64,000 nt of DNA from Longimicrobiales bacterium (lineage in GTDB: Bacteria; Gemmatimonadota; Gemmatimonadetes; Longimicrobiales; Gaopeijiaceae): contig OZ250165.1 in the NCBI GenBank assembly GCA_965238005.1, positions 3,808,001-3,872,000 on the forward strand. Direction: 5' to 3'. The translations under genes were made by a program, and so were the position numbers. The notes under the pieces were generated by a model. That model saw only the letters and a program-made list of their open reading frames with translations, searched no databases and had not been told where the DNA came from. Within the stretch, counting starts at the first letter, position 1. The number at the start of each line of letters is the position of its first letter. Of the stretch, positions 1 through 64,000 are shown in pieces.

Positions 1-129
1 CCAACGATGGGCATCTTCGAGAACTTCTTCTTCAACCCGCTTGCGCTGGCGGTCAGCCTTCGCGGGCTGCTGACCCTTTTCGCGATCTGCTACCTCATTC
101 GCTCGTGCGGGTGCTGTCAATCCCGTGGC

Positions 130-255
130 GGTCGCTGCGGCAGAATATCGTGGAGCTACCTCAAAGAGTCGTCGATCTTCTGGTTCATTTCCTGGAGCAG
201 GGCGATGGGAAGCTTTCAAAGCGAGCTCGGATGAAGGAGTTTGGCCCCCTCACTG
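130..255 (+). pseudogene. C-terminal remnant of a Fic-family protein
   Basis: IVELPQRVVDLLVHFLEQGDGKLSKRARMKEFGPLT resembles the conserved C-terminal tail of long Fic proteins; no Fic motif upstream; the frame runs into a CCT repeat. Confidence 0.5.
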
Positions 256-275
256 CGCATTTCTACGCGGCAAGC

Positions 276-302
276 CCTCCTCCTCCTCCTCCTCCTCCTC
301 CA
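276..302. repeat. (CCT)n trinucleotide microsatellite
   Basis: About 9 tandem CCT units just beyond the queA stop codon. Confidence 0.85.
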
Positions 303-309
303 CCCCCCC

Positions 310-1446
310 TCACCCCACCACCATCGCATCCCCATACGAGTAGAACCGGTACCCCTCCCCGACCGCCTCCCCGTAAGCCTCCATCGTCCTCTCGTACCCG
401 CCGAACGCGGCCACCAGCATCAGGAGCGTCGACATTGGCAGGTGGAAGTTCGTAACGAGTCCGTCCACCACCTGAAACCGGTAGGCCGGCCGAACGAACA
501 GGTCCGTCACCCCGCCCCCCGCCCCCACGACCCCCTCGCGGGCTGCACTCTCGAGCGTGCGCACCACGGTGGTGCCCACCGCCCAGATGCGCCGCCCCGC
601 CGCCCGCGCGTCGTTGATCGCCCCCGCCGCCTCGCCCGGGATGCAGTAGCGCTCGGCGTGCATCTCGTGCTCGGCGGGATCGTCCACCTCCACGGGTCGG
701 AACGTCCCCACCCCCACGTCCAGCGTGACGGCCACCCGCTCCACCCCCTTCGCCTCGATTTCGTCCAGCAGCTCGAGCGTGAAGTGCAGCCCCGCCGTGG
801 GTGCCGCCACCGACCCGGGCACCCGGGCGTACACGGTCTGGTACCGCTCGCGGTCCAGCGGCTCGTCTTCCCGCTCCAGGTAGGGGGGCAGAGGCACGTG
901 GCCGTGCTTCCCGAGCGCCTCCCGCACCGACCCTTCCACCACGAGCCGCACGATCCGGCCGCCCCCGGGCGCCCCATCCACGATCTCGACGTCGAATCCC
1001 GGGGCGACATGCACCAGCCGCCCCGGCTTCAGCTTCCCGCCAGGACGAACCAGCGCCTCCCACAACGTCGCCTCCGCGCCGTCGACCTCGTCGCCCCCAC
1101 CCGGAGTGGAGGACTCCGCCATATCGAGCGCCGAGGCGCCGCCGCCACCAGCCCACGGCCGCAGCAACAGGATCTCCGAAGGCGCTCCTGTCGGCTTCCA
1201 CCCCAGTAACCGTGCCGGAGCCACCCGGCTCTCGTTCACGACAAGAACGTCACCGGGAGCCAGAAGATTTACGAGGTCGGAGAAGTGCCGGTGCTCGAAC
1301 GGCCCGCCATCCCGGGGCACCACGAGCAGCCGGCTCTGGTCCCTACGCTCCGTGGGGCATCGGGCGATCCGCCCCGGGGGAAGCTCATACTCATAGTCCG
1401 AGACCCGCGTCCCGTCCTTCACTCGCCGATCCGACCCCGGACTCAT
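310..1446 (-). CDS. queA: S-adenosylmethionine:tRNA ribosyltransferase-isomerase
   Basis: DYEYELP, GHVPLPPY, RYQTVYA, GSVAAPTAGLHFT, TNFHLP, YRFYSYGDAM motifs. Confidence 0.97.
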   Translation of the reverse strand: MSPGSDRRVKDGTRVSDYEYELPPGRIARCPTERRDQSRLLVVPRDGGPFEHRHFSDLVNLLAPGDVLVVNESRVAPARLLGWKPTGAPSEILLLRPWAGGGGASALDMAESSTPGGGDEVDGAEATLWEALVRPGGKLKPGRLVHVAPGFDVEIVDGAPGGGRIVRLVVEGSVREALGKHGHVPLPPYLEREDEPLDRERYQTVYARVPGSVAAPTAGLHFTLELLDEIEAKGVERVAVTLDVGVGTFRPVEVDDPAEHEMHAERYCIPGEAAGAINDARAAGRRIWAVGTTVVRTLESAAREGVVGAGGGVTDLFVRPAYRFQVVDGLVTNFHLPMSTLLMLVAAFGGYERTMEAYGEAVGEGYRFYSYGDAMVVG

Positions 1447-1520
1447 GCGCCTACGTCACGTCTCAAAGGCACACCGAAGCGCCCGGCCACCCCCGCGCCC
1501 GACCGCCGATCGGGACAGCA

Positions 1521-1666
1521 AAGCGCTCCCGCGTTTCCGCGGAAACGTCCACGCGCCCTCGCACCAAGCGGACACCAGCTTCCGCGCGCCCACCGCCAAC
1601 GTCCGACCGCCCGTCCAAGATCGCCCAAATCCACATCGAAGCGCCCCCGCGTTTCCGCGGAAACGC
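1521..1666. repeat. Two direct copies of a 27-bp unit containing the perfect palindrome CGTTTCCGCGGAAACG (parS/NBS-like)
   Basis: aagcgc(t/c)cccgcgtttccgcggaaacg at 1521-1547 and 1639-1665 in the ruvB-queA spacer. Confidence 0.85.
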
Positions 1667-1691
1667 CCAGCCACGCTCGACGGACCCCCGC

Positions 1692-2735
1692 TCAGTCGAA
1701 CAACGACGACTGCCCACCGCCCACCCCATCCTGGCGCGGCGCCTCATACCCAAACCGCTTGTACGCCCGCAAGGTCGCCACCCGCCCCCGCGGCGTCCGC
1801 TTGATAAATCCCTCCTGAATCAGGAACGGCTCGTAGACCTCCTCCAGCGTGGAGACATCCTCCCCCAGCGCCACGGCCAGGGTCTGGAGCCCCACCGGTC
1901 CGCCCTCGAACTTCTCGATGAGCGTCTTGAGCACCCGCCCGTCCATCTCGTCCAGGCCGTACTGGTCCACTTCGAGCATGTACAAGGCTTCCTCGGCCAC
2001 GGCCTTGGTGATGACGCCATCGGCCTTCACCTGCGCGAAGTCCCGCACCCGGCGGAGCAGGCGGTTGGCCACCCGGGGCGTCCCCCTGGACCGGCGTGCC
2101 AGAATCTGGGCTCCCTCCGTCGAGCACTCCACGCCCAGGATCTCGGAGCTCCGGGCCACGATCACGGCCAGCTCCTCCGGCGGATAGAAGTTCAGGCGCT
2201 GGATGATGCCGAAGCGGGCCCGCATGGGCGCGGTGAGGAGCCCGAAGCGGGTGGTGGCCCCTACGAGCGTGAACTTCTCGATGTCCATGGTCATGGTCTG
2301 GGCTCGGGGCCCGTCGGCCAGGCGGATCTCCACCCGCCAGTCTTCCATGGCGGGGTACAGGAACTCCTCGATGATGGGCCGGAGGCGGTGCATCTCGTCG
2401 ATGAGGATGACGTCCCCTTCCTGCTGGTTGGTGAGCATGCCCACCAGGTCCGCGGGCTTCTCCAGAACGGGCCCCGACGTGCTCTTGAAGCTCACTCCCA
2501 TCTCGCGGGCGATGAGGGACGCCAGTGTGGTCTTCCCAAGCCCGGGCGGGCCGTGGAAGAGAAGGTGGTCCAGGGGCTCCCGGCGCTGCCTCGCGGCCTC
2601 GATGGCGATCGACAGCGTTTCCCGGATCTTGTCCTGGCCGATGAATTCGTCCAGGCGCTGAGGCCGGAGAGACGGCTCGGCAACGGCGTCTTCCTGAAGC
2701 GCCTCGGGCGTGGTGATCTCGTGTCGCTCTGTCAT
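1692..2735 (-). CDS. ruvB: Holliday junction branch migration helicase RuvB
   Basis: [51 protein letters not shown]. Confidence 0.98.
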
Positions 2736-2795
2736 CGTCCCTCTGTCATCGTCCCTCGGTCATCGTCTTTCCGTCATAGCGCCGCTCATCGTCAC
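2728..2795. repeat. Degenerate 14-bp tandem repeat of the ruvB start region
   Basis: tctgtcatcgtccc twice plus three degenerate copies; on the minus strand each carries an ATG (2735, 2749, 2763, 2777, 2789). Confidence 0.8.
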
Positions 2796-3382
2796 CTCTT
2801 CGCCAATGCCCGCCGGATCAGATCGTCGGTGCTTCCGGCGTCACCGTCGGCCAGAGCGCCCCGAACCGCCGCGTCCGCATCCACGAATGCGTACCCCAGA
2901 GCCACCAGGGCCGCCACCGCCTCCTGGGCACCGGGCGCCGGGCCTCCCGGCTCGCCCTCGGGCCCGATGGCCAGGTCCTCCACCTTGTCGGCCAACTCGA
3001 GGATGATGCGCTCGGCGGTCTTCTTCCCCACCCCGCTCACCTGCTTCAGGGCGTTCACGTCCTTCTCGGCCAGGGCCTTGGCCAGGCGTCGGGCCGAGTA
3101 GGTGGAGAGCATGGCCAGGGCCACCTTGGGTCCCACCCCGGACGCGCCCAGGAGCCGGGCGAAGAGCTCGCGCTCGAAGGCCTCGATGAACCCGTAGAGC
3201 GTCAGGGACTCCTCCCGGACCACCTGGAGGGTGCGGATCTCGAAGTCGTCGGCCGGCGGCTTGGGCAGCCGCTCCAGGATGGAGAGCGGGATCTGCACCT
3301 CGTAGACGACGCCCCCGACCGTCTCCACTTCGATGTGGTCGAGCTCCCGGGAGACGAGCCTCCCCCTGAGACGGCTGATCAA
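2792..3382 (-). CDS. ruvA: Holliday junction branch migration protein RuvA
   Basis: TTG start overlapping ruvC stop; MISRLRG, LYGF, SGVGPKVAL, SGVGKKTAERIILEL, AL.ALGY. Confidence 0.96.
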   Translation of the reverse strand: MISRLRGRLVSRELDHIEVETVGGVVYEVQIPLSILERLPKPPADDFEIRTLQVVREESLTLYGFIEAFERELFARLLGASGVGPKVALAMLSTYSARRLAKALAEKDVNALKQVSGVGKKTAERIILELADKVEDLAIGPEGEPGGPAPGAQEAVAALVALGYAFVDADAAVRGALADGDAGSTDDLIRRALAKR

Positions 3383-3870
3383 ACCCTCAGCGCTCCCATG
3401 ACGCAGTGGCACAGCGCGGCGGCTACGCCGTCGGCCGCGTCGGACGGCGTGGGAACCGTCTTGAGCCGGAGCTGTTGCTGCACCATGAAGCCCACCTGGT
3501 CCTTGGTCGCGTTCCCGTTCCCCACCACGGCCTTCTTGATCTCCCGGGGCGTGTATTCGGCGATGGGAATCTCGTGGAGCGCCGCGGCCAGGAGAATGGC
3601 GCCCCTTGCGTGTCCCAGGGTGAGGGCGCTCTTCACGTTCTTCCCCTGGAAAACGTCCTCCACCACCATCACCGCCGGCGTGAACCGGTCGATGAGCTCG
3701 CCGACCTCGACGAAGATCTCCCTGATCCTGACCGCAAGCGGCTGACCCGGCGACGTCCTCACCACGCCGCACTCCACCAACGCAAGAGCGCTGCCGCCCG
3801 TCCTGGCGACAACGCCGTAGCCCGTGACGGCCGTTCCCGGATCGATTCCCAGTATCAGCTCGGCGTCCAC
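3379..3870 (-). CDS. ruvC: Holliday junction resolvase RuvC
   Basis: ILGIDPG..TGYGV, LGHARG, EYTP..IKKAVVG.G.A.K.QV, DAADG.A.A. Confidence 0.97.
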   Translation of the reverse strand: MDAELILGIDPGTAVTGYGVVARTGGSALALVECGVVRTSPGQPLAVRIREIFVEVGELIDRFTPAVMVVEDVFQGKNVKSALTLGHARGAILLAAALHEIPIAEYTPREIKKAVVGNGNATKDQVGFMVQQQLRLKTVPTPSDAADGVAAALCHCVMGALRV

Positions 3871-3884
3871 CTAGTGTCCTACCG

Positions 3885-4631
3885 TCACATGGCCTGGGCG
3901 AGGATCTCTTCGTCGATGTCGGCGTTGGACGAGACCTGCTGGACATCGTCGCAGTCCTCCAGGGCGTCCACCAGCTTGATGAGCTTCTCGGCGTCCTTCC
4001 CCTCCACCCTGACCTCGTTCTGGGGCACCCAATGGAGCTCAGCGCGCTCGAACTCGACGCCAGCGGCCTTCATGCCTTCCTGCACCTCGTGGAACGCCGT
4101 GGCTTCCGCGGTCACTACGAACTCATCGCCCTCGTCGCTGACGTCGTCGGCCCCGGCCTCGATGGCCGCCTCGAAGACCGCGTCTTCGGTATGGCGGCTC
4201 GCGTCCACGTAGATCTGGCCCTTCCGATGGAACTGCCACGCCACGGAGCCCGTGGTCCCCAGGCTCCCGCTGTGCTTGGACAGGATGTGGCGCACGTCGG
4301 CCACGGTCCGCTTCTGGTTGTCGGTGAGAGTCTCGATGTAGAGGGCCACGCCGGCCGGGCCGTAGCCCTCGTACGTCACCTCCTCGTAGGTCACGCCCTC
4401 TATCTCGCCGGTGCCCTTCTTGATGGCCCGGGTGATGTTGTCGGTGGGCATGTTGCCGGCCTTGGCGTTGTCCACAGCCAGGCGCAGGCGCGGGTTGAAG
4501 TTGGGGTCTCCTCCGTCGTCCCGGGCAGCCACCGTGATCTCACGGATCAGCTTGGTGAACATCTTTCCGCGCTTGGCGTCCGTAGCCGCCTTCTTGCGCT
4601 TGATGGTGGCCCACTTGCTGTGTCCAGACAC
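3885..4631 (-). CDS. yebC: YebC/PmpR family protein
   Basis: GTG start after GGAGGAG; SGHSKW..IKRKK, NPRLR, YEGYGP.G, TDN..RT. Confidence 0.96.
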   Translation of the reverse strand: MSGHSKWATIKRKKAATDAKRGKMFTKLIREITVAARDDGGDPNFNPRLRLAVDNAKAGNMPTDNITRAIKKGTGEIEGVTYEEVTYEGYGPAGVALYIETLTDNQKRTVADVRHILSKHSGSLGTTGSVAWQFHRKGQIYVDASRHTEDAVFEAAIEAGADDVSDEGDEFVVTAEATAFHEVQEGMKAAGVEFERAELHWVPQNEVRVEGKDAEKLIKLVDALEDCDDVQQVSSNADIDEEILAQAM

Positions 4632-4666
4632 GGTACTCCTCCCGACTGCTTTCCAGATTGGGGGCG

Positions 4667-6766
4667 CTAGTGGGCCTCCGCCTCCTCCTTCGTGGCCGCG
4701 ATCACCTTCGAGACCTCGTGCGCTGGCACGGGCCGGTACCCCGAGAAGGTCCGGGTGTGATGGGCCCTGCCCTGCGTGATGGCGCGAAGCGACGTAGCGT
4801 ACTTGTAGAGCTCCGCCTCGGGCACGAGCGCCCTCACCGTGGTGCGGCCGTCCACGGGATCCATCCCCAGGACCTTGCCGCGACGCTGGTTCATGTCGCT
4901 CATGATGTCGCCCACGTAGTCGTCGGGCGTGGTCACGGCCACCTCGGTGATGGGCTCGAGGATCACCGGGGCGCAGTCCGCCGCCACCTTCTTGAAGGCG
5001 GAGGAGCCGGCCAGCTTGAAGGCGATGTCGCTCGAGTCCACCGCATGGTAGGAGCCGTCGTAGCACTCCGCCTCGAAGTCCACCACGGGGAAGCCCGCCA
5101 GCACCCCGCGCCCGGCCGCTTCCTTGATGCCCTTGTCCACGCTGGGGACGTACTTCGTGGGGATGACCCCGCCCTTGATGGAGTTCTTGAACTCGTAGCC
5201 CTCGCCCCGGGGGCGGGGCTTCAGGCGGATCCAGCAGTCGCCGAACTGGCCTCGGCCACCCGACTGCTTCTTGTGACGGCCCTGGCCCTGGGCGCCCTTC
5301 GTGATGGTCTCACGGTAGGGGATCTTGGGCTGCTCGGTCTCCACCGAGACCCCGTACTTGCGCTTCATGCGCTCGATCTGGACGTCCAGGTGCAGCTCGC
5401 CCAGCCCCCGGGCGATGGTCTGGCCCAGCTCCGGGTTGAACTCGGCCACGAAGGTCGGGTCCTCCTCGTGGAGCCTGGGCAGCACCTCGCCCAGCTTGTC
5501 CTCGTCGTGCCGGGCCGTGCCCCGGATCGCCACGGCGATGTCGGGCTGCGGCAGCTCGATCTTCTCCAGGACCACCGGGCGAGACGGGTCAGTAAGGGTG
5601 TCGTTCGTGTGCGAGTTCTTGAGCTTCGCCACGACCCCGATGTCGCCCGCGTGGAGTCTCGGCACCTCGGCCCTCTCCTTGCCCAGGGCGATGGAGAGGT
5701 GGCTCAGCTTCTCCGCGCTTCCCCGCTCCCCGTTCTTGACCTCGGCCCCGTTGGCCACGCTGCCGCTCACCACCCGGAAGTAGGAGAGCTCACCCACCTG
5801 GGGCTCGGAAGCCGTCTTGAAGATGAGCGCCGAAAAGGTCTCGTCGTCGGAGGGAGAGAGGTGGACCTCTTCATCCATGCCGGCCCTCCTAGCGATCTCG
5901 CCGCCAGTCTCGGCCGGGCTGGGGCAGAGCTGGACGAGCTTCTTGAGCAGTGCCTGCATTCCGTACGAGTGCTCGGCCGAGCCGCAGAAGACGGGGACCA
6001 CGTCACCGCGGGCGACGCCCAGGGCCATGGCCTCGATGGCCTCTTCCCGGGTGATCTTCTCGCCCTCGAGGTAACGCTCGAGGAGGTCTTCGTTGGTGGT
6101 GGCCAGGGTCTCCTGAAGTTCCGTCTCCCACTCCTCGAACTTGGCCTGTAGCTCCTCGGGGATGTCGGCCTCGTCGTACTCGCCCTTCTCGGTGCCCTTC
6201 CTGTAGATGTGGGCGCGCTCGCTGAAGAGGTTGATGATGCCGCGGAAGTCGGGGCCCTCGCCGATGGGGATCTCCACCGGGACCACCTTCTGGGTCAGGC
6301 GGGACTTGATCTCGCTGTAGACCCGGTCGAAAGAGGCGTGCTCCTTGTCCATCATGGAGACGAAAAAGAACCGGGGGATGCCCCGGTTTTCCACGTACTC
6401 CCAGACCGTCTCCGTGCCCACCTCCACGCCGGAGGTGGAGCTGACGACAATGACCGCGGAGTCGGCGACGCGGACGGCGGACAGCGTCTCGCCCACGAAG
6501 TCCATGAACCCGGGCGTATCCAGGAGGTTGACCTTGGTGCCCATGTGCTCGCAGTACGCCGGCGTGCACTGCAGGGACATCTCGTGGGCAGCCTCTTCGG
6601 GCGTGTACATGGTGAGGGCGTTACCCTCGTCCACGTTGCCCTTGCGCTTCGAGGTCCCCGCCGTGTAGCAGAGGGAGTCGATGAGGCTGGTCTTGCCGGC
6701 TCCGCCGTGGCCCAGGACCACGACGTTCCTGATGTTGTCCGTCGCATACTCTCTGGCGGACGCCAT
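4667..6766 (-). CDS. Elongation factor G-like protein (EF-G2 type)
   Basis: GHGGAGKT, DTPG, GLGELHL, HKKQSGGRGQFG, DGSYH.VDSS; not in an str operon; degenerate switch I, G3 and G4 motifs. Confidence 0.9.
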   Translation of the reverse strand: MASAREYATDNIRNVVVLGHGGAGKTSLIDSLCYTAGTSKRKGNVDEGNALTMYTPEEAAHEMSLQCTPAYCEHMGTKVNLLDTPGFMDFVGETLSAVRVADSAVIVVSSTSGVEVGTETVWEYVENRGIPRFFFVSMMDKEHASFDRVYSEIKSRLTQKVVPVEIPIGEGPDFRGIINLFSERAHIYRKGTEKGEYDEADIPEELQAKFEEWETELQETLATTNEDLLERYLEGEKITREEAIEAMALGVARGDVVPVFCGSAEHSYGMQALLKKLVQLCPSPAETGGEIARRAGMDEEVHLSPSDDETFSALIFKTASEPQVGELSYFRVVSGSVANGAEVKNGERGSAEKLSHLSIALGKERAEVPRLHAGDIGVVAKLKNSHTNDTLTDPSRPVVLEKIELPQPDIAVAIRGTARHDEDKLGEVLPRLHEEDPTFVAEFNPELGQTIARGLGELHLDVQIERMKRKYGVSVETEQPKIPYRETITKGAQGQGRHKKQSGGRGQFGDCWIRLKPRPRGEGYEFKNSIKGGVIPTKYVPSVDKGIKEAAGRGVLAGFPVVDFEAECYDGSYHAVDSSDIAFKLAGSSAFKKVAADCAPVILEPITEVAVTTPDDYVGDIMSDMNQRRGKVLGMDPVDGRTTVRALVPEAELYKYATSLRAITQGRAHHTRTFSGYRPVPAHEVSKVIAATKEEAEAH

Positions 6767-6857
6767 GAACACCTCCTGTCTGAATCTGGTTCGTTAGGGT
6801 CTTGTCTCTTGTCGGGGACGGTGATTGTAGGCCGAGGGGCCCAACGCGTCCAGATCG

Positions 6858-6890
6858 AATTCGCCCGGCGGTACAATTCGCCCGGCGGTA
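6858..6890. repeat. 16-bp direct repeat (period 17) upstream of the EF-G-like gene
   Basis: aattcgcccggcggta at 6858-6873 and 6875-6890. Confidence 0.8.
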
Positions 6891-6951
6891 GTGGGACCGA
6901 AGATGTCTACGGTCTCGGAAGGCGAGACCTCAGTGATCGGGCGGAGCCCGC

Positions 6952-7782
6952 TCAGTTCGTGCGGTGTTTCTTGGAGACCTCATCGAGAAGCTTTCTCTCG
7001 TCTTCCGTGAGTGAGCCCATCCCCTCGGCAGAGATCTTGTCCAGGACCCTGTCGACCGCATCCAACATCGTGTTCTCTCTCACCTCGGCCTCCGCGTCAC
7101 GTCCTCGACGCCGTCCGCTGGCCTTGTCCTCGCTCTCGTCCCGGGGCACAATGGCGAAGCGTCTGGCCCGGGCGGCCCTGCCCATCTTCTGAATCTGCTC
7201 CGCCGCCTTCCAGTCGGTCTGCAGGTAGAGGAAGCCGGTGATGAAGCCACCCAGGTGGGCGAAGTACGCCACGCCGCCGGCTGCTCCCCCGAACGCGCTG
7301 GAGAAGGTCACGACGAAGAGGAACGCCACCAGCCACTTGGCCTTCACGGGGAAGATGCCCCAGACGTAGATGGGCGCCTCAGGCCACGTCATGGCGAAGG
7401 CCAGCATGATGCCGTAGACCGCCGCCGACGCGCCTATGATGGAGTAGGAGACGAAGAAGAAGCTGAGGGCGACGCCCCCGAGCCCGCAGATCATGTAGTA
7501 CTTGATGAACTCCCTCGATCCCCACTTGGACTCGAGGGGAGGCCCGAAGAAGAACAGCACCAGCATGTTCATGAAGAGATGCCAGAAGTCGCCGTGGAGG
7601 AACATGTATGTCACGGCGCCCCAGGGGCGGAGCAGCACCTCGGAGGGCTGGAAGGAGAACCAGTTGAAGACGAAGTTGCGGCCGACGATCCAGGTCAGGA
7701 TGAAGACGACGGTATTGGCGATCAGCAGCCGCTTGACCCACGGTGTCAACCGATAGCTGAGATTCATACTGCCGCCGGCCAC
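6952..7782 (-). CDS. Rhomboid family intramembrane serine protease with soluble C-terminal tail
   Basis: TYMFLH..FWHLFMNM, GASAAVYG catalytic Ser, AHLGG catalytic His; tail VDRVLDKIS..G..SLT..E. Confidence 0.93.
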   Translation of the reverse strand: MAGGSMNLSYRLTPWVKRLLIANTVVFILTWIVGRNFVFNWFSFQPSEVLLRPWGAVTYMFLHGDFWHLFMNMLVLFFFGPPLESKWGSREFIKYYMICGLGGVALSFFFVSYSIIGASAAVYGIMLAFAMTWPEAPIYVWGIFPVKAKWLVAFLFVVTFSSAFGGAAGGVAYFAHLGGFITGFLYLQTDWKAAEQIQKMGRAARARRFAIVPRDESEDKASGRRRGRDAEAEVRENTMLDAVDRVLDKISAEGMGSLTEDERKLLDEVSKKHRTN

Positions 7783-7825
7783 GTACCCCCCTACTTCTCA
7801 CAAGCACTTCTCCAACATACGACGA

Positions 7826-8000
7826 AAAAAAAAGATCCCGCCCTGCCATCCTGATTTCAAACCCCGGTTCAGGCAAGCAGGTTCCGTAGGGGGGGCGCCT
7901 CCGTCGCGTTTTGGGGACCACCTCCTGGACAACTCGTCGAGCACGTTTGCATAGCTCTGAAGGTTGAACGCAGCGGCCTTCTTGGACGGCCCGTAAGAGA
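7826..8000 (-). ncRNA. Candidate 6S-like structured RNA
   Basis: About 170 nt intergenic; 5' GCCGUCC pairs with 3' GGAUGGC, UUCAACC with GGUUUGAA; GGCGCCCCCC...GGGGUUUGAAA...GGCA layout recalls 6S 3' halves; ends in a U-run. Confidence 0.4.
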
Positions 8001-8058
8001 GCCCTCGCTGGCACGCCTCTGAGCTACCCCGCATCTTGGGGTCCATGTCCGATCCCAT

Positions 8059-8115
8059 CACCCGGCCGGGAACGGCGACGCCGCATGGTTCCCGGACGGG
8101 ACGAAGATCGCCTTG
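8059..8115 (+). pseudogene. Remnant of a TolB-like (PD40) beta-propeller repeat
   Basis: HPAGNGDAAWFPDGTKIAL matches the W.PDG.KIA repeat motif; no intact gene around it. Confidence 0.45.
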
Positions 8116-8168
8116 GCCGCGCTTGGCCTGCTGTCTTGCGGTTCTACCGGCCCGGAGGAGCTCCGACT

Positions 8169-8465
8169 ATGACAACGCTGCCAACCGACCTCCGACTCGG
8201 TGTCCGGATGTTGGTGAAACACCGAGATACAACCATCATCGCCGTCATGGCGCTCAGCTTGGGCATCGGTCTGACCATCGGATTGGGAATCGCGGCCGGA
8301 CTCTCCCGGATGATCGAGTTCCTTCTCCGCGGGGTCGAGCCGTGGGACCCCGCCATCTTCGTAATAATCGTCCTGATCCTAAGGCTTGTCGGTCTGCTGG
8401 CGTGCTTAGTACCGGCCCAGCGCACGGCGCGCGTCGATCCAATGGACGCATTGAGATATGATTGA
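8169..8465 (+). pseudogene. Internally deleted ADOP/MacB-type ABC permease (N-terminus joined in frame to C-terminus)
   Basis: RBS GGAGGAG; DLRLGVRMLVK...ALSLGIG N-terminal motif joined to GVEPWDP...ACLVPAQRTARVDPMDALR C-terminal motif in only 98 aa. Confidence 0.75.
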
Positions 8466-8487
8466 AGCGCCACCCGGTTGCCGCACG

Positions 8488-9420
8488 ATGAATCGCTTGC
8501 GATCCACAAGGCATGACTGGGTCCGTCACCTTTGCGTTGCGCCCGTGGTACTGGCGTTGTGTCTGCCCACGGGGGCGCGGGGCCAGTCCGCGACGAACGT
8601 CGACTCCGTCTCGACGCCCTATGGCGTCCATCCTGATCGTTTCTATCCCGATTATCGGAAAGGGCGCGAGATCACCCTGTCGGGAATGGGCGCCGGCTTC
8701 CTGGTCACCGGCCTACTCGTGCCAGTCGATGATCGGGAGGTGCCGGCGCAGGGGTTCGATGCGGCTGAGATTGCCTGGTCGGTGGACCGTGACATCGTTG
8801 GCAACAGCAGTCTTGATGCTGATGCGGCCAGTGACTGGACACGCACCGCGGCCCTCGTGTTTCCGTTCGTTTTGACCTTGGTCACCGGCCAGCCTGGCGA
8901 GCGTTGGCGTGGTTTCGCCCGCCGTAGCCTGGTCTATGCCGAGACAATTCTGATCCGGCAAGGGTTCACAAGCTTCACCAAGACGATGCTGGGCCGTGCC
9001 CGCCCGTATGCGTATCTGTCCGCAGAAGAACGTCCGGATGATTCCGCCTTCGACGTCTCAAGGGAGCGCACCTTCCACTCGATGCCGTCGGGGCACACGT
9101 CCGCGGCGTGGACAGGGGCAGCATTGGGGATGACGGAACACCTGCTGGGCCGTCCAGAAGCCGGCTGGCTCGAGCGCGCTGGCGTCGGCTTCCTGGGGGG
9201 CGCGTTGGCGGGTATGACCTCGGCGTTGCGCGTCGAGGCAGGCCAGCATTTCCCTGCGGATGTTGTGGCAGGCGCCGGTATCGGCATTGCGACCGGCGTA
9301 ACGGTTCCACTGCTTCATCGTGGCGAGCGACCGCTACCGTCGTCGAAAGCATGGGCGCAGATGATGGGGGGCGCGCTCGCCGGTACACTGCTGGGAGTCC
9401 TGGTGGCACAGGGATACTGA
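8488..9420 (+). CDS. PAP2 family membrane phosphatase
   Basis: K......RP, SMPSGH, R..AG.HF..DV motifs; start uncertain (8458 or 8488). Confidence 0.88.
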   Translation: MNRLRSTRHDWVRHLCVAPVVLALCLPTGARGQSATNVDSVSTPYGVHPDRFYPDYRKGREITLSGMGAGFLVTGLLVPVDDREVPAQGFDAAEIAWSVDRDIVGNSSLDADAASDWTRTAALVFPFVLTLVTGQPGERWRGFARRSLVYAETILIRQGFTSFTKTMLGRARPYAYLSAEERPDDSAFDVSRERTFHSMPSGHTSAAWTGAALGMTEHLLGRPEAGWLERAGVGFLGGALAGMTSALRVEAGQHFPADVVAGAGIGIATGVTVPLLHRGERPLPSSKAWAQMMGGALAGTLLGVLVAQGY

Positions 9421-9656
9421 ACGGCTCAGAGGACGACATCGGGAGATTCTCCCGATCCTTGCCGCTCTGGGGCGTGACGCGCATAATCGAGCAGGCGACG
9501 GCCATTTGGGCCGCGAGGCACTATTGCCGGAGTATCCGCCATGAATATCACGACGGAAGCGGCTCGCGTAGTGTGGTCCGCCGCGACGGTACCGTACCAG
9601 AAGACGAGCTCATTGGCTGGCGATAGAGCTTCCAGACCTCGGTTCCGGGTCCTGTA

Positions 9657-11396
9657 GTGACCGCTTCTCATGACGTAGTATTGGTGGGGGGCGGCGGAGC
9701 AGGATTACGTGCGGCCATTGCCATCGCGGAAACCAACCCCCGCCTCCGCATCGCCGTCGTCTCCAAGGTCTATCCCATGCGCAGCCACACGGTCTCGGCA
9801 GAGGGGGGCGCCGCGGGAGTAATCGCCGCAGACGACTCCCTCGACGAGCACGCCTATGACACCATCTCCGGTGGCGATTGGCTGTGCGATCAAGACGCCG
9901 TCGACGAGTTCGTGAGGGAGGCGCCGGAGGAGCTGCTCCGGTTGGAACACTGGGGTTGTCCCTGGAGTCGCACGCCCGAGGGCGGAGTTGCCGTGCGTCC
10001 GTTCGGCGGCATGAAGAGAAAGCGAACGTGGTTCGCGGCCGACAAGACCGGCTTCCACATGCTCCACACGCTGTTCCAAACCTCCCTCAAATTCCCGAGC
10101 GTCGTTCGCTACGACGAGTGGTTCGTGACCAAGCTCCTGGTCGATGATGGCCGGGTCCAAGGCGTCGTGGCGCTGGAGCTGATGTCCGGCAAGATCCAAC
10201 CGATTCTGGCCAAGGCCGTCATTCTGTGCACGGGCGGCTGCGGCCGCGTGTTTCCGTTCACCACCAACGGCAGCATCAAGAACGGCGACGGCATGGCGTT
10301 GGCCTACGCGGCCGGCGCCCCGCTCAAGGACATGGAGTTCGTCCAGTATCACCCGACGGGCCTCCCGTTCACCGGCATCCTCATCACGGAGGCGGCGCGG
10401 TCCGAGGGAGGCTGGTTGCTCAACAAAGACGGCTACCGCTACCTGCAGGACTACAACCTGGGCACGCCGGAGCCGAAACCGGTTCTGCGAAGCATGGAGA
10501 TGGGGCCTCGGGACCGTCTGTCGCAGGCTTTCGTCAAGGAGGTGGAGAAAGGGCGCACCATCGATGGCCCCTACGGCGCGGTGGTTCACCTCGACCTGCG
10601 GCATTTGGGCAGGCAGGTCATCGACGCCAAGATTCCGTTTGTGCGCGAGTTGTGTCGGAAATACCAGAATATCGACCCGGTCAAGGAGCTGATCCCGGTG
10701 CGGCCGGTCATCCACTACATGATGGGAGGGGTCCACACCGACATCCACGGTGCTACCGCCCTGGCCGGGCTGTACGCGGCTGGTGAGGTCGCGTGCGTGA
10801 GCATCAACGGCGCGAACCGGCTGGGATCCAATTCCCTGCCGGAGCTGCTCGTTTTCGGCGCGCGCGCCGGCCGTGCGGCGGCGGAGTATGCATCCACACG
10901 GACGGATCCGAACTCCAGTCTGCTGGCGCAGGCAGAGGATGAAAAACGGCGTTTGGAGCGCGACTTCCTGCACAAGACGGATGGCGTGGAACGCCCCGCC
11001 ACTATTCGCGAGGAGATGCAGGAGACCATGGAGCAGGCCGCCGGCATCTATCGCTCGGGAGAGGGGCTGACCCGGGCAGCCGACCGGCTGCGCGAGCTGC
11101 AGGAGCGCTTTCGTAACGTGGCCGTGCAGGATAGCAGCCGCACGTTCAACACCGAGCTGACCACCGTCTTGGAGCTGTCGTCCATGCTCGACGTTGCCGA
11201 GTCGATCGTCCACTGTGCGTTGTGGCGCGAAGAATCCAGGGGTGCCCACCAACGGACCGACTTCACCGACCGTGACGACGAACGTTTCCTGGCGCACTCG
11301 CTCATCTATCGTAATTCCGACGGCTCCTCCAGGGTCGAATGCCTGCCGGTGACCATCACCCGGTGGCCCCCTGGCGAGCGAGTATACGGGAGCTAA
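9657..11396 (+). CDS. frdA: Fumarate reductase flavoprotein subunit
   Basis: [16 protein letters not shown] covalent-FAD motif, [30 protein letters not shown]. Confidence 0.96.
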
Positions 11397-11424
11397 CAAC
11401 CCGAGTATACGGGACACTAACAAC
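11379..11424. repeat. Imperfect tandem duplication of the frdA 3' end
   Basis: cgagtatacgggagctaacaac followed by cgagtatacgggacactaacaac. Confidence 0.8.
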
Positions 11425-11425
11425 T

Positions 11426-12169
11426 ATGGATGACCGTATCACAATGCAGCTGGCGCGGTACCGTCCCGAGGAGGAGGACGAGCCGACGTTCGAGGAATAC
11501 GAGGTACCGTGCCACAAGGAGTGGGTGGTTCTCGACGGGCTCAACTACATCAAGGACCAGCTGGACGGCACGCTGTCGTACCGTTGGTCGTGTCGCATGG
11601 GCATCTGCGGTAGTTGCGGCATGACCGTCAACGGAGAGCCGAAGCTGACATGCGCAACGTTCCTCACCGACTACGCGCCGGGTCCCGTGCGTCTCGAGCC
11701 GCTGCAAAACTTCCCCGTCATCCGGGATCTCATCGTCGAGATGACGGACTTCATGCAAAAGCTGACCACGATCAAGCCCTGGATCGTGCGCGACCAGGAA
11801 CGGCCTCTGGCGGAAGGAGAGTACAGGCAGACACCGGACGAACTGAGCGAGTACAAGCAGTACAGCATGTGCATCAATTGCATGCTGTGCTACGCCGCCT
11901 GCCCGGTGTACGGCCTCGACCCGAAGTTCCTCGGGCCGGCCGTGATTGCTCTGGCCCAGCGGTACAATCTCGATTCCCGCGACGAGGGATCCGGTGAGCG
12001 TCTCGATCTTCTTTCCCAGCACGAAGGAATCTGGGGCTGCACCTTCGTGGGCGAATGTACCGAGGTCTGTCCGAAGGACGTCGACCCCGCCGGCGCCATT
12101 CAGCGTTACAAGCTGGATGCCGCGCTGACGTCGCTCAAAGGCTTCCTTTTGCCGTGGGGCGCCAGATGA
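11426..12169 (+). CDS. frdB: Fumarate reductase iron-sulfur subunit
   Basis: [35 protein letters not shown] clusters. Confidence 0.96.
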
Positions 12170-12588
12170 GCGAGCGACCGACATACACGCGTTTCCACCC
12201 GCGCTGGTATCGTCGGCGGGTTTCCACGTGGTGGTGGTTGAAGCGCCGGTCCTCGGTCGTGTTCATCTTGCGCGAGATGAGCAGCATCTTCGTGGCGTGG
12301 TTCGTCGTGTTCTTTCTGCTGCTGGTCGCTGCAGTGGGCCGTGGAGAGGCTGCTTACCAGGAGTTCATGCGTTGGGCCGCGAACCCGGGCATCGTGCTCG
12401 TCAACCTCGTCAGCCTGTTCTTTGTCCTATTCCACGCCGTCACCTGGTTCAACCTGGCACCCCGGGCAATGGTGCTGCGCATGCGAGGCAAGCGAGTGCC
12501 GGGGAAATTGATTGCCGCCTCCAACTACGGCGCGTGGGTGGTGACGTCTCTCCTGGTGGCGTGGATCATCCTCGCTGGGTCGAGGTAG
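12166..12588 (+). CDS. frdC: Fumarate reductase membrane anchor subunit C
   Basis: ATGA overlap with frdB; WW.....FILRE.S, H..TWF.LAP.A; three TM helices. Confidence 0.9.
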
Positions 12589-12590
12589 CG

Positions 12591-12944
12591 ATGGTAAAGC
12601 GAACGCTAGAGCCGCTCTTGTGGATTCTCTTCAGCGCCGGGGGCGTGGTGGCCGCCCTGGGGATCCCGGTCCTGCTGTTGCTGTTCGGCCTCGCCTTCCC
12701 TCTCGGCTGGCTCTCGCCCCCCAGTCATGCGCACATGCTCGCGGTGCTGGGCCACCCACTTTCGCGCGTGACGATTTTCGTCTCGTGCACGTTGTTGTTG
12801 TTTCACTGGGCGCACCGCTTTTGCTACACACTGTACGACGGGTTGCAGATCAAACACCTGAACGCGTTGATCGTCCTGCTGTGTTACGGTGGCGTGCTCG
12901 TCGGTACTATCGCTGCAGTGTACCTCGTCTGGCAGCTTTCATAG
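12591..12944 (+). CDS. frdD: Fumarate reductase membrane anchor subunit D
   Basis: EP..W.LFSAGG..AA, LFH.AHR; three TM helices. Confidence 0.9.
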   Translation: MVKRTLEPLLWILFSAGGVVAALGIPVLLLLFGLAFPLGWLSPPSHAHMLAVLGHPLSRVTIFVSCTLLLFHWAHRFCYTLYDGLQIKHLNALIVLLCYGGVLVGTIAAVYLVWQLS

Positions 12945-12955
12945 GGGAGTAGACC

Positions 12956-13498
12956 ATGCGTACTGCCCGCACCGCACTTGTGATCCTGGCCCTCGCCGCC
13001 ACCTACACTTCGAACGTCCTGGCGCAAAGCTCACCCCCGAACTTCCGCGTGGAGTTCGAGGGGCAGTTCAACGCATCCGCCGAGAAATTTGTGGCCCTCG
13101 CCAAGGCGATGCCGGAGGAGAGCTACGCCTGGAGTCCGATGGAGGGCGTGAGATCGGTGGCCCACGTATACATGCACATCGCGCGCTACAACTACTACTA
13201 TCCGGAGATCGCCCTGGACGTGCGCTCGCCCATGGGCGCTGCGGAGTGCGACAGCTGGGAGGAGGGGGTGGCCGACAAGTAGAAGGCCGTCGCCATCCTG
13301 GCCGAGTCGATGGAGCACGTCAGGCGCGTCGTGGCCTCCATGTCCTCGAAGGATCTCGAGGAGAAGACTCGGCTATACGGCCGTGATGTCGGTCAGTGGG
13401 CCGTCCTGCTCCAACTCGTTACCCACATGAACGAGCATCTCGGGCAGTCGATCGCTTACGCGCGCATGAACCACGTGGTGCCGCCATGGTCGCGGTAG
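12956..13498 (+). pseudogene. Secreted DinB-family protein interrupted by an in-frame TAG at 13280-13282
   Basis: Signal peptide, LA.AMP...Y.W.P..GVRS....HI, and H..EHLGQ.I.YAR..VPPWS in one frame across the stop. Confidence 0.85.
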
Positions 13499-13499
13499 A

Positions 13500-13544
13500 T
13501 TCGAGAACTTCTTTGAGGAGCTGAAGGCGCGGGTGGGGAACTGA
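13500..13544 (+). pseudogene. C-terminal tail remnant of a Ser/Thr kinase/TolB-propeller type protein
   Basis: FENFFEELKARVGN* resembles the N(W/F)FEELK..VGN terminus recalled for such proteins. Confidence 0.45.
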
Positions 13545-13545
13545 C

Positions 13546-13804
13546 ATGACCACGTCGAAGACTCAGAAACGTCACGATAACGCTGGACGAAGAGACCGCC
13601 CGGTGGGCTCGAATCGAAGCGGCTCGACGGGACACCTCCGTATCGAAGCTCCTCGGCGAGATCCTGCGGGCCGAAATGCGCCAAGACGCCCACTACGAGG
13701 CCGCGAAGCGGATGTACGTGGCCCAGGAGCCTGGGATTCATCGTTGTGAAGGCCAGCCCCTGCCCTCCAGGGAAGAGCTACACGATCGTGACCGTCTTCG
13801 TTGA
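13546..13804 (+). pseudogene. RHH/CopG-type antitoxin (VapB-like) with +1 frameshift near the start
   Basis: Frame RLRNVTITLDEETARWARIEAARRDTSVSKLLGEIL...SREELHDR is 1 nt out of register with ATG 13546 (259 nt span). Confidence 0.75.
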
Positions 13805-14231
13805 CACGAACGTCCTCGTCTACGTCCGCGATCGAAGCGAGGCCACGAGGCAGCGGCGGGCGGCGGAGTGGATGGGGAGCCTCTGGGAGACCGGCCTCGG
13901 GAGACTCAGCTACCAGGTGCTCCAGGAGTACTACGTCACCCTGACGACCAAGCTCGATCCGCCTCGCTCGAACCAGGACGCACGAGACGATGTCGTGGCG
14001 CTGCGTGCCTGGAAGCCCGCGGGCATCGATCATCGTACGATCGAGGGGGCGTGGGACGTCGAGGATCGCTACGGCTACTCGTGGTGGGATGCGCTCATCG
14101 TGGCGACGGCCCTCCAGTCCGGATCCCGATTCCTCTTGAGCGAAGACCTCCAGACCGGCCAGGTGATCGACACGATTACGATCATCAGCCCCTTCGCTCA
14201 GGACCCGGAGGAGATCCTGCCGGATCTCTGA
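13788..14231 (+). CDS. PIN-domain toxin (VapC-like)
   Basis: GTG start overlapping the antitoxin end; FVDTNVLVY, QVLQE, WDALI, LLSEDL acidic residues intact. Confidence 0.92.
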   Translation: MTVFVDTNVLVYVRDRSEATRQRRAAEWMGSLWETGLGRLSYQVLQEYYVTLTTKLDPPRSNQDARDDVVALRAWKPAGIDHRTIEGAWDVEDRYGYSWWDALIVATALQSGSRFLLSEDLQTGQVIDTITIISPFAQDPEEILPDL

Positions 14232-14451
14232 GGATCCCACCCGGACGCCGCTCGACCCAGCGCAGGTGGGTCACGCCAGGGGTGCGCCCGACGGGGGGCG
14301 CTGAGCCCCCCCGGATCAGACGTCGGCGACCGCCTCCGCCTCCTCGGGGGTTGGAGCAGCTCACGAACGAGTCGCTCCGCCTGGAGGCGGAAGAGGAGGT
14401 GGATCGACTGCTGGAGTCCAGCTAGTGCGTCTGCCCTGGAGGATCCGCTCG

Positions 14452-15495
14452 CTAGACCCCCGCCCCCACCTTCCTCTCCGCCGCCATCTGCACGATCAGG
14501 TCGCACAGTGCTGGGAAGCTGATGCCACCCGCCCGGGCGGCCTTGGGCAGGAGGCTGTTGCCCGTGAGCCCCGGGAGCGCGTTGGCCTCCAGGCACCACG
14601 CCTCGCCCGCCTGGTCCACCATGAAGTCCACGCGGGAGAAGTCCCGGAGGCGAAGGAGCCGGTGGACCTCCAGGGCCCGGGCCTGCAGCGTCTCGGCAAG
14701 CGCGTCTGGGATGTCGGCCGGGAAGATCTCCTCGGCCATCCCCGGCTGGTACTTGCACTCGTAGTCGAAGAGCGCGTGCTGGGACACGATCTCGCCCACG
14801 GGTAGGGCCTGATCGCCCAGGATCCCCACCGTGCACTCCCGGCCCTCGACGTAGACCTCGTACATCATGGGTGAGGGCGCCTTCGCGTCTTCGGCCACGG
14901 CGGCCACCACCTCGAGCTCCACCTGGAGCAGGGACAGGCGCACCGACGATCCCCCGGCCACCGGCTTGGCGATGACGGGAACGCCCAATCGCTCCATGAC
15001 CTGGTCGGCGTTGGGACTCAGCAGCCAGTCCGGGGTTGGGATCCCGGCGCTCCGTAGGATTCGCTTTGTGACGTCCTTGTCCATGGACAGGGCGCACCCG
15101 AGCATGCCGCTCCCGGCGTAACGGACCCCGGCGATGTCCAGGAGGGCCTGGAGTGTGCCGTCCTCCCCCATGCCACCGTGGAGCACCGGGAAGATGATGT
15201 CGGCCTGGACGATCTCCTCCCGGGTGGCCAGCGCGGTGCCTGAGGCGGTCGCTCCCCCGCCCGCCCCCCCCATTGCTCCCCCACCCCCCGGGCCCACGGT
15301 CTCGGACGGCGGCAGCGCCCGGACTCCCGACGCGAGGATGATCCGCTCGCCGAGCTCGGCGAGCGGGCCCTTCACGGGATCCAGGGCCACCACGTCGTGC
15401 CCGGCCTGCCGGAGGGCGTCCGCCACCTGGCAACCGGACACCAGCGAGACGTCCCGCTCCTCGGACTCACCCCCGAGAAGGACGACGACCTTCAT
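14452..15495 (-). CDS. ddl: D-alanine--D-alanine ligase
   Basis: GG.S.ERDVSL.SG, LHGG.GEDG.LQ, MDK, DYECKY, RVDF, LEANALPGLT..SLLP. Confidence 0.95.
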   Translation of the reverse strand: MKVVVLLGGESEERDVSLVSGCQVADALRQAGHDVVALDPVKGPLAELGERIILASGVRALPPSETVGPGGGGAMGGAGGGATASGTALATREEIVQADIIFPVLHGGMGEDGTLQALLDIAGVRYAGSGMLGCALSMDKDVTKRILRSAGIPTPDWLLSPNADQVMERLGVPVIAKPVAGGSSVRLSLLQVELEVVAAVAEDAKAPSPMMYEVYVEGRECTVGILGDQALPVGEIVSQHALFDYECKYQPGMAEEIFPADIPDALAETLQARALEVHRLLRLRDFSRVDFMVDQAGEAWCLEANALPGLTGNSLLPKAARAGGISFPALCDLIVQMAAERKVGAGV

Positions 15496-15497
15496 CC

Positions 15498-16889
15498 CTA
15501 GCCCACCGCCCCCGTGAGATCCCGCACCACGTCGTAGCGGGTCAGGATTCCCTTGAGCTCCCCGTCAGCACGCACCAGGACCGCCGGGTTCTCCCGGGTC
15601 AGGAGCCGCGCCGCCTCGTCGGCGTCCAGATGGCTGTCCACCACCGGGAAGGGCGCGTCCATGACCGATTCCACAGGCCGGTCCAGGAGCTCGGGGTCCT
15701 CGATGACGGTGGACATGAGCTCCGCCTCGGTGAGGGAGCCGACGCACTCGCCGTCCAGAACCACCGGCACCTGCGAGACGTGGAACGAGGTGATCGTGGA
15801 GAGGGCGCCCCGGACCGAAGTCGTGGGCTGAACCGTCACCAGCTCCGGAGCGTCGGCGCCCTTCTGCAGCACCATCTCGTGAATGCTCCGGTGTGCTCTC
15901 CTGAGGAAGCCGTTCTCCCGCATCCAGTCGTCGTCGTAGAGCTTGGACAGGTAGTGCTCGCCCCAGTCGCACAGGAGCGTGACGATCACGGCGTCGGGAT
16001 CGTTCACCTCCTTGGCGATCTCGACGGCCGCGTGGACAAGGAGTCCCGACGAGCCCCCGGCGAAGAGCCCCTCTTCCCGGCACAGCCGGCGCGTCATGGC
16101 GAAGGAGTCGGCGTCGCTCACCCTGACCCACCGGTCCGTGACGCTCATGTCCAGCGCTCCGGGGATCTTGTCGCTCCCCAGCCCCTCCACCTTGTAGGGT
16201 TCGCCTTCGATCATCTCGCCCGTGTCGAAAAAGGTCTTCAAGATCGATCCCACCGGATCCACGCCGATGATCTGCACGTCCGGGTTCCGCTCCTTCAGGA
16301 ACCGGCCCACCCCGGTAATCGTCCCTCCGGTGCCTGAGCCGGCCAGGAAGTGGGTGACCTCGCCGTCGGTCTGCTCCCACACTTCCGGACCCGTGCTTTC
16401 GTAGTGCGCCTCGGGGTTCGCGGGGTTGTAGAACTGATCCGCAAGAATGGCGCCAGGCGTCTCCCGCGCGATCCTCGCGGCCTTCTGCGTGTAGTGGTCG
16501 GGGTGGTCCGGGGGTACCGCCGTGGGAACGATCACCACGTCGGCGCCGAACGAGCGGAGGAGCTTCACCTTCTCCTGGCTCATCTTGTCGGGCATGGTGA
16601 AGATGCAGCGATAGCCGCGGATGGCAGCCACCATTGCCAGGGCCAGCCCGGTGTTCCCGCTGGTGGCCTCGACGATGACGCCGCCGGGCTTGAGTGCTCC
16701 TTCCCGCTCGGCCTTCTCCACGATGGCCAGGCCGATGCGGTCCTTCACCGATCCCCCGGGGTTCATGAACTCGCACTTCGCGTAGATCGTCCCGGGGACG
16801 CCCTGGGTGACGCTGTTCAGCCGAATGAGCGGCGTCCCGCCCACCACCTCAGTGACGTTGTCGTAGGGGCGAGCGTGATTCTCGCTCAT
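15498..16889 (-). CDS. Cystathionine beta-synthase with C-terminal CBS pair
   Basis: NPGGSVKDR PLP lysine, EATSGNTG, GTGGT, YKVEG.G, YLSKLYDDDWM, CBS domains. Confidence 0.92.
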   Translation of the reverse strand: MSENHARPYDNVTEVVGGTPLIRLNSVTQGVPGTIYAKCEFMNPGGSVKDRIGLAIVEKAEREGALKPGGVIVEATSGNTGLALAMVAAIRGYRCIFTMPDKMSQEKVKLLRSFGADVVIVPTAVPPDHPDHYTQKAARIARETPGAILADQFYNPANPEAHYESTGPEVWEQTDGEVTHFLAGSGTGGTITGVGRFLKERNPDVQIIGVDPVGSILKTFFDTGEMIEGEPYKVEGLGSDKIPGALDMSVTDRWVRVSDADSFAMTRRLCREEGLFAGGSSGLLVHAAVEIAKEVNDPDAVIVTLLCDWGEHYLSKLYDDDWMRENGFLRRAHRSIHEMVLQKGADAPELVTVQPTTSVRGALSTITSFHVSQVPVVLDGECVGSLTEAELMSTVIEDPELLDRPVESVMDAPFPVVDSHLDADEAARLLTRENPAVLVRADGELKGILTRYDVVRDLTGAVG

Positions 16890-16986
16890 GTCCGTATATG
16901 TCCTAATCGTGTGGTCGGGGCTGGACCTCGCTGCACAGTCAGCCTCCGGACCTCTCCGCTCGGTCGGGGCCGGACCTTCCGCACGG

Positions 16987-17364
16987 TCAGGGGCGGGGCT
17001 TCTTCGAGAAGTGGACGGGGACGTGGGCCCAGACCCCGATGCGCTTCCCGTACTTGCGAGCCGGGCTGAACTTGAGGGTTCTGGCGCCTCGGATGGCGGA
17101 GGAGTCGAAGGCGATGTGCCCGCTCGACTCCAGGACCAGCACGCTATCGACGTCGCCCAGAGCCGTCACCCGGACCTTGAGCATGCAGCGCCCCTCGATG
17201 CCCTGGTCCCACAGCTCCAGCGGGTATTCGATCGGCACCGACGCCGACAGGGGTGACGGGCTTTCGATGTCCGGGTCACTGGTGCAGCCCATGACGCCGG
17301 CGGCAAGGAGCGCACCCGCCAGGCGAGCGCCGGTCAGGCGAGCGCCAGTCAGAGATCGGTTCAC
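16987..17364 (-). CDS. Small lipoprotein with TonB C-terminal domain
   Basis: GTGA overlap with mutS stop; lipobox-like VMGC; YP......GIEG, G.V..V.V..SSG...FD.SA, F.PA. Confidence 0.8.
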   Translation of the reverse strand: MNRSLTGARLTGARLAGALLAAGVMGCTSDPDIESPSPLSASVPIEYPLELWDQGIEGRCMLKVRVTALGDVDSVLVLESSGHIAFDSSAIRGARTLKFSPARKYGKRIGVWAHVPVHFSKKPRP

Positions 17365-20021
17365 TCCGCGTCTCCGGTTCCGGATTCGTCCCGGAGCTCG
17401 AACAACAGGTCCAAGGCTTCCCTCGGCGTCATCGTTTCCGGATCGATGGACCGGAGCCGCTTCAGGATCGGCGGCTCCGCCGCCGCGAAGAACGACAGCT
17501 GATCCGGAGGAGGCTCGGAACCGGGCCGATGCTCTCCGTAACGGCCCAGCCCCTCTCCTCCACCCGAATGTGTTCCCTCCAGCTCGGTCAGAAGTTCCCT
17601 GGCACGGGCGATGACGTCGGTGGGCAACCCCGCGAGGCGTGCCACCTGAATGCCGTAAGAGCGGTCCGCTCCGCCGTCTTCGAGCCTCCGCAGGAAGACG
17701 ATCTCGTCGCCCACCTCCCGCACGAGCACGTTCATGTTCTTCACGCCGGGGAGCAGGTCGCCGAGCTGGGTGAGCTCGTGGTAGTGAGTGGCGAAGATGG
17801 TCTTGCAGCCCAGGTTCTCGTGCAGGTACTCGGTGACGGCCCAGGCGATGGAGACGCCGTCGTAGGTGCTGGTCCCCCTCCCTATCTCGTCCAGGAGCAC
17901 CAGGCTCTGGTCGGTGGCCCCGTGGATGATGGACGCCGTCTCGTTCATCTCCACCATGAACGTCGACTGCCCGCGAGCCAGATTGTCGGAGGCGCCCACC
18001 CGGGTGAAGATGCGGTCGCACACTGGGAGTCTGGCCCGGTTCGCCGGCACGAAGGAGCCGATCTGGGCCATGAGGTGGATGAGGCCCACCTGCCGGAGCA
18101 CCGTGGACTTCCCCGCCATGTTGGGGCCCGTGAGGATGACGATGCGTCCGTCCTCGTCCAGGGAGAGGTCGTTGGGGATGAACGACTCGGCGGGCATCAT
18201 CGTCTCCACCACCGGATGCCGGCCGGCCTCGATCTCCACCTCAAACCCCGTATGGACCTCCGGACGGATGTACTGCCGCCGCTCCGCCACGTGGGCCAGG
18301 GTGGTGAGGACGTCGAGGCGGGCGGCCCGGGCACCCGCCTCCTGAATGCGGGACACCTCGGCCGCCACTCGCTGTCGCACCTCGCCGAAGAGCTCGGCCT
18401 CGAGCTTCTCCATGCGGTCCTCAGCGCCGAAGACCTTCTCCTCCCACTCCTTCAGCTCGGGCGTGAAGTAGCGCTCGGCGTTGGTCAGCGTCTGTTTGCG
18501 GATGTAGTCCTCGGGCACCTTGTCGCGGTTCGCCTTGGTGACCTCCAGGTAGTATCCGAAGACCCTGTTGAAGCCGACCTTGAGTGAGTTGATGCCCGTG
18601 CGCTCCCGCTCCCGGTTCTGAAGGCCCGCGATGAAGTGCCGGGCGCCGTCCCGGGTCTGGCGAAGGTCGTCCAGCTCCTCGGAGTAGCCCTCCCGGATCG
18701 CGCCGCCCTCCTGGAGCGTGGCTGGGGCGTCGGGCGAGATGGCCGTCTCCACGAGCTCGCGCACATCATCCAGGAGATCCATCTCGGCGACCAGGCCCCC
18801 CAGGAGCGCGCTCTCCGCCCCCTCCCCCGCATGCCGGATGGTGGGAAGCTCGGCCAGGGACCGGCTCAGGCCCAGGAGCTCCCGGGGCGAGACCCGCCCC
18901 GCCCCCACCTTGCCCGCCAGCCGCTCCAGGTCGGTCATGCGGCCCAGGGCCTCCCGGAGGCGGTCCCGCAGGTCGGGCTCATTGAAGAGCTCGGTCACCG
19001 CCTCCTGCCGGCTCCAGATCTCCTCGGCGTCCACCAACGGATGGAGGAGCCAGCGCCGGAGAGCCCGGGCACCCATAGCCGTGACGGTCTCGCCCAGCAC
19101 CGAGATGAGGGTCCCGCCCTCTTCGCCCACCCGCAGGGGCTCGACCAGCTCCAGGTTCCGGCGGGTCATCTCGTCCAGGAGCATGGCGCTCCCGCGCCGG
19201 AGGATCTGCGGGGTTCGCAGGTGCGTCACTCCCCCCGGCCTGATCTCGCCCACGTAGGTCAGGAGCGCCCCGGTGGCGCGCACCAGAACGCGGTCGTCCT
19301 TCTGGAAGCCGAAGGCGTCCAGGCTCTGCACGCCGTAGCGGCGCTTCAGCTCGTCGGCAGCCGTCTCGTAGTCGAAGACCCAGTCGTCCCGGTAGGTGCG
19401 GAGGACGCCGGGGGCCGCATCGGACAGTGCGGCGTGCGCAGCGCCCGGCGCTCCACCCACGGCCGCGGCGTCCTCCCCTTCCAGCGACCGCGGGAGCAGC
19501 AGTTCGGTGGGGTCGCGCAGCCCCAGCTCGGCCCGGAGCTCGGCGGGCGGTACGGCCTGGGCCGAGAGCTCGCCGGTGGAGAGGTCCAGGGTGGCCAAGC
19601 CCACGCCCTGCTCCGTGGCCTCGGTGAGGGCTACCAGGAAGTTGTTCCGCTTGGCGGTCAGGAGCGTGTCCTGGAGGACGGTTCCGGGGGTGACCGTCTC
19701 GGTGACCTCACGGCGGACGATCCCCTTGGCCTCGGCCGGATCCTCCACCTGATCACAGATGGCCACCTTCCGGCCCAGCTTGACCAGCCGGCCGAGATAC
19801 TCGTCCAGAGCCTTGGCCGGGACGCCGGCTAGGGGCACCCGTGCAGCGGCCCCGTTGTTCCTGGAAGTGAGGGTGAGACCGAGGAGGCGTGAGCCCTCTT
19901 CCGCGTCGCCGTAGAACAGCTCGTAGAAGTCCCCGACCCGGAAGAAAACAAGGGAGTCCCGGTGACGGGATTTCACCTCTCGCCACTGGCGCATCAGTGG
20001 AGTATCGTCAGCCTTTGGCAT
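17361..20021 (-). CDS. mutS: DNA mismatch repair protein MutS
   Basis: TPLMRQW, GDFYELF, GPNMAGKST, STFMVEM, DEIGRGTST, FATHYHEL, SYGI.VA.LAG. Confidence 0.98.
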   Translation of the reverse strand: MPKADDTPLMRQWREVKSRHRDSLVFFRVGDFYELFYGDAEEGSRLLGLTLTSRNNGAAARVPLAGVPAKALDEYLGRLVKLGRKVAICDQVEDPAEAKGIVRREVTETVTPGTVLQDTLLTAKRNNFLVALTEATEQGVGLATLDLSTGELSAQAVPPAELRAELGLRDPTELLLPRSLEGEDAAAVGGAPGAAHAALSDAAPGVLRTYRDDWVFDYETAADELKRRYGVQSLDAFGFQKDDRVLVRATGALLTYVGEIRPGGVTHLRTPQILRRGSAMLLDEMTRRNLELVEPLRVGEEGGTLISVLGETVTAMGARALRRWLLHPLVDAEEIWSRQEAVTELFNEPDLRDRLREALGRMTDLERLAGKVGAGRVSPRELLGLSRSLAELPTIRHAGEGAESALLGGLVAEMDLLDDVRELVETAISPDAPATLQEGGAIREGYSEELDDLRQTRDGARHFIAGLQNRERERTGINSLKVGFNRVFGYYLEVTKANRDKVPEDYIRKQTLTNAERYFTPELKEWEEKVFGAEDRMEKLEAELFGEVRQRVAAEVSRIQEAGARAARLDVLTTLAHVAERRQYIRPEVHTGFEVEIEAGRHPVVETMMPAESFIPNDLSLDEDGRIVILTGPNMAGKSTVLRQVGLIHLMAQIGSFVPANRARLPVCDRIFTRVGASDNLARGQSTFMVEMNETASIIHGATDQSLVLLDEIGRGTSTYDGVSIAWAVTEYLHENLGCKTIFATHYHELTQLGDLLPGVKNMNVLVREVGDEIVFLRRLEDGGADRSYGIQVARLAGLPTDVIARARELLTELEGTHSGGGEGLGRYGEHRPGSEPPPDQLSFFAAAEPPILKRLRSIDPETMTPREALDLLFELRDESGTGDAE

Positions 20022-20202
20022 TCCGCGGGGTAAGGGGCTAGCGCGCCATGTCGAGCGTAAATGTGGTGGTCTCCCAACATACGATACCCACCCTCAGGAA
20101 CCCGATCAACCAACCGTGTCATGAGGAGGATCCTCCGACACGGCCTTCAGCCGGGGGATCAACTCGGTGCAGCTCCTGAACCGAGCCGACACCCAAGCAC
20201 CC

Positions 20203-20625
20203 ATGCGCATCATCGCCCACAACGGCGCCCCCGAGTGGGGCGGCGCCGAGATCACCCTCACCGACCTCCTGGCCGGACTGGCCGGACGGGGCCACGAGGT
20301 GACCCTGTTCGCAAACCACCCCGTGGTCATGGAGCGCGCCCAGGCCAAGGGCATCGCCACCCGGCAGGTGCATCTCGGAGGCGACATCGCGCTGCACAAC
20401 GCCGTCCTCCTGAGTAGGGCACTCCGTGTTGAGAGGCCCGACGCCCTTCTGGTGAGCACGTTTCGGAAGCTCTGGCTGGCGGCCCTGGGCGCACGCATGG
20501 CCGGGGTGCCCCGAGTCGTGGCCCGCGTCGGGCTCTCCACCGACACGCCCGGGAGCGCCAAGTACCGCTTCATCTTGAAGCGCTGCGTTGATCAGGTTGT
20601 CTTCGTGGCCGACGGGATGCGGAAA
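20203..20625 (+). pseudogene. Glycosyltransferase family 4, N-terminal domain only
   Basis: WGGAE....L..GL..RGHEV GT-B N-terminal motif; similarity ends where the opposite-strand copA fragment begins. Confidence 0.75.
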
Positions 20626-21218
20626 TCCCATCCGCCAGTGAAGAAGCGACCGCCCACATATACCATGATGGGTATGGTCAGCACACCGCTCAGCGCCCAC
20701 AGCCAGCGCATGGTGACCGGGTCGATGCTCCGGAAGCCCGGGATGAAGTGGGCGTATCCGATGATGACGACGGGCAGACCCAATGCGGCCCCGACCCAGA
20801 AACGCCGAAGGAGGCTCCGCGCCTCCTGCTCCCGCTCCTCGTCCCGGCGCTTGAGCGTCTCCTCGATCCCCTCGGCCTCGGCGGAGGTGATTCCAGGAAC
20901 GCTGCCGAGGGCTATCTCCACCTGGCGGACGCAGGCGGCGCAAGTCATGCAGCGGATGGCGACTTCCTGGGTGAGGACGGGCACCTCGTATCCGGCCCGT
21001 ACCACCGCCCAGGTCAGGGCTGCCACCTCAATGGCCTCCGGGTCGATCTTCAACCGGGCGCTTCCCTCGGCCAGGCTCACGCTGGCCTCCTGCACGCCCT
21101 CCACGGCCGTGAGGGCCCGGTCGACGGAAGCGACACAGCCGGCGCAGTGGAGACCATCCACCGGTAGCTCGATGACCGCCTATCCTGCCTGGCGATCCGT
21201 TGATGTCGCGTCATCCAT
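20625..21218 (-). pseudogene. Truncated heavy-metal (Cu) P1B-type ATPase N-terminus
   Basis: Two HMA motifs (GLHCAGC, MTCAAC) and first TM helices; in-frame TAG at 21180-21182; second HMA shortened; no ATPase core. Confidence 0.8.
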
Positions 21219-21224
21219 GGCGTC

Positions 21225-21410
21225 CTAGTGTTCCGTTTCCGAAGTTCGCGAGCCACCAAGAGGGTCGGGGCGCCCTGGGATCAAGGCGGGACGACGCGGC
21301 GTAGCGCAAGCGGGCACCGCGCGAAGCGTGGTCGCAAGAAGTCCCAACGCCGAGCCCACGGATGCACCGTGCCCTCGACTGGCCGAGACACTTTGGCAAC
21401 GGGACACTAG
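21225..21410. mobile_element. MITE with IS630-like terminal inverted repeats, CTAG at both ends
   Basis: Left ctagtgttccgtttccgaagt and right actttggcaacgggacactag match 18/21 as inverted repeats; second copy at 52282; no transposase. Confidence 0.85.
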
Positions 21411-21455
21411 AGTACCCCAGAGGGTTCCGAAAGCAGTACCCCCGGGGGCGGCCTT

Positions 21456-22025
21456 CTAGAAAGCGCCCGCGAATTTTCCGAAGATGTAGAGGCCGATCAG
21501 CACCGCACCGACGACGGCCCAGCGCACCACGCTTCGCGCAGTCATGGCTTCCGGGTCCACAGCGCTCACGGCCGTGGTGGAGGTCCCCGACGATCCCCGG
21601 CGGATCCCCTTCAGCTCGGTGAGGTTCCGCAGGAGGGCCCGGAGCTTCTTCTCCAGCTCGGCAGGACTCTCGGGCTTGGTGATGAAGTGATTGCCGCCCA
21701 GGCCGTAGCTCCTGGCCATGTCTTCGTCCTGGCTCGACGAGGTGAGAACCGCCACGGGGATGCTACGAAGCCGGTCGTCTCCCTTGATCTCCTGCAGGAC
21801 CTCGTGTCCGCCCATTCCAGGCATCTTCAGGTCCAGGAGCAGCAGGTCGGGGGGTGATTCCCTGACGAGGGCGACAGCCTCCTCACCGTTCCGCGCCCTG
21901 CGGATCTCCACCGGCACGTCGACGGCCCTCTCAAGAGCCATCTCGATGAGAAGCGCGTGGTCGTCGTTGTCATCGGCCAAGACGACGTGCCACACAGACT
22001 TTTCCGTTCGCGCCATCACACTCAC
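21456..22025 (-). CDS. Response regulator receiver domain with C-terminal TM anchor
   Basis: LADDN, LLLDLKMP (phospho-Asp), IPV.VLTSS, FITKP; hydrophobic C-terminus. Confidence 0.88.
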   Translation of the reverse strand: MSVMARTEKSVWHVVLADDNDDHALLIEMALERAVDVPVEIRRARNGEEAVALVRESPPDLLLLDLKMPGMGGHEVLQEIKGDDRLRSIPVAVLTSSSQDEDMARSYGLGGNHFITKPESPAELEKKLRALLRNLTELKGIRRGSSGTSTTAVSAVDPEAMTARSVVRWAVVGAVLIGLYIFGKFAGAF

Positions 22026-23110
22026 CTAATCGGCCCCTCTTCGCTCCCGTTCGCGACGGCCACGGCATCGTAACCCAACCCGTTGATCTCGGCCACGAGC
22101 ACGGACGCCGCCACCCAATCGGCGAACCACCCTACCCGGACTCGGAAAAGTGGGTTCCCTCGTACACGCACCACGCGGGTCTCAAGGCCTTCCCTGGCCC
22201 GGACCGCCGCGAGCCGCTGGGCGCTCGCCTCCACGGAGAACGCCCCGAGCTGGACTGCCCATGGGCCAACTGCGCCCCCCGAAGCAATCCCCGGCTCCAG
22301 CGCTGCCCGTCCGGCCGGCTCCAGCGCTGCCCGTCCGGCCGGCTCCGGTACTGCCTGCTTAACCGGCTCCCGCACTGCCTGCTCAACCGGATCCCGCGCC
22401 TCCACCTCTGGCGCCACTCGGGCATTCCCGGCAGCCTGGCCCCCCGGGGCCGCAGCCGCTCCGGCGTCTTCGATCTCTCCGGGGTCGTCCGCGAGCTCCT
22501 GTCGCGCCGTCACTGCGTCCCGAGCCCAAGTCACGGGGTCGTACTGGAAGACGCCGGAGAACCCTCCGAAGAGGTACAGGGCGGCCAGCACCGCGGCGAC
22601 GAGGCCCCAACGCCCGGCGTTGAGGGCGAACCGGGCCTCCGGGTCGACGGCGCTCTCGCCCGTGGTCGAGTGCGAGGATCCACGACGGATCCCCCTCAGC
22701 TCGGCAAGGTTACCCAGCAGGACCCGGAACTTCTCCTCCAATTCGGCGGGACTCGCCGGCTTGGTGATGAAGTGATTGCCGCCCAAGCGGTAACTCTCGG
22801 CTATGTCATCGTCCCGGTCCGATGACGTGAGAACAACCACGGGGACACTCCGTAGCCGGGGGTTTCCCTTGATCTCGTCCAGGACCTCGTGTCCGGCCAT
22901 TAGCGGCATCTTCAGATCCAGGAGCAGCAAGGAGGGGGGTGATTCCTTGATGAGGGCGACAGCCTCCGCACCATTCCGTGCCCGGCGGATCTTAACCGGC
23001 ACATCGGCCGCCTTCTGAAGAGCCGTCGCGATGAGAAGCGCGTGGTCGTCGTTGTCCTCGGCCAAGACGACGTCCCACTCGGACATCTTTCTTCGCTCAA
23101 ACACGCTCAT
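22022..23110 (-). CDS. Receiver-TM-SPOR fusion protein
   Basis: N-terminal receiver paralogous to 21456-22025, TM helix, Ala/Pro linker, SPOR domain (VQLGAFS....A) nearly identical to that of the upstream gene. Confidence 0.82.
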   Translation of the reverse strand: MSVFERRKMSEWDVVLAEDNDDHALLIATALQKAADVPVKIRRARNGAEAVALIKESPPSLLLLDLKMPLMAGHEVLDEIKGNPRLRSVPVVVLTSSDRDDDIAESYRLGGNHFITKPASPAELEEKFRVLLGNLAELRGIRRGSSHSTTGESAVDPEARFALNAGRWGLVAAVLAALYLFGGFSGVFQYDPVTWARDAVTARQELADDPGEIEDAGAAAAPGGQAAGNARVAPEVEARDPVEQAVREPVKQAVPEPAGRAALEPAGRAALEPGIASGGAVGPWAVQLGAFSVEASAQRLAAVRAREGLETRVVRVRGNPLFRVRVGWFADWVAASVLVAEINGLGYDAVAVANGSEEGPIR

Positions 23111-24117
23111 CGGATCGGCTCCTCTTCGCTCGCGTTCCCGACGGCCACGGCATCGTAACCCAACCCGTTGATCTCGGCCACGAGCACGGACGCCGCCACC
23201 CAATCGGCGAACCACCCTACCCGGACTCGGAAAAGTGGATTCCCTCGTACCCGCACCACGCGAGTCTCAAGGCCTTCCCTGGCCCGGACCGCCGCGAGCC
23301 GCTGGGCGCTCGCCTCCGTGGAGAACGCCCCGAGCTGGACGGCGTATCGCCCGACCCCCTCGGTCGGAGTTTCCTCCTCCGCGGGGGCATCCTGCTCAGC
23401 CGGTGCCCCAGCCGGGTCCTCCCCCCGGCCTTGAGCCCCCGGCTCGCCCTGCCTATCTTGCTCTTCCTCAGCCGGATCCCGCACCGCCGAATCAGGCCCG
23501 GGCGGCGGCGGCTCCTCCAGCACCACCGCGGAATCTCCGGCATCCGCCCCGGCCCTCTGCGCCGCACCCTCGGCCTCCAGCGCGGCAGCGGCCTCGGCCG
23601 CCTCGATCTCCTCGGAGTGGGTGGCGAGCCACCGCCGTGCTCCCACCCGTGCTGCACTCTGGGGATAGTCCTGCAACAGCGTGCGGAAGTGACCTGCCGC
23701 GCGCAGCACATCCGCATCAGAGCCGGCGATCCTGGCCAGACGCGCCAGCGCCTTGTCGGAATACGGCCCCCCCGGGTACTCCACCACCAGTCGCTGATAG
23801 TCCAGGATCGCCATGCCCGGGTCCACGGTGAGGACGGCACGAAGCCAGAGTCCACGCTGGCGATCACGCCGGCTGGACCGGCTCCGCTCACTATCCCACC
23901 ACGTCTCCAGCTCGGCCCGGGCCTCCTCGGTGCGCCCGGCGGCGGCCAGGGCGGCGACGGAGTCCAGACCCTCCTGAGTGGTCGCCGGGGCCGGGACGGC
24001 CAACGAAAGCACGGCGAGAACCACCAGGAGTGCGCCGAGGTCAACCGACGGGCCCGCAGGGGATTCCACCGACGAGCCAGCCGGAACCGCCCACCGGATC
24101 AGCGATCGCGGTCCCAC
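23107..24117 (-). CDS. Secreted TPR-like and SPOR domain protein
   Basis: Signal-like segment, helical repeats (Y..L..EYP, F..LL.DYP.S), C-terminal YAVQLGAFS SPOR; start uncertain. Confidence 0.8.
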   Translation of the reverse strand: MGPRSLIRWAVPAGSSVESPAGPSVDLGALLVVLAVLSLAVPAPATTQEGLDSVAALAAAGRTEEARAELETWWDSERSRSSRRDRQRGLWLRAVLTVDPGMAILDYQRLVVEYPGGPYSDKALARLARIAGSDADVLRAAGHFRTLLQDYPQSAARVGARRWLATHSEEIEAAEAAAALEAEGAAQRAGADAGDSAVVLEEPPPPGPDSAVRDPAEEEQDRQGEPGAQGRGEDPAGAPAEQDAPAEEETPTEGVGRYAVQLGAFSTEASAQRLAAVRAREGLETRVVRVRGNPLFRVRVGWFADWVAASVLVAEINGLGYDAVAVGNASEEEPIR

Positions 24118-25121
24118 TAGGCCGCCGCGTCTTCGAAGGTCATAACGGTGAGAAGCCATTCCTCGACGTGATGCTCGTCCGAGAGTGAGCTCGCCTTGAG
24201 CAGCCGGTCCACCCGGAGGAGTCCGAGAATCCCTTCTCGGATCGCCGCCGAGCTCCAGCCGTCGGCCTGCCGCGCGATCTGCCGGGACAGCCACTTCTGG
24301 TGCGGAGGGAGCACCTGCTCGAGAGCCGCCTGCCCCTGCTCCACCGCGATGCCGATCCGGAGAAGGTGGGTGGCGAGGCCCACGGTGAGGCCAACCCCGC
24401 TCTCGCCCTGGGCCAGCAGGAGACGAAGTCCCCGTAACGCCTCGTCGAACTTCCGGCCGCCCACGAGGTCGAACCAGTGCCAGCGGTCCTGTTTGGGGAG
24501 GACGCTCCCGGCGGTGCGCACGTGCTCGACGGTGATGCGCTCGCCCTCGCCGGCGAAGCCCGCCAGCTTCTCCAGCTCCCGCGACAGGATTCCGAGATCG
24601 GTTCCGATCCCGTGGGCGAGAGCCCGCGCCGCATCGGGCTCGAGCGTCATGCCGAAGCGCGCATGCGCCTGCCCCATGAGCCATCCGGGTGCGTCGTCCG
24701 CGGTGATGGCGGAGAACTCTGCGGACCGGGCGACCTTCTTGAGCCGGGTGTAGAACTTGGCCTTGGAGCCGCTGGGGATGCGCGCCGTGAGGATGAGGGT
24801 GAGATCGGGCGGTGGGGACTCGGCCAGGCCCAACACGAGATCACGAGCCCGGGCGGCCCCGGCAAAGGCTTCCGTTCCCCTGACAACCACCACCCGCCAC
24901 TCGGCCATCATGGGAGGCGTTGCAACGATGCGGGCCAGATCCTCGACGTTCACCTCCGAGCCCTGAAGAACGTCCAGGTTGAAGTCCTTTGTGGACTGGT
25001 CGAGGTGGGCGTCCAAGAGTTCCTTTACGGCCTCTCCCTTGCGGTGCTCGTCTTCGCCCCAAAGGAAGAAAACCCCGCCCCGGGATCCCTGCTCGAGGGC
25101 CTTCCGGAGGGGGCTCGTCAA
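24117..25121 (-). CDS. holA: DNA polymerase III delta subunit
   Basis: FLWGED, DFNLD.L.G, PMMAE.RVVVV, GTDL..L..ELEKL, D..LK. Confidence 0.9.
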   Translation of the reverse strand: MTSPLRKALEQGSRGGVFFLWGEDEHRKGEAVKELLDAHLDQSTKDFNLDVLQGSEVNVEDLARIVATPPMMAEWRVVVVRGTEAFAGAARARDLVLGLAESPPPDLTLILTARIPSGSKAKFYTRLKKVARSAEFSAITADDAPGWLMGQAHARFGMTLEPDAARALAHGIGTDLGILSRELEKLAGFAGEGERITVEHVRTAGSVLPKQDRWHWFDLVGGRKFDEALRGLRLLLAQGESGVGLTVGLATHLLRIGIAVEQGQAALEQVLPPHQKWLSRQIARQADGWSSAAIREGILGLLRVDRLLKASSLSDEHHVEEWLLTVMTFEDAAA

Positions 25122-25155
25122 TGCATTGCCCGGGTTGTCATCGGCTCCGGTGCAT

Positions 25156-25704
25156 TCAGTCGAGGCCCGTTCGTCGGAGCACCGAGTTGTTCCGGTACCG
25201 CTCGCCCATGGGAGAGTACTCGTAGAGCAACGTGTTGGGATCGGACCAGAGTCCGCTCCCCAGGTTGACGGGCGACCCGACGGGAAATCCCAGGACGTCC
25301 GTGGGGAACAGAGGCGCCGGCCCCGGCGGACCCGATACGATGATGGCCGGGAGGCTCACCTCGGGAGTGGCGCGCCACACGGAGGGGTACCAGGCGATGA
25401 TGGTGAGGAGAATGGCCATTCCCACGGCAGCCGCCACCGGCACGGCTGAAGCGCTGGTCGCATGAGCCGCCCCATCCCAATCGTCGATGTGGAAGAGCCG
25501 GTGTTGGAGACGGGGACGGAAGGACTCGGGCAGCTCCATCCGGGGCGCGCCTTGGAGGAGCTTCACCCCCCGAGAGACGACCTGCTCGTAGCGGGCGCAC
25601 TTCTCGCAGTCCCCCATATGGGCCTCCGCATCCCTTCGAATGGGCGCGCCCAGAGGAGCGTCATAGAATTCGGAAAAGCGACCGAGAAACTCCGAGCAAT
25701 CCAT
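25156..25704 (-). CDS. Anti-sigma factor (zf-HC2) with TM helix
   Basis: MDC.EF...FSE..D, HMGDCEKC zinc motif, one TM; downstream of an ECF sigma. Confidence 0.85.
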   Translation of the reverse strand: MDCSEFLGRFSEFYDAPLGAPIRRDAEAHMGDCEKCARYEQVVSRGVKLLQGAPRMELPESFRPRLQHRLFHIDDWDGAAHATSASAVPVAAAVGMAILLTIIAWYPSVWRATPEVSLPAIIVSGPPGPAPLFPTDVLGFPVGSPVNLGSGLWSDPNTLLYEYSPMGERYRNNSVLRRTGLD

Positions 25705-25842
25705 GGTGCCGAGCAGTCTCCTGTCCTGATACTCCCAGTCCGACATCATACGTCGAGGTGGAATATTACGTAGAGTGGTATCACGGTGTTCCCTCTCCAC
25801 GGGGTTGGTACAGGAGGGAGTGGATCAGGTTCCGGAAAAGCA

Positions 25843-25878
25843 GGAGGCCCCCGGCGACCTAAGTCGGCGGAGGCCTCC
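25843..25878 (-). terminator. Hairpin between the ECF sigma and anti-sigma genes
   Basis: ggaggcc...ggcctcc inverted repeat with a short T-run on the minus strand. Confidence 0.4.
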
Positions 25879-25934
25879 CCTTTCTCCCTGGTCGGCCCGC
25901 ATCGATTCACTCTGTGCGGAACGCTCCTAGCGCA

Positions 25935-26576
25935 CTACTCCAGGGAGGGTCCGATCAGTCGGGCGAAGTTGTTACGCGCCCGGTTCAATCGACTCTTCAC
26001 GGTCCCCAGGTTGCACCCGGTGATCTCTGCGATCTCCTCGTACGTCTTGCCCTCGAGCTCACGGAGCACGAAGACGATTCGGTGATGCTCCGGCAGCTCC
26101 ACCACCGCCTTCTCCACGAGCTCCTTCAGGAAGCGCTTGCGATAGAGGTCGTCGGGCTTGAAGGACGAGTCCTCCCACTCCAGCGGACGGTGGTCGGCTT
26201 CCCAGTTCTTCCGGATCGTCTGGAAGAGCACGAGCGGGTTGCGGGATCGGTTCCGCAGCTCGTTCTTGGCCAGGTTCCCGGCGATGGTGTAGATCCACGT
26301 CGAGAACTTCTTGGTCTGGTCGAAGCGGTGCATGTGGCGGTACACCCGGACAAAGGTCTCCTGGACCAGGTCCTGGCCGCGCTCCCTGTCACCTACCGTA
26401 CGGTAGACGAAGTTGAGTAGCCGTCCGTCGTAGCGCTTGACCAGCTCTCCGAACGCGCGCTCGTCACCCGCGAGGAAGGCCCGGACGACTTCGCTGTCGC
26501 CCAGCTGTCCGAGCATCTTGCGATGCTCTTTTGCCGCCCCCCCGGGCACGACCTGTAGTTTCGCTACTTCCGTCAC
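25935..26576 (-). CDS. ECF RNA polymerase sigma-70 factor
   Basis: AF.ELV.RY, DLVQETF, FSTWIY.IA.N, LRELEG.TYEEIA....LGTVKSRL.RAR. Confidence 0.95.
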   Translation of the reverse strand: MTEVAKLQVVPGGAAKEHRKMLGQLGDSEVVRAFLAGDERAFGELVKRYDGRLLNFVYRTVGDRERGQDLVQETFVRVYRHMHRFDQTKKFSTWIYTIAGNLAKNELRNRSRNPLVLFQTIRKNWEADHRPLEWEDSSFKPDDLYRKRFLKELVEKAVVELPEHHRIVFVLRELEGKTYEEIAEITGCNLGTVKSRLNRARNNFARLIGPSLE

Positions 26577-26625
26577 CTCTTTACCCCCGCTTCACGGGTG
26601 CGCACCAACCCCTGCGAGAATCGCC

Positions 26626-26640
26626 GCAGGTTCCGTGCCA
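26626..26640 (-). promoter_or_regulatory. Putative sigma-54 (-24/-12) promoter of the ECF sigma gene
   Basis: TGGCACGGAACCTGC versus consensus TGGCACG-N4-TTGC, correct GG-N10-GC spacing, 50 nt from the start codon. Confidence 0.55.
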
Positions 26641-26894
26641 CCCCCGAGATCGCCTCAAAACAGGCCGATCCCTACCATATCTGCACTTCTTCCGTCCCAC
26701 AATAAGGACGTGTCATGTCACGATCGCGACACACCCCACGATCAGGCCGCCGGACAAAGGGCCCCACCCGGCCAACCGTACCCGTCACCACTATGGGATA
26801 CGTGGACCGGAGCGGGGCGTTGCAATGGGACGCGGAATGGGCAAGAAGTCAGGCCCCGGGGAGACCCCAGGCGGCCGGATCCCGGGCACACCGC

Positions 26895-28256
26895 TCAGGA
26901 AGCCTCTTCTACCTCCACCGGTCCCAGGCCGAGGTCCTCCAGAGGACCGCGGACCACCTTGGCGTCCCCCCCGACCAGCACGGTGATCTCATCAGGCCGG
27001 ATGCACCGGCGCGCGGCGTCCAGAGCCTGGTCACGTGTGACCTCGCGGATCCGGTCCCGGTAGGTGGCATGGTAGTCGTGGGGGAGGTCGTAGATGATCA
27101 GCTCCGAGATCCGGGACGCGATCTGCCCCGTGGTCTCGAGCCGCAGGGGGAAGACGCCCGCCATGTAGTCCCGGGACGCCTCCACCTCTTCATCGGTGGG
27201 CCCGTCTGAGAGAAGGCCATCCACCTCGCTCACCGCTTCCCGGACGGCGTCCGCCGTCACCTCGGTGCCCACGGCGGTGGAGATGGTCCAGGGCCCCGCG
27301 TCACGCCGGAAGGAAAACCCCGAGCGCACACCATACGTGAAGCCGTTGTGCTCTCGGAGATTCAGGTTCAGGCGGCTCGTAAAGGCCCCGCCGAGGATGG
27401 TGTTGAACACCAGGAGCGGGAAGTAGTCCGGCGTGGAGCGCGGCTGTCCCACGTGCCCGATGCGGATCTCGGACTGGACGGCGTCGGGACGGTCGACGAT
27501 CACCACCCTCTGCTCGCGGGCCCTGGGCTCCGCCTCGAATCCGTTCCGGGGGGGCACGTTCCCCCGCCAGTCGCCGAAGCAGCGCTGGGCCAGGACCTTC
27601 GTCTCGTCCAGATCCACGTCACCCACCACCACCAGTCCCGCGCTCCCGGGGCGGTAGCGGGCTTCCACGAAGCCGGCAGCCGCCTCGGGACCGAAGGGGG
27701 TCACAGACTCCACGTTACCCCCGAGGGGGCGCCCGTACGGAATCCCCTCGGCGTAGGTCAGCCGATGGGCCGCGTCGGTGGCGATGCTGGCCGGATCCAT
27801 CTTGCGCTGCTGAATGGCAGCCAGGTGTTGCCCCCGCACCCGGTCCACCTCGTCGGCGGGGAAGCCCGGGCGAAGCACGACCTCGGCCAGGATGCTCATG
27901 GCCTCGTCCAGCCGGTCCGGGAGGCACGAGAGACAGATGGTGGTGGCGTCCCACCCGGTCCGCACGGAGAGCCCGGCGCCGAGGGACTCCAACGCCTCTG
28001 CCAGCTCGGCCCCAGACCGCGCTACGGTCCCTCCGTCCAGCGAGTCGCCGGTGAGCACGGCCAGCCCGGCCCGGTCCTCGCTCAGCGTGGCCTCACCGGC
28101 ATCCAGCACCAGGCTCACCGCGACGATGGGGAGCCTGTGGGTCTGGACCGAGCGCATCTCGAGACCGTTGTCGAAGCGATGGGTCTGTACGGGCGGAAAG
28201 TCGAAGCGGCGGATGGCCCCGGGGGCTGGGGCGGAGACACGTTGGGTGTGGCTCAC
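26895..28256 (-). CDS. M16 peptidase, non-catalytic subunit (cytoplasmic)
   Basis: M16 fold motifs, no HxxEH, has SRLNLNLRE..G.TY; no signal peptide. Confidence 0.88.
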   Translation of the reverse strand: MSHTQRVSAPAPGAIRRFDFPPVQTHRFDNGLEMRSVQTHRLPIVAVSLVLDAGEATLSEDRAGLAVLTGDSLDGGTVARSGAELAEALESLGAGLSVRTGWDATTICLSCLPDRLDEAMSILAEVVLRPGFPADEVDRVRGQHLAAIQQRKMDPASIATDAAHRLTYAEGIPYGRPLGGNVESVTPFGPEAAAGFVEARYRPGSAGLVVVGDVDLDETKVLAQRCFGDWRGNVPPRNGFEAEPRAREQRVVIVDRPDAVQSEIRIGHVGQPRSTPDYFPLLVFNTILGGAFTSRLNLNLREHNGFTYGVRSGFSFRRDAGPWTISTAVGTEVTADAVREAVSEVDGLLSDGPTDEEVEASRDYMAGVFPLRLETTGQIASRISELIIYDLPHDYHATYRDRIREVTRDQALDAARRCIRPDEITVLVGGDAKVVRGPLEDLGLGPVEVEEAS

Positions 28257-29545
28257 GAGGCCTCCTTGGCTCGTGGCTCGTCTGTGGCCGGTATGTAGGC
28301 CAGGACCGCCCGGTTACTGGGTCCCAGGAAGCCCCTGGTGAACTCCGAGACCTGAGCCGGCGTCACGGCGCGCATGCGCTCCAGCTCGCTATTCAGGCGG
28401 CCCGGGTCGTCGAAGAACTGGTCGAACATGGAGAGTAGGTCGGCCCGCTCCCCCACCCGCTGGATCTGACGGACGAGGTGGGTCTCGGTGAGGGCGATGG
28501 CTCGCTGGATCTCCTCCTCCCGTACCGACTCGAGCCCCTCGAGCTCGTCGGCCAGAGCCGCCTCCAGCTCGGCGGGATCGGATCCGGGGAAGCCGGTGGC
28601 CCACACCAGGAGCATGCCCGCGCCGGTGGTGAGCGGGAAGGTGTGGCTCACCACGTCCTTCGCCAACCTTCCCTCGCGCACGAGAGAGCGGTAGAGCCGC
28701 GACGCCCTGCCTGACCCCGCCACGGCACTCGCCACGTCGGCGGCGTAAAACACCGGATCGGTGTAAGGGGGGATGCGGAAGGCCATGAGGACCCTGGGGA
28801 GGGGCACTTCCGCTTCCACCCGCTCCCGGACCGTGGAGCCGATCGTTGGGCTCAGCTCCGCCTCTCCCGCCATGGGCGGGATCTCGCCACCTCGGGGAAT
28901 CTCGCCGAAGTGCCGCTCGATCATCTCCAGGGCCTCGTCCTCGTTGAAGTCCCCGCACAACGTGAGGACCGCGTTGTTGGGCACGTAGAACGTCTCGAAG
29001 AACTCGGCCACGTCTTCCAGGGTGGCCGCCTCGATGTCGTCCATGGAGCCGATCACCGTGTGGTGGTAAGGATGGGCCTCGGGGTAGACCATGGCCTGGA
29101 TCCACTCGTCCCAGTCTCCGTAGGGCTGGTTGTCGCAGCGCTGGCGCTTCTCGTTCATGACCACGTCGCGCTGGTTGTCCAGCTTCTCCTGGGTCATGGC
29201 CGGAAGCATCCAACCCATCCGGTCGGACTCGAGCCAGAGCGCCAGCTCGAGTTGATGGGACGGCACCGTCTCGAAGTAGTTCGTGCGGTCGAACCAGGTC
29301 GTAGCGTTGAGGGTCCCTCCGGCCCTCTCGACGAACTCGAAGTGGCGGTTCTTGGGTACGTGCTCCGAGCCCTGGAACATCATGTGCTCGAAGAGATGCG
29401 CGAAGCCCGTCTTCCCGGGGCGCTCGTTCCGCGACCCCACGGCGTACCAGAGGTTCACGGCCACCACGGGCGTGGAGGGATCGTGGGAGAGGTTGACACG
29501 GAGGCCGTTGTCCAGTGTGAAGCGCTCGACAGGTATAGACAGCAT
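28253..29545 (-). CDS. M16 peptidase, catalytic subunit (cytoplasmic)
   Basis: GFAHLFEHMMF, NA.T..DRTNY, LWLESDRM; no signal peptide. Confidence 0.93.
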   Translation of the reverse strand: MLSIPVERFTLDNGLRVNLSHDPSTPVVAVNLWYAVGSRNERPGKTGFAHLFEHMMFQGSEHVPKNRHFEFVERAGGTLNATTWFDRTNYFETVPSHQLELALWLESDRMGWMLPAMTQEKLDNQRDVVMNEKRQRCDNQPYGDWDEWIQAMVYPEAHPYHHTVIGSMDDIEAATLEDVAEFFETFYVPNNAVLTLCGDFNEDEALEMIERHFGEIPRGGEIPPMAGEAELSPTIGSTVRERVEAEVPLPRVLMAFRIPPYTDPVFYAADVASAVAGSGRASRLYRSLVREGRLAKDVVSHTFPLTTGAGMLLVWATGFPGSDPAELEAALADELEGLESVREEEIQRAIALTETHLVRQIQRVGERADLLSMFDQFFDDPGRLNSELERMRAVTPAQVSEFTRGFLGPSNRAVLAYIPATDEPRAKEAS

Positions 29546-29574
29546 ATAGGTAGTCGCTCCTCGAGCGGTCAGGA

Positions 29575-31149
29575 CTAGGGTGCGTCGTCCATCACCGTCG
29601 GATCGGTGAGTAGAGTCACGGAACCCAACCCCAACCCCTCGAGGCCCTCTTGGATCGTCGCGCGATCACCGGCGATGACGATGACCATCTCGTCCGGATC
29701 CAGGTACTCGACGGCCACGCGCCGTACGTCCTCGGCCGTGACCTCCATCACACGCTCTACGTACGTCTCGTAGTAGTCGTCGGCAAGATCGTTCAGCACC
29801 TGGTCGGCGATCTGCGCGGCCACGCTCCCCACGGTCTCGAACCGCTGGGGAAGCCGCAACGTCAGGTACTTGCGCGCCCGGTCCAGCTCCGCGTCCCCTA
29901 CGGGCTCCTCGCCGAGGCGCCTCAGCTCCCGGAGGAACTCCACCACGGCCGAGTCCGTGACCGGCGTGTTCACGGCGGCCCGGGCCACGAACGGCCCCGG
30001 CTCGCGCCGCATAGAGAAGCCGGAAGTGGCCCCGTAGGTGTAGCCCTTGTCCTCACGGAGGTTGCTGTTCAGCCGGCTCGTGAAGGACCCACCCAGGATC
30101 GTGTTCATGACCATGAGCGGGAAGTAGTCGGGCGTGCCCCGGTCCACGGCCACCCGGCCAATGCGGATCTCCGACTGTGCGGCGCCCGGCTTGTCCACCA
30201 CGTAGATGGCCAGGCCGTCCAGGGTCCGAGGAGCCTGCTCGACCAAGCCCGATCCCTCGCCGGAGGGCAGGGAGCTCAGAGCGGCCTCGAGCTGCTCCTC
30301 CAGCTCCTCCCGGTCCACGTCGCCCACCACCACCACCGACACGTTGCCGGCCCTGAACGTCTGCTTGTACAGCTCTACCAGATCGGAGCGCTCCACCAGC
30401 TGCAGGGCGGCCTCCGTCCCCAGGAGGGGCACCCCGTACGGGCTGCCAGGCTCGTAGAGCTGGTCTGCGAAGGCGTTGTCGGCCAGCTCCCGGGCCTCGT
30501 CGCGTGTCTGCAGGATGCGCGTGATCCGCAGCCGTCTCACACGATCGATCTCGGCCTCGGCGAAGGCCGGGTTCAGCACTACGTCGGCCAGGAGCTCCAG
30601 GACCTCATCCAGCCGGGGCTTCAGAACTCCCACGCGAACCACCGAGCCGTCCCGCCCCACACCGGTGGACAGGCTGGCTCCGAGACGCTCCATCTCTTCA
30701 GCCAGCTCCACGGCGCTTCGGGTGGTGGTCCCCTCGTCCAGCATGTCGGCCAGGAGCGCACCGAGCCCGGGGGTGCCCACCCGGCCTCCTCCTCCGATGT
30801 GGACCTCGACGCTGACGATGGGGAGGTCGTGATCCTCCACCACGTGGACCGGCAGGCCGTTGGACAGCTCGAAAACCTGGCGCTCCGGCACGCTCATGGA
30901 CGGCGGAGAGCCCACCGAGGGAGGAACGCTGCGGTCGAAGCTCGCCTGCCGGTCCTCTTCGTCCCGGTCGACGCCGATGCTCATGGATCCACCGCGAGCG
31001 CCTCCCGAGGCTCTCACCGAGCACCCCGCCAACCCGGTCACTACCGCCAAGCCGATCATCGTCCTAATGCGACTCCTGTATGGTCTGCGCCATCGTGGTC
31101 CGATCCCGTCCGGCCCAGGACTACTCCCGTCCGACCCAGGACTAGCCAT
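29575..31149 (-). CDS. M16 peptidase, non-catalytic subunit (probable lipoprotein)
   Basis: LAGC lipobox; no HxxEH; SRLNSNLREDKGYTY. Confidence 0.86.
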   Translation of the reverse strand: MASPGSDGSSPGPDGIGPRWRRPYRSRIRTMIGLAVVTGLAGCSVRASGGARGGSMSIGVDRDEEDRQASFDRSVPPSVGSPPSMSVPERQVFELSNGLPVHVVEDHDLPIVSVEVHIGGGGRVGTPGLGALLADMLDEGTTTRSAVELAEEMERLGASLSTGVGRDGSVVRVGVLKPRLDEVLELLADVVLNPAFAEAEIDRVRRLRITRILQTRDEARELADNAFADQLYEPGSPYGVPLLGTEAALQLVERSDLVELYKQTFRAGNVSVVVVGDVDREELEEQLEAALSSLPSGEGSGLVEQAPRTLDGLAIYVVDKPGAAQSEIRIGRVAVDRGTPDYFPLMVMNTILGGSFTSRLNSNLREDKGYTYGATSGFSMRREPGPFVARAAVNTPVTDSAVVEFLRELRRLGEEPVGDAELDRARKYLTLRLPQRFETVGSVAAQIADQVLNDLADDYYETYVERVMEVTAEDVRRVAVEYLDPDEMVIVIAGDRATIQEGLEGLGLGSVTLLTDPTVMDDAP

Positions 31150-32539
31150 TCCCGCCCCCCTCCGGAACGGCCAGGTCCGTCCTTCCCCGGGGCACCACGG
31201 AGAGCACTACCCCGTGCGCCCCCACCAGGTAGTCGCGGCCGTGCTCCCTCACGCTCTCGCCCGACACCCGGCCGTAGCGGCCGAAGTCTCGGCGCACGAA
31301 GCCGGGATTGCCAGTGAGGAAGTAGTACTCGTTCAGGCGCTCGGCCTTGCCGTGGAAGCCGCCGCCCCGCTCGAGGGCCTGCACGAAGCCGGTCTCGATT
31401 TGATTGAGCGACCGCTCCATCTCCACTTCTCTGGCACCGCCGTCCACGAGGCTGTTGATCTCCTCCCGGACCGCTTGTTCCAGGTCCTCCAGGGACCCCT
31501 CGGGCTTGGCCGTGACGATGACGACGAACTGCGATCCGATCTCGCTCGGACTCTGGAACGCGCTCACGTCCTGAGCCACCTGCTCTTCCAGGACCAGACG
31601 GCGGTAGAGCCGGGAGCTCTTGCCCTCGGCCAGGATGGAGCCCAGAACCTCCATGTTGGCGTCTCCCTGGCTGAAGGCTTCCGGCGAGTGCCACGCCATG
31701 TAGAGCCGAGGGAGCTGCACATCGTCCTCCAGCACCACGTAGCGGTCGGACGAGAGCGTGGGGTCGGGGACCTCCACCTCGGGGACGGGCAGGCCAACTG
31801 GGATGTCCCCGAAATACTTCTCGGCCAGCTCCCGGACCTCCGAGACCCGCACGTCGCCGGCGACCGCCAGGCTGGCGTTGTTGGGGGCGTAGTACGTTTT
31901 GAAGAACTCACTCACGTCTTTCAGGGTGGCCGCGCTCAGGTCCTCCATATAGCCGATGACGGGCCAATGGTACGGGTGGTCCTCGGGGTACAGATTCGCC
32001 GAGATGGTCTCGAACGCCGTGCCGTAGGGGCGGTTGTCGTAGCTCTGGCGCCGCTCGTTCTTCACCACGTCGCGCTGGATGTCGAGCTTCTCCTGGGTCA
32101 TGGTGTCCAGGAGCCACCCCATGCGGTCCGCCTCGATCCACAGGGCGAGCTCGAGAGCGTTGGAGGAGACGGTCTCCAGATAGTTGGTGCGGTCGGTGGT
32201 GGTCGACCCGTTGGGCGCTCCACCCACCGCCTCCAGGAGGTTGTCGATATCCCCTTCAGGCACGTTGGCCGACCCCTCGAACATGATGTGCTCGAAGAGG
32301 TGGGCGAACCCGGTCCGCCCCGGGCGCTCGTTCCTGGACCCCACGTGATACCAGAGATTCACGGCGACCACGGGCAGGGACCGATCCCTGTGGACGATCA
32401 CGTTGAGGCCGTTCTCGAGGGTGAACTGGGTGTACGGGATGTACACCTCCATGAACTCCTCCTCCTGTGCCGAAATGACGTTGGGCCAGACGGCCAGGAA
32501 CGCGAGGGCGACCGCGCAACCCCCCGCAACTCTCACCAT
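31142..32539 (-). CDS. M16 peptidase, catalytic subunit (secreted)
   Basis: Signal peptide; GFAHLFEHIMF; NG.T..DRTNY. Confidence 0.93.
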   Translation of the reverse strand: MVRVAGGCAVALAFLAVWPNVISAQEEEFMEVYIPYTQFTLENGLNVIVHRDRSLPVVAVNLWYHVGSRNERPGRTGFAHLFEHIMFEGSANVPEGDIDNLLEAVGGAPNGSTTTDRTNYLETVSSNALELALWIEADRMGWLLDTMTQEKLDIQRDVVKNERRQSYDNRPYGTAFETISANLYPEDHPYHWPVIGYMEDLSAATLKDVSEFFKTYYAPNNASLAVAGDVRVSEVRELAEKYFGDIPVGLPVPEVEVPDPTLSSDRYVVLEDDVQLPRLYMAWHSPEAFSQGDANMEVLGSILAEGKSSRLYRRLVLEEQVAQDVSAFQSPSEIGSQFVVIVTAKPEGSLEDLEQAVREEINSLVDGGAREVEMERSLNQIETGFVQALERGGGFHGKAERLNEYYFLTGNPGFVRRDFGRYGRVSGESVREHGRDYLVGAHGVVLSVVPRGRTDLAVPEGGGNG

Positions 32540-32642
32540 GCATTACTCTACCAGACGCACAAGAGCGGGCCAGCCCACCGCCGTGCGAGCCCACGACGCA
32601 GAGCCACACGCTGATAACGGATCTGTGGAAGATAAGGTACGA

Positions 32643-33502
32643 TCAGGGACGCGTCATGAGTCTCTCGCGTAACGCGCCCGTAACGAACTCCTCTTCGAGG
32701 AAGGTCTTGCACACCTCGTGTCCGTCTTCCACCCGGTCCGAGACGGCCTCCACGAGGGGCAGATCTCCAGATTCGGCCCGCAGTCGGGCCCGCTCCACGA
32801 GCTCGTAGGCCCGGTCCTCCTCACCGGACGCCGCGGCCGCCAACGCGGCCACGAGAGCAATTTCCACGTCCTCCGGACGGAGGTCCGCGGCCCCCAGGAG
32901 ATCGCCGAGCGCGTCTTCCGTTCGGCCCAAGCTCACCAGGACGAGCCCGGCCAGCGCCCGCGCCCAGCCGTCTTCCGGATCGACCTCCCAAGCCTTTGAG
33001 AAAGTCTCCACGGCCTCGTCGAGGCGCCCGCTCAGGGCTAGCGCCACACCCCACTCGGTGAGCGTCTCGGGATTGTCGGGGGCAAGGCGAGGGCCGCCGA
33101 GAGCTCACGCAGGGCCTCCTCGAACATGCCCTCCCGGGACAGGTAGGCCCCGTACATGGTGCGGGCGAAGGGAACGTCGTCACCCATGAGGGCCGCCGTG
33201 CGCAGGGTCGACTCGGCCACCGGATCGTCAAAGCGGGCCAGGCCGTTTCCCGCGACGGCCAGGACGTGCGGGTCCCTGGGCACGGCGGCCACGCAGGCCC
33301 TGAAGCGCTCGTACGCAATGCCCTCCATGCCCAGCTCCCGCTCGGCCACGCCCAGCCAGCAGAGCACGGCCGGGTCGCCCGGATGCCGCTCGAGCATCTC
33401 CCGCAAGTACTCGGCCATCCCCTGCCATTCGTCTTCGTCTCCGAGCTGGCGGGCGCGCTCGAGCTCCTGCTCCAGCTCCTGCCCTTCGCCGAAGTCGCTC
33501 AT
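32643..33502 (-). pseudogene. TPR-repeat protein split by a 1-nt frameshift near 33083
   Basis: TPR repeats continue (P DNPETLTEWGVALA) in another frame at a short homopolymer run; could be a sequencing error. Confidence 0.75.
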
Positions 33503-34716
33503 CAGGCGCCGTACTTCTCCAGCCGGACGGCGTGCGCCAGGGCCAGCGACATGAGCTCCTTGCCGGGCACGACCCCCAGGTCTCCCCCCCGGCACGCCGT
33601 CTCGCCGAACTCGTCCGCCGAGGGCCGTGCCCAGGGGGATGCGATGAGCGCCGGCACATGGTGCCAGGAGTGCTCGCGGTAGAGAGCGGGCGTGGAGTGG
33701 TCCCCCGTGACGATGACAACGTCGGGATTGAGGGCCGTGATCCTCGGAACGACGGCGTCCACCGCTTCGATGGCCGCCGCCTTGCCCTCGAAGTCGCCGT
33801 CGTGGCCCAGGGAGTCCGGGTCCTTGAAGTGGACGAAGTAGAAGTCGTAGTAGCCGTAGTGTCCCTCCAGGAGGGCCACGGTCTCTTCGTTGGATCCGGG
33901 CACGCCGTCCACCGTCATCCCCACCAGACTCGCCACCCCCCTGTACATGGGGTACTTGGCCACGGCCACCGCACGGAGGCCATAGCGCTCCTGGAAGGTC
34001 GGATAGGGGGAGAACTGTGCGAAGCCCCGTGCCAGGAATGTGTTGGCCTGCGGCTCGTCGGCGAGGATCTCCCCGACCTGGTCCAGGAGGCCCTGGATCA
34101 TCTCGGCCGTGGAGGCCGAGGCGGGATCCGTGGCGGTCACCGGGACGGGCCTCAGCCCCGTTCGTTGCGGATCCGTGTCCTCCAGGTCGGCGCCCAGCGC
34201 GCCACCCCGAAGCACGAGGACGGCGCGGTGCTCCTTCTCGTGGATGAGCGTGACCTCCACGCCGTCGGGCGGGCGGATCTCAGCCAGCACCCGGTCCACC
34301 ACCCGCCCCCCGTCTTCGTCGGAGGGACGCCCGGCCCGGCGGTCCGTCACCACGCCGTCGCCATCCAGGGTGGCCAGGTTCAGGCGCGCCGCCACGTCTC
34401 CCGTGTGTAGGTCGAACCCGACGCCCAGGGCGCTCAGGACCCCGCGTCCGATCATGGAGGTGACGGGATCATAGCCGAAGAGGGCGAGATGCCCCGGCCC
34501 GCTCCCCGGCGTGACCCCGTGCGCCACGGGCACGATCATGCCAAGCGAGCTCCGGGTCGCCAGGGCGTCTAGGTTGGGATTTGAAGCCGACTCTAGCTCC
34601 GTCCTGCCCGTATCCGGATGGGGCAGCCCGCCGAGGCCGTCCAGCACCACCAGGATGATCGTTCCACCATCGACACCCCGGAGGGCGAGCTCGTGGGGGA
34701 GCGAGGCGTGTGTCAT
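33502..34716 (-). CDS. apgM: Cofactor-independent phosphoglycerate mutase, archaeal type
   Basis: LDGLGG, TELE.A..PNLD, PGSGPGHL.LFGYDP, DRRAGR, D..GHDG, TGDHSTP, HSWH.VP. Confidence 0.88.
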   Translation of the reverse strand: MTHASLPHELALRGVDGGTIILVVLDGLGGLPHPDTGRTELESASNPNLDALATRSSLGMIVPVAHGVTPGSGPGHLALFGYDPVTSMIGRGVLSALGVGFDLHTGDVAARLNLATLDGDGVVTDRRAGRPSDEDGGRVVDRVLAEIRPPDGVEVTLIHEKEHRAVLVLRGGALGADLEDTDPQRTGLRPVPVTATDPASASTAEMIQGLLDQVGEILADEPQANTFLARGFAQFSPYPTFQERYGLRAVAVAKYPMYRGVASLVGMTVDGVPGSNEETVALLEGHYGYYDFYFVHFKDPDSLGHDGDFEGKAAAIEAVDAVVPRITALNPDVVIVTGDHSTPALYREHSWHHVPALIASPWARPSADEFGETACRGGDLGVVPGKELMSLALAHAVRLEKYGA

Positions 34717-34737
34717 GTATTCGTCCCGATCACAAGA

Positions 34738-34863
34738 GGCTCCGTGAACATTGCGGCTCCGTGAACATAGCGGCTCCGTGGAGCCGAATCGACGCATGGG
34801 GGTACGTCCGCCAGACAGCTACCTGCCGGGCAGCGACCTGCCAGGCAACTACCCGCCAGGCAA
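34738..34863. repeat. Two short tandem repeat arrays in a divergent intergenic region
   Basis: 17-bp ggctccgtgaacat(t/a)gc about 2.5 copies, then 15-bp ctacctgccgggcag-like unit three times. Confidence 0.75.
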
Positions 34864-34899
34864 GGACCCACAGGGACCCTGGACGAGGAGGACGAGGAC

Positions 34900-36033
34900 G
34901 TGCGTTACAGCCCCTTCGCCATGGAGCGGTGGCAGTCCACGTACGAACACCGCGTACGCTTCAACCTGTCGGAGAGCGGTGTGCATCCACTCTCGGTCTC
35001 AGAGCTCCTGGGGCTGGCTGACCGCGGGCCGGAGGTCCTGGACGTCGGGCTGGGCTACGGACAGTCCAACGGCAGCGACGAGCTGAGGGACCGCATCGCG
35101 GCCCTATACCCCGGAGCAACCGAGGCGTCGGTCCTGGTGACGATCGGAGGGGCGGAAGCCAACTTCGCGGCCTTCTGGCACCTTCTCGATCCCGAGGCCC
35201 CCACCGCCGTCATGCTCCCCAACTATATGCAGGTGCCCGGCCTGCTGGAGAGCTTCAAGGCTCCGATCCTGCCCTATCACCTCATGGAGGAAGCGGGGTG
35301 GCAGCCCGACCTGGAGATGCTCGAGCGCTGCCTCGAGGAGGGAGCCCGCTCCATCCTGGTCACGAACCCCAGCAACCCGACAGGCGCAGTGCTGAGTCCC
35401 GAGTCCATGTCGGGTATCGTGGCGCTGGCCGAGCGCTACGGCGCCTGGATCTTGGCGGACGAGGTCTATCAGGGAGCCGAGCTCGACGGCAATCAGACCC
35501 CGTCCTTCTGGAGACGGACCGAGCGCGTGATCGTCACCAACTCGCTGTCCAAGGCCTACGGCCTTCCGGGTCTGCGCCTGGGATGGCTCCTGGGCCCGCC
35601 GGAGATCATGGAGGGCATGTGGGGCCGGACCGACTACACGACCATCGCCCCGGCCAACCTGTCCGACACCCTGGCTTGCCTGGCCCTCGAGCCCTCGACC
35701 CGGCAGAAGATCCTGGCCCGGACGCGAGGCATCCTCAACGACAACCTGGGCCTGTTGACCGAGTGGCTGGATGGCCAGGAGGGTCGCTATACGTATCGCC
35801 CGCCCGACGCCGGAGCCATCTGCTACGTCCGCTACAACACGCCGGTGAACTCCACCCAGTTCGCAGAGAAGATCCGGACGGAGATGGACCTTCTGGTGGT
35901 CCCGGGAGACCATTTCGGTATGGACGGCTATCTGCGCTTGGGGTTCGGACCGCCTGCGGAGGAGTTCCAGGAGGCGCTCGGGAGACTGGCCGAAGCCTTC
36001 GACCAGGTGGAGGCGGGGGCCGCTGCGGGCTGA
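34900..36033 (+). CDS. PLP-dependent aminotransferase class I/II
   Basis: NP.NPTG, DEVY, SLSKAYGLPGLRLGW, PG..F....RLG. Confidence 0.92.
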   Translation: MRYSPFAMERWQSTYEHRVRFNLSESGVHPLSVSELLGLADRGPEVLDVGLGYGQSNGSDELRDRIAALYPGATEASVLVTIGGAEANFAAFWHLLDPEAPTAVMLPNYMQVPGLLESFKAPILPYHLMEEAGWQPDLEMLERCLEEGARSILVTNPSNPTGAVLSPESMSGIVALAERYGAWILADEVYQGAELDGNQTPSFWRRTERVIVTNSLSKAYGLPGLRLGWLLGPPEIMEGMWGRTDYTTIAPANLSDTLACLALEPSTRQKILARTRGILNDNLGLLTEWLDGQEGRYTYRPPDAGAICYVRYNTPVNSTQFAEKIRTEMDLLVVPGDHFGMDGYLRLGFGPPAEEFQEALGRLAEAFDQVEAGAAAG

Positions 36034-36035
36034 GA

Positions 36036-36278
36036 CTACCCCGAGCGCAGCCAGTCCCCGAGCCGCTCCATGGCACGGACGAACTCTTCCGCCTCCTCCC
36101 GGGCGGACTCGGGAACCAAGGCGGCCAAGTCGCGGGCTTTCTTCAGGTCGTCGGTGATCGTATCGGCCTCCGCCGAGACCCAGATTTCTCTTAACTGATC
36201 GATCACGGCTCTTCTCGACCCGCCTTCCGTGGAGCTTTGGATCGCCGCCTCCAGGCGCGAATGATATTCAACGATCAT
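36036..36278 (-). CDS. Small hypothetical helical protein
   Basis: Protein-like composition, converges on the aminotransferase stop; no motif recognised. Confidence 0.4.
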   Translation of the reverse strand: MIVEYHSRLEAAIQSSTEGGSRRAVIDQLREIWVSAEADTITDDLKKARDLAALVPESAREEAEEFVRAMERLGDWLRSG

Positions 36279-36389
36279 GCCGAAACGGCCGGTAACGCAA
36301 GACCGCCGCACGTTGCGTCGCCTCTTGAGGATACCGTTATTACGGTCGGTCTCGCTCACATCTTTCCGGCGGGCCCGTTTGGAGCTCGC

Positions 36390-36926
36390 GCCATGCGCAC
36401 CGCCGAGCAGATGGCGCCGGTGCTGCTGTGGATCGACGAGCTGGAGAAGGCGTTCGCCACGGGCGGTAGCGAGGACGGCGGCGTGTCGCAGCGCATCCTG
36501 GGAAGCTTCCTCACCTGGATGCAGGACCGGCAGGGTGACGTCTTCATCGTAGCCACGGCCAACGACATCACCCGCCTGCCTGCCGAGTTCCTACGTAAGG
36601 GGCGTTTCGACGAGATCTTCTTCGTGGATCTCCCCGACGTGGATACCCGCGCCGAGATCTTCCGGATCCACCTGGAAAACCGCGGGAAGGCGTCCGCCGA
36701 CCTCGACCTGCACGCCCTCGGCGCCGCCACTCCCGGCTTCAGCGGATCGGAGATCGAGCAGGTGGTGGTCTCGACTCTCTACTCGGCTTTCTCGGGGACG
36801 GACGAGCTGACCATGAACGCGCTCCTGAACGAGATCAAGCGCACTCGGCCCCTCTCGGTGATGCGCGCGGAGCACGTGGAGGGACTAAGGGCCTGGGCCA
36901 AGGAGAGGACCAGACCGGCGAACTAG
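36390..36926 (+). pseudogene. 5'-truncated AAA+ ATPase (Ycf46-like)
   Basis: LLWIDELEKAF Walker B, TANDI..LP.E.LRKGRFDEIFFVDLP, FSGSEIEQ; Walker A absent. Confidence 0.8.
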
Positions 36927-36937
36927 GCGGCGACGGC

Positions 36938-37597
36938 TCAGGCGGGCTCAATGCACTCCGGGACGTCGTTGGCAGGAAAGTTCACCAGCGTCGACACGGC
37001 GTAGGCGGCCAGCTCGCCCTCGTATGGTCGGAGGATCTCCAGGACGTTCTCGGTCCGCACACTCTTGTCGAGCCATGTCGCGCGCTCGCCCTCGGGTACG
37101 ATGGCCGGCATGCGATCGTGAAGGGGACGGACCGCTTCGTTCGAGGCCACCGTGATGATGGTGAAGGAGTATACGGGCTCCTGGCCCCCGGCTTCCCACC
37201 GCTCCCAGAGCCCGGCCAGGCTCATCGGTGTGCGATTCGGGTCGTGAATCCAGTACGGGACTTTGCCCGACCCCTCCCGCACCCACTCGTAGAATCCGTC
37301 GGCCGGCACCAGACAGCGGCGGGCGACCACGGCCTCCTTGAAAGACGGCTTGGTCCGGAGCGTCTCGCCCCGGGCATTGATCATCCGGGATCCGATGGAC
37401 GGGTCATCGGCCCACGACGGAACCAGTCCCCAGTGCATCAGGCCCATCCGGATGCCCCGTCGATCCGAGGCCACGACCGGGGCCTCCTCCGTGGGAGCGA
37501 TGTTATAGCGCGGCTCGTGGTCGAACGTGACGGGTGGAACGTCGAAGACCTCTACCAGATCGTCCATTGGGGTGGATAGGGTATAACGGCCGCACAT
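36938..37597 (-). CDS. SOS response-associated peptidase (SRAP/YedK family)
   Basis: MCGRY N-terminus, RYNIAP, WGLVP.W, INAR.ET, RCL.PADGFYEW, HDRMP. Confidence 0.96.
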   Translation of the reverse strand: MCGRYTLSTPMDDLVEVFDVPPVTFDHEPRYNIAPTEEAPVVASDRRGIRMGLMHWGLVPSWADDPSIGSRMINARGETLRTKPSFKEAVVARRCLVPADGFYEWVREGSGKVPYWIHDPNRTPMSLAGLWERWEAGGQEPVYSFTIITVASNEAVRPLHDRMPAIVPEGERATWLDKSVRTENVLEILRPYEGELAAYAVSTLVNFPANDVPECIEPA

Positions 37598-37731
37598 GGC
37601 TCGGTCTCACTCCAGCCTAGAACTCGTTCCCGTGGATGCCGCCCACACAGATGAGGGTCGGGCCCGGGCGTGCTCCCCGAACTCGACCCATCACCCGCTC
37701 GACGTCACCCCTTCGAGCGGGAGAAACCCCT

Positions 37732-39675
37732 TTAGTCCCCGAAAGCTGTGTCACTGGCCGTGTGCTGTTCCTCCATCAGCTTGCTCTCGAGAAGCTGGTA
37801 CGCGATGGGCATGAAGTCCGCCTCCGTCACCAGCCCAACGAGCTTCCCGCCCTTCACCACCGGCAGGCAAGAGACTCCTTGTTCCCTCATGATATCGATG
37901 GCTTCGAGCGTCGGTGTCTCGGGGGCCACCGTGATTGGATCTTCATCCATTATCGACCGCACCGGCATGGTTTCTTTAACGCCCTCGCTGCCGAACTCGG
38001 AGACCATCCGCAGAATCGATCGATACGACACCAGCCCCACCAAACGGTGCTGGTCGTCCTCCACCGGCACGTGCCTGATCTGCTTCCGGTCCATGAGAAA
38101 GGCGACCATCTCCAACAGCTCGTCTTCCTGTACGGTAAAGAGCTGGGTGGTCATGTACTGTTCCACCTTCGTGTAGTTCCTGGTCCATCCGCCGGCTTCC
38201 TCCAGCTGGGCCAGTCCCCATTCGTGGCCCGGCTTTCGCCCTATCTGGTTACGGACCGTGGCCGCCGTGAGCGCGGCCAGGCGCTCGGCGTGCGTGCCCC
38301 GGTGCTTCATCTCATGCAGGGAACGGATCATCCAATCCGACCCGGTGCCCCGGCTCTCGACCCGCGCCTGGATCACGCCGAGATACTTGTCCAGCTCCGA
38401 GGAGTCGACACGACCCTCGAGGCCTGCCCGGGCGAGAGGAATCAACGTGCCGAGGATGAGCTCGGGAGCGCTCACCTGCTCACCGTCCACCCAGTGGAAT
38501 CCCGCGTTGAGCCCTTGCCTGGACGCCGCCAAGAAGTTGTACTTGGCATCGTCGAAGTCGAGCCTCTGGGTGATGTCGTCGTACTCCTCGCGGGAGCCGC
38601 GGACCAGTCCGATCCAGAAGACGGCATTGGCCACTTCGTCCAGGACGGTGGGCCCTGCCGGGAGGGCCCGGCACTCGATCCTCAGGTGTGGCTTACCCTC
38701 CGAGATACCGTAGCACGGTCGATTCCAGCGGTAGACGGTGCTGTTGTGGAGCTGCAGGGCCTGCAGCTTCGGAATACACCCGGCCTCGAGCTGCTCGAAC
38801 GGATCCTCCTCGCAGTCCTGGGCCAGGAGCACCCTGAAGTTGGCGATGTCCGACTGGAAGAGCTCCGTCACCGACTTCTCCACCCATCGCTCTCCGAAGC
38901 GCACCCGGGGGCTCAGCTCGCGCAGATGAACGGCAGTGCTCCGCGTATCCAGGGACTGCTGGAAGAGCGCGATGCGGGTCTCGGCCCACAGGCGCTTCCC
39001 GAACAGGAGGGGGGAGTTGACCGCGGCCGCCACCACGGGCCCAATGACCGCCTGCGACAGGTTGTACATGTCGGCGAACTCGTCGGCGTCGACCTGGAGA
39101 TGGACCTGGCAGCTGGTGTTGCAGGCCTCGAGCATGACCGAGTCGTGCTCCAGGTGGAGCTCGTCCCGCCCCTCGATCCGGAGACGATAGGCCCCTCCGC
39201 GCATCTTGGTCAGGGCTTCGTTGAGGGCGTAGTAACGGGCCTTGGGGGTGATGTTGTCGAGGCTCAGATCGGACTTGCTCAGCGTGGGCAGGATGCCGGA
39301 CAGCACCACCTCGGCCCCGACCTCGCGGGCCGCATCCCTGACCATGCCCAGGAGCTCCTCGATCCGGACCTGCAGCGCGCTGAAGCATCGCCCCTCGAGC
39401 AACATCGGCTCGATGTTCACCTCCAGATTGAACCGGGCGAGCTCCGGGGTGAAGTTCTTGTGATCGAGGAGCTCGAGAACCTCCGGGCCGACGGGGGCGG
39501 GCCGCCAGGCGCGGTCGACCAGGAACATCTCCTGCTCGCAGCCGAAGCGGCGGACGCCCGACTCTATCATCCCGTCCTCCAGCATCTTCTCCAGGGCCCG
39601 CAGGTCCGTGAGAAGGGCCTTTGTGAAAGACCGGATCGATTCGCTGTCCTGCTCGGGGACGAGGTCTTGACCCAT
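37732..39675 (-). CDS. Glutamate-cysteine ligase family 2 (GCS2) protein fused to a CBS pair
   Basis: G.EQEM.LVD, EL.RFNLE.N, TS.QVHLQ, NSP.LFG.RLW.ETRI, WNRP.Y, RIE.R.LP.GP; C-terminal CBS domains. Confidence 0.85.
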   Translation of the reverse strand: MGQDLVPEQDSESIRSFTKALLTDLRALEKMLEDGMIESGVRRFGCEQEMFLVDRAWRPAPVGPEVLELLDHKNFTPELARFNLEVNIEPMLLEGRCFSALQVRIEELLGMVRDAAREVGAEVVLSGILPTLSKSDLSLDNITPKARYYALNEALTKMRGGAYRLRIEGRDELHLEHDSVMLEACNTSCQVHLQVDADEFADMYNLSQAVIGPVVAAAVNSPLLFGKRLWAETRIALFQQSLDTRSTAVHLRELSPRVRFGERWVEKSVTELFQSDIANFRVLLAQDCEEDPFEQLEAGCIPKLQALQLHNSTVYRWNRPCYGISEGKPHLRIECRALPAGPTVLDEVANAVFWIGLVRGSREEYDDITQRLDFDDAKYNFLAASRQGLNAGFHWVDGEQVSAPELILGTLIPLARAGLEGRVDSSELDKYLGVIQARVESRGTGSDWMIRSLHEMKHRGTHAERLAALTAATVRNQIGRKPGHEWGLAQLEEAGGWTRNYTKVEQYMTTQLFTVQEDELLEMVAFLMDRKQIRHVPVEDDQHRLVGLVSYRSILRMVSEFGSEGVKETMPVRSIMDEDPITVAPETPTLEAIDIMREQGVSCLPVVKGGKLVGLVTEADFMPIAYQLLESKLMEEQHTASDTAFGD

Positions 39676-39759
39676 CGGTGCAATGCCAGATGCCCGCCGC
39701 ACTCTACTGCTTCGGCAGGCCTCTATCCTTTCGTGTATGCAGGTCTCGAATGCGGGATA

Positions 39760-40906
39760 CTAGTGTAGTGTCGCTAAAGTGTCTTGCATAATGTAGGACT
39801 GTGTGGTATCGTATGACATGCCACTACCCATTCGTGTTCTGCCACTGCGCAGCGGGGACCGCGCGCGCCTCGAATCGCTGGTCCGATCCCGCACGACCCC
39901 CCAACGAGTGGTCGAGCGCGCCCGCATTGTGCTCGGGTCCGCCGCGGGGGACTCGGGCTCGACCATTTGTGCTGACGTCGGCGTCTCGCGCCCGACCGTT
40001 ACCCTCTGGTTGGATCGGTATGAAGCCGGCGGGCTTGCGGCCCTCCGGGCCGATCGCCCGCGGTCGGGACGTCCGAAACGTATTACCCAGGCCGAGGAGG
40101 AAGCCATCGTGCGCCGCACGACACAAACGACGCCGCCCCAAGGCCGCGGCACCCATTGGAGTACGCGGCTGATGGCCGAGGTGACCGGCTTGCATCACTC
40201 CACGATTGCGCGCATCTGGAAGGCCCATGGGCTGCGCCCCCATCGGGTCCGGTCGTTCAAGTTGTCCACCGACCCCGCCTTCGTGGAAAAACTCCGGGAT
40301 GTCGTCGGGTTGTACCTGCAGCCGCCCGAGCGGGCGATCGTCTTCTCGTTTGATGACAAGAGCCAGATCCAGGCCCTGGATCGCACCCAGCCAGGCCTGC
40401 CGCTGAAGCGCGGGCGTGCCGGCACCTTCACCCACGATTACAAGCGCCATGGCACGACGACGCTGTTTGCGGCCCTCGATGTGGCCACCGGCCACGTCAT
40501 TCAGGCATGCATGCCGAAGCATCGCCATCAGGAGTTTCTCAAGTTCATGAACACGGTCGTGCGGATGACCGCGAAGGATCTGGACATCCACGTCATCCTC
40601 GATAACTACGCCACGCACAAACATCCCAAGGTGCAACAGTGGCTCCACCGTCATCGGCGAGTCCATTTCCATTTCACGCCCACCTCCGCGTCCTGGCTCA
40701 ATCTTGTCGGACGGCTCTTCAGCGAACTCACCGAGCGACAACTGCGGCGCCTCGCCGTCACCAGTGTCGACGAGTTGATCCAAGCCATCACCGACTACAT
40801 CGAGTGTCGCAACGAAAACCCCAAACCATTCACCTGGACAGCTACCGTCCGTCAGATTCTCAAGAAGGTCAACAAAGCCAATGAGACTTTGGCGACACTA
40901 CACTAG
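39760..40906. mobile_element. IS630-family insertion sequence
   Basis: Inverted ends ctagtgtagtgtcgctaaagt / actttggcgacactacactag (20/21) enclosing a transposase. Confidence 0.93.
39818..40906 (+). CDS. IS630-family transposase, probably inactive (third catalytic Glu is Gly)
   Basis: RSGRP, THWS.R, FKLS.DP, D.KSQIQAL, THDYKRHGT, LDNY.THK, WLNLVGR; stop codon lies in the terminal CTAG. Confidence 0.92.
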   Translation: MPLPIRVLPLRSGDRARLESLVRSRTTPQRVVERARIVLGSAAGDSGSTICADVGVSRPTVTLWLDRYEAGGLAALRADRPRSGRPKRITQAEEEAIVRRTTQTTPPQGRGTHWSTRLMAEVTGLHHSTIARIWKAHGLRPHRVRSFKLSTDPAFVEKLRDVVGLYLQPPERAIVFSFDDKSQIQALDRTQPGLPLKRGRAGTFTHDYKRHGTTTLFAALDVATGHVIQACMPKHRHQEFLKFMNTVVRMTAKDLDIHVILDNYATHKHPKVQQWLHRHRRVHFHFTPTSASWLNLVGRLFSELTERQLRRLAVTSVDELIQAITDYIECRNENPKPFTWTATVRQILKKVNKANETLATLH

Positions 40907-40966
40907 GCCGAGCCCACGCGGCCGATCAAGCGCGGCCTCCGACGGTGGCGGAAGCCGCGCACCACA

Positions 40967-41638
40967 TCACTCGAGAAATGTAGCGATCTTGTCGAGTGAC
41001 TTCTTGCCGATATGGGGCACCGTGGAGTCCGCCTCCGGATGGCCCACCACCAAGATCAAGAAGGCACGCTCGTTCTTGGGCCGGCCGAGAATCTCGTTCA
41101 GAAACCCCATGGGTGACGGGGTGTGCGTGAGGGAGACCAGTCCAGCCCAGTGCACGGCGGTGATCAACATCCCCGTGGCGATGCCCACCGACTCGGTCAC
41201 ATAGTAGTTCTTGACCTTCTCGCCGTCCTCCCCCACCTCGTGGCTCTCGGCGAAGATCACGATCAGGTAGGGTGCCCTCACCAGAAAGGGCTTCTCCGCG
41301 TCGGTCCCCAGATGCTCCAGCGCTTCCAGCCATTCGTCGGAGGCGCCGCCCGAATAGAACGCCCGCTCTTCCTCCTCGGCCGCCTCCCGGATCTTGCGCT
41401 TGATCTCCGGGTCGCCCACCACTACGAAGTGCCAGGGCTGGCGGTTAGCACCGTTGGGGGCCGTCCCCGCCGCCAATAGGCAGGCCTCGATCACCTCACG
41501 CGACACAGGCCGATCGGAGAAGTCACGGACGGTGCGGCGCTTGCGCAACTCGTTCCGGAAGGCCTCGGACCGGGCCTTCATCTCGTCTTCGGGAATCTGC
41601 ACGTAGTCCGGAAGGGGGATGAACCGAGGTTCGGTCAT
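40967..41638 (-). CDS. Nitroreductase superfamily, iodotyrosine deiodinase-like
   Basis: RRTVR.FS, GTAP.GAN.QPW, IR.AAE.EE..FY, W...L..LGT...KP.L, Y..ESV.IA.G, LT.TP. Confidence 0.82.
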
Positions 41639-41642
41639 GGGT

Positions 41643-42197
41643 TCAGCTGCTCGTGAGTTGTTCGTGGACGAGGACCAGATCGCCGATGCGCTCCCAGGCG
41701 GCGAGCACTCGAGCCACCGGCACGCCCAACTGGTTCGAGAGAATGCGGATGTTGACCAGGGTCACCAGGGCCCCGTCTTCGAGAGGGAGGGTGGCCCAGG
41801 AAGCCCGCGGGGTAGCGGCGAAGCTCTGATACGTGTCTGCCAGCGGGCCGAGGCTCGTGCCCGGCGGGAAAGAGATGTGGAACACCCCGGCGCTCACCCC
41901 GTAGCGCTGGACGATCGAGGCCCACGGCGCTCCGGCACCCCGCTGCGTGGCAATCACGTCCGGAGACACGCCGGCCCGCCTCGCCAAGAAGAGGACCACC
42001 GCGATCTCCTCGGGCGGCAGCTGCCACTCTCCCAGGATCCGGACCTCTTCCAGGGAAACGGAGAAGGCGGCACCCACGGTCCGGTAGTACCCCTCCACGG
42101 CCTGGGCATCGGGTCCACGGCGCTGGGCCTTCAACAACGAAGGCAGGACGCACGTCACCACGAGCGCGCCCAACATGGCTTTCACGCCTGAACCCAT
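41643..42197 (-). CDS. Hypothetical secreted protein
   Basis: Signal-peptide-like N-terminus; stop 4 nt before the nitroreductase start. Confidence 0.7.
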
Positions 42198-42405
42198 GGC
42201 TCTCCTCCGGACCGGTGTGGGCCTCCACCCGGCGCGCTGCTCACCGCCGGATCTCCGCGACCCGCACACCTATATAACCTTCCGCCCGAATCGAGGATCC
42301 GTCATGCGCGACTGCACTGTGCGTGCCGCACTGCATCGAGGATCAGCCGCCGGCAGAGCTTGCCACCCTATTCCTGCCAAAACAGCAGGTTTCTTCGTCG
42401 TGCCG

Positions 42406-42420
42406 TGGCACGACTCTTGA
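42406..42420 (+). promoter_or_regulatory. Putative sigma-54 promoter of the STAS gene
   Basis: TGGCACGACTCTTGA, one mismatch to TGGCACG-N4-TTGC (at the conserved C); about 58 nt before the ATG. Confidence 0.45.
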
Positions 42421-42477
42421 GGGAAACAAAGGTGGGATGGACGCCCACACGGCGCCGCCCACCGAAACGAGGAGGTC

Positions 42478-42792
42478 ATGATGAATGGGCACGACAGCAA
42501 CAGGTGGGGTCGGAAGCTTCCGGCTAATATGCCGGTTGTTGCCACCGCGCCTACGGAGACAGCACCGCTCGAAGCGCACCCGGAACTCGATCTCGTGATC
42601 GACTTCGCAGGGACGCAAGTCTTTGACCTGGCTGGACTTGCGATGCTCCTGACGGCACAACAGATCGCCGACTCGGAGGACCGCCAGGTCTGGCTGATGG
42701 ACCTTCCCGAAGGGGCGTGGAGCCTCCTGAAGGCCCTGGGTCTCGATGACCTGTTCGTATGCGTCCCCCTACTCGGAGACCAGCCGAACTGA
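42478..42792 (+). CDS. STAS-domain (anti-anti-sigma-like) protein
   Basis: RBS GAGGAGG; LVIDFAG...FD.AGL..L, LL..LGLD.LF. Confidence 0.75.
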   Translation: MMNGHDSNRWGRKLPANMPVVATAPTETAPLEAHPELDLVIDFAGTQVFDLAGLAMLLTAQQIADSEDRQVWLMDLPEGAWSLLKALGLDDLFVCVPLLGDQPN

Positions 42793-42807
42793 GGGCGACG
42801 TTGGGGG

Positions 42808-42848
42808 AAAAAGCCCTTCGCCGAGCACCGGCGAAGGGCTTTTTTTTT
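42808..42848. terminator. Bidirectional intrinsic terminator
   Basis: aaaaagcccttcgccg / cggcgaagggc plus T-run between convergent genes. Confidence 0.9.
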
Positions 42849-42880
42849 CGCATTTCTGACCTATTTGCCCCCAAAATAGG

Positions 42881-43700
42881 TCAGATTTCTGAGTGTATCT
42901 GCTTCCTCGCCGCTCTTGCCGACGCCAGAATGCGCTCGACTTTCCGCCGCGCCGACTCCGGCGGAGTCACTCCCTCGGATGCGGCCTCTCGGAAGATCAC
43001 GTCCAGAGTTCGCCCGGTCCCTCCGACCCGTGCCTGAAGCTCGGCCGTGTCGGTGATCCCCTGGGAGATCAGTCCGAAGGCCATGGCCCCTCCCGCATTG
43101 ATGATGTAGTCCGGTGCGTAGAGGATCCCGCGATGGAGGAGACGCTGTGCGTCGTCGTCGGTCTCCAGCTGGTTGTTAGCCGAGCCGGCCACGATTCCGC
43201 AGGCGAGCTGGGCGATGGTCCGGGCGTTGAGCGTGGCGCCCACCGCACACGGGGCGTAGACGTCACACTCGATGTCATAGGCGTGGTCCGCCTCGATCCC
43301 TCTCCGCCGACCTCGGCGGCCACCGACGCCCCCCGCTCCCCGTCCAGGTCGGATACGAACACGCGGCCCCCCGCATCGCGAACCATGCGGGCCAACGGGT
43401 AACCCACGTCCCCGACACCCTGGACGTGCACGGACCGGTTGGTGAGGTCGTCACTGTCGTCTCGATGGCGGAGGGCCGCTCGAATTCCGGCAAAGACGCC
43501 CAGGGCGGTGAACGGGCCTGGGTCCGTGTGCCGTCCCCCTTCCCCCGGCATCACCCCCACGACGTTGTCGCTCACGCGGGCGATCACCTGCATGTCGTCC
43601 GGGGTGGTGCCCATGTCCGGCCCCATTCCGTACGAATCATGAAGCGTATTGAGCAGCGCAGCGAATCGCTGGAGCAGTCCCTGCCTGGACCTCGGGGGTG
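42881..43700 (-). pseudogene. Leucine (Glu/Leu/Phe/Val) dehydrogenase, 5'-truncated and frameshifted
   Basis: PDMGT...DM, DP.P.TA.GV, VQGVG.VG in one frame; APCA.G, AGSANNQL, GILYAPDY.INAGG in another (shift near 43290). Confidence 0.85.
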
Positions 43701-43718
43701 GACGGCATCGTCATCCCC

Positions 43719-45269
43719 TCACTCACCGTCAGAGACAATCTGCCGGAAGCTGGCCGGATTCCACTGCGGGCGCTCCGTCCGGTTGGCCACCTCGTAGCCG
43801 AGGAAGAACATGAGCTTCGTGATCCTCGACGCCTTGTCCGTGTCGATGCGATCCACCTCGTCGTCCCGTCCGTGGTAGTCCTCGTGGGTGCCGTTGAAGA
43901 AGAACAGGATCGGCACGCCCTTCTGGGCGAAGCTGAAGTGGTCCGACCGGAAGTAGAACCGCTGGTCGGGCCAGAGGTCGTCGATTGCGGTCATGTCCAG
44001 TTCGGGGTGGGCTTCGTTGACCTGGTTCAGCGTCACCCCGAGGTCGGAGTGCTCCTTCCCGATGACGACGATGGTGTCGGACCAGTTCCGCCCCACCATG
44101 TCGGCGTTGAAGTCGGCTACGATCCGCTCCATGGGCACCGACGGGTTGTTGGCGTAGTACTCGCTGCCCCACAAATCCTTCTCCTCGCCGCTGACCAGGA
44201 GGAAGATCATGGAGCGCTTGGGCTCGGTCGCCATCTCGACGTAGGCCTCGGCCAGCTCGAGGACCGCCGTGGTCCCCGACGCATCGTCGTCTGCGCCGTT
44301 GTTGATGCTGTCCCCCTGGGAGTTGGGCGACCCGATCCCGATGTGGTCCATGTGGGCGCTGAAGACCACGTACTCCTCCTTGAGCTCCGGATCGCTCCCC
44401 TCGAGGATGCCCACCACGTTGGGAGCCGAGCCGCCCTCGAGGACCTCGATCCGGGGAGACACCGTCAGGGTGAGGCCCGGTGCCTCCAGCACGGTCACGG
44501 ACCGCCGATCCCGAGCCGACATGAGGTCGACGCCGTACGCCGCGAGGATGGGCTCGATGACCGCGTCGCGCACCTCGAGGGTCAACCCTCCCGAGCGGCC
44601 GCCGCTGAAGCCCACGCGGACGGAGGTCTGACGCGAAAGCCTCCGGACCCCCTGGTTCCAGGCCCGGCGGGACCGGTCGGTGGCGACGAGCACGGAAATG
44701 GCGCCTTCCCGCCGGACGTTCGACACGAAGCGGAAGCTGCTCCGGTCGAGTCCCGCCGGGCTCGACGCCACGACGACGTGTTTTCCGCTCACGGCGGCCC
44801 CGATCTCCGGCGTCACCCTGCCCAAGCCCCCGAGGACCACCACCTCGCCCTCGAAGTCTCCCTCGGCCGCACCAGAGGGCATGATGAGGTCGCGGCCGAA
44901 TCTGAGCTCCCGGCCCCCGCTCGCCTCGGCGGACGAAGCCACCAGATCGGCCCGGATCGTCTGAATGGCGTAGCGCTGGATGTAGGAGCCGTCATCGCCC
45001 CCCGGACTCAACCCCAGACGCTCGAACTCTCTGGCGATCCACGCGGCCGTCATCTCCAGTCCGGGGCTCGGCGTGTCCCGGCCGCCCATGCTGTCGTGGG
45101 CGATGACTCCGATCTTCCGGAGGTAGTCGGCAGGGGTGATGGACGCGGCGGCACGGAGCGCGTCATCGGTAAGGGGAGCGATGTTGGACTCCTCTGCGTC
45201 CTGGGCGCACGCCGAGCCGGCCCACACGACGATCCCGACGAACAACGCGATTCCCGACTTCATGCTCAT
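43719..45269 (-). CDS. M28 family metallopeptidase, secreted
   Basis: Signal peptide; NVVG.LEG.D, SAHMDH, GADDDASG, GEEK, N.DMVGR, RSDH, DYH. Confidence 0.92.
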   Translation of the reverse strand: MSMKSGIALFVGIVVWAGSACAQDAEESNIAPLTDDALRAAASITPADYLRKIGVIAHDSMGGRDTPSPGLEMTAAWIAREFERLGLSPGGDDGSYIQRYAIQTIRADLVASSAEASGGRELRFGRDLIMPSGAAEGDFEGEVVVLGGLGRVTPEIGAAVSGKHVVVASSPAGLDRSSFRFVSNVRREGAISVLVATDRSRRAWNQGVRRLSRQTSVRVGFSGGRSGGLTLEVRDAVIEPILAAYGVDLMSARDRRSVTVLEAPGLTLTVSPRIEVLEGGSAPNVVGILEGSDPELKEEYVVFSAHMDHIGIGSPNSQGDSINNGADDDASGTTAVLELAEAYVEMATEPKRSMIFLLVSGEEKDLWGSEYYANNPSVPMERIVADFNADMVGRNWSDTIVVIGKEHSDLGVTLNQVNEAHPELDMTAIDDLWPDQRFYFRSDHFSFAQKGVPILFFFNGTHEDYHGRDDEVDRIDTDKASRITKLMFFLGYEVANRTERPQWNPASFRQIVSDGE

Positions 45270-45305
45270 CTATCCCGTCAGCAGTTCAAAAGGAGCTCGA
45301 AATAG

Positions 45306-45412
45306 TTCATCGGCGTGCCCGCGGCCCTCCTGCTGGTGGCACTAATGGCCATTACGTCCCGGTATTCCGCGCCACGCGCCTGGATCCTATGAGGGCCACG
45401 CGGAACAAGTAG
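45306..45412 (+). pseudogene. Degraded C-terminal remnant of an ADOP-type ABC permease
   Basis: FIGVPAALLLVALMA / YVP..RATRLDPM.A.R with a frameshift. Confidence 0.55.
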
Positions 45413-45420
45413 GGGCCCGA

Positions 45421-46689
45421 TCAGCGCCCGGCCACGGCCGCGTCCAGCAGCTCGGAGAGCTCGGCCTCGCTGAGAGGTCCGCGGAGTATTGCGACCCCAC
45501 CCTGGACGGCGCGAACGACCTGACTCCACCCTTCCGGGATGGACTCCCCGAGGAGGCCCTGGGCCTCTTCGAGGGCGTCACGCTCGGCCGCCTCACGGTC
45601 CGACGGGACTCCCTTCGAGGCCTTTCGCGCCAACGCTGCGCCGTCCACCGCGCCTCCCTGTGCCACTGCCACGAAACGAAGCTCCAGCGTACGCCCGTCC
45701 GGGAGCTCCTGCATGACGATCACCGAGGGCTCGAGCCCTTCCGTGACGGCCGAGAGCCGAACGTCACGGACCGGAAGCCCGGGGATGACGAAGGAGCTCG
45801 TCCGCGCAGTGACCGACATCTCATCGAGCGCCACCGCGTTGGCCTGGTCGGCGAACAGGTCGGCGGGATCGGCCTTGGAGAGCGCTTCAGCGGGGGCGGT
45901 GGGAGCCACCTCTCTCACCACTGCGCCGGCAGCCCGGTTCTCGGCGGCCCCCGCCACACCGGTGGTTTCGATGGCCTCGAGCCTTCTCCGTGCCTGCGCC
46001 GGTCCGGCCTGGCGCTCCGGCTCACGCTGCTGATCCAGCCGCAGCTCGCCACCGAGGGCCCGTCCCCTCCCGGGCTGAGCCGCTTCGGCGGGTGCCATCG
46101 GTGCCGCGGCCGGGGCATCGAAGTCCCTGGACTCCACGGGTGCCTCGGGCTGAATCGCGAAGTTGCTGCTGGCGTCCTGCTTATCCACGGACTCGTCTTC
46201 CGCCGTCTCGTTCAGTCTGATCAAAGAGGCCGTCACGTCGAGCTCATCCGCCTCCTGGGCGACATCCTCGTCGGTGCGTGACGCGACGGCGTCCTGTGCC
46301 CGCACGGCATCGAGGGTGGGCCCCCTCGCCAGGTCTCGAGCCGGAATCGTGAGATCGCGGGCCAGCCATCCGGCGCCGAGGGACACGACCACGGTGGCCG
46401 CCATACGGAGCAGGCGGAACCTGGACGCTCCGCCGGCAGGACGGGACGGCTCAGCCTCCCCCGCCCGGGCCACAAGCTCCTCGAAGGGAGCCAGGTCCAC
46501 AGGAGCTTGCGCCGTCGCGGCCAGAATCTCCGATGCCTCCTGGCGGAGGTGCCGCTCTTCGGCCAGCGATCGGGCGCACTCCCCGCACTCTTCCAGGTGC
46601 CGTCGAATGCGATTGGCCTCCTCCTCGGGGTAGGCGCTCAGGGCACCGTCGAGGTAGGCGTGGATGTCTCCCTCATTTACGTGCGGCAT
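45421..46689 (-). CDS. Anti-sigma factor (zf-HC2), TM helix, Ala-rich extracytoplasmic region
   Basis: H...G.IHAYLDG.L, HLEECGEC; overlaps the sigma stop. Confidence 0.85.
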   Translation of the reverse strand: MPHVNEGDIHAYLDGALSAYPEEEANRIRRHLEECGECARSLAEERHLRQEASEILAATAQAPVDLAPFEELVARAGEAEPSRPAGGASRFRLLRMAATVVVSLGAGWLARDLTIPARDLARGPTLDAVRAQDAVASRTDEDVAQEADELDVTASLIRLNETAEDESVDKQDASSNFAIQPEAPVESRDFDAPAAAPMAPAEAAQPGRGRALGGELRLDQQREPERQAGPAQARRRLEAIETTGVAGAAENRAAGAVVREVAPTAPAEALSKADPADLFADQANAVALDEMSVTARTSSFVIPGLPVRDVRLSAVTEGLEPSVIVMQELPDGRTLELRFVAVAQGGAVDGAALARKASKGVPSDREAAERDALEEAQGLLGESIPEGWSQVVRAVQGGVAILRGPLSEAELSELLDAAVAGR

Positions 46690-47179
46690 CAGATTGCTCC
46701 AGCTCTCGATGCGCCTTCACGAGGCGCTGGCGCGCACGGGCGAGCGTGGTTCCCACCGCGCCCACCGCCAGGTCCAGCGCCTCTGCGATCTCTTCATAGT
46801 TCTGCCCGGCATCCCAAAGGAGAAGAGCCTCCCGGTCTCGCTCGCCCAGCGACTCCAGGGCCCTCCGCACCTCCGCCTCCCGCTCCCCCCGCTCCAGCTC
46901 GGCCTGCGGATCGGGGGCCGGTCCCCGTGCCTCCGCCTCGGACTTGAGCAGAGTCAGGTGCCGCTTGCGACGGATGGCCGAGCGCGCCTCGTCTCGCGCC
47001 AGATTGGCCGCCACCGTGAACAGCCAGGCCCGGGGCTTGTCCGGTTGCTCCCGTAGAGCCCGGACGAACGTCTCCTGTGCCAGATCCCTGGCCCGCTCCA
47101 GATCCCACACCTTGCGGTGCAGGAAGCGAACCAGATCCGGCAGCGTCGTCCGGTAGAGCTCTGCCCAATCAGCGCCCAC
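46673..47179 (-). CDS. ECF RNA polymerase sigma-70 factor
   Basis: DLAQETF, AWLF.VA.N, L..RDREALLL...G..YEEIA......G.V...L.RAR. Confidence 0.92.
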   Translation of the reverse strand: MGADWAELYRTTLPDLVRFLHRKVWDLERARDLAQETFVRALREQPDKPRAWLFTVAANLARDEARSAIRRKRHLTLLKSEAEARGPAPDPQAELERGEREAEVRRALESLGERDREALLLWDAGQNYEEIAEALDLAVGAVGTTLARARQRLVKAHRELEQSDAARK

Positions 47180-47343
47180 GGCATCCTCGTTCGATCACGA
47201 GCGGAGACGAAATCCCCTGGTCGGGGCTCCGAGGCTTTGCTCAGGTACCCCACGGACGGCCCCGGGGAGCCGTCCTACGTACCTGATGACGAACGAGGCG
47301 GGAAGACTTGCACACGTGGGGCGTGTAAAAGTCCGGCCGGACC

Positions 47344-48953
47344 CTAGGAGTCTGCGCCGCAGAACCCTGCGGCGGCTATCTTTGGTGGTAGCGAAGGCAT
47401 TGGGAAGGCTTGCGGATCACCGAGGGGGGTGAATGGGAACGACATTTCGACCGTACGATCCGGAGCAGATGTTGTTGCTGCCTCCGGATCTTCGGGAGTG
47501 GGTGTCGGAGGGTCATTTGGCGCACCATGTGAGCGACCTGGTGGACGCGGTGGAGCTGAGCGCGTTCTACGGGCGGTACCGGGGGGACGGGCGGCGCAAC
47601 TCGCCGTACGACCCTCGGATGATGGTCAAGGTGCTGATCTACGCGTATGCGACGGGCACCTTCTCGTCGCGGAAGATGGCGAGGAAGCTGGAGGAGGATG
47701 TCGCGTTTCGGATGCTGGCGGCGGAGAACTTCCCGAAGCACCGGACGCTGTGCGAGTTCCGCAAGCGCCATCTCGGGGATTTCCGGGCGGTGTTTGTGGA
47801 GGTGGTGATGCTCGCGCGGGCCTTGGGGCTGGCGGGGCTTGGCAGGGTGTCGGTGGACGGGACGAAGGTTCGGGCGAACGCGAACAAGCGCAAGGCGATG
47901 AGCTACGGCCGGATGGTGACCGGGGAGCCTCGGCTGGAGGCGGAGATCCGGGGGCTGTTGGAGAGGGCCGAGGCGGTGGACGAAGCGGAAGACGAGCGCT
48001 ACGGCGAGGAAGCATGCGGAGACGAGGTGCCGGAGGAGCTCAAGCGGCGCGAGGACCGGCTGGCGGCGATCCGGGAGGCGAAGGCGCGCCTGGAAGCCGA
48101 GCAGAGAGCGGCGGACGACGCACGGGGCCGCAAGCCGGGGCAGACGCGCAACCCGAAGGGCGGCAGGCCCTACAAGCGGGAGTACGGAGAGCCGGACGAG
48201 GCGGCGCAGAGCAACTTCACGGACCCTGAGAGCCGGATCATGAAGACGAGTTCGGAGGGGTTCCAGCAGTGCTACAACGCACAGACGGTCGTGGAGGGGG
48301 AGAACCAGCTGGTGGTCGGGGCCGAGGTGACGGACAACGCGAGCGACCAGGGCCAGCTGGTGCCCATGGTCGACGCGGTGGCGCAAGCGTACGGCGAGAC
48401 GCCGGCGCAGGTGCTGGCGGACACGGGCTATTGCAACGAGCGGGATCTCGAGGAACTGGAAGAGCGAGACATCGACGGGTATGTGGCGCTGGCCCGGGAG
48501 GGCAAGGCCGCCCCCACGGTTGACAAGGAGGAATATCCGGCGAAAGTCCGCATGGCGGAGAAGCTGGCGAGCGAAGATGGCCGCAGACGCTACGCACGGC
48601 GAAAGTCGCAGGCCGAGGCGCCCATCGGCTGGATCAAGGAAGTGATGGGCTTTCGACGATTCAGCTTCCGGGGCCTCGAGAAGGTCCGGGCCGAGTGGAC
48701 CCTCGTGTGCCTGGCACTCAATGTGAAGCGGCTGCACACCCTTCAGGCGGCATGACTGCACGAGGGTTCACCCGCATCTGCCGGCGCGAGGGCTCTCGTA
48801 GCTCTCTTGCCCCCCCCAACGCATCCATTCCGCTCTCCCGATCCGTCGCAGACACAAGTCCTCAACCTCCCAATCACCCGGATCCGCCTCGCCGCGGACG
48901 GCTCGATGACCATTCGGCTCAGTCAGCTGTGCTTCTGCGGCGCAGACTCCTAG
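47344..48953. mobile_element. IS1182-family insertion sequence
   Basis: Perfect inverted ends ctaggagtctgcgccgcagaa / ttctgcggcgcagactcctag; CTAG probably the target duplication. Confidence 0.93.
47433..48755 (+). CDS. IS1182-family transposase
   Basis: LLPP.L.EW....H, YDP.MM.K...YAY, SSR, DGTK..ANA, TDP.SR.M, YN.Q, AD.GY, R....E...G.IK, F..RGL. Confidence 0.93.
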   Translation: MGTTFRPYDPEQMLLLPPDLREWVSEGHLAHHVSDLVDAVELSAFYGRYRGDGRRNSPYDPRMMVKVLIYAYATGTFSSRKMARKLEEDVAFRMLAAENFPKHRTLCEFRKRHLGDFRAVFVEVVMLARALGLAGLGRVSVDGTKVRANANKRKAMSYGRMVTGEPRLEAEIRGLLERAEAVDEAEDERYGEEACGDEVPEELKRREDRLAAIREAKARLEAEQRAADDARGRKPGQTRNPKGGRPYKREYGEPDEAAQSNFTDPESRIMKTSSEGFQQCYNAQTVVEGENQLVVGAEVTDNASDQGQLVPMVDAVAQAYGETPAQVLADTGYCNERDLEELEERDIDGYVALAREGKAAPTVDKEEYPAKVRMAEKLASEDGRRRYARRKSQAEAPIGWIKEVMGFRRFSFRGLEKVRAEWTLVCLALNVKRLHTLQAA

Positions 48954-49084
48954 TCCGCCCTCAAGGCGCTCACGGGATCGATGCGGGTGGCCCGGCGGGC
49001 GGGGACGTAGCTCGCCAGGAGGGCGACCACGACCAGGAGACCCGAGACCGTCCCCAGCGTCACCGGATCGCCCTCGCTGACGCC
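48950..49084 (-). pseudogene. C-terminal 44 codons of an ADOP-type ABC permease
   Basis: GVSEGDPVTL...LLASYVPARRATRIDPVSALRAD*; its TAG is part of the IS1182 CTAG. Confidence 0.8.
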
Positions 49085-49090
49085 GCCGGC

Positions 49091-49282
49091 GTCGCCCTTT
49101 CAGGCGTAAGGCGAGACCTCCCAGGGTAAGGCGCGTGACCTTCGCTCCATCTACTCGCCGCATTTACGTCCGCTCGGTCCGGGTGGCTATCGGGCTTCAG
49201 GTCTCATTGCCCCCTCGCCCACCTCGCGGCCACCTCCGATGCGGTTCGTGTTCCTCGGGCCAGAGCTTTGCCTTCGGCTTCT
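49091..49282 (-). mobile_element. Group II intron (class IIC-like) domain I fragment, no RT ORF
   Basis: GAAGCCGAAGGCAAA...CCGAGGAACACGAAC...GTAAATG...AGATGGAGCGAAGG...CTTACCCTGGGAGGTCT matches recalled IIC domain I motifs in order. Confidence 0.8.
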
Positions 49283-49283
49283 A

Positions 49284-50042
49284 TCACTGAACGTCGAAGC
49301 CGCTCTCCTCGAGCTCATGCGCATGCTCGGCCCGCTTCGCGTCCTCCTCGTCGACGACCTGGCCGTCGAAGAGGTGCACCGAGCGCTGCGCCACCGTGGC
49401 GTAACGCGGATCGTGCGTCACCATGCAGATCGTGGCCCCTTCGTCGTGGAGCTCACGCATCAGGTCCATGACCGCGTTGCCGTTCTTCGAGTCGAGGTTA
49501 CCGGTCGGCTCGTCCGCCAGCAGGATGAGGGGCTTGCCCACGATGGCCCGGGCCACGGCCACCCGCTGCTGCTGACCGCCCGAAAGCTGGCTGGGATAGT
49601 GGTTCGTCCGGTGGGCCATCCCCACCCGCTCCAACGACGCATGGACGCGCTCCTTGCGCTCGCTGCCGGCCATGCCGCGATAGGTGAGCGGGAGCTCGAC
49701 GTTCTCGTAGGCCGTCAGGTCGCCGATCAGGTTGAACGCCTGGAAGATGAACCCGATAGCCTGGTTGCGGATCTTGGCCCGCTGTGAAGCCGTGAGGTTC
49801 GCCGCCGGCTCGCCGTCGAGATGGTACTCACCGCCCGTGGGCGAATCCAGGAGCCCGAGGATCGACAGCAATGTGGTCTTCCCGCAGCCCGAAGGGCCCG
49901 CGATGGAGACGAACTCGCCCGCCGCGATGTTCAGATGAATGTCCGACAGAGCGTGGGTCTCCACCTCTTCCGTGTAGAACACCTTGCTCAGGCCGTTCAG
50001 GTGGATGAGGGGCGTGTCCTGTGTCGAATCGCTGGTTTCCAT
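49284..50042 (-). CDS. ABC transporter ATP-binding protein (MacB/LolD type)
   Basis: GPSGCGKT, IGFIFQ.FNL, LSGGQQQRV, LADEPTGNLD, VTHD. Confidence 0.95.
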   Translation of the reverse strand: METSDSTQDTPLIHLNGLSKVFYTEEVETHALSDIHLNIAAGEFVSIAGPSGCGKTTLLSILGLLDSPTGGEYHLDGEPAANLTASQRAKIRNQAIGFIFQAFNLIGDLTAYENVELPLTYRGMAGSERKERVHASLERVGMAHRTNHYPSQLSGGQQQRVAVARAIVGKPLILLADEPTGNLDSKNGNAVMDLMRELHDEGATICMVTHDPRYATVAQRSVHLFDGQVVDEEDAKRAEHAHELEESGFDVQ

Positions 50043-50184
50043 CCCTACTGCTTCTTCTCTGTGAACCGACTCGGGGGAGTCCCCCCCATGGTCATGACTC
50101 GGGTCACAAAATAGTCATGAACAGGGTCATAACTATAGACGAGATTTCACCGCCGGAAGTTGCATCCTTCGAAAAATCAGCGGA

Positions 50185-50265
50185 CCAGGCCCGGTAAACG
50201 CCCTCGAACGCGTCGGGGTCGCCCGCCTGAGCCCGGCGGACCATGCGGTCCACCAGGTTCTCGAA
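50185..50265 (-). pseudogene. Short remnant of an ECF sigma N-terminus
   Basis: MVRRAQAGDPDAFEGVYR resembles the ECF region 1.2/2.1 start; nothing follows. Confidence 0.45.
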
Positions 50266-50267
50266 TA

Positions 50268-50576
50268 TCAGCGGTCGGAGAGCCGGTACACGAAACGCAA
50301 GCTCGACCGGTCCTCGTCGACGCCGCACACCTTGTTGTCGACGAGTCCGGCCTCCAATCCCACGACCCGAACGTGGCTCCCGCGCAGGTCGGTCACGAAC
50401 AGGACGGCCACGTCGAGCGGGACGTCAGTGGCAGGTTCCGCCTCCACCCGGACGTCGTCGGGCAGTGTCGCCAGAAGGTCGGGAAAATGGGACGGGGCAT
50501 TGAAGGTGCCCACCCGGTGCCCCGCTTTGATCCCGAGCTTCCTGGCCAGTGGTGTTCCGGAGTATCCGACGCTCAC
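50268..50576 (-). pseudogene. DUF3052-family protein with probable internal deletion
   Basis: GYSGTPLARKLGIK start and GLVD.KVC.VD...S.L.FV.R end; central W..WPK segment absent. Confidence 0.7.
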
Positions 50577-50704
50577 GAGCGGCACGCATGTGTGGTCATG
50601 CGTCCATCGTACCGATGAGGTTGTCGCCGGTCCACTGTGCACATCGCACCTTCGCCTCCATACTAGAGGCCCGCCGCTGTACTCCTTCAACAGGCCTCTG
50701 ATGG

Positions 50705-51502
50705 ATGGAGTTACTCACCAGCCCTGAAGCGTGGGTCGCCCTGGCCACGCTCACGGTCCTCGAGATCGTTCTCGGGATCGACAACATCATCTTTATTTCC
50801 GTTCTCGCGGATCGACTCCCGCGCGAGCAGCGCCGGAAGGCTCGCCAGCTGGGCTTGGGCCTGGCGATGGCGACGCGGATCCTGCTGCTGCTATCCATCA
50901 CCTGGGTCATGCGGCTCACCGCGCCGCTCTTCACGCTGGTCCAGCACGCCGTGTCGGGGAGGGACTTGATCCTCATCGTGGGGGGCCTCTTCCTGCTCAC
51001 CAAGTCCACCCGTGAGATCCACGACAAGATGGAGGGGGAGGGAAGCGACGGGCACACCACCGGCGCCAAAGTGGCGACCTTCAAGGGAGTGCTGATTCAG
51101 ATCGCTATCCTGGACATGGTGTTCTCGCTGGACTCGGTGATCACTGCTGTGGGCATGGCAGACGACCTGGCGGTCATGGTCGTGGCGATCGTCCTGGCCG
51201 TAGGGGTCATGATGATATCGGCTGGACCCGTGGGAGACTTCGTCTCGGATCATCCCACGGTGAAGATGCTCGCCCTGAGCTTCCTCCTCCTCATCGGGAC
51301 CAGCCTGGTGGCCGACGGGGCGGGCTTCCACATCCCGAAGGGCTACATCTACTTCGCTATGGGCTTCTCGGTTTTCGTGGAGTTCCTGAATCTCCGTGTG
51401 CGCCCGGCGAGTGCGGAGGGCCAGCGGGCGGGAGACGGACACGGGGAAGCGCCCCATCCCCCCGACGTGCAAGGGGCGACGGCCAGCGGCGGAGAGGGCT
51501 AG
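50705..51502 (+). CDS. TerC family integral membrane protein
   Basis: LE.VLGIDN, GRDLIL..GGLFL..K, D.VFSLDSVITAVG, PKGYIYFAM.FS. Confidence 0.94.
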   Translation: MELLTSPEAWVALATLTVLEIVLGIDNIIFISVLADRLPREQRRKARQLGLGLAMATRILLLLSITWVMRLTAPLFTLVQHAVSGRDLILIVGGLFLLTKSTREIHDKMEGEGSDGHTTGAKVATFKGVLIQIAILDMVFSLDSVITAVGMADDLAVMVVAIVLAVGVMMISAGPVGDFVSDHPTVKMLALSFLLLIGTSLVADGAGFHIPKGYIYFAMGFSVFVEFLNLRVRPASAEGQRAGDGHGEAPHPPDVQGATASGGEG

Positions 51503-52074
51503 TTGCTTACGCCCGCTTCACCCTCGGCGGACACGTTGAAACGGACCCACATGCCGGTGACGGCATGTCCGGGGATGTAGCACACCATGGCGTACTCCCC
51601 GGCGACGTCGGCCGTGAAGGTGAAGGACTCGCTCTCCCCCGGCATCGTCGCCTCCTGCATGGACGTGGGCGTGCTGCTGACGGCTCCGCTGAACGCCGGT
51701 CGAGGATCGGTGAACATGGCGGGGAAGTCGCCCACCTGCGCATCGATCCCGACGCTGTGCGCCATGGCGGGGTCGTCGTTGGTGAGCTCCACGGTGACCG
51801 CGTAGCCCACGGGCACGGTGATCGTCCTCTCACCCCCCGCCATGCCGTTGAACTTCCACCCGCCATCCATCTGGGCGGCCATGTGCAGATCGACGGTCCT
51901 GGCGTCGTTGTCGATGTGGTACCAGTCGGGCACCCCGCTTTCGGTGGCGGCGGCTGCCGGAGCCTCGGCCGGCTCCGAGGCGGCGGGCGCGGAGTCGGGG
52001 GAGTCGGAGCCGCCACAGGCCACGAGCCCGGCGGAGATGAGGGCGGTCAGGCCCAGCTTCGAGGAGCGCTTCAC
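51499..52074 (-). CDS. Blue-copper (sulfocyanin/rusticyanin-like) lipoprotein
   Basis: Lipobox LVAC; His in MAHS and CYIPGHAVTGM type-1 copper ligands. Confidence 0.85.
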   Translation of the reverse strand: MKRSSKLGLTALISAGLVACGGSDSPDSAPAASEPAEAPAAAATESGVPDWYHIDNDARTVDLHMAAQMDGGWKFNGMAGGERTITVPVGYAVTVELTNDDPAMAHSVGIDAQVGDFPAMFTDPRPAFSGAVSSTPTSMQEATMPGESESFTFTADVAGEYAMVCYIPGHAVTGMWVRFNVSAEGEAGVSN

Positions 52075-52281
52075 GATCCGTATCCTGTCTCGACGGTGGA
52101 CGGGCGGCGGGGGGGGCCACCGGCCCTCGGCACGGGGACACCCAAAAGTATCCAAGCCGCAGTACGGAAGTAAGACGCCACAACTAGAGGCCGGGGGTTC
52201 CCGGGGCCGAAACGGCCCCACAACAGAAAAAGGACGCCGCCTCGAAAGGCAGCGCCCCCAGAAAGGCTGGAGAACTCGGCT

Positions 52282-52403
52282 CTAGTGTTCCGTTTCCGAA
52301 GTTCGCGAGCCACCAAGAGGGCCGGGGCGCCGTGGGATTAAGGCGGGACGACGCGGCGTAGCGCAAGCGGGCACCGCGCGAAGCGTGGTTGCAAGGAGTC
52401 CCA
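52282..52403. mobile_element. Truncated second copy of the MITE at 21225
   Basis: First ~120 bp nearly identical to 21225-21345 including the left TIR; no right TIR seen. Confidence 0.85.
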
Positions 52404-52569
52404 CGGCCGGGACGATTTGCGGGCGGTCCATCGGGAGTGCCTCCTCGGCCATCTGCCGAAGGAGCTCGGCCACACGATTATCCCCTTCACTCGACCCGAC
52501 TGGCCGCGAGGAAGGTTGCGTCGGGGTCACATCGCTTGACAGCCGTCGGGCGCGGTTGCACGCTGCGGG

Positions 52570-53703
52570 ATGCCTGACCCAGCCACGAACGCCCCGGACG
52601 GCGGTGCTCCCGCTCCGAGCCTCTTTCAGCGGTATCTCCTCCCCGGTTTCATCTTCCAGTCGGTGGTGATCGCCGGAGGGTACGGCACCGGACGGGAGCT
52701 GGCCGAGTTCTTCCTGCCCTACGGCCCCACGGGTGGGCTCATGGCCATGATGCTCGTGTCCATGACGTTCTGGTCGCTGGTGTGCGCCGTAGCCTTCGAG
52801 TACGCACGGGTCTTCCAGGCCTACGACTACCGATCGTTCTGCCGGCACCTGCTCGGGCGTGGCTGGGTCGTCTTCGAGCTGACGTACTCGGTCATGCTGA
52901 TCGTCGTCCTGGCGGTCATCGCCTCGGCGGCGGGCTCCATCCTCCAGGAGACGTTCGGGCTCCCCTACGCTGTGGGGGTCGTCGGGATCATGATCGCCAT
53001 CGGCTTCCTGGTCTTCGAGGGCACCGGGCTCATCGAGAAGGTGTTGGCCAGCTGGTCCTTCGTGCTCTATGGCACGTTCATCGTCCTGTTCGCATGGTCG
53101 CTGTCGGCTTTCAGCTCGGAGATCACGACGGCCTTGAGGACCATCCCCGTAGGCGACGGCTGGTTCGTCGGGGGGATTGACTACGCGTCCTACAACGTGG
53201 CCCTCATCCCCGTCCTGCTCTTCGGAGTGCGGCACGTGAGCACGAGAAAAGAGGCGTTGATCGCCGGAGGCCTCGCCGGACCCATCGCCATGATCCCCGG
53301 CTTCTTCCTGCTTCTGGCCATGGTCGGCCACTACCCCGAGATCGCAGACGAGACCGTGCCCGTGAACTACATCCTCGAAAGGCTGGGCTCACGGGGCTTC
53401 CAGATCGCGTTCCAGGTATGCCTGTTCGGGACCCTGATCGAGACCGGCACGGGCATGATCCACGGTGTGAACGAGCGCCTGGCCCAGACAGTCGCCGAGC
53501 GGGGACGCGAGCTTCCCACCGCGGTGCGCCCGGTGGTGGCCGTGACGCTCCTGATCATCGGCGCACTCCTGGCCCAGTTCGGGCTGATCAGCCTCATCGC
53601 CCGGGGCTACGGCACGCTCACGAGAATCTTCCTGGTGGTGATCCTGCTCCCGCTCCTGACCTGGGGCGTGTGGCAGCTGGCCAAGGCGGGTGAGGAGGGC
53701 TAG
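52570..53703 (+). CDS. YkvI-like multi-pass membrane protein (putative transporter)
   Basis: SV.I.GGY.TGREL.EFF, Y..YN motifs; about ten TM helices. Confidence 0.78.
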   Translation: MPDPATNAPDGGAPAPSLFQRYLLPGFIFQSVVIAGGYGTGRELAEFFLPYGPTGGLMAMMLVSMTFWSLVCAVAFEYARVFQAYDYRSFCRHLLGRGWVVFELTYSVMLIVVLAVIASAAGSILQETFGLPYAVGVVGIMIAIGFLVFEGTGLIEKVLASWSFVLYGTFIVLFAWSLSAFSSEITTALRTIPVGDGWFVGGIDYASYNVALIPVLLFGVRHVSTRKEALIAGGLAGPIAMIPGFFLLLAMVGHYPEIADETVPVNYILERLGSRGFQIAFQVCLFGTLIETGTGMIHGVNERLAQTVAERGRELPTAVRPVVAVTLLIIGALLAQFGLISLIARGYGTLTRIFLVVILLPLLTWGVWQLAKAGEEG

Positions 53704-55478
53704 TCCGAGATGGGCCGCTCGTCCGGCATCCGGTAGCCGGGGCCCCGGACGATCATGCCGGGCTTGGCCCCTGTGTGCTGGCCGTCCCTGACGACACCTA
53801 CACCGTTCACGAACACGTCGCGTATCCCCTCCGAGACCTGGTGAGGCTCGTCGAAAGTGGCTCGATCGATGATCGTCTCGGGGTCGAAGACGACGATGTC
53901 GGCGTAGAAGCCTTCCCTGAGCAGACCGCGATCCCGGATGGAGAGCCGGGTGGCCACCGCCGAGCTCATCTTGCGGATGGCGTCCTCCAGGGGCACCACG
54001 CCTTCCTCACGCACGTATCGTCCCAGGATCCTGGGGAAGGTCCCGTAGGATCGCGGATGGACGAGGGCCTGGGTCGTCTCCGGATTCACCCCTCCGGCGT
54101 CCGTCCCGAACTTTATCCACGGCTGCTGGATCTGGAGCTTGATGTTCTCCTCGCTCATGAGGAAGTAGATGGTGCCAACGCGCTGACGCTCGTCCAACAC
54201 CAGGTCCATGGCCGTGTCGATCCAATCCCTCCCCATCTCTGCCGCGATGTCGTCCAGGTAACGGCCCGCGTACTTCCTGTTCTCCGGCTTGTCGAACCCG
54301 AGGAGGAGCGCGCCCTCCGGGGTCGCCAGGCTGCAGAGGTTCTCCCAATCCTCCGTCTGGTTCTGGATCTCGGCGCGGATGCGTTCCCGCATCTCGTCAT
54401 CGGCCAGGTTCTCGAAGAGTCTCCCGTTCGCCGAGGCCCAGGGAGGGAAGCAGGCGGTCAGACCGGTGCTCCCGGCCACGTACGGATACATGTTGGCCTG
54501 CACGTCCACTCCCGCCGCCCTGGCCGAGTCGATCTTGGCTATGGCCTGCGCGGCCTTGGGCCAGTTGCGGCGACCACCGGCCTTCAGATGGTAGATCTCC
54601 ACGGGCACCCCACCTCGCTCGCCGATCTCGATGGCCTCGTCGACGGCCTCCAGGAACCGGTCCGCCTCGGAGCGCATGTGCGTGATGTAGACGCCGCCGT
54701 AGCCCCCCATCGCACCTGCGATCTCCCCCAACTCCGCCGTGGAGGCGAAGTTGCCCGGCGGATAGATGAGGGCCGAGGCGATGCCGAAAGCCCCGTCCTC
54801 CATGGCCCGCCGCACGACCTCCTTCATGGTGTCCAGCTCGGCAGGGGTGGCCGCCCCCATCCGCATTCCGGCGGCGTAGGTCCGAACCGTGCTCGCCCCC
54901 AGGAACGAGCCCTGGTTCACCGACGTGCCGTTGCTCTCCATGGCACGCAGCCAGGCATCGAATCCGTGCTCCCCCGCGAAGGTCCGGGCCAGGCGGTCGG
55001 CCTCGGACTCGTCGTCACTGGCCGCCCCAAGGCCGGCAGGGTTCACGGGGGCGTTCGTGCTGCCCTCACCCATGATCTCCGTGGTGATCCCCTGCGTGAC
55101 CTTGCTGATGACGCGTCCGTCGCCCTGGAGGAAGGCGTACCGGGAGTGGCTCTGGATGTCGATGAAGCCGGGGGCGACCACGTGTCCGAAGGCGTCGACG
55201 CGCTCGGTGGCCGATGCGCGCCGCAGCATACCCCGAGGCGCGATCCGTGCGATGCGGCCGTCCTTCACCGCCACTTCACCGTAGAACCACGCGCTCCCGG
55301 TGCCGTCCACGATCCGCCCGTTCTCGATGACCAGGTCGTACTCCACCGCGGGGGCCGGCTCCGCGGGAGGCTCCGGGGCCGGACGAGGAACGGCCACGGC
55401 CGGAGGAGGCGTGCTGCCTCCACACGCGGAGAGCGCCAGGGCCGTGAGGAGGAGGGCGAACGGTCGCGAACGAGGCAT
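53700..55478 (-). CDS. N-acyl-D-amino-acid deacylase family amidohydrolase, lipoprotein
   Basis: Lipobox LSAC; APGFID.QSH, QG.TT, L.YPPG, THMR.E, HPR.YGTFPR.LG, ADIVVFDP. Confidence 0.88.
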   Translation of the reverse strand: MPRSRPFALLLTALALSACGGSTPPPAVAVPRPAPEPPAEPAPAVEYDLVIENGRIVDGTGSAWFYGEVAVKDGRIARIAPRGMLRRASATERVDAFGHVVAPGFIDIQSHSRYAFLQGDGRVISKVTQGITTEIMGEGSTNAPVNPAGLGAASDDESEADRLARTFAGEHGFDAWLRAMESNGTSVNQGSFLGASTVRTYAAGMRMGAATPAELDTMKEVVRRAMEDGAFGIASALIYPPGNFASTAELGEIAGAMGGYGGVYITHMRSEADRFLEAVDEAIEIGERGGVPVEIYHLKAGGRRNWPKAAQAIAKIDSARAAGVDVQANMYPYVAGSTGLTACFPPWASANGRLFENLADDEMRERIRAEIQNQTEDWENLCSLATPEGALLLGFDKPENRKYAGRYLDDIAAEMGRDWIDTAMDLVLDERQRVGTIYFLMSEENIKLQIQQPWIKFGTDAGGVNPETTQALVHPRSYGTFPRILGRYVREEGVVPLEDAIRKMSSAVATRLSIRDRGLLREGFYADIVVFDPETIIDRATFDEPHQVSEGIRDVFVNGVGVVRDGQHTGAKPGMIVRGPGYRMPDERPISD

Positions 55479-55657
55479 GGAGACCTCCGGCGATGGGTTC
55501 TCGGTCACGTAAGAGCCGTTGGAGCTGTGACGTGCTCGGATCCAATAGTACGGGGCAAGACGCTACCGCACACCCGCAAGGTTCGGGCCGGGGGGCGGGC
55601 GCGCTCGATCCGAAGTGGCAGGGTATCTGGGCCGGTGGGATCGGCGGCGGCGTGGGC

Positions 55658-56809
55658 TCACCGGTACCCGTAGTAGATGCGCCCCTCGGGTGGAGCCGGC
55701 GGTGGTGGGGGCGTCCAGCGCCCGGACTCGTAGTCCATCCAGCGCTCGAAGAGCCGCGCCGAGTACGTCGAACCGGCATCCGGGTCCAACCCTCGCAGTA
55801 CCTCGCCCATGACCGACGAGTATCCCGCCCGGGATACCCCGATGAGAGCCGTCAAGCCATCGTAGGCTTCTCCGAAGTCCGCGGCGGTGAAGGTGACGGC
55901 TCCGTCGTCGTAGCGGATCCCCGGTACGCCTGCCAGTGCGGCCAGGGAGGCCGGTGGCACGGCGTGCAGCGTCGCATCGATGGGTGCCGTGACCCTCATT
56001 GCCCGCGAGCTCGACAGGCCCTCGAGGGCCGCCCTGGCCTCGGCGCGAAGCTGGGCCCGGACGTCCTCAACGGGGTAAGGATCGGCCGTGGACGCGCTCG
56101 TGGCCTCCTTCACCGTCACGTAGCGGATCCAGGGCATGGTGGCCAGGTCGGCGGCGAGCCTGTCGTCGCCGGACGCGAAGATGACGGGCACGCCCACACG
56201 GCCCCAGGAGAGGGCAACGATCTCGGTCTCGGTGACGCTCTGCCCGTTGAGAAGGATTTCGATCCCGAGCGTGTAGGTATGGGATGCGAACCCACGGCTG
56301 CCGGTCTTGGCGTGCATGCCCACCACCGCGATGGCATCGAAGGCCCCCTGTTCGACGATGTCGACGTACGCCTCGAAGGGCTCGGGCCGCCCGAGCATCT
56401 CGGCCCGGGGGTCGAGGCGGTCGAGGATGATGTCCGGTTCCGGGTTTCCACTACCGTGGCCGTCCACCACCTGGACCACATCCGCCCCTCCATCGAACAG
56501 GCCGTCGATGACGGCGTTCACGTCACCGATCAGGTACTCTCTGCCCTGTGGATAGAACTCGGTGTTTCGGTATAAGAACGTGCGGTGGTCGGACTGACCG
56601 GAAAGTCCTTCCATGTCGTGGAGGACCAGCACCCGCAGCTCACTGTCGTCGTCGGGTGCCGGGTCGACTAGAGCCCAGGGCTCCCGGTCCGAGGCGGCCG
56701 ACGTGTCGCGCTCCTCCTCCGATTCGATAGTACAGCCAATGAAGGCCAGGGCGGCAAGAAGGGGCAAGGCGGCCAGAGGGGTTGGGGCCCAGGGTGCTCG
56801 GAATGTCAT
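55658..56809 (-). CDS. M55 family D-aminopeptidase (DppA-like), lipoprotein
   Basis: FIGC lipobox; DMEG.SG, DGHG.G, GMHA, SHT, SGDD, VKE. Confidence 0.85.
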   Translation of the reverse strand: MTFRAPWAPTPLAALPLLAALAFIGCTIESEEERDTSAASDREPWALVDPAPDDDSELRVLVLHDMEGLSGQSDHRTFLYRNTEFYPQGREYLIGDVNAVIDGLFDGGADVVQVVDGHGSGNPEPDIILDRLDPRAEMLGRPEPFEAYVDIVEQGAFDAIAVVGMHAKTGSRGFASHTYTLGIEILLNGQSVTETEIVALSWGRVGVPVIFASGDDRLAADLATMPWIRYVTVKEATSASTADPYPVEDVRAQLRAEARAALEGLSSSRAMRVTAPIDATLHAVPPASLAALAGVPGIRYDDGAVTFTAADFGEAYDGLTALIGVSRAGYSSVMGEVLRGLDPDAGSTYSARLFERWMDYESGRWTPPPPPAPPEGRIYYGYR

Positions 56810-56954
56810 GCTCCAACGCCTCTCGGTGTGGGGGATCCGGCAGTCGGAGCATCATACGGACGAACGACCCCCGGAGCCACGCCGGCGCCCGAGCAATGAT
56901 CCACGGCGTGGCGCGAGCTTGCACGCTGCGTCTTTCGCACAGAAGCTTGCCACC

Positions 56955-57656
56955 ATGACAACAGGACTTATGAGCCGCGAGCACTTCGACGAGTCTGATC
57001 GAGCTGGCCGTGAGCAGAAGGGGCTGGCTCCGATTCCGTGGCAGAAGAGGATGCTGGACGTCGCTCTTTCCTTGGGCCTTCTCCTCTTGTTCTCGCCCCT
57101 GATGGTGCTGGTTGCCGTGATGATCCTGGTGGAGGGACTCGTCCGACCCGCGAGCAAGGGCCCGATCCTCCTCTCGGAGCCTCGGGGTTCGGAGGGGAGG
57201 GTCTTCAGAATCCCCAAGTTCCGAATCATCCGGATGGATGCGTACCGGAGGGTGTCCAAAGAACCGAAATACCTTCACATCAAGCCGATAGAACGGGTGC
57301 CGGAAAACCTCACGACGGTAGGCGGCTTCTTGAAGAAGTTCTATCTCGATGAGCTTCCTCAACTCTTCTCGATTCTAAAGGGTGACATGAGCTTCGTGGG
57401 TCCCCGGCCCTGGCCGCTCGAGCCATACTACGATGAGCTCGAGCGCGGCATCCTCAGGAAGAAGCTGATCAGGCCCGGGCTGACGGGATTGGTTCAGGCG
57501 AACAAGGGAAACCCCGACTCGCGCGATGAGTGGACCCTCGACTACGTCTACATCGGATTCATGGCGTCGAGCCGAAGCGGTTGGGTGAAGCTCGGGCTCG
57601 ACCTCAAGATCCTGTTCCGGTCTCTCAGGACCGTCCTTCAGGCCAGGGGCCTCTAG
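56955..57656 (+). CDS. Bacterial sugar transferase (priming phosphoglycosyl transferase family)
   Basis: KR.LD, KFR, LDELPQL..ILKGDMS.VGPRP, PGLTGL.Q, D..Y. Confidence 0.9.
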   Translation: MTTGLMSREHFDESDRAGREQKGLAPIPWQKRMLDVALSLGLLLLFSPLMVLVAVMILVEGLVRPASKGPILLSEPRGSEGRVFRIPKFRIIRMDAYRRVSKEPKYLHIKPIERVPENLTTVGGFLKKFYLDELPQLFSILKGDMSFVGPRPWPLEPYYDELERGILRKKLIRPGLTGLVQANKGNPDSRDEWTLDYVYIGFMASSRSGWVKLGLDLKILFRSLRTVLQARGL

Positions 57657-57708
57657 AGGCCCGCGGTGCTCGCTGGGGATTGACTCGGAGACATATACCG
57701 GTGGCTGG

Positions 57709-58320
57709 TCAGGCTTCCGAGGTAGCCACCTCCACGAGGCCGCGCTCTCGCCTCGGCAGCTTGGCAACCATCGCCAAAGCTTCCTGTCGGCCCGCGTCCG
57801 ACATCTTGGCCCACGTTCGTCGGAGGATTCCCACCATCTTCTCGTCGTCGTGCTTCCGCGCGAGCTCGACGAACTCGTTCTCGAAGAACACCATACAGAT
57901 GGCGTCCTCGAAGAGCTGGACCTCGGGGTCACGCCCGAGTCCGATCTTGCGGAGGAGCGTCTCGACGCGGACGACGGTCGCCTCTTCGTACCCCACCTCC
58001 TCGAGCACTTCACGCGCGATCTCCGCGTGTATTCTGGACAGGTCGCTTCGCCAGCGGCGATACCCCCGACGACCCGCTTCGTACTCGCTCCGGGGCACCT
58101 TCCAGCGCCGAATGTGCTGACACGCGGCCGCGAGGCGAAGAGGAACGGAAGCCTCGGCATCGAAGTGGAGGACCCAGTGCGCCAGGCGCCGATGGTAGTG
58201 GACGGACCACGGAGTTTCGGCGCCCTCCACTGCGAAGGAGCGGGGGTCCTCCCGGTGGGCGGCTTCGAAGCGCGCGATCGCCCCCCCTAGACGCGGATCA
58301 CACTTCGCTTCTTCGCTCAC
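57709..58320 (-). CDS. DUF4202 domain protein
   Basis: H.EDP, L.LAA..QHI.RW..PRS.Y..GR.GY..WR, Q..ED..C.VF, TW.KMS. Confidence 0.85.
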   Translation of the reverse strand: MSEEAKCDPRLGGAIARFEAAHREDPRSFAVEGAETPWSVHYHRRLAHWVLHFDAEASVPLRLAAACQHIRRWKVPRSEYEAGRRGYRRWRSDLSRIHAEIAREVLEEVGYEEATVVRVETLLRKIGLGRDPEVQLFEDAICMVFFENEFVELARKHDDEKMVGILRRTWAKMSDAGRQEALAMVAKLPRRERGLVEVATSEA

Positions 58321-58363
58321 GTCCTCCCCCTAGGCTCCGCCGTCCGACTGTCTCGCCCCGGGC

Positions 58364-58978
58364 CTACGGTCTGGGCACCGCGAGTTGGCCCAGGAGCTCA
58401 TCGACGGTCGGGGAGCTCGGCGTCGTGATCGCCACCACGAATGGCTCCTCGGGGCCCGACACCATGTCGAAGCTCGCGTCTCCGTCCCCGTAGAGTGCCT
58501 TCACGTACTTCTCCAGCGCCGGCCGCACGGCGGCGAACGTCCCAGCGTCGCTGGGCGCCCGGAGCCGGTCGTAGATCCCGAACTCCACCTCGCTCGTACG
58601 GAACCGGTACCGCTCCTCCAGGGCAGGGTCGCTCTCCAGGAGCGACGCGGCCTGCAGCACGGAGCGGAAGGCCCGCGCGATCCCCTCCTCTTCCGTGGCT
58701 TCGGCCTTCCGGCGACCACGATACCGGAGCCCCGGGCGACCGGCGCGCATATCGAAGTAGTAGTGGGCCGTATCGCAGATCAGGACGATGCCGGGGCCCT
58801 TCGGCACGTGCTCGTAGCTCGCCACGTCGATGAGGAGCTCGTCCTCGAGAAGGCTCTCTCTGATCCACCGGTGAAAAACGGGGATCAGCTCCTTCAGACG
58901 CACGCCGGAGGGATCGTCGACGAAGAGCTTGACGCTGATCTCCGACGACGCGAGGGGTCGCAGGGGCTCCTCGGTCAC
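58364..58978 (-). CDS. Hypothetical protein translationally coupled to the sulfite reductase
   Basis: GTGA overlap; IPVFH.WI, LIDVA.Y.HV..GPG, DRL.AP motifs. Confidence 0.8.
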   Translation of the reverse strand: MTEEPLRPLASSEISVKLFVDDPSGVRLKELIPVFHRWIRESLLEDELLIDVASYEHVPKGPGIVLICDTAHYYFDMRAGRPGLRYRGRRKAEATEEEGIARAFRSVLQAASLLESDPALEERYRFRTSEVEFGIYDRLRAPSDAGTFAAVRPALEKYVKALYGDGDASFDMVSGPEEPFVVAITTPSSPTVDELLGQLAVPRP

Positions 58979-61251
58979 GCGGGTGCTCCGGCGGTCCCCA
59001 TCCTTTCGTAGCAGGCGTATGCCGCCTCGATGAAGAGTTGAGCCTCCTCGACGCGCTCCCGGGCTTGGTCGGGCCTCCCGCCATTCCCTCCGACCTCGTG
59101 CGCTCGGAACAGATAGCTGGCGAACTTCGCTCCCGCGAATCGGTCGTGGAAGCGCTTCGTCTCATGGAAGCGGGTCCTGAACTCTTCCACGATATGATCG
59201 GGGTCGTCGGTGACGTCGAGGAATTCGGTCTTCACCAGAGCCTTCGCGGCGGACAGCATGGCTCGATAGGCCAGTTCCGTGGCCTTCGCCGAAGCCTCCG
59301 CGTCGAGGAAGAGCTGCGCTTCGAAGACCTCGCGCTCGCTGGCTTGCAGCCCGAACTCCACCAGCGGCAGCATCTCGCCCGCGCACTCACCCTCTCCGTA
59401 GTCCTCCATCGTGTACTCACGTGGATCGCCCCAGTCGGAGTAGTAGGAGGGATCTTCCGCGTAGCGAGGGACCGCGGTGAGGTCTTTCAGGAAGTCCTTC
59501 ACCTCCGCCTTGCCGAGGCGCTGAATGAACTCTCCGAAGGTCTCGTCCGCCGCGCGCTCCTTGACATACCGGTCTGTGACCCGCCGAACGACTTCGGGTA
59601 TCTTCTTCGACGGGATCGCGAGCGTCGCCAGGCCGTACGAGCCGGCGTTCTCGGTCCACTTCCCGCCGAGCACGACCTGGAAGTGCGGCACGAGGCGGCC
59701 GTCCTTCTTGCGGCTGATGCCGTAGAAACCGAGGTCAGCGACGTGGTGCTGTCCGCAGGAGTTGAAGCAGCCACTCGCCTTGATCCGCAGGCCCTTGATG
59801 GCGTCATCGGCGTCACCCAGCTGGCTCCGAAGCTCGGCCGCCAGGCCCCGGGACGAAGCGATCCCGAGCTTGCAGGTGTCGGTGCCCGGGCAGGCCGTGA
59901 TGTCCGCGATGCTTTCGGCACCGGCCTCGGCCAGGTCGACGGCCTCGAGGGCCGCGTGGAGGTGTGGGAGGTCGGCCTCCTTCACCCAGCGAAGCACGAT
60001 GTTCTGCTCCACCGTCAGCCGGACGTTGTCGCCCACGAAGTCGCGCGCGATGTCGGCCAGGGACCGCATCTGGTCCGACGTGATGTCTCCAAGCGGCAGC
60101 TTTGCCGTGGCCACCGCGTATCCTGCCTGTCGTTGGGGCCGGACGTTGGTCTGCTGCCAAGCGAGGAAGGCCGCAGAAAAGTCGCCGTTGGTTGGCGGGT
60201 CGAGCGGCCTTCCCTCCCCGAGCGGTCGCTCCTCGTAGGCGTCCAGCTCTTCGAGGTACGCCGTCCAACGGGGATCGTGTGGAAGCGCCGCCCGCTCTTC
60301 GAGCACCAGCTTGCGGAACTCGTCGATGCCGAGCTTGGCCACGAGGAACTTGATCCGTGCGCGCCCCCGATTCTTCTTCTCACCCAGTCGTGCGAAGACT
60401 CGGGCCACGGCCTGGGAAAGGGGCAACAACTCCTGCTCGGTCACAAACTCGTCCAGGAGCTTCGCCTGGTGCGGGATCGCGCCGAGCCCCCCGCCGACGT
60501 AGAAGCCGAACCCGCGCCGTAGCTTGCCGTCCTCCATGAGCTCCCTGGCGATCAGCCCCAGATCGTGCAGGCTCACGAGCCCGCACGCCTCACCCTCACA
60601 GCCCGAAAACGCGACCTTGAACTTGCGGCCGAGGTCCTGTACGTCGGGGTGACCCAGCAAGAACTCTTTGAGTGCCTCAGCGTACGGCGTGACGTCGAAG
60701 GTCTCCGTACGGCACACACCGGCGAGGTGGCAAGCCGTGACGTTGCGCACCGAGTTGCCGCAAGCTTCGCGCGTGGTGATCCCCACCGCGGCCAAGCGTC
60801 GCATGAGGTCGGGAGTGTCGTCGATATGGACGAAGTGGAGTTGGATGTCTTGGCGGGTCGTCACGTGGGAAATCCCGTCCGAGTAGTCCTCAGCCAGCTC
60901 CGCGAGCACGTCCATCTGCTCGGTCGTGACCTTCCCGTATGGGATCTTGATCCGGACCATGCCCGGCGCGTCCCACACGGTTTCGGCACCCTTCGTTTCG
61001 TGTTCCTGATAGCGCAGGCTCCGGTTTTGGGTCCCGTCGTGACGCTGACCGTTGTCGTAGCGCTGGCCGTAGACCCCACGTCGGAGACGAGTCTCCGCGA
61101 ACAGCCGCTCGTCGACCTCGCCTCGACTTCGGAGCTCCATCTGCATCTCGAAGACCTCGATCTCTCGACCGAGCTTGTCGGGGATCCGCCCCTTCAGCTT
61201 CTCACTCCAGGAGCCGGGCGTCCCTGTACTCTCGAGCACGCCTTCCATCAT
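58975..61251 (-). CDS. Siroheme/4Fe-4S nitrite/sulfite reductase hemoprotein with C-terminal extension
   Basis: RL.RG.YGQR, TTRQD.Q.H, G..VRN, RKFK, ACPG...CKLG, SGC.NSCGQH; extra helical C-terminal domain. Confidence 0.92.
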   Translation of the reverse strand: MMEGVLESTGTPGSWSEKLKGRIPDKLGREIEVFEMQMELRSRGEVDERLFAETRLRRGVYGQRYDNGQRHDGTQNRSLRYQEHETKGAETVWDAPGMVRIKIPYGKVTTEQMDVLAELAEDYSDGISHVTTRQDIQLHFVHIDDTPDLMRRLAAVGITTREACGNSVRNVTACHLAGVCRTETFDVTPYAEALKEFLLGHPDVQDLGRKFKVAFSGCEGEACGLVSLHDLGLIARELMEDGKLRRGFGFYVGGGLGAIPHQAKLLDEFVTEQELLPLSQAVARVFARLGEKKNRGRARIKFLVAKLGIDEFRKLVLEERAALPHDPRWTAYLEELDAYEERPLGEGRPLDPPTNGDFSAAFLAWQQTNVRPQRQAGYAVATAKLPLGDITSDQMRSLADIARDFVGDNVRLTVEQNIVLRWVKEADLPHLHAALEAVDLAEAGAESIADITACPGTDTCKLGIASSRGLAAELRSQLGDADDAIKGLRIKASGCFNSCGQHHVADLGFYGISRKKDGRLVPHFQVVLGGKWTENAGSYGLATLAIPSKKIPEVVRRVTDRYVKERAADETFGEFIQRLGKAEVKDFLKDLTAVPRYAEDPSYYSDWGDPREYTMEDYGEGECAGEMLPLVEFGLQASEREVFEAQLFLDAEASAKATELAYRAMLSAAKALVKTEFLDVTDDPDHIVEEFRTRFHETKRFHDRFAGAKFASYLFRAHEVGGNGGRPDQARERVEEAQLFIEAAYACYERMGTAGAPA

Positions 61252-61264
61252 CGTTCTCCTTCTC

Positions 61265-62704
61265 TCAGGCAACGCCCGCCGCCGCGCGCCCACCGTCGGC
61301 CACCACGGCGTATTCGTCGTTGCGTTCGCCCTTCAAGACTCCTCCCTCGTTTTCCAGCAGCCGCCGGGCCACCTCGCCTACGATGAGGGTCGCGGGCGAG
61401 CGGAGCTCCGACGCGCGGATTCTCTCGGCTAGCGTAGCGAGGGTTCCGACGACCATCCGTTCGTCGCTGCGGGAGGCGCGGCTCACGGCCACCGCGGGGG
61501 TGTCGGGTGCGCGCCCCTCGGAAGCGAGCCCCTCCAACACGTCTTCGGCCGATCCGAGTCCCATCAACACGATCACGGTTTCCTCTTCGGGAGGAAGCTC
61601 ACCACGCATGCGGCCACCGGCGTCGTGCCCGGTTCGCACCGTGAACCCCTTCGCGAGGCCGCGCTGGGTCAGGGGTGTTCCCGCAGCGGCGGGCGCGGCA
61701 ACCACGGCGCTCACGCCTGGTACAACCTCCCAGGAGATCCCGGCTGCAGTGAGGGCCTCCACTTCCTCGCCCCCCCGCCCGAAGACGAACGGGTCACCCC
61801 CGTGGAGGCGTACCACGCGTCTTCCGGAACTCGCCTCTCGGATCATGAGCGGAACCCTCCGATCCGAGGCTGAGACAACACGCTTGGACGCCCCCCGCGA
61901 ACGGTGCCCTACGTCGACCACCTTCGTGCCCGGAAGCGCGAGTTCCAACACCTCATCCTCCACGAGGGCATCGTGGAGGATGACGTCGGCCCGCTGGATC
62001 CGGTCCAGAGCACGCAACGTCAGAAGCTGCCGGCTGCCCGGTCCCGCACCCACGATCGCCACGGTCCCCGGGTCGAACGGCTCCTCCTCCTCCCAATACA
62101 TGGCCTCCAGGCGGCGCGCGGCCGTCTCCGTGTCACCCCGGTCCACCAGCTTGGTGATGGTGGGATCGAAGAGCGCCCTGAGGAGGCGGCCGCGTTGCCT
62201 GAGGCCCTTGAGGCCTCGAGAGCGAAGGCGGATGAGTAAGTCCGCCACCGACGTCAGGCTGCGGGGAATGGCCGCCTCCAGCAGCCGGCGAAGCTGCCCC
62301 GCCAGGAGCGGCGAGCCGCCGTCGGTGCTGATGGTCATCACCACAGGACCCCGGCGGACGATGGCCGGCGAGTAGAAGTCGCAGAAGGCCGGGTCATCCG
62401 CCGCGTTCACGAGGATGCCCCTAGCCCGGGCCGCTTCCGCCAGTCGGCGATTCACGGCGGGATCGTCCGTGGCGGCCACCACCACCTTGGCCCCCGAGAC
62501 GTCGTCGTCCCGGACGGGCCGCCGGTCGAAGCGCCACACCTCGGGCAGCCACGCCTGCATTTCCGGCGACACGCCTGGAGAGACGAGGTGGATCCTTGCG
62601 CCCGCGTGGATCAGCGGCACGATCTTCTCCGCCGCGACCCCGCCGCCCCCGGCCAGGAGGACGCGCCGGCCTTCCAACCCCACGAGCTGAATCGGATATC
62701 CCAT
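61265..62704 (-). CDS. cysG: Siroheme synthase (dehydrogenase/ferrochelatase plus uroporphyrinogen-III methyltransferase)
   Basis: GGG.VA..K, ATDD, VN.ADDP..CDF..P, IST.G.SP; VGAGPG, D.LV, GDPFVFGRGGEE, VVPGVS. Confidence 0.93.
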   Translation of the reverse strand: MGYPIQLVGLEGRRVLLAGGGGVAAEKIVPLIHAGARIHLVSPGVSPEMQAWLPEVWRFDRRPVRDDDVSGAKVVVAATDDPAVNRRLAEAARARGILVNAADDPAFCDFYSPAIVRRGPVVMTISTDGGSPLLAGQLRRLLEAAIPRSLTSVADLLIRLRSRGLKGLRQRGRLLRALFDPTITKLVDRGDTETAARRLEAMYWEEEEPFDPGTVAIVGAGPGSRQLLTLRALDRIQRADVILHDALVEDEVLELALPGTKVVDVGHRSRGASKRVVSASDRRVPLMIREASSGRRVVRLHGGDPFVFGRGGEEVEALTAAGISWEVVPGVSAVVAAPAAAGTPLTQRGLAKGFTVRTGHDAGGRMRGELPPEEETVIVLMGLGSAEDVLEGLASEGRAPDTPAVAVSRASRSDERMVVGTLATLAERIRASELRSPATLIVGEVARRLLENEGGVLKGERNDEYAVVADGGRAAAGVA

Positions 62705-62739
62705 ATGACAGCTCCAAGAGCTCCGAAGCTTCAGGAACG

Positions 62740-62773
62740 AAAAAAAACCCCGACCTCCTCAGGGAAGCCGGGG
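62740..62773 (-). terminator. Intrinsic terminator (attenuator) in the cysG leader
   Basis: CCCCGGCUUCC-cuga-GGAGGUCGGGG 11-bp stem followed by U8, 35 nt before the cysG ATG. Confidence 0.88.
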
Positions 62774-62795
62774 CTCGGGAGTCTCGCCGCGTCCG

Positions 62796-62879
62796 CTAGG
62801 GGCAGCCGGCTCCGGACCCGCCCTCCCGGGCCAGAGTCATGCGACAACAGCAACAAGCACAGTGATCAAAGCGGCTCAT
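62796..62879 (-). CDS. Poly-Cys leader peptide MSRFDHCACCCCRMTLAREGGSGAGCP
   Basis: ATG preceded by AGGGAGA; five Cys codons among codons 7-12; TAG stop 22 nt before the terminator hairpin. Confidence 0.8.
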   Translation of the reverse strand: MSRFDHCACCCCRMTLAREGGSGAGCP

Positions 62880-62937
62880 GTTCCAGGTGTCTCCCTGAGC
62901 GGTCGTGCGCCGATGCGTTCTGAATTCCAGGCTATAT

Positions 62938-62967
62938 AGATTAAGAGGACACTCCCGGCCGAGTCAA
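62938..62967 (-). promoter_or_regulatory. Putative sigma-70 promoter of the Cys leader/cysG operon
   Basis: TTGACT-N18-TAATCT in a locally AT-rich patch about 60 nt upstream of the leader ATG. Confidence 0.5.
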
Positions 62968-63101
62968 CGCCGCCGGCGGTAGTGGTACCCCGCCGGCGCA
63001 CACCGCCTGAGGACAGGACGGACGGATCCCCAACCCGACATCAGTGGCGCGTCGCTCCGTTTAGTTCGAGAGATACCGCTTGGCTTCTTGGAGACCGGCG
63101 T

Positions 63102-63158
63102 GACCGGAGTCGGGAGATCGGGCTGCGGCTCGCCATCGGAGCCGATGGGCGGCGAGTG
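63102..63158 (+). pseudogene. Short remnant of an ADOP/FtsX-type permease
   Basis: DRSREIGLRLAIGADGRRV matches the R.REIG.R.ALGA motif. Confidence 0.5.
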
Positions 63159-63467
63159 CCCGGGGGACGGCGTGTTCTGTCAACGTGACACCCGGGTCCG
63201 TTTCCTGGGACAGTCTCCCCGGCCGACCCTTCCCAACGGACTCCCTCCCGGCCCTCGAGATCGGCCCGTCACAACGACCCTTCGCATCCTGTAACTTATT
63301 GTTGTCTAATACGTAAGGGTGTAACACACGCTCCGGATGGCTCGGAACGTGGGTGAGAAAGCGGAGTTTGGCCCGCTTCCTGCATTTATGCAGTCCGACC
63401 GCCCGAGGCGGCGGTCTCAATCGTGGAAAGGGTCGAAACGACCTGGGAAGAGGTGGTGGAGAAGAAA

Positions 63468-63581
63468 ATGTTTACTGAAGTGACACGTATGACGCGAGCC
63501 ATGAAGGCGGTCCGCATGGGACTGATCGTTACGTCCTGGGCGTTCGTGGTCCTGGGCTTCATGCTGATGTACAACGCATGA
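63468..63581 (+). CDS. Putative 37-aa single-TM small protein
   Basis: GGAG RBS; MFTEVTRMTRAMKAVRMGLIVTSWAFVVLGFMLMYNA; hairpin right after the stop. Confidence 0.5.
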   Translation: MFTEVTRMTRAMKAVRMGLIVTSWAFVVLGFMLMYNA

Positions 63582-63816
63582 CCACTCGGGTGTCCGCCTG
63601 ACGGACGCCCTTACACTCTGCCAATATGGCAGACGACACGGCTGGATGGCAGGGATGGGTCCCGCCGAGGTGGCAGGAGAGGCTCCGTAGCCGAATGGCT
63701 GCGGGGCCTCTTGGGTTTTGGGTTGTGATCCATGCTCCGAGCCCCCACGTTGGTCGACCCTGCTGGACCTGCGACTGCGATGCCTGCAGCCGTGCAAAGG
63801 AGAAGACATACACGCC

Positions 63817-64000
63817 GTGATCTCGGATCCCCTCGCGGTCTTCCTGGTCCTTGCCGTCATCGTCCTCGTGGCGCTGAGCCTCGAGGTACGCTTCCCGCTC
63901 TTCCGGGCCCTCGGGGCCGCCCTGGTGGGGATCCTCATGGGCATGCTGCTGTCCAATACCGGCGTGCTCCCGGGGGAGTCGGCCGCGTACGAGCTCCTCA
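63817..64000 (+). CDS. DUF819-family membrane protein (5' part, runs off the window)
   Basis: GTG start, AAGGAG upstream; hydrophobic N-terminus with LSN.G.LP..S..Y motif. Confidence 0.7.
   Translation, partial: MISDPLAVFLVLAVIVLVALSLEVRFPLFRALGAALVGILMGMLLSNTGVLPGESAAYELL

Follow-up and report, generated by a model that had tools for sequence, protein, structure and literature searches.

A Candidate Cysteine-Codon Transcription Attenuator Upstream of the cysG-Sulfite Reductase Operon in Gemmatimonadota

A short open reading frame (ORF) with five clustered cysteine codons, followed by an intrinsic terminator, lies directly ahead of the siroheme synthase gene cysG on the minus strand of a 64,000-nt stretch of genomic DNA (hereafter called the window) from a Longimicrobiales bacterium. 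We conclude with good confidence that the cysG-nirA/sir operon is controlled by this leader, acting as a classical ribosome-mediated transcription attenuator, and that charged tRNA-Cys is what it senses. The elements that make up the leader are conserved among orthologous loci, and leaders of the same general design recur ahead of other sulfate-reduction genes. A preliminary description of this DNA had proposed that the cysG-sulfite reductase operon is under a Cys-codon transcription attenuator, and the comparative evidence assembled here from sequences supports that proposal. Most likely, the leader serves to switch on sulfur assimilation when cysteine is low.

Gemmatimonadota are common soil and marine bacteria, and to our knowledge almost no gene regulation has been characterized in this phylum. 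We also know of no classical list of amino acids subject to leader-peptide attenuation that includes cysteine. Literature searches found no published terminator-based Cys leader for sulfate-assimilation genes or for a biosynthetic operon, which agrees with the earlier remark that such control is undescribed for this lineage. If control of this kind proves to be standard across the phylum, cysteine would join the textbook list of attenuation-controlled amino acids, and the leaders would offer a phylum-wide marker of cysteine autotrophy that can be read from sequence. The attenuator interpretation accounts for an unannotated conserved element ahead of cysG, cysH, and sir, and supplies a testable model for how Gemmatimonadota match sulfur assimilation to demand. 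Such leaders may also prove useful as compact natural parts (approximately 200 nt) for cysteine-responsive expression.

Organization of the leader and its operon

The promoter-like site, the small ORF, the Cys cluster, the hairpin with its tract of eight U residues, and the start of cysG all fall within one 264-nt stretch (Table 1). Inspection of the sequence confirmed this arrangement as it had been described initially, from the promoter-like hexamers and the 27-codon ORF to the spacing of 35 nt between the last U of the terminator and the cysG ATG at 62704. The 11-bp hairpin reported at the outset, CCCCGGCUUCC/GGAGGUCGGGG, likewise stands as the core of a longer stem of 14 pairs, and the terminator hairpin has a fold energy of -24.0 kcal/mol. 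The predicted 5' strand of an antiterminator lies within the leader ORF and takes in most of GGAGCCGG (62813-62806).

Table 1. Features of the cysG leader and its operon, in window coordinates
Feature	Position	Strand	Description and basis
Promoter-like site	62938..62967	(-)	-35 TTGACT 62967-62962, 18-nt spacer, -10 TAATCT 62943-62938; sequence and alignment
Transcription start, predicted	near 62931	(-)	From promoter-like site
GGGAG, possible Shine-Dalgarno sequence of leader ORF	62891..62895	(-)	Proposed from sequence
Leader ORF	62796..62879	(-)	ATG 62879, TAG 62798-62796; 27 codons, encodes MSRFDHCACCCCRMTLAREGGSGAGCP
Cys-codon cluster, codons 7-12	62844..62861	(-)	TGT GCT TGT TGC TGT TGT; 5 Cys in 6 codons
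Antiterminator 5' strand, predicted	62809..62827	(-)	Leader nt 53-71, GGGAGGGCGGGUCCGGAGC, codons 18-24
Antiterminator 3' strand, predicted	62762..62783	(-)	Leader nt 97-118; overlaps terminator 5' arm
Intrinsic terminator	62740..62776	(-)	Stem 62776-62745, 14 pairs, loop CUGA (4 nt), U8 62747-62740
cysG, siroheme synthase, first structural gene	61265..62704	(-)	479 aa; Pfam TP_methylase 3.4e-47, NAD_binding_7 6.5e-30
NirA-family sulfite/nitrite reductase hemoprotein	58975..61293	(-)	Pfam NIR_SIR 6.8e-53, NIR_SIR_ferr 5.2e-40

A generic sigma-70 scan called no promoter at TTGACT-N18-TAATCT, whose -10 element agrees with TATAAT at three of six positions, so that the case for a promoter depends on conservation. 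Both hexamers occupy nearly invariant columns when the 18 orthologs are aligned, and GTTGAC(T)-N18-TA(C/A)TCT is aligned in 16 of the 18. The ortholog from G005 carries a promoter-like sequence of its own (TTGACG-N17-TATACT), and the slice available for L077 begins too late to take in the -35 element. Homology among close relatives sets in just upstream of the -35 element. For the window leader, the conserved -10 element predicts a 5' untranslated region of approximately 52 nt. The GGGAG sequence is rather far from the leader ATG (11 nt), and a GGGRA block occurs at similar spacing in most orthologs. The L088 ortholog, in which this block is absent and the -10 element is only 9 nt from the ATG, looks leaderless.

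The genes under the leader belong to the cysteine pathway. The cysG product scores 402.5 bits with the NCBIfam model for CysG (NF007922; cut-off 400). The best NCBIfam match of the reductase is to the NirA family, at 271.5 bits and under the cut-off of 523 for that model; because of the cysG and Cys-leader context, its substrate is probably sulfite. The open frame of this second gene encodes 772 aa and overlaps the end of cysG, although the real start is probably located more downstream. We take the two genes to be one operon.

Small shares of the window stretch are contained in four RNA-library runs. A 180-nt contig of a relative, with 13 differences, covers 62740-62896 and continues for 15 letters, and a second contig covers 62565-62715. 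No contig joins the two. Since the libraries may contain DNA, these contigs are evidence neither of transcription nor of a 3' end.

Conservation and codon choice

The leader is kept in all three relatives that carry a full-length CysG ortholog (G001, G002, and G005) among 40 relatives searched. It was also found at each of 14 metagenome loci with enough upstream DNA, two of the 16 loci having been left out because just 18 and 49 nt lay upstream. All 18 orthologous leaders retain the small ORF, its Cys run, its stop position, and the terminator. In 16 of these the stop occupies an identical alignment position, and in L075 and L082 it comes two codons sooner. Measured from the common ATG, the ORFs are 25-28 codons long, and four rows have an additional in-frame ATG upstream. 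Every ortholog has three to five Cys residues in the run, residues 2-6 are free to vary, and the stop codon may be TAG (seven leaders), TGA (six), or TAA (five). Judged at the level of sequence, the conserved ATG, reading frame, and Cys codons together with interchangeable stops are a coding signature.

Conservation extends beyond the encoded peptide. Several columns of the Cys cluster are invariant over the 18 sequences, some synonymous positions included, and not one sequence has an indel between the Cys run and the antiterminator strand. Over the 18 orthologs, 97.2% of the alignment cells in the terminator stem can pair, three pairs are changed on both sides, and the covariation score was matched by just four of 500 shuffles. 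Alignment of upstream regions, which the preliminary description had suggested, shows a conserved Cys run and a hairpin with covarying pairs. The leader module is more than chance.

The preliminary description had pointed to the use of TGT for four of the five clustered Cys codons in a GC-rich sequence. This choice is indeed unusual against the background of 1588 long, high-GC3 ORFs from the source genome (G000), where TGT makes up 24.3% of Cys codons and Cys accounts for 0.73% of all codons. Over the 18 orthologous leaders, the run comprises 53 TGT and 27 TGC codons (53 of 80 TGT), and in three leaders of the source genome TGT supplies 13 of 16 run codons. There is one tRNA-Cys (GCA) in this genome, and the excess of wobble-read UGU codons may sharpen the response.

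An unbiased scan yielded 774 terminator-like sites, 308 of which have a long ORF downstream, and the small ORFs upstream of these were ranked by enrichment for a single residue. At the 308 terminators, the cysG leader and the cysH leaders described below are the only small ORFs with five or six of one residue in seven in which that residue is a rare amino acid. The rest at this level consist of S, R, P, L, or G runs, two of which are the Cys leaders themselves read in other frames. In the best 70 rows of the ranking, Trp, His, Phe, Thr, Leu, and Ile/Val form no run of similar clarity.

Proposed mechanism and competing explanations

We infer that the leader is translated, that ribosomes stall within it, that a helix switch follows, and that the operon responds to cysteine. 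Transcription would start near 62931, from the conserved promoter, with translation of the 27-codon leader under way as RNA polymerase proceeds. With plentiful Cys-tRNA, the ribosome would clear the five Cys codons (62861-62844) and then unwind and occupy codons 18-27 as far as the stop codon at 62798-62796. The G-rich segment at 62827-62809 would be unable to hold the 5' arm of the terminator, and the hairpin at 62776-62745 would form with its U8 tract and terminate transcription 35 nt before cysG. With scarce Cys-tRNA, the ribosome would stall in the Cys cluster with its front edge reaching only to approximately 62830. Segment 62827-62809 could pair with 62783-62762 once the latter had been made, thereby sequestering the 5' arm. 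No terminator would form, and polymerase would run on into cysG and the reductase gene behind it.

The geometry put forward in the preliminary description appears to hold, in that stalling at the Cys codons would expose the antiterminator strand, which a ribosome on the stop codon would cover or thread. A ribosome located there masks 62813-62785 directly but leaves 62827-62817 unmasked, and for this part exclusion is argued on steric grounds. The folds of G000, G001, G002, and G005 showed no conserved 1:2 helix (protector or anti-antiterminator) joining the Cys region to the antiterminator strand, and untranslated leader RNA is predicted to read through. A 1:2 helix is also missing from some known attenuators.

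Folding with a masked ribosome footprint had been suggested as a way to see the switch, and this approach succeeded for only some of the leaders. For the full-length window RNA at equilibrium, the terminator probability was 0.75-0.76 in every state. Because this probability is the same for all ribosome positions, the switch must be kinetic if it operates as proposed. For cysH-type leaders, a switch appears in the models even at equilibrium. The terminator probability of the G011 leader was 0.30 when free, 0.00-0.22 when Cys-stalled, and 0.76 with the ribosome at the stop codon. For the cysH_1 leader of the source genome, the same three states gave 0.63, 0.11-0.25, and 0.65.

Because the footprint-masked equilibrium folds of the full-length window leader gave no switch, leaders were also folded without the terminator 3' arm. 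In 10 of 10 leaders, the 5' arm then pairs with the ORF segment just past the Cys run. When applied de novo to the 18 leaders lacking the 3' arm, RNAalifold found this helix again and paired 92.9% of cells, versus 56-58% when the helix was slid by one column. In this register, GGGA...GG.YCGG.GC (nt 53-71) is set against the whole 5' arm of the terminator, and the domain spanning nt 53-118 has a fold energy of -36.5 kcal/mol. One pair is U-A in six rows and C-G in five. Antiterminator covariation is weak, as the score for this register was matched by 49 of 500 shuffles and four of 17 distinct rows break the sole covarying pair.

The pairing originally proposed, between GGAGCCGG and CCGGCUUC, is possible in 85.4% of cells over the 18 leaders, but RNAalifold prefers the other register. 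The minimum free energy register of G000 pairs in 82.7% of cells. Three overlapping antiterminator registers are possible, GGAGCCGG-CCGGCUUC is only one of them, and the data favor no single one. Moreover, the window duplex between the post-Cys segment and the terminator 5' arm (-16.9 kcal/mol) is no stronger than expected from dinucleotide shuffles (mean -18.9 kcal/mol; 390 of 500 at least as good), and the duplexes of G001, G002, and G005 are no better than shuffles either. Composition alone can explain antiterminator pairing in the window leader, given that one strand is rich in G and the opposing arm in C. The antiterminators of three cysH-type leaders beat their shuffles (0, 4, and 10 of 500 as good), and three of the six cysH-type leaders fail the shuffle test at the 10-in-500 level.

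It is quite unlikely that the small ORF instead governs access to the ribosome binding site of cysG, with transcriptional effects arising secondarily through polarity. Poly-Cys small ORFs ahead of sulfur genes in Mycobacterium smegmatis act by translational attenuation of this type, according to a preprint (bioRxiv 10.1101/834739). The leaderless appearance of the L088 ortholog would fit such a mechanism, as would a small hairpin in the spacer between the U tract and cysG in which GUUCC pairs with GGAGC of the cysG ribosome binding site. However, the Cys tract lacks complementarity to the region of the cysG ribosome binding site, since the duplex energy of -10.7 kcal/mol was equaled or exceeded by 420 of 500 shuffles. 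Furthermore, a strong, conserved terminator with covarying pairs separates the small ORF from cysG, whereas the mycobacterial elements are described as being without one.

Transcription attenuation is likewise favored over a reading in which the ORF encodes a functional Cys-rich micropeptide (metal- or redox-binding, or a precursor) and the hairpin is its leaky terminator, which we consider improbable. Some peptide conservation does continue past the Cys run (LPREG, GAGC), and the second of the cysH leaders in this genome has a similar T-x-PREG after its own run. Yet the conserved C-terminal residues coincide with predicted RNA helices, some synonymous positions are invariant, and residues 2-6 vary freely. 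In paralogous leaders only the Cys run and terminator recur, sulfate-reduction genes are the associated genes in every case, and there are no adjacent genes for modifying enzymes or export.

The high nucleotide-level conservation of the leader and the nested hairpins that lie between its stop codon and the terminator might also be expected of a ribosome-independent RNA switch that binds a metabolite or protein, or of a small RNA ending at the terminator, with the Cys codons being incidental. We judge this to be very unlikely given the coding signature noted above and the fact that non-homologous leaders have the Cys run and terminator alone in common. In addition, an Rfam scan of 61000-64000 revealed nothing relevant, as the best matches had E values of approximately 1-8 and were far under gathering scores.

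Finally, GC-rich genomes yield many open frames, and this one has 191 stop-to-stop frames with at least four Cys in seven residues, but a chance or relic frame beside the terminator of an upstream transcript, with cysG served by another promoter, is extremely unlikely because most of the 191 are insertion sequence copies or lie within long frames, the Cys leaders top an unbiased ranking of small ORFs, the ORF is kept in 18 of 18 orthologs, and the U tract is just 35 nt from cysG with no promoter called there.

Relationship to known leaders and occurrence in the phylum

Classical leader-peptide attenuators include trpL, hisL, leuL, thrL, pheL, and the ilv leaders of Escherichia coli and Salmonella. 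The cysG leader resembles these in having a short ORF with a cluster of codons for the end product, rare or slowly read codons within this run, and a terminator ahead of the first structural gene. An alternative helix that uses the terminator 5' arm, with its partner strand just past the control codons, is predicted here as well. The classical model is summarized in the introduction of the mycobacterial preprint (bioRxiv 10.1101/834739). Unlike the classical systems, the leader is proposed to sense cysteine, occurs in Gemmatimonadota, and yielded no conserved 1:2 protector helix. Also unlike them, the cysG leader and its relatives would control the reductive branch (cysG, sulfite reductase, and cysH) rather than the whole pathway. 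In the source genome, the 1.5 kb upstream of sat and of each of the best two cysK-like genes contained no Cys-rich small ORF, and CysD (TIGR02039) was not found.

Leader peptides with Cys runs were predicted earlier in Mycobacterium, Propionibacterium acnes, and Bifidobacterium longum (Seliverstov et al. 2005; PMC1262725). The polycysteine leaderless small ORFs of mycobacteria, Ms5788A and its relatives, have since been characterized (Canestrari et al. 2020; bioRxiv 10.1101/834739). The authors state that no uORF-mediated attenuation for cysteine had been described previously, and they present their own mechanism as translational. Shared with the leaders described here are the run of Cys codons in a short ORF ahead of sulfur or cysteine genes and the logic of stalling at Cys codons. 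The mycobacterial elements are leaderless and without an intrinsic terminator, and their Cys tract pairs with the downstream Shine-Dalgarno sequence, with polarity following. In contrast, the cysG leader has a conserved terminator, and its Cys tract is no more complementary to the cysG ribosome binding site than shuffled sequences are.

Another parallel in architecture is the uORFC-8-2 motif upstream of cysS in Rhodobacterales, a predicted ribosome-mediated attenuator (Brewer et al. 2021; PMC8632094). This motif likewise combines Cys codons with a terminator stem and a run of U residues. It controls a tRNA synthetase gene (cysS) in Alphaproteobacteria, and has two tandem Cys codons, mostly UGC, at approximately positions 14-15 inside the first stem. 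The leader in the window differs from the motif so described in that its five Cys codons occupy positions 7-12, lie in no conserved stem of the folds that keep the antiterminator, and precede cysG. The Rfam scan detected no sequence relation between the two, although the motif may not be in Rfam 15.

For Gemmatimonadota, the evidence points to conserved leader control of the steps that make siroheme and reduce sulfite and PAPS/APS. On balance, we favor the broader view that terminator-based Cys leader attenuation is a standard means of controlling cysH, cysG/siroheme, and sulfite reductase genes across the phylum, and that such leaders have been re-made repeatedly, can be stacked in tandem, and are tuned by UGU codons. 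Of 20 other genomes of the phylum sample that carry sir, 10 gave no Cys leader within 3.5 kb (G029, G291, G282, G186, G401, G242, G318, G195, G191, and G196, the last with just 815 nt to search). Within the order, no convincing Cys leader was seen within 900 nt of cysH in 21 of 26 genomes with a cysH match, and the Cys-rich frames near cysH in L049, L051, L055, L056, and L066 are long GC-rich frames or overlap cysH.

In G293, G228, G383, G202, G211, G046, and G208, Cys leaders with terminators precede cysH-(sirC-cobA or cysG)-sir, cysG-sir, or sir, and further Gemmatimonadota families have such leaders ahead of cysH-cysG-sir operons. Different Cys leaders, again with terminators, are present ahead of cysH in G011, G104, G115, and G093. 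These paralogous leaders are non-homologous, with the Cys run and terminator as their only common features. The source genome itself carries two further poly-Cys leaders, MGHKTDVRKRTLVVILNSCCCRCSCPSPVGCRGDVV and MTPRTAMCCCCCCTVTPREGRVPTSR, in tandem ahead of each of its two cysH copies, and each leader has its own terminator. Every cysH copy is preceded by two Cys leaders and three hairpins, an arrangement that, together with the UGU bias, bears on how such switches might be tuned.

Anatomy of the leader module and its genes

The preliminary description of this DNA proposed that a poly-Cys leader peptide with a terminator and antiterminator forms a probable Cys-sensing attenuator of the cysG-sulfite reductase operon. 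Its sequence observations are confirmed: the minus strand of 62967-62704 carries the promoter-like site, a 27-codon ORF in which four of the five clustered Cys codons are TGT, and a GC hairpin with a U8 tract ending shortly ahead of cysG. A generic sigma-70 scan made no promoter call at the leader, since the -10 there shares just 3 of 6 positions with the consensus, and no Rfam family was found in the leader region.

Coordinates of the leader module and related features (window positions unless prefixed by G000, the window's own genome; leader nt 53 = 62827)
Feature	Position	Strand	Basis or detail
Promoter-like site	TTGACT 62967-62962, N18, TAATCT 62943-62938	-	sequence read
GGGAG	62895-62891	-	sequence read
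Leader ORF, 27 codons, MSRFDHCACCCCRMTLAREGGSGAGCP	ATG 62879, TAG 62798-62796	-	sequence read
Cys cluster	codons 7-12	-	sequence read; TGT GCT TGT TGC TGT TGT
Predicted antiterminator	nt 53-71 (62827-62809) with nt 97-118 (62783-62762)	-	fold
Hairpin, 14 pairs	62776-62745	-	core CCCCGGCUUCC/GGAGGUCGGGG, loop CUGA
U8 tract after hairpin	62747-62740	-	
cysG ATG	62704	-	35 nt past last U
GUUCC/GGAGC pairing	62738-62711	-	
Post-Cys stretch, cysG leader	62796-62830	-	compared with next row
Post-Cys stretch, second cysH leader	G000:C1:1719690-1719730		
cysH segment copies	G000:C1:1719251-1720600 and 1745059-1746400		loci L044, L045, L046, L072
Best cysK-like gene	15942-16853 (G000:C1:3823942-3824853)	-	
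Insertion-sequence-like repeat, left end	47338 to past 47861 (G000:C1:3855338-...)		

The first gene after the leader encodes a siroheme synthase (Pfam TP_methylase and NAD_binding_7) that scores 402.5 bits against the NCBIfam CysG equivalog (cut-off 400), with nearest CysG relatives at 96-97% and 73% identity. The second gene, which overlaps the end of cysG, encodes a NirA-family sulfite/nitrite reductase hemoprotein (NIR_SIR, 6.8e-53), NirA being the best NCBIfam model with a score under its cut-off. In this genome, a single contig of 4.84 Mb with 64.8% G+C on which the window spans G000:C1:3808001-3872000, sat and two cysK-like genes are without a Cys leader upstream. The better cysK-like gene lies inside the same window, scores 336 bits against TIGR01139, just short of the 351 cut-off, and is free of Cys-rich sORFs over the 1.5 kb upstream of it.

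A six-frame scan of the genome for at least four Cys per seven residues returned 191 stop-to-stop frames. Most were parts of long frames or came from two insertion sequences present in many copies; the clean short ones were the window's leader and four others, all leaders of cysH. The insertion-sequence-like repeat whose left end lies in the window has about 44 further genome copies, most 100% identical over at least 520 nt, and its frame …RSRCCCCLRIF… gave many false Cys-run matches, as did …RRRWCCACCGG… of a second repeat with about 12 copies. In a second scan, 308 of 774 terminator-like sites had a long high-GC3 ORF start within 260 nt, and sORFs ending just upstream were ranked by the top count of any single amino acid in seven residues. 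Only the two copies of one cysH leader (cysH_2) reached six of seven. The window's leader and two copies of the other (cysH_1) were among those with five; the remaining five-residue rows were S, R, P, L or G runs, two of them an alternative frame of the cysH_2 leader, and rows with four brought in A, T and V runs besides. Runs of S, R, P, L and G are common products of GC-rich frames. Over 1588 long ORFs, Cys makes up 0.73% of codons and TGT 24.3% of Cys codons; TGT accounts for 13 of the 16 run codons over the three leader types. The genome has one tRNA-Cys, with anticodon GCA.

Conservation of the cysG leader and terminator

Among 40 relatives, a full-length CysG ortholog was found only in G001 and G002, from the window's genus, and in G005, from a different genus (CysG 75% identical), and all three carry the leader at the same position. 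The unpublished genome G025 underlies none of the conclusions. The G005 peptide is MTYGSTGCTCRCCRSILPGKGASGVRCA; it has its own promoter-like TTGACG-N17-TATACT, and its hairpin arms are altered yet pairing. A metagenome scan with the four CysG proteins as queries added 16 loci (CysG 73-81% identical). The module is present in all 14 with enough upstream DNA, the other two having merely 18 and 49 nt.

The Cys run and a pairing terminator are kept in all 18 aligned leaders. Conservation starts at the -35, the ATG column is common to the leaders, residues 2-6 are variable, and the run retains three to five Cys, individual ones being replaced by W, S or Y. There are zero indels from the Cys run to the G-rich strand that follows, and TGT outnumbers TGC in the runs by 53 to 27. 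Sixteen of the 18 leaders share the aligned position of the stop, which comes two codons earlier in L075 and L082; its interchange among TAG (7), TGA (6) and TAA (5) is what marks a translated frame. Between the -10 and the leader ATG, the window and most orthologs have about 50 nt with a GGGRA block. On one metagenome contig (L088:1230-1503) just 9 nt separate the conserved -10 (TACTGT) from that ATG, a spacing at which the leader transcript may be leaderless or almost leaderless.

In the terminator, 97.2% of 251 alignment cells pair and three pairs change on both sides, a covariation score that just 4 of 500 column shuffles attain. With the partner shifted one column, pairing falls to 64-68%.

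A predicted antiterminator and the placement of the ribosome

When the terminator 3' arm is left out of the fold, the 5' arm pairs with the stretch of ORF immediately beyond the Cys run. This predicted antiterminator has a computed energy of -36.5 kcal/mol in the window, that of the terminator hairpin being -24.0. It could form in any of three overlapping registers. The minimum-free-energy register of the window's genome pairs 82.7% of cells and the pairing of GGAGCCGG with CCGGCUUC in the preliminary description 85.4%; the latter is feasible, but the register that RNAalifold finds de novo in the 18 truncated leaders pairs better (92.9%, falling to 56-58% when slid by one). In the RNAalifold register, a 5'-arm G/A polymorphism (CCGGC or CCGAC) lies opposite C or U on the antiterminator strand, giving U-A in 6, C-G in 5, U-G in 2 and a broken pair in 4 of 17 distinct rows. 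The same position covaries with its terminator partner (A-U 9, G-U 6, G-C 3), as expected of two mutually exclusive helices. The antiterminator covariation is weak, with 49 of 500 shuffles reaching its score and the rows mutually related. The duplex of post-Cys segment and 5' arm does not surpass dinucleotide shuffles in the window (390 of 500 at least as good), nor in G001, G002 or G005. The folds showed no conserved pairing of the Cys region with the antiterminator strand.

It had been proposed that stalling at the Cys run frees the antiterminator strand. With a 29-nt ribosome footprint imposed, the full-length window RNA keeps its terminator at every position at equilibrium, so the outcome must be set kinetically, as it is in known attenuators. 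A ribosome whose A site holds the last Cys codon would cover to about nt 47-49, and the antiterminator strand begins at nt 53; at the stop (A site nt 82) it would cover about nt 67-95, and the hairpin base is at nt 104. This modelled geometry fits attenuation. The best-supported reading of the sequences is that the leader probably acts by classical ribosome-mediated attenuation sensing charged tRNA-Cys. The comparative evidence supports the proposed attenuator of the cysG operon, for which we infer the antiterminator and the cysteine response.

Leaderless poly-Cys sORFs of M. smegmatis exert cysteine-responsive translational attenuation, and the excerpted report calls uORF-mediated attenuation for cysteine previously undescribed (Canestrari et al. 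2020, bioRxiv 10.1101/834739). A translational mechanism of that type is unlikely here, since the cysG leader, in contrast to the mycobacterial sORFs, has a terminator and its Cys tract lacks special complementarity to the cysG ribosome-binding site (420 of 500 shuffles as good). A functional micropeptide is likewise unlikely, because paralogous leaders have only the Cys run in common and RNA helices overlie the codons of the conserved C-terminal residues. A riboswitch that works without the ribosome leaves the conserved ATG, reading frame and interchangeable stops unexplained.

The spacer separating the U-tract from cysG can fold at about -10 kcal/mol, with GUUCC paired to GGAGC in the cysG ribosome-binding site and an AGCU/AGCU stem inside. 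In 11 of 18 orthologs this spacer has a palindrome or direct repeat, GAGCTC-N3-4-(G)AGCTC, which is absent from G005, L077, L079, L081, L083, L084 and L085. This pairing may be a second, translational layer, or merely the ribosome-binding site.

Cys leaders at cysH and across the phylum

A 1.35-kb segment with cysH (PAPS_reduct 1.5e-46; NF002537 238.9 bits, cut-off 154) is duplicated in the window's genome, the two copies being 99-100% identical and separated by 25.8 kb. The duplication takes in the entire 5' region, where two distinct poly-Cys leaders stand one after the other ahead of cysH, with peptides MGHKTDVRKRTLVVILNSCCCRCSCPSPVGCRGDVV and MTPRTAMCCCCCCTVTPREGRVPTSR, each with its own hairpin and T-run; in both copies they flank a third hairpin with T-run. 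Genes for transposases and integrases follow a few kb further downstream in either case. Past the Cys run, the cysG leader (T-L-A-R-E-G-G) resembles the second of the cysH leaders (T-V-T-P-R-E-G-R), which may reflect common origin or a need of both for a G-rich antiterminator strand in that frame.

In 26 of the 151 genomes sampled from the order, cysH was detected at E <= 1e-20. It follows a Cys leader with terminator in all four cysH-bearing genomes of the window's family (G000, G011, G104 and G115) and in G093 from another family; none was seen before cysH in the other 21. G011 has only the first of the two leaders, and there the predicted terminator probability is 0.30 when free, 0.00-0.22 with a ribosome stalled at Cys and 0.76 with one at the stop. 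The corresponding values for the G000 cysH_1 leader are 0.63, 0.11-0.25 and 0.65, so in these cysH-type leaders the predicted switch is visible even at equilibrium. The predicted antiterminators of three cysH-type leaders beat shuffles, with 0 of 500 as good in G011, 4 in G115 and 10 for G000 cysH_1.

For Mycobacterium, P. acnes and B. longum, Seliverstov et al. (2005, PMC1262725, in excerpt) predicted Cys-run leader peptides that lack terminators, and for Rhodobacterales Brewer et al. (2021, PMC8632094, in excerpt) predicted a uORF with two Cys codons and a terminator upstream of cysS; the available portion of PMC13236596 cites the mycobacterial case alone. Searches of the full-text literature, subscription-only papers aside, turned up no account of a Cys leader with a terminator ahead of cysG, cysH or the sulfite reductase gene, nor any from Gemmatimonadota, in agreement with the earlier view that the element is undescribed for this lineage.

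Across a phylum sample of 301 genomes, sulfite reductase was detected at E <= 1e-40 in 21. Ten of the 20 besides the window's own have a Cys leader with hairpin and T-run upstream of the operon, among them G005, G011 and G104. The leader lies directly ahead of sir in G046; it precedes cysH-sirC-cobA-sir in G293 and G228, cysH-cysG-sir in G383 and G202 and cysG-sir in G211, and lies upstream of the sir operon in G208. The T-runs of G202 and G208 are weaker and were missed by the script, their hairpins being read from the sequence by eye. These leaders cannot be aligned with the window's and have in common only the Cys run, the terminator and the target pathway. In both samples, most of whose genomes are >90% complete, genes of assimilatory sulfate reduction turn up infrequently, and many Gemmatimonadota may depend on reduced sulfur.
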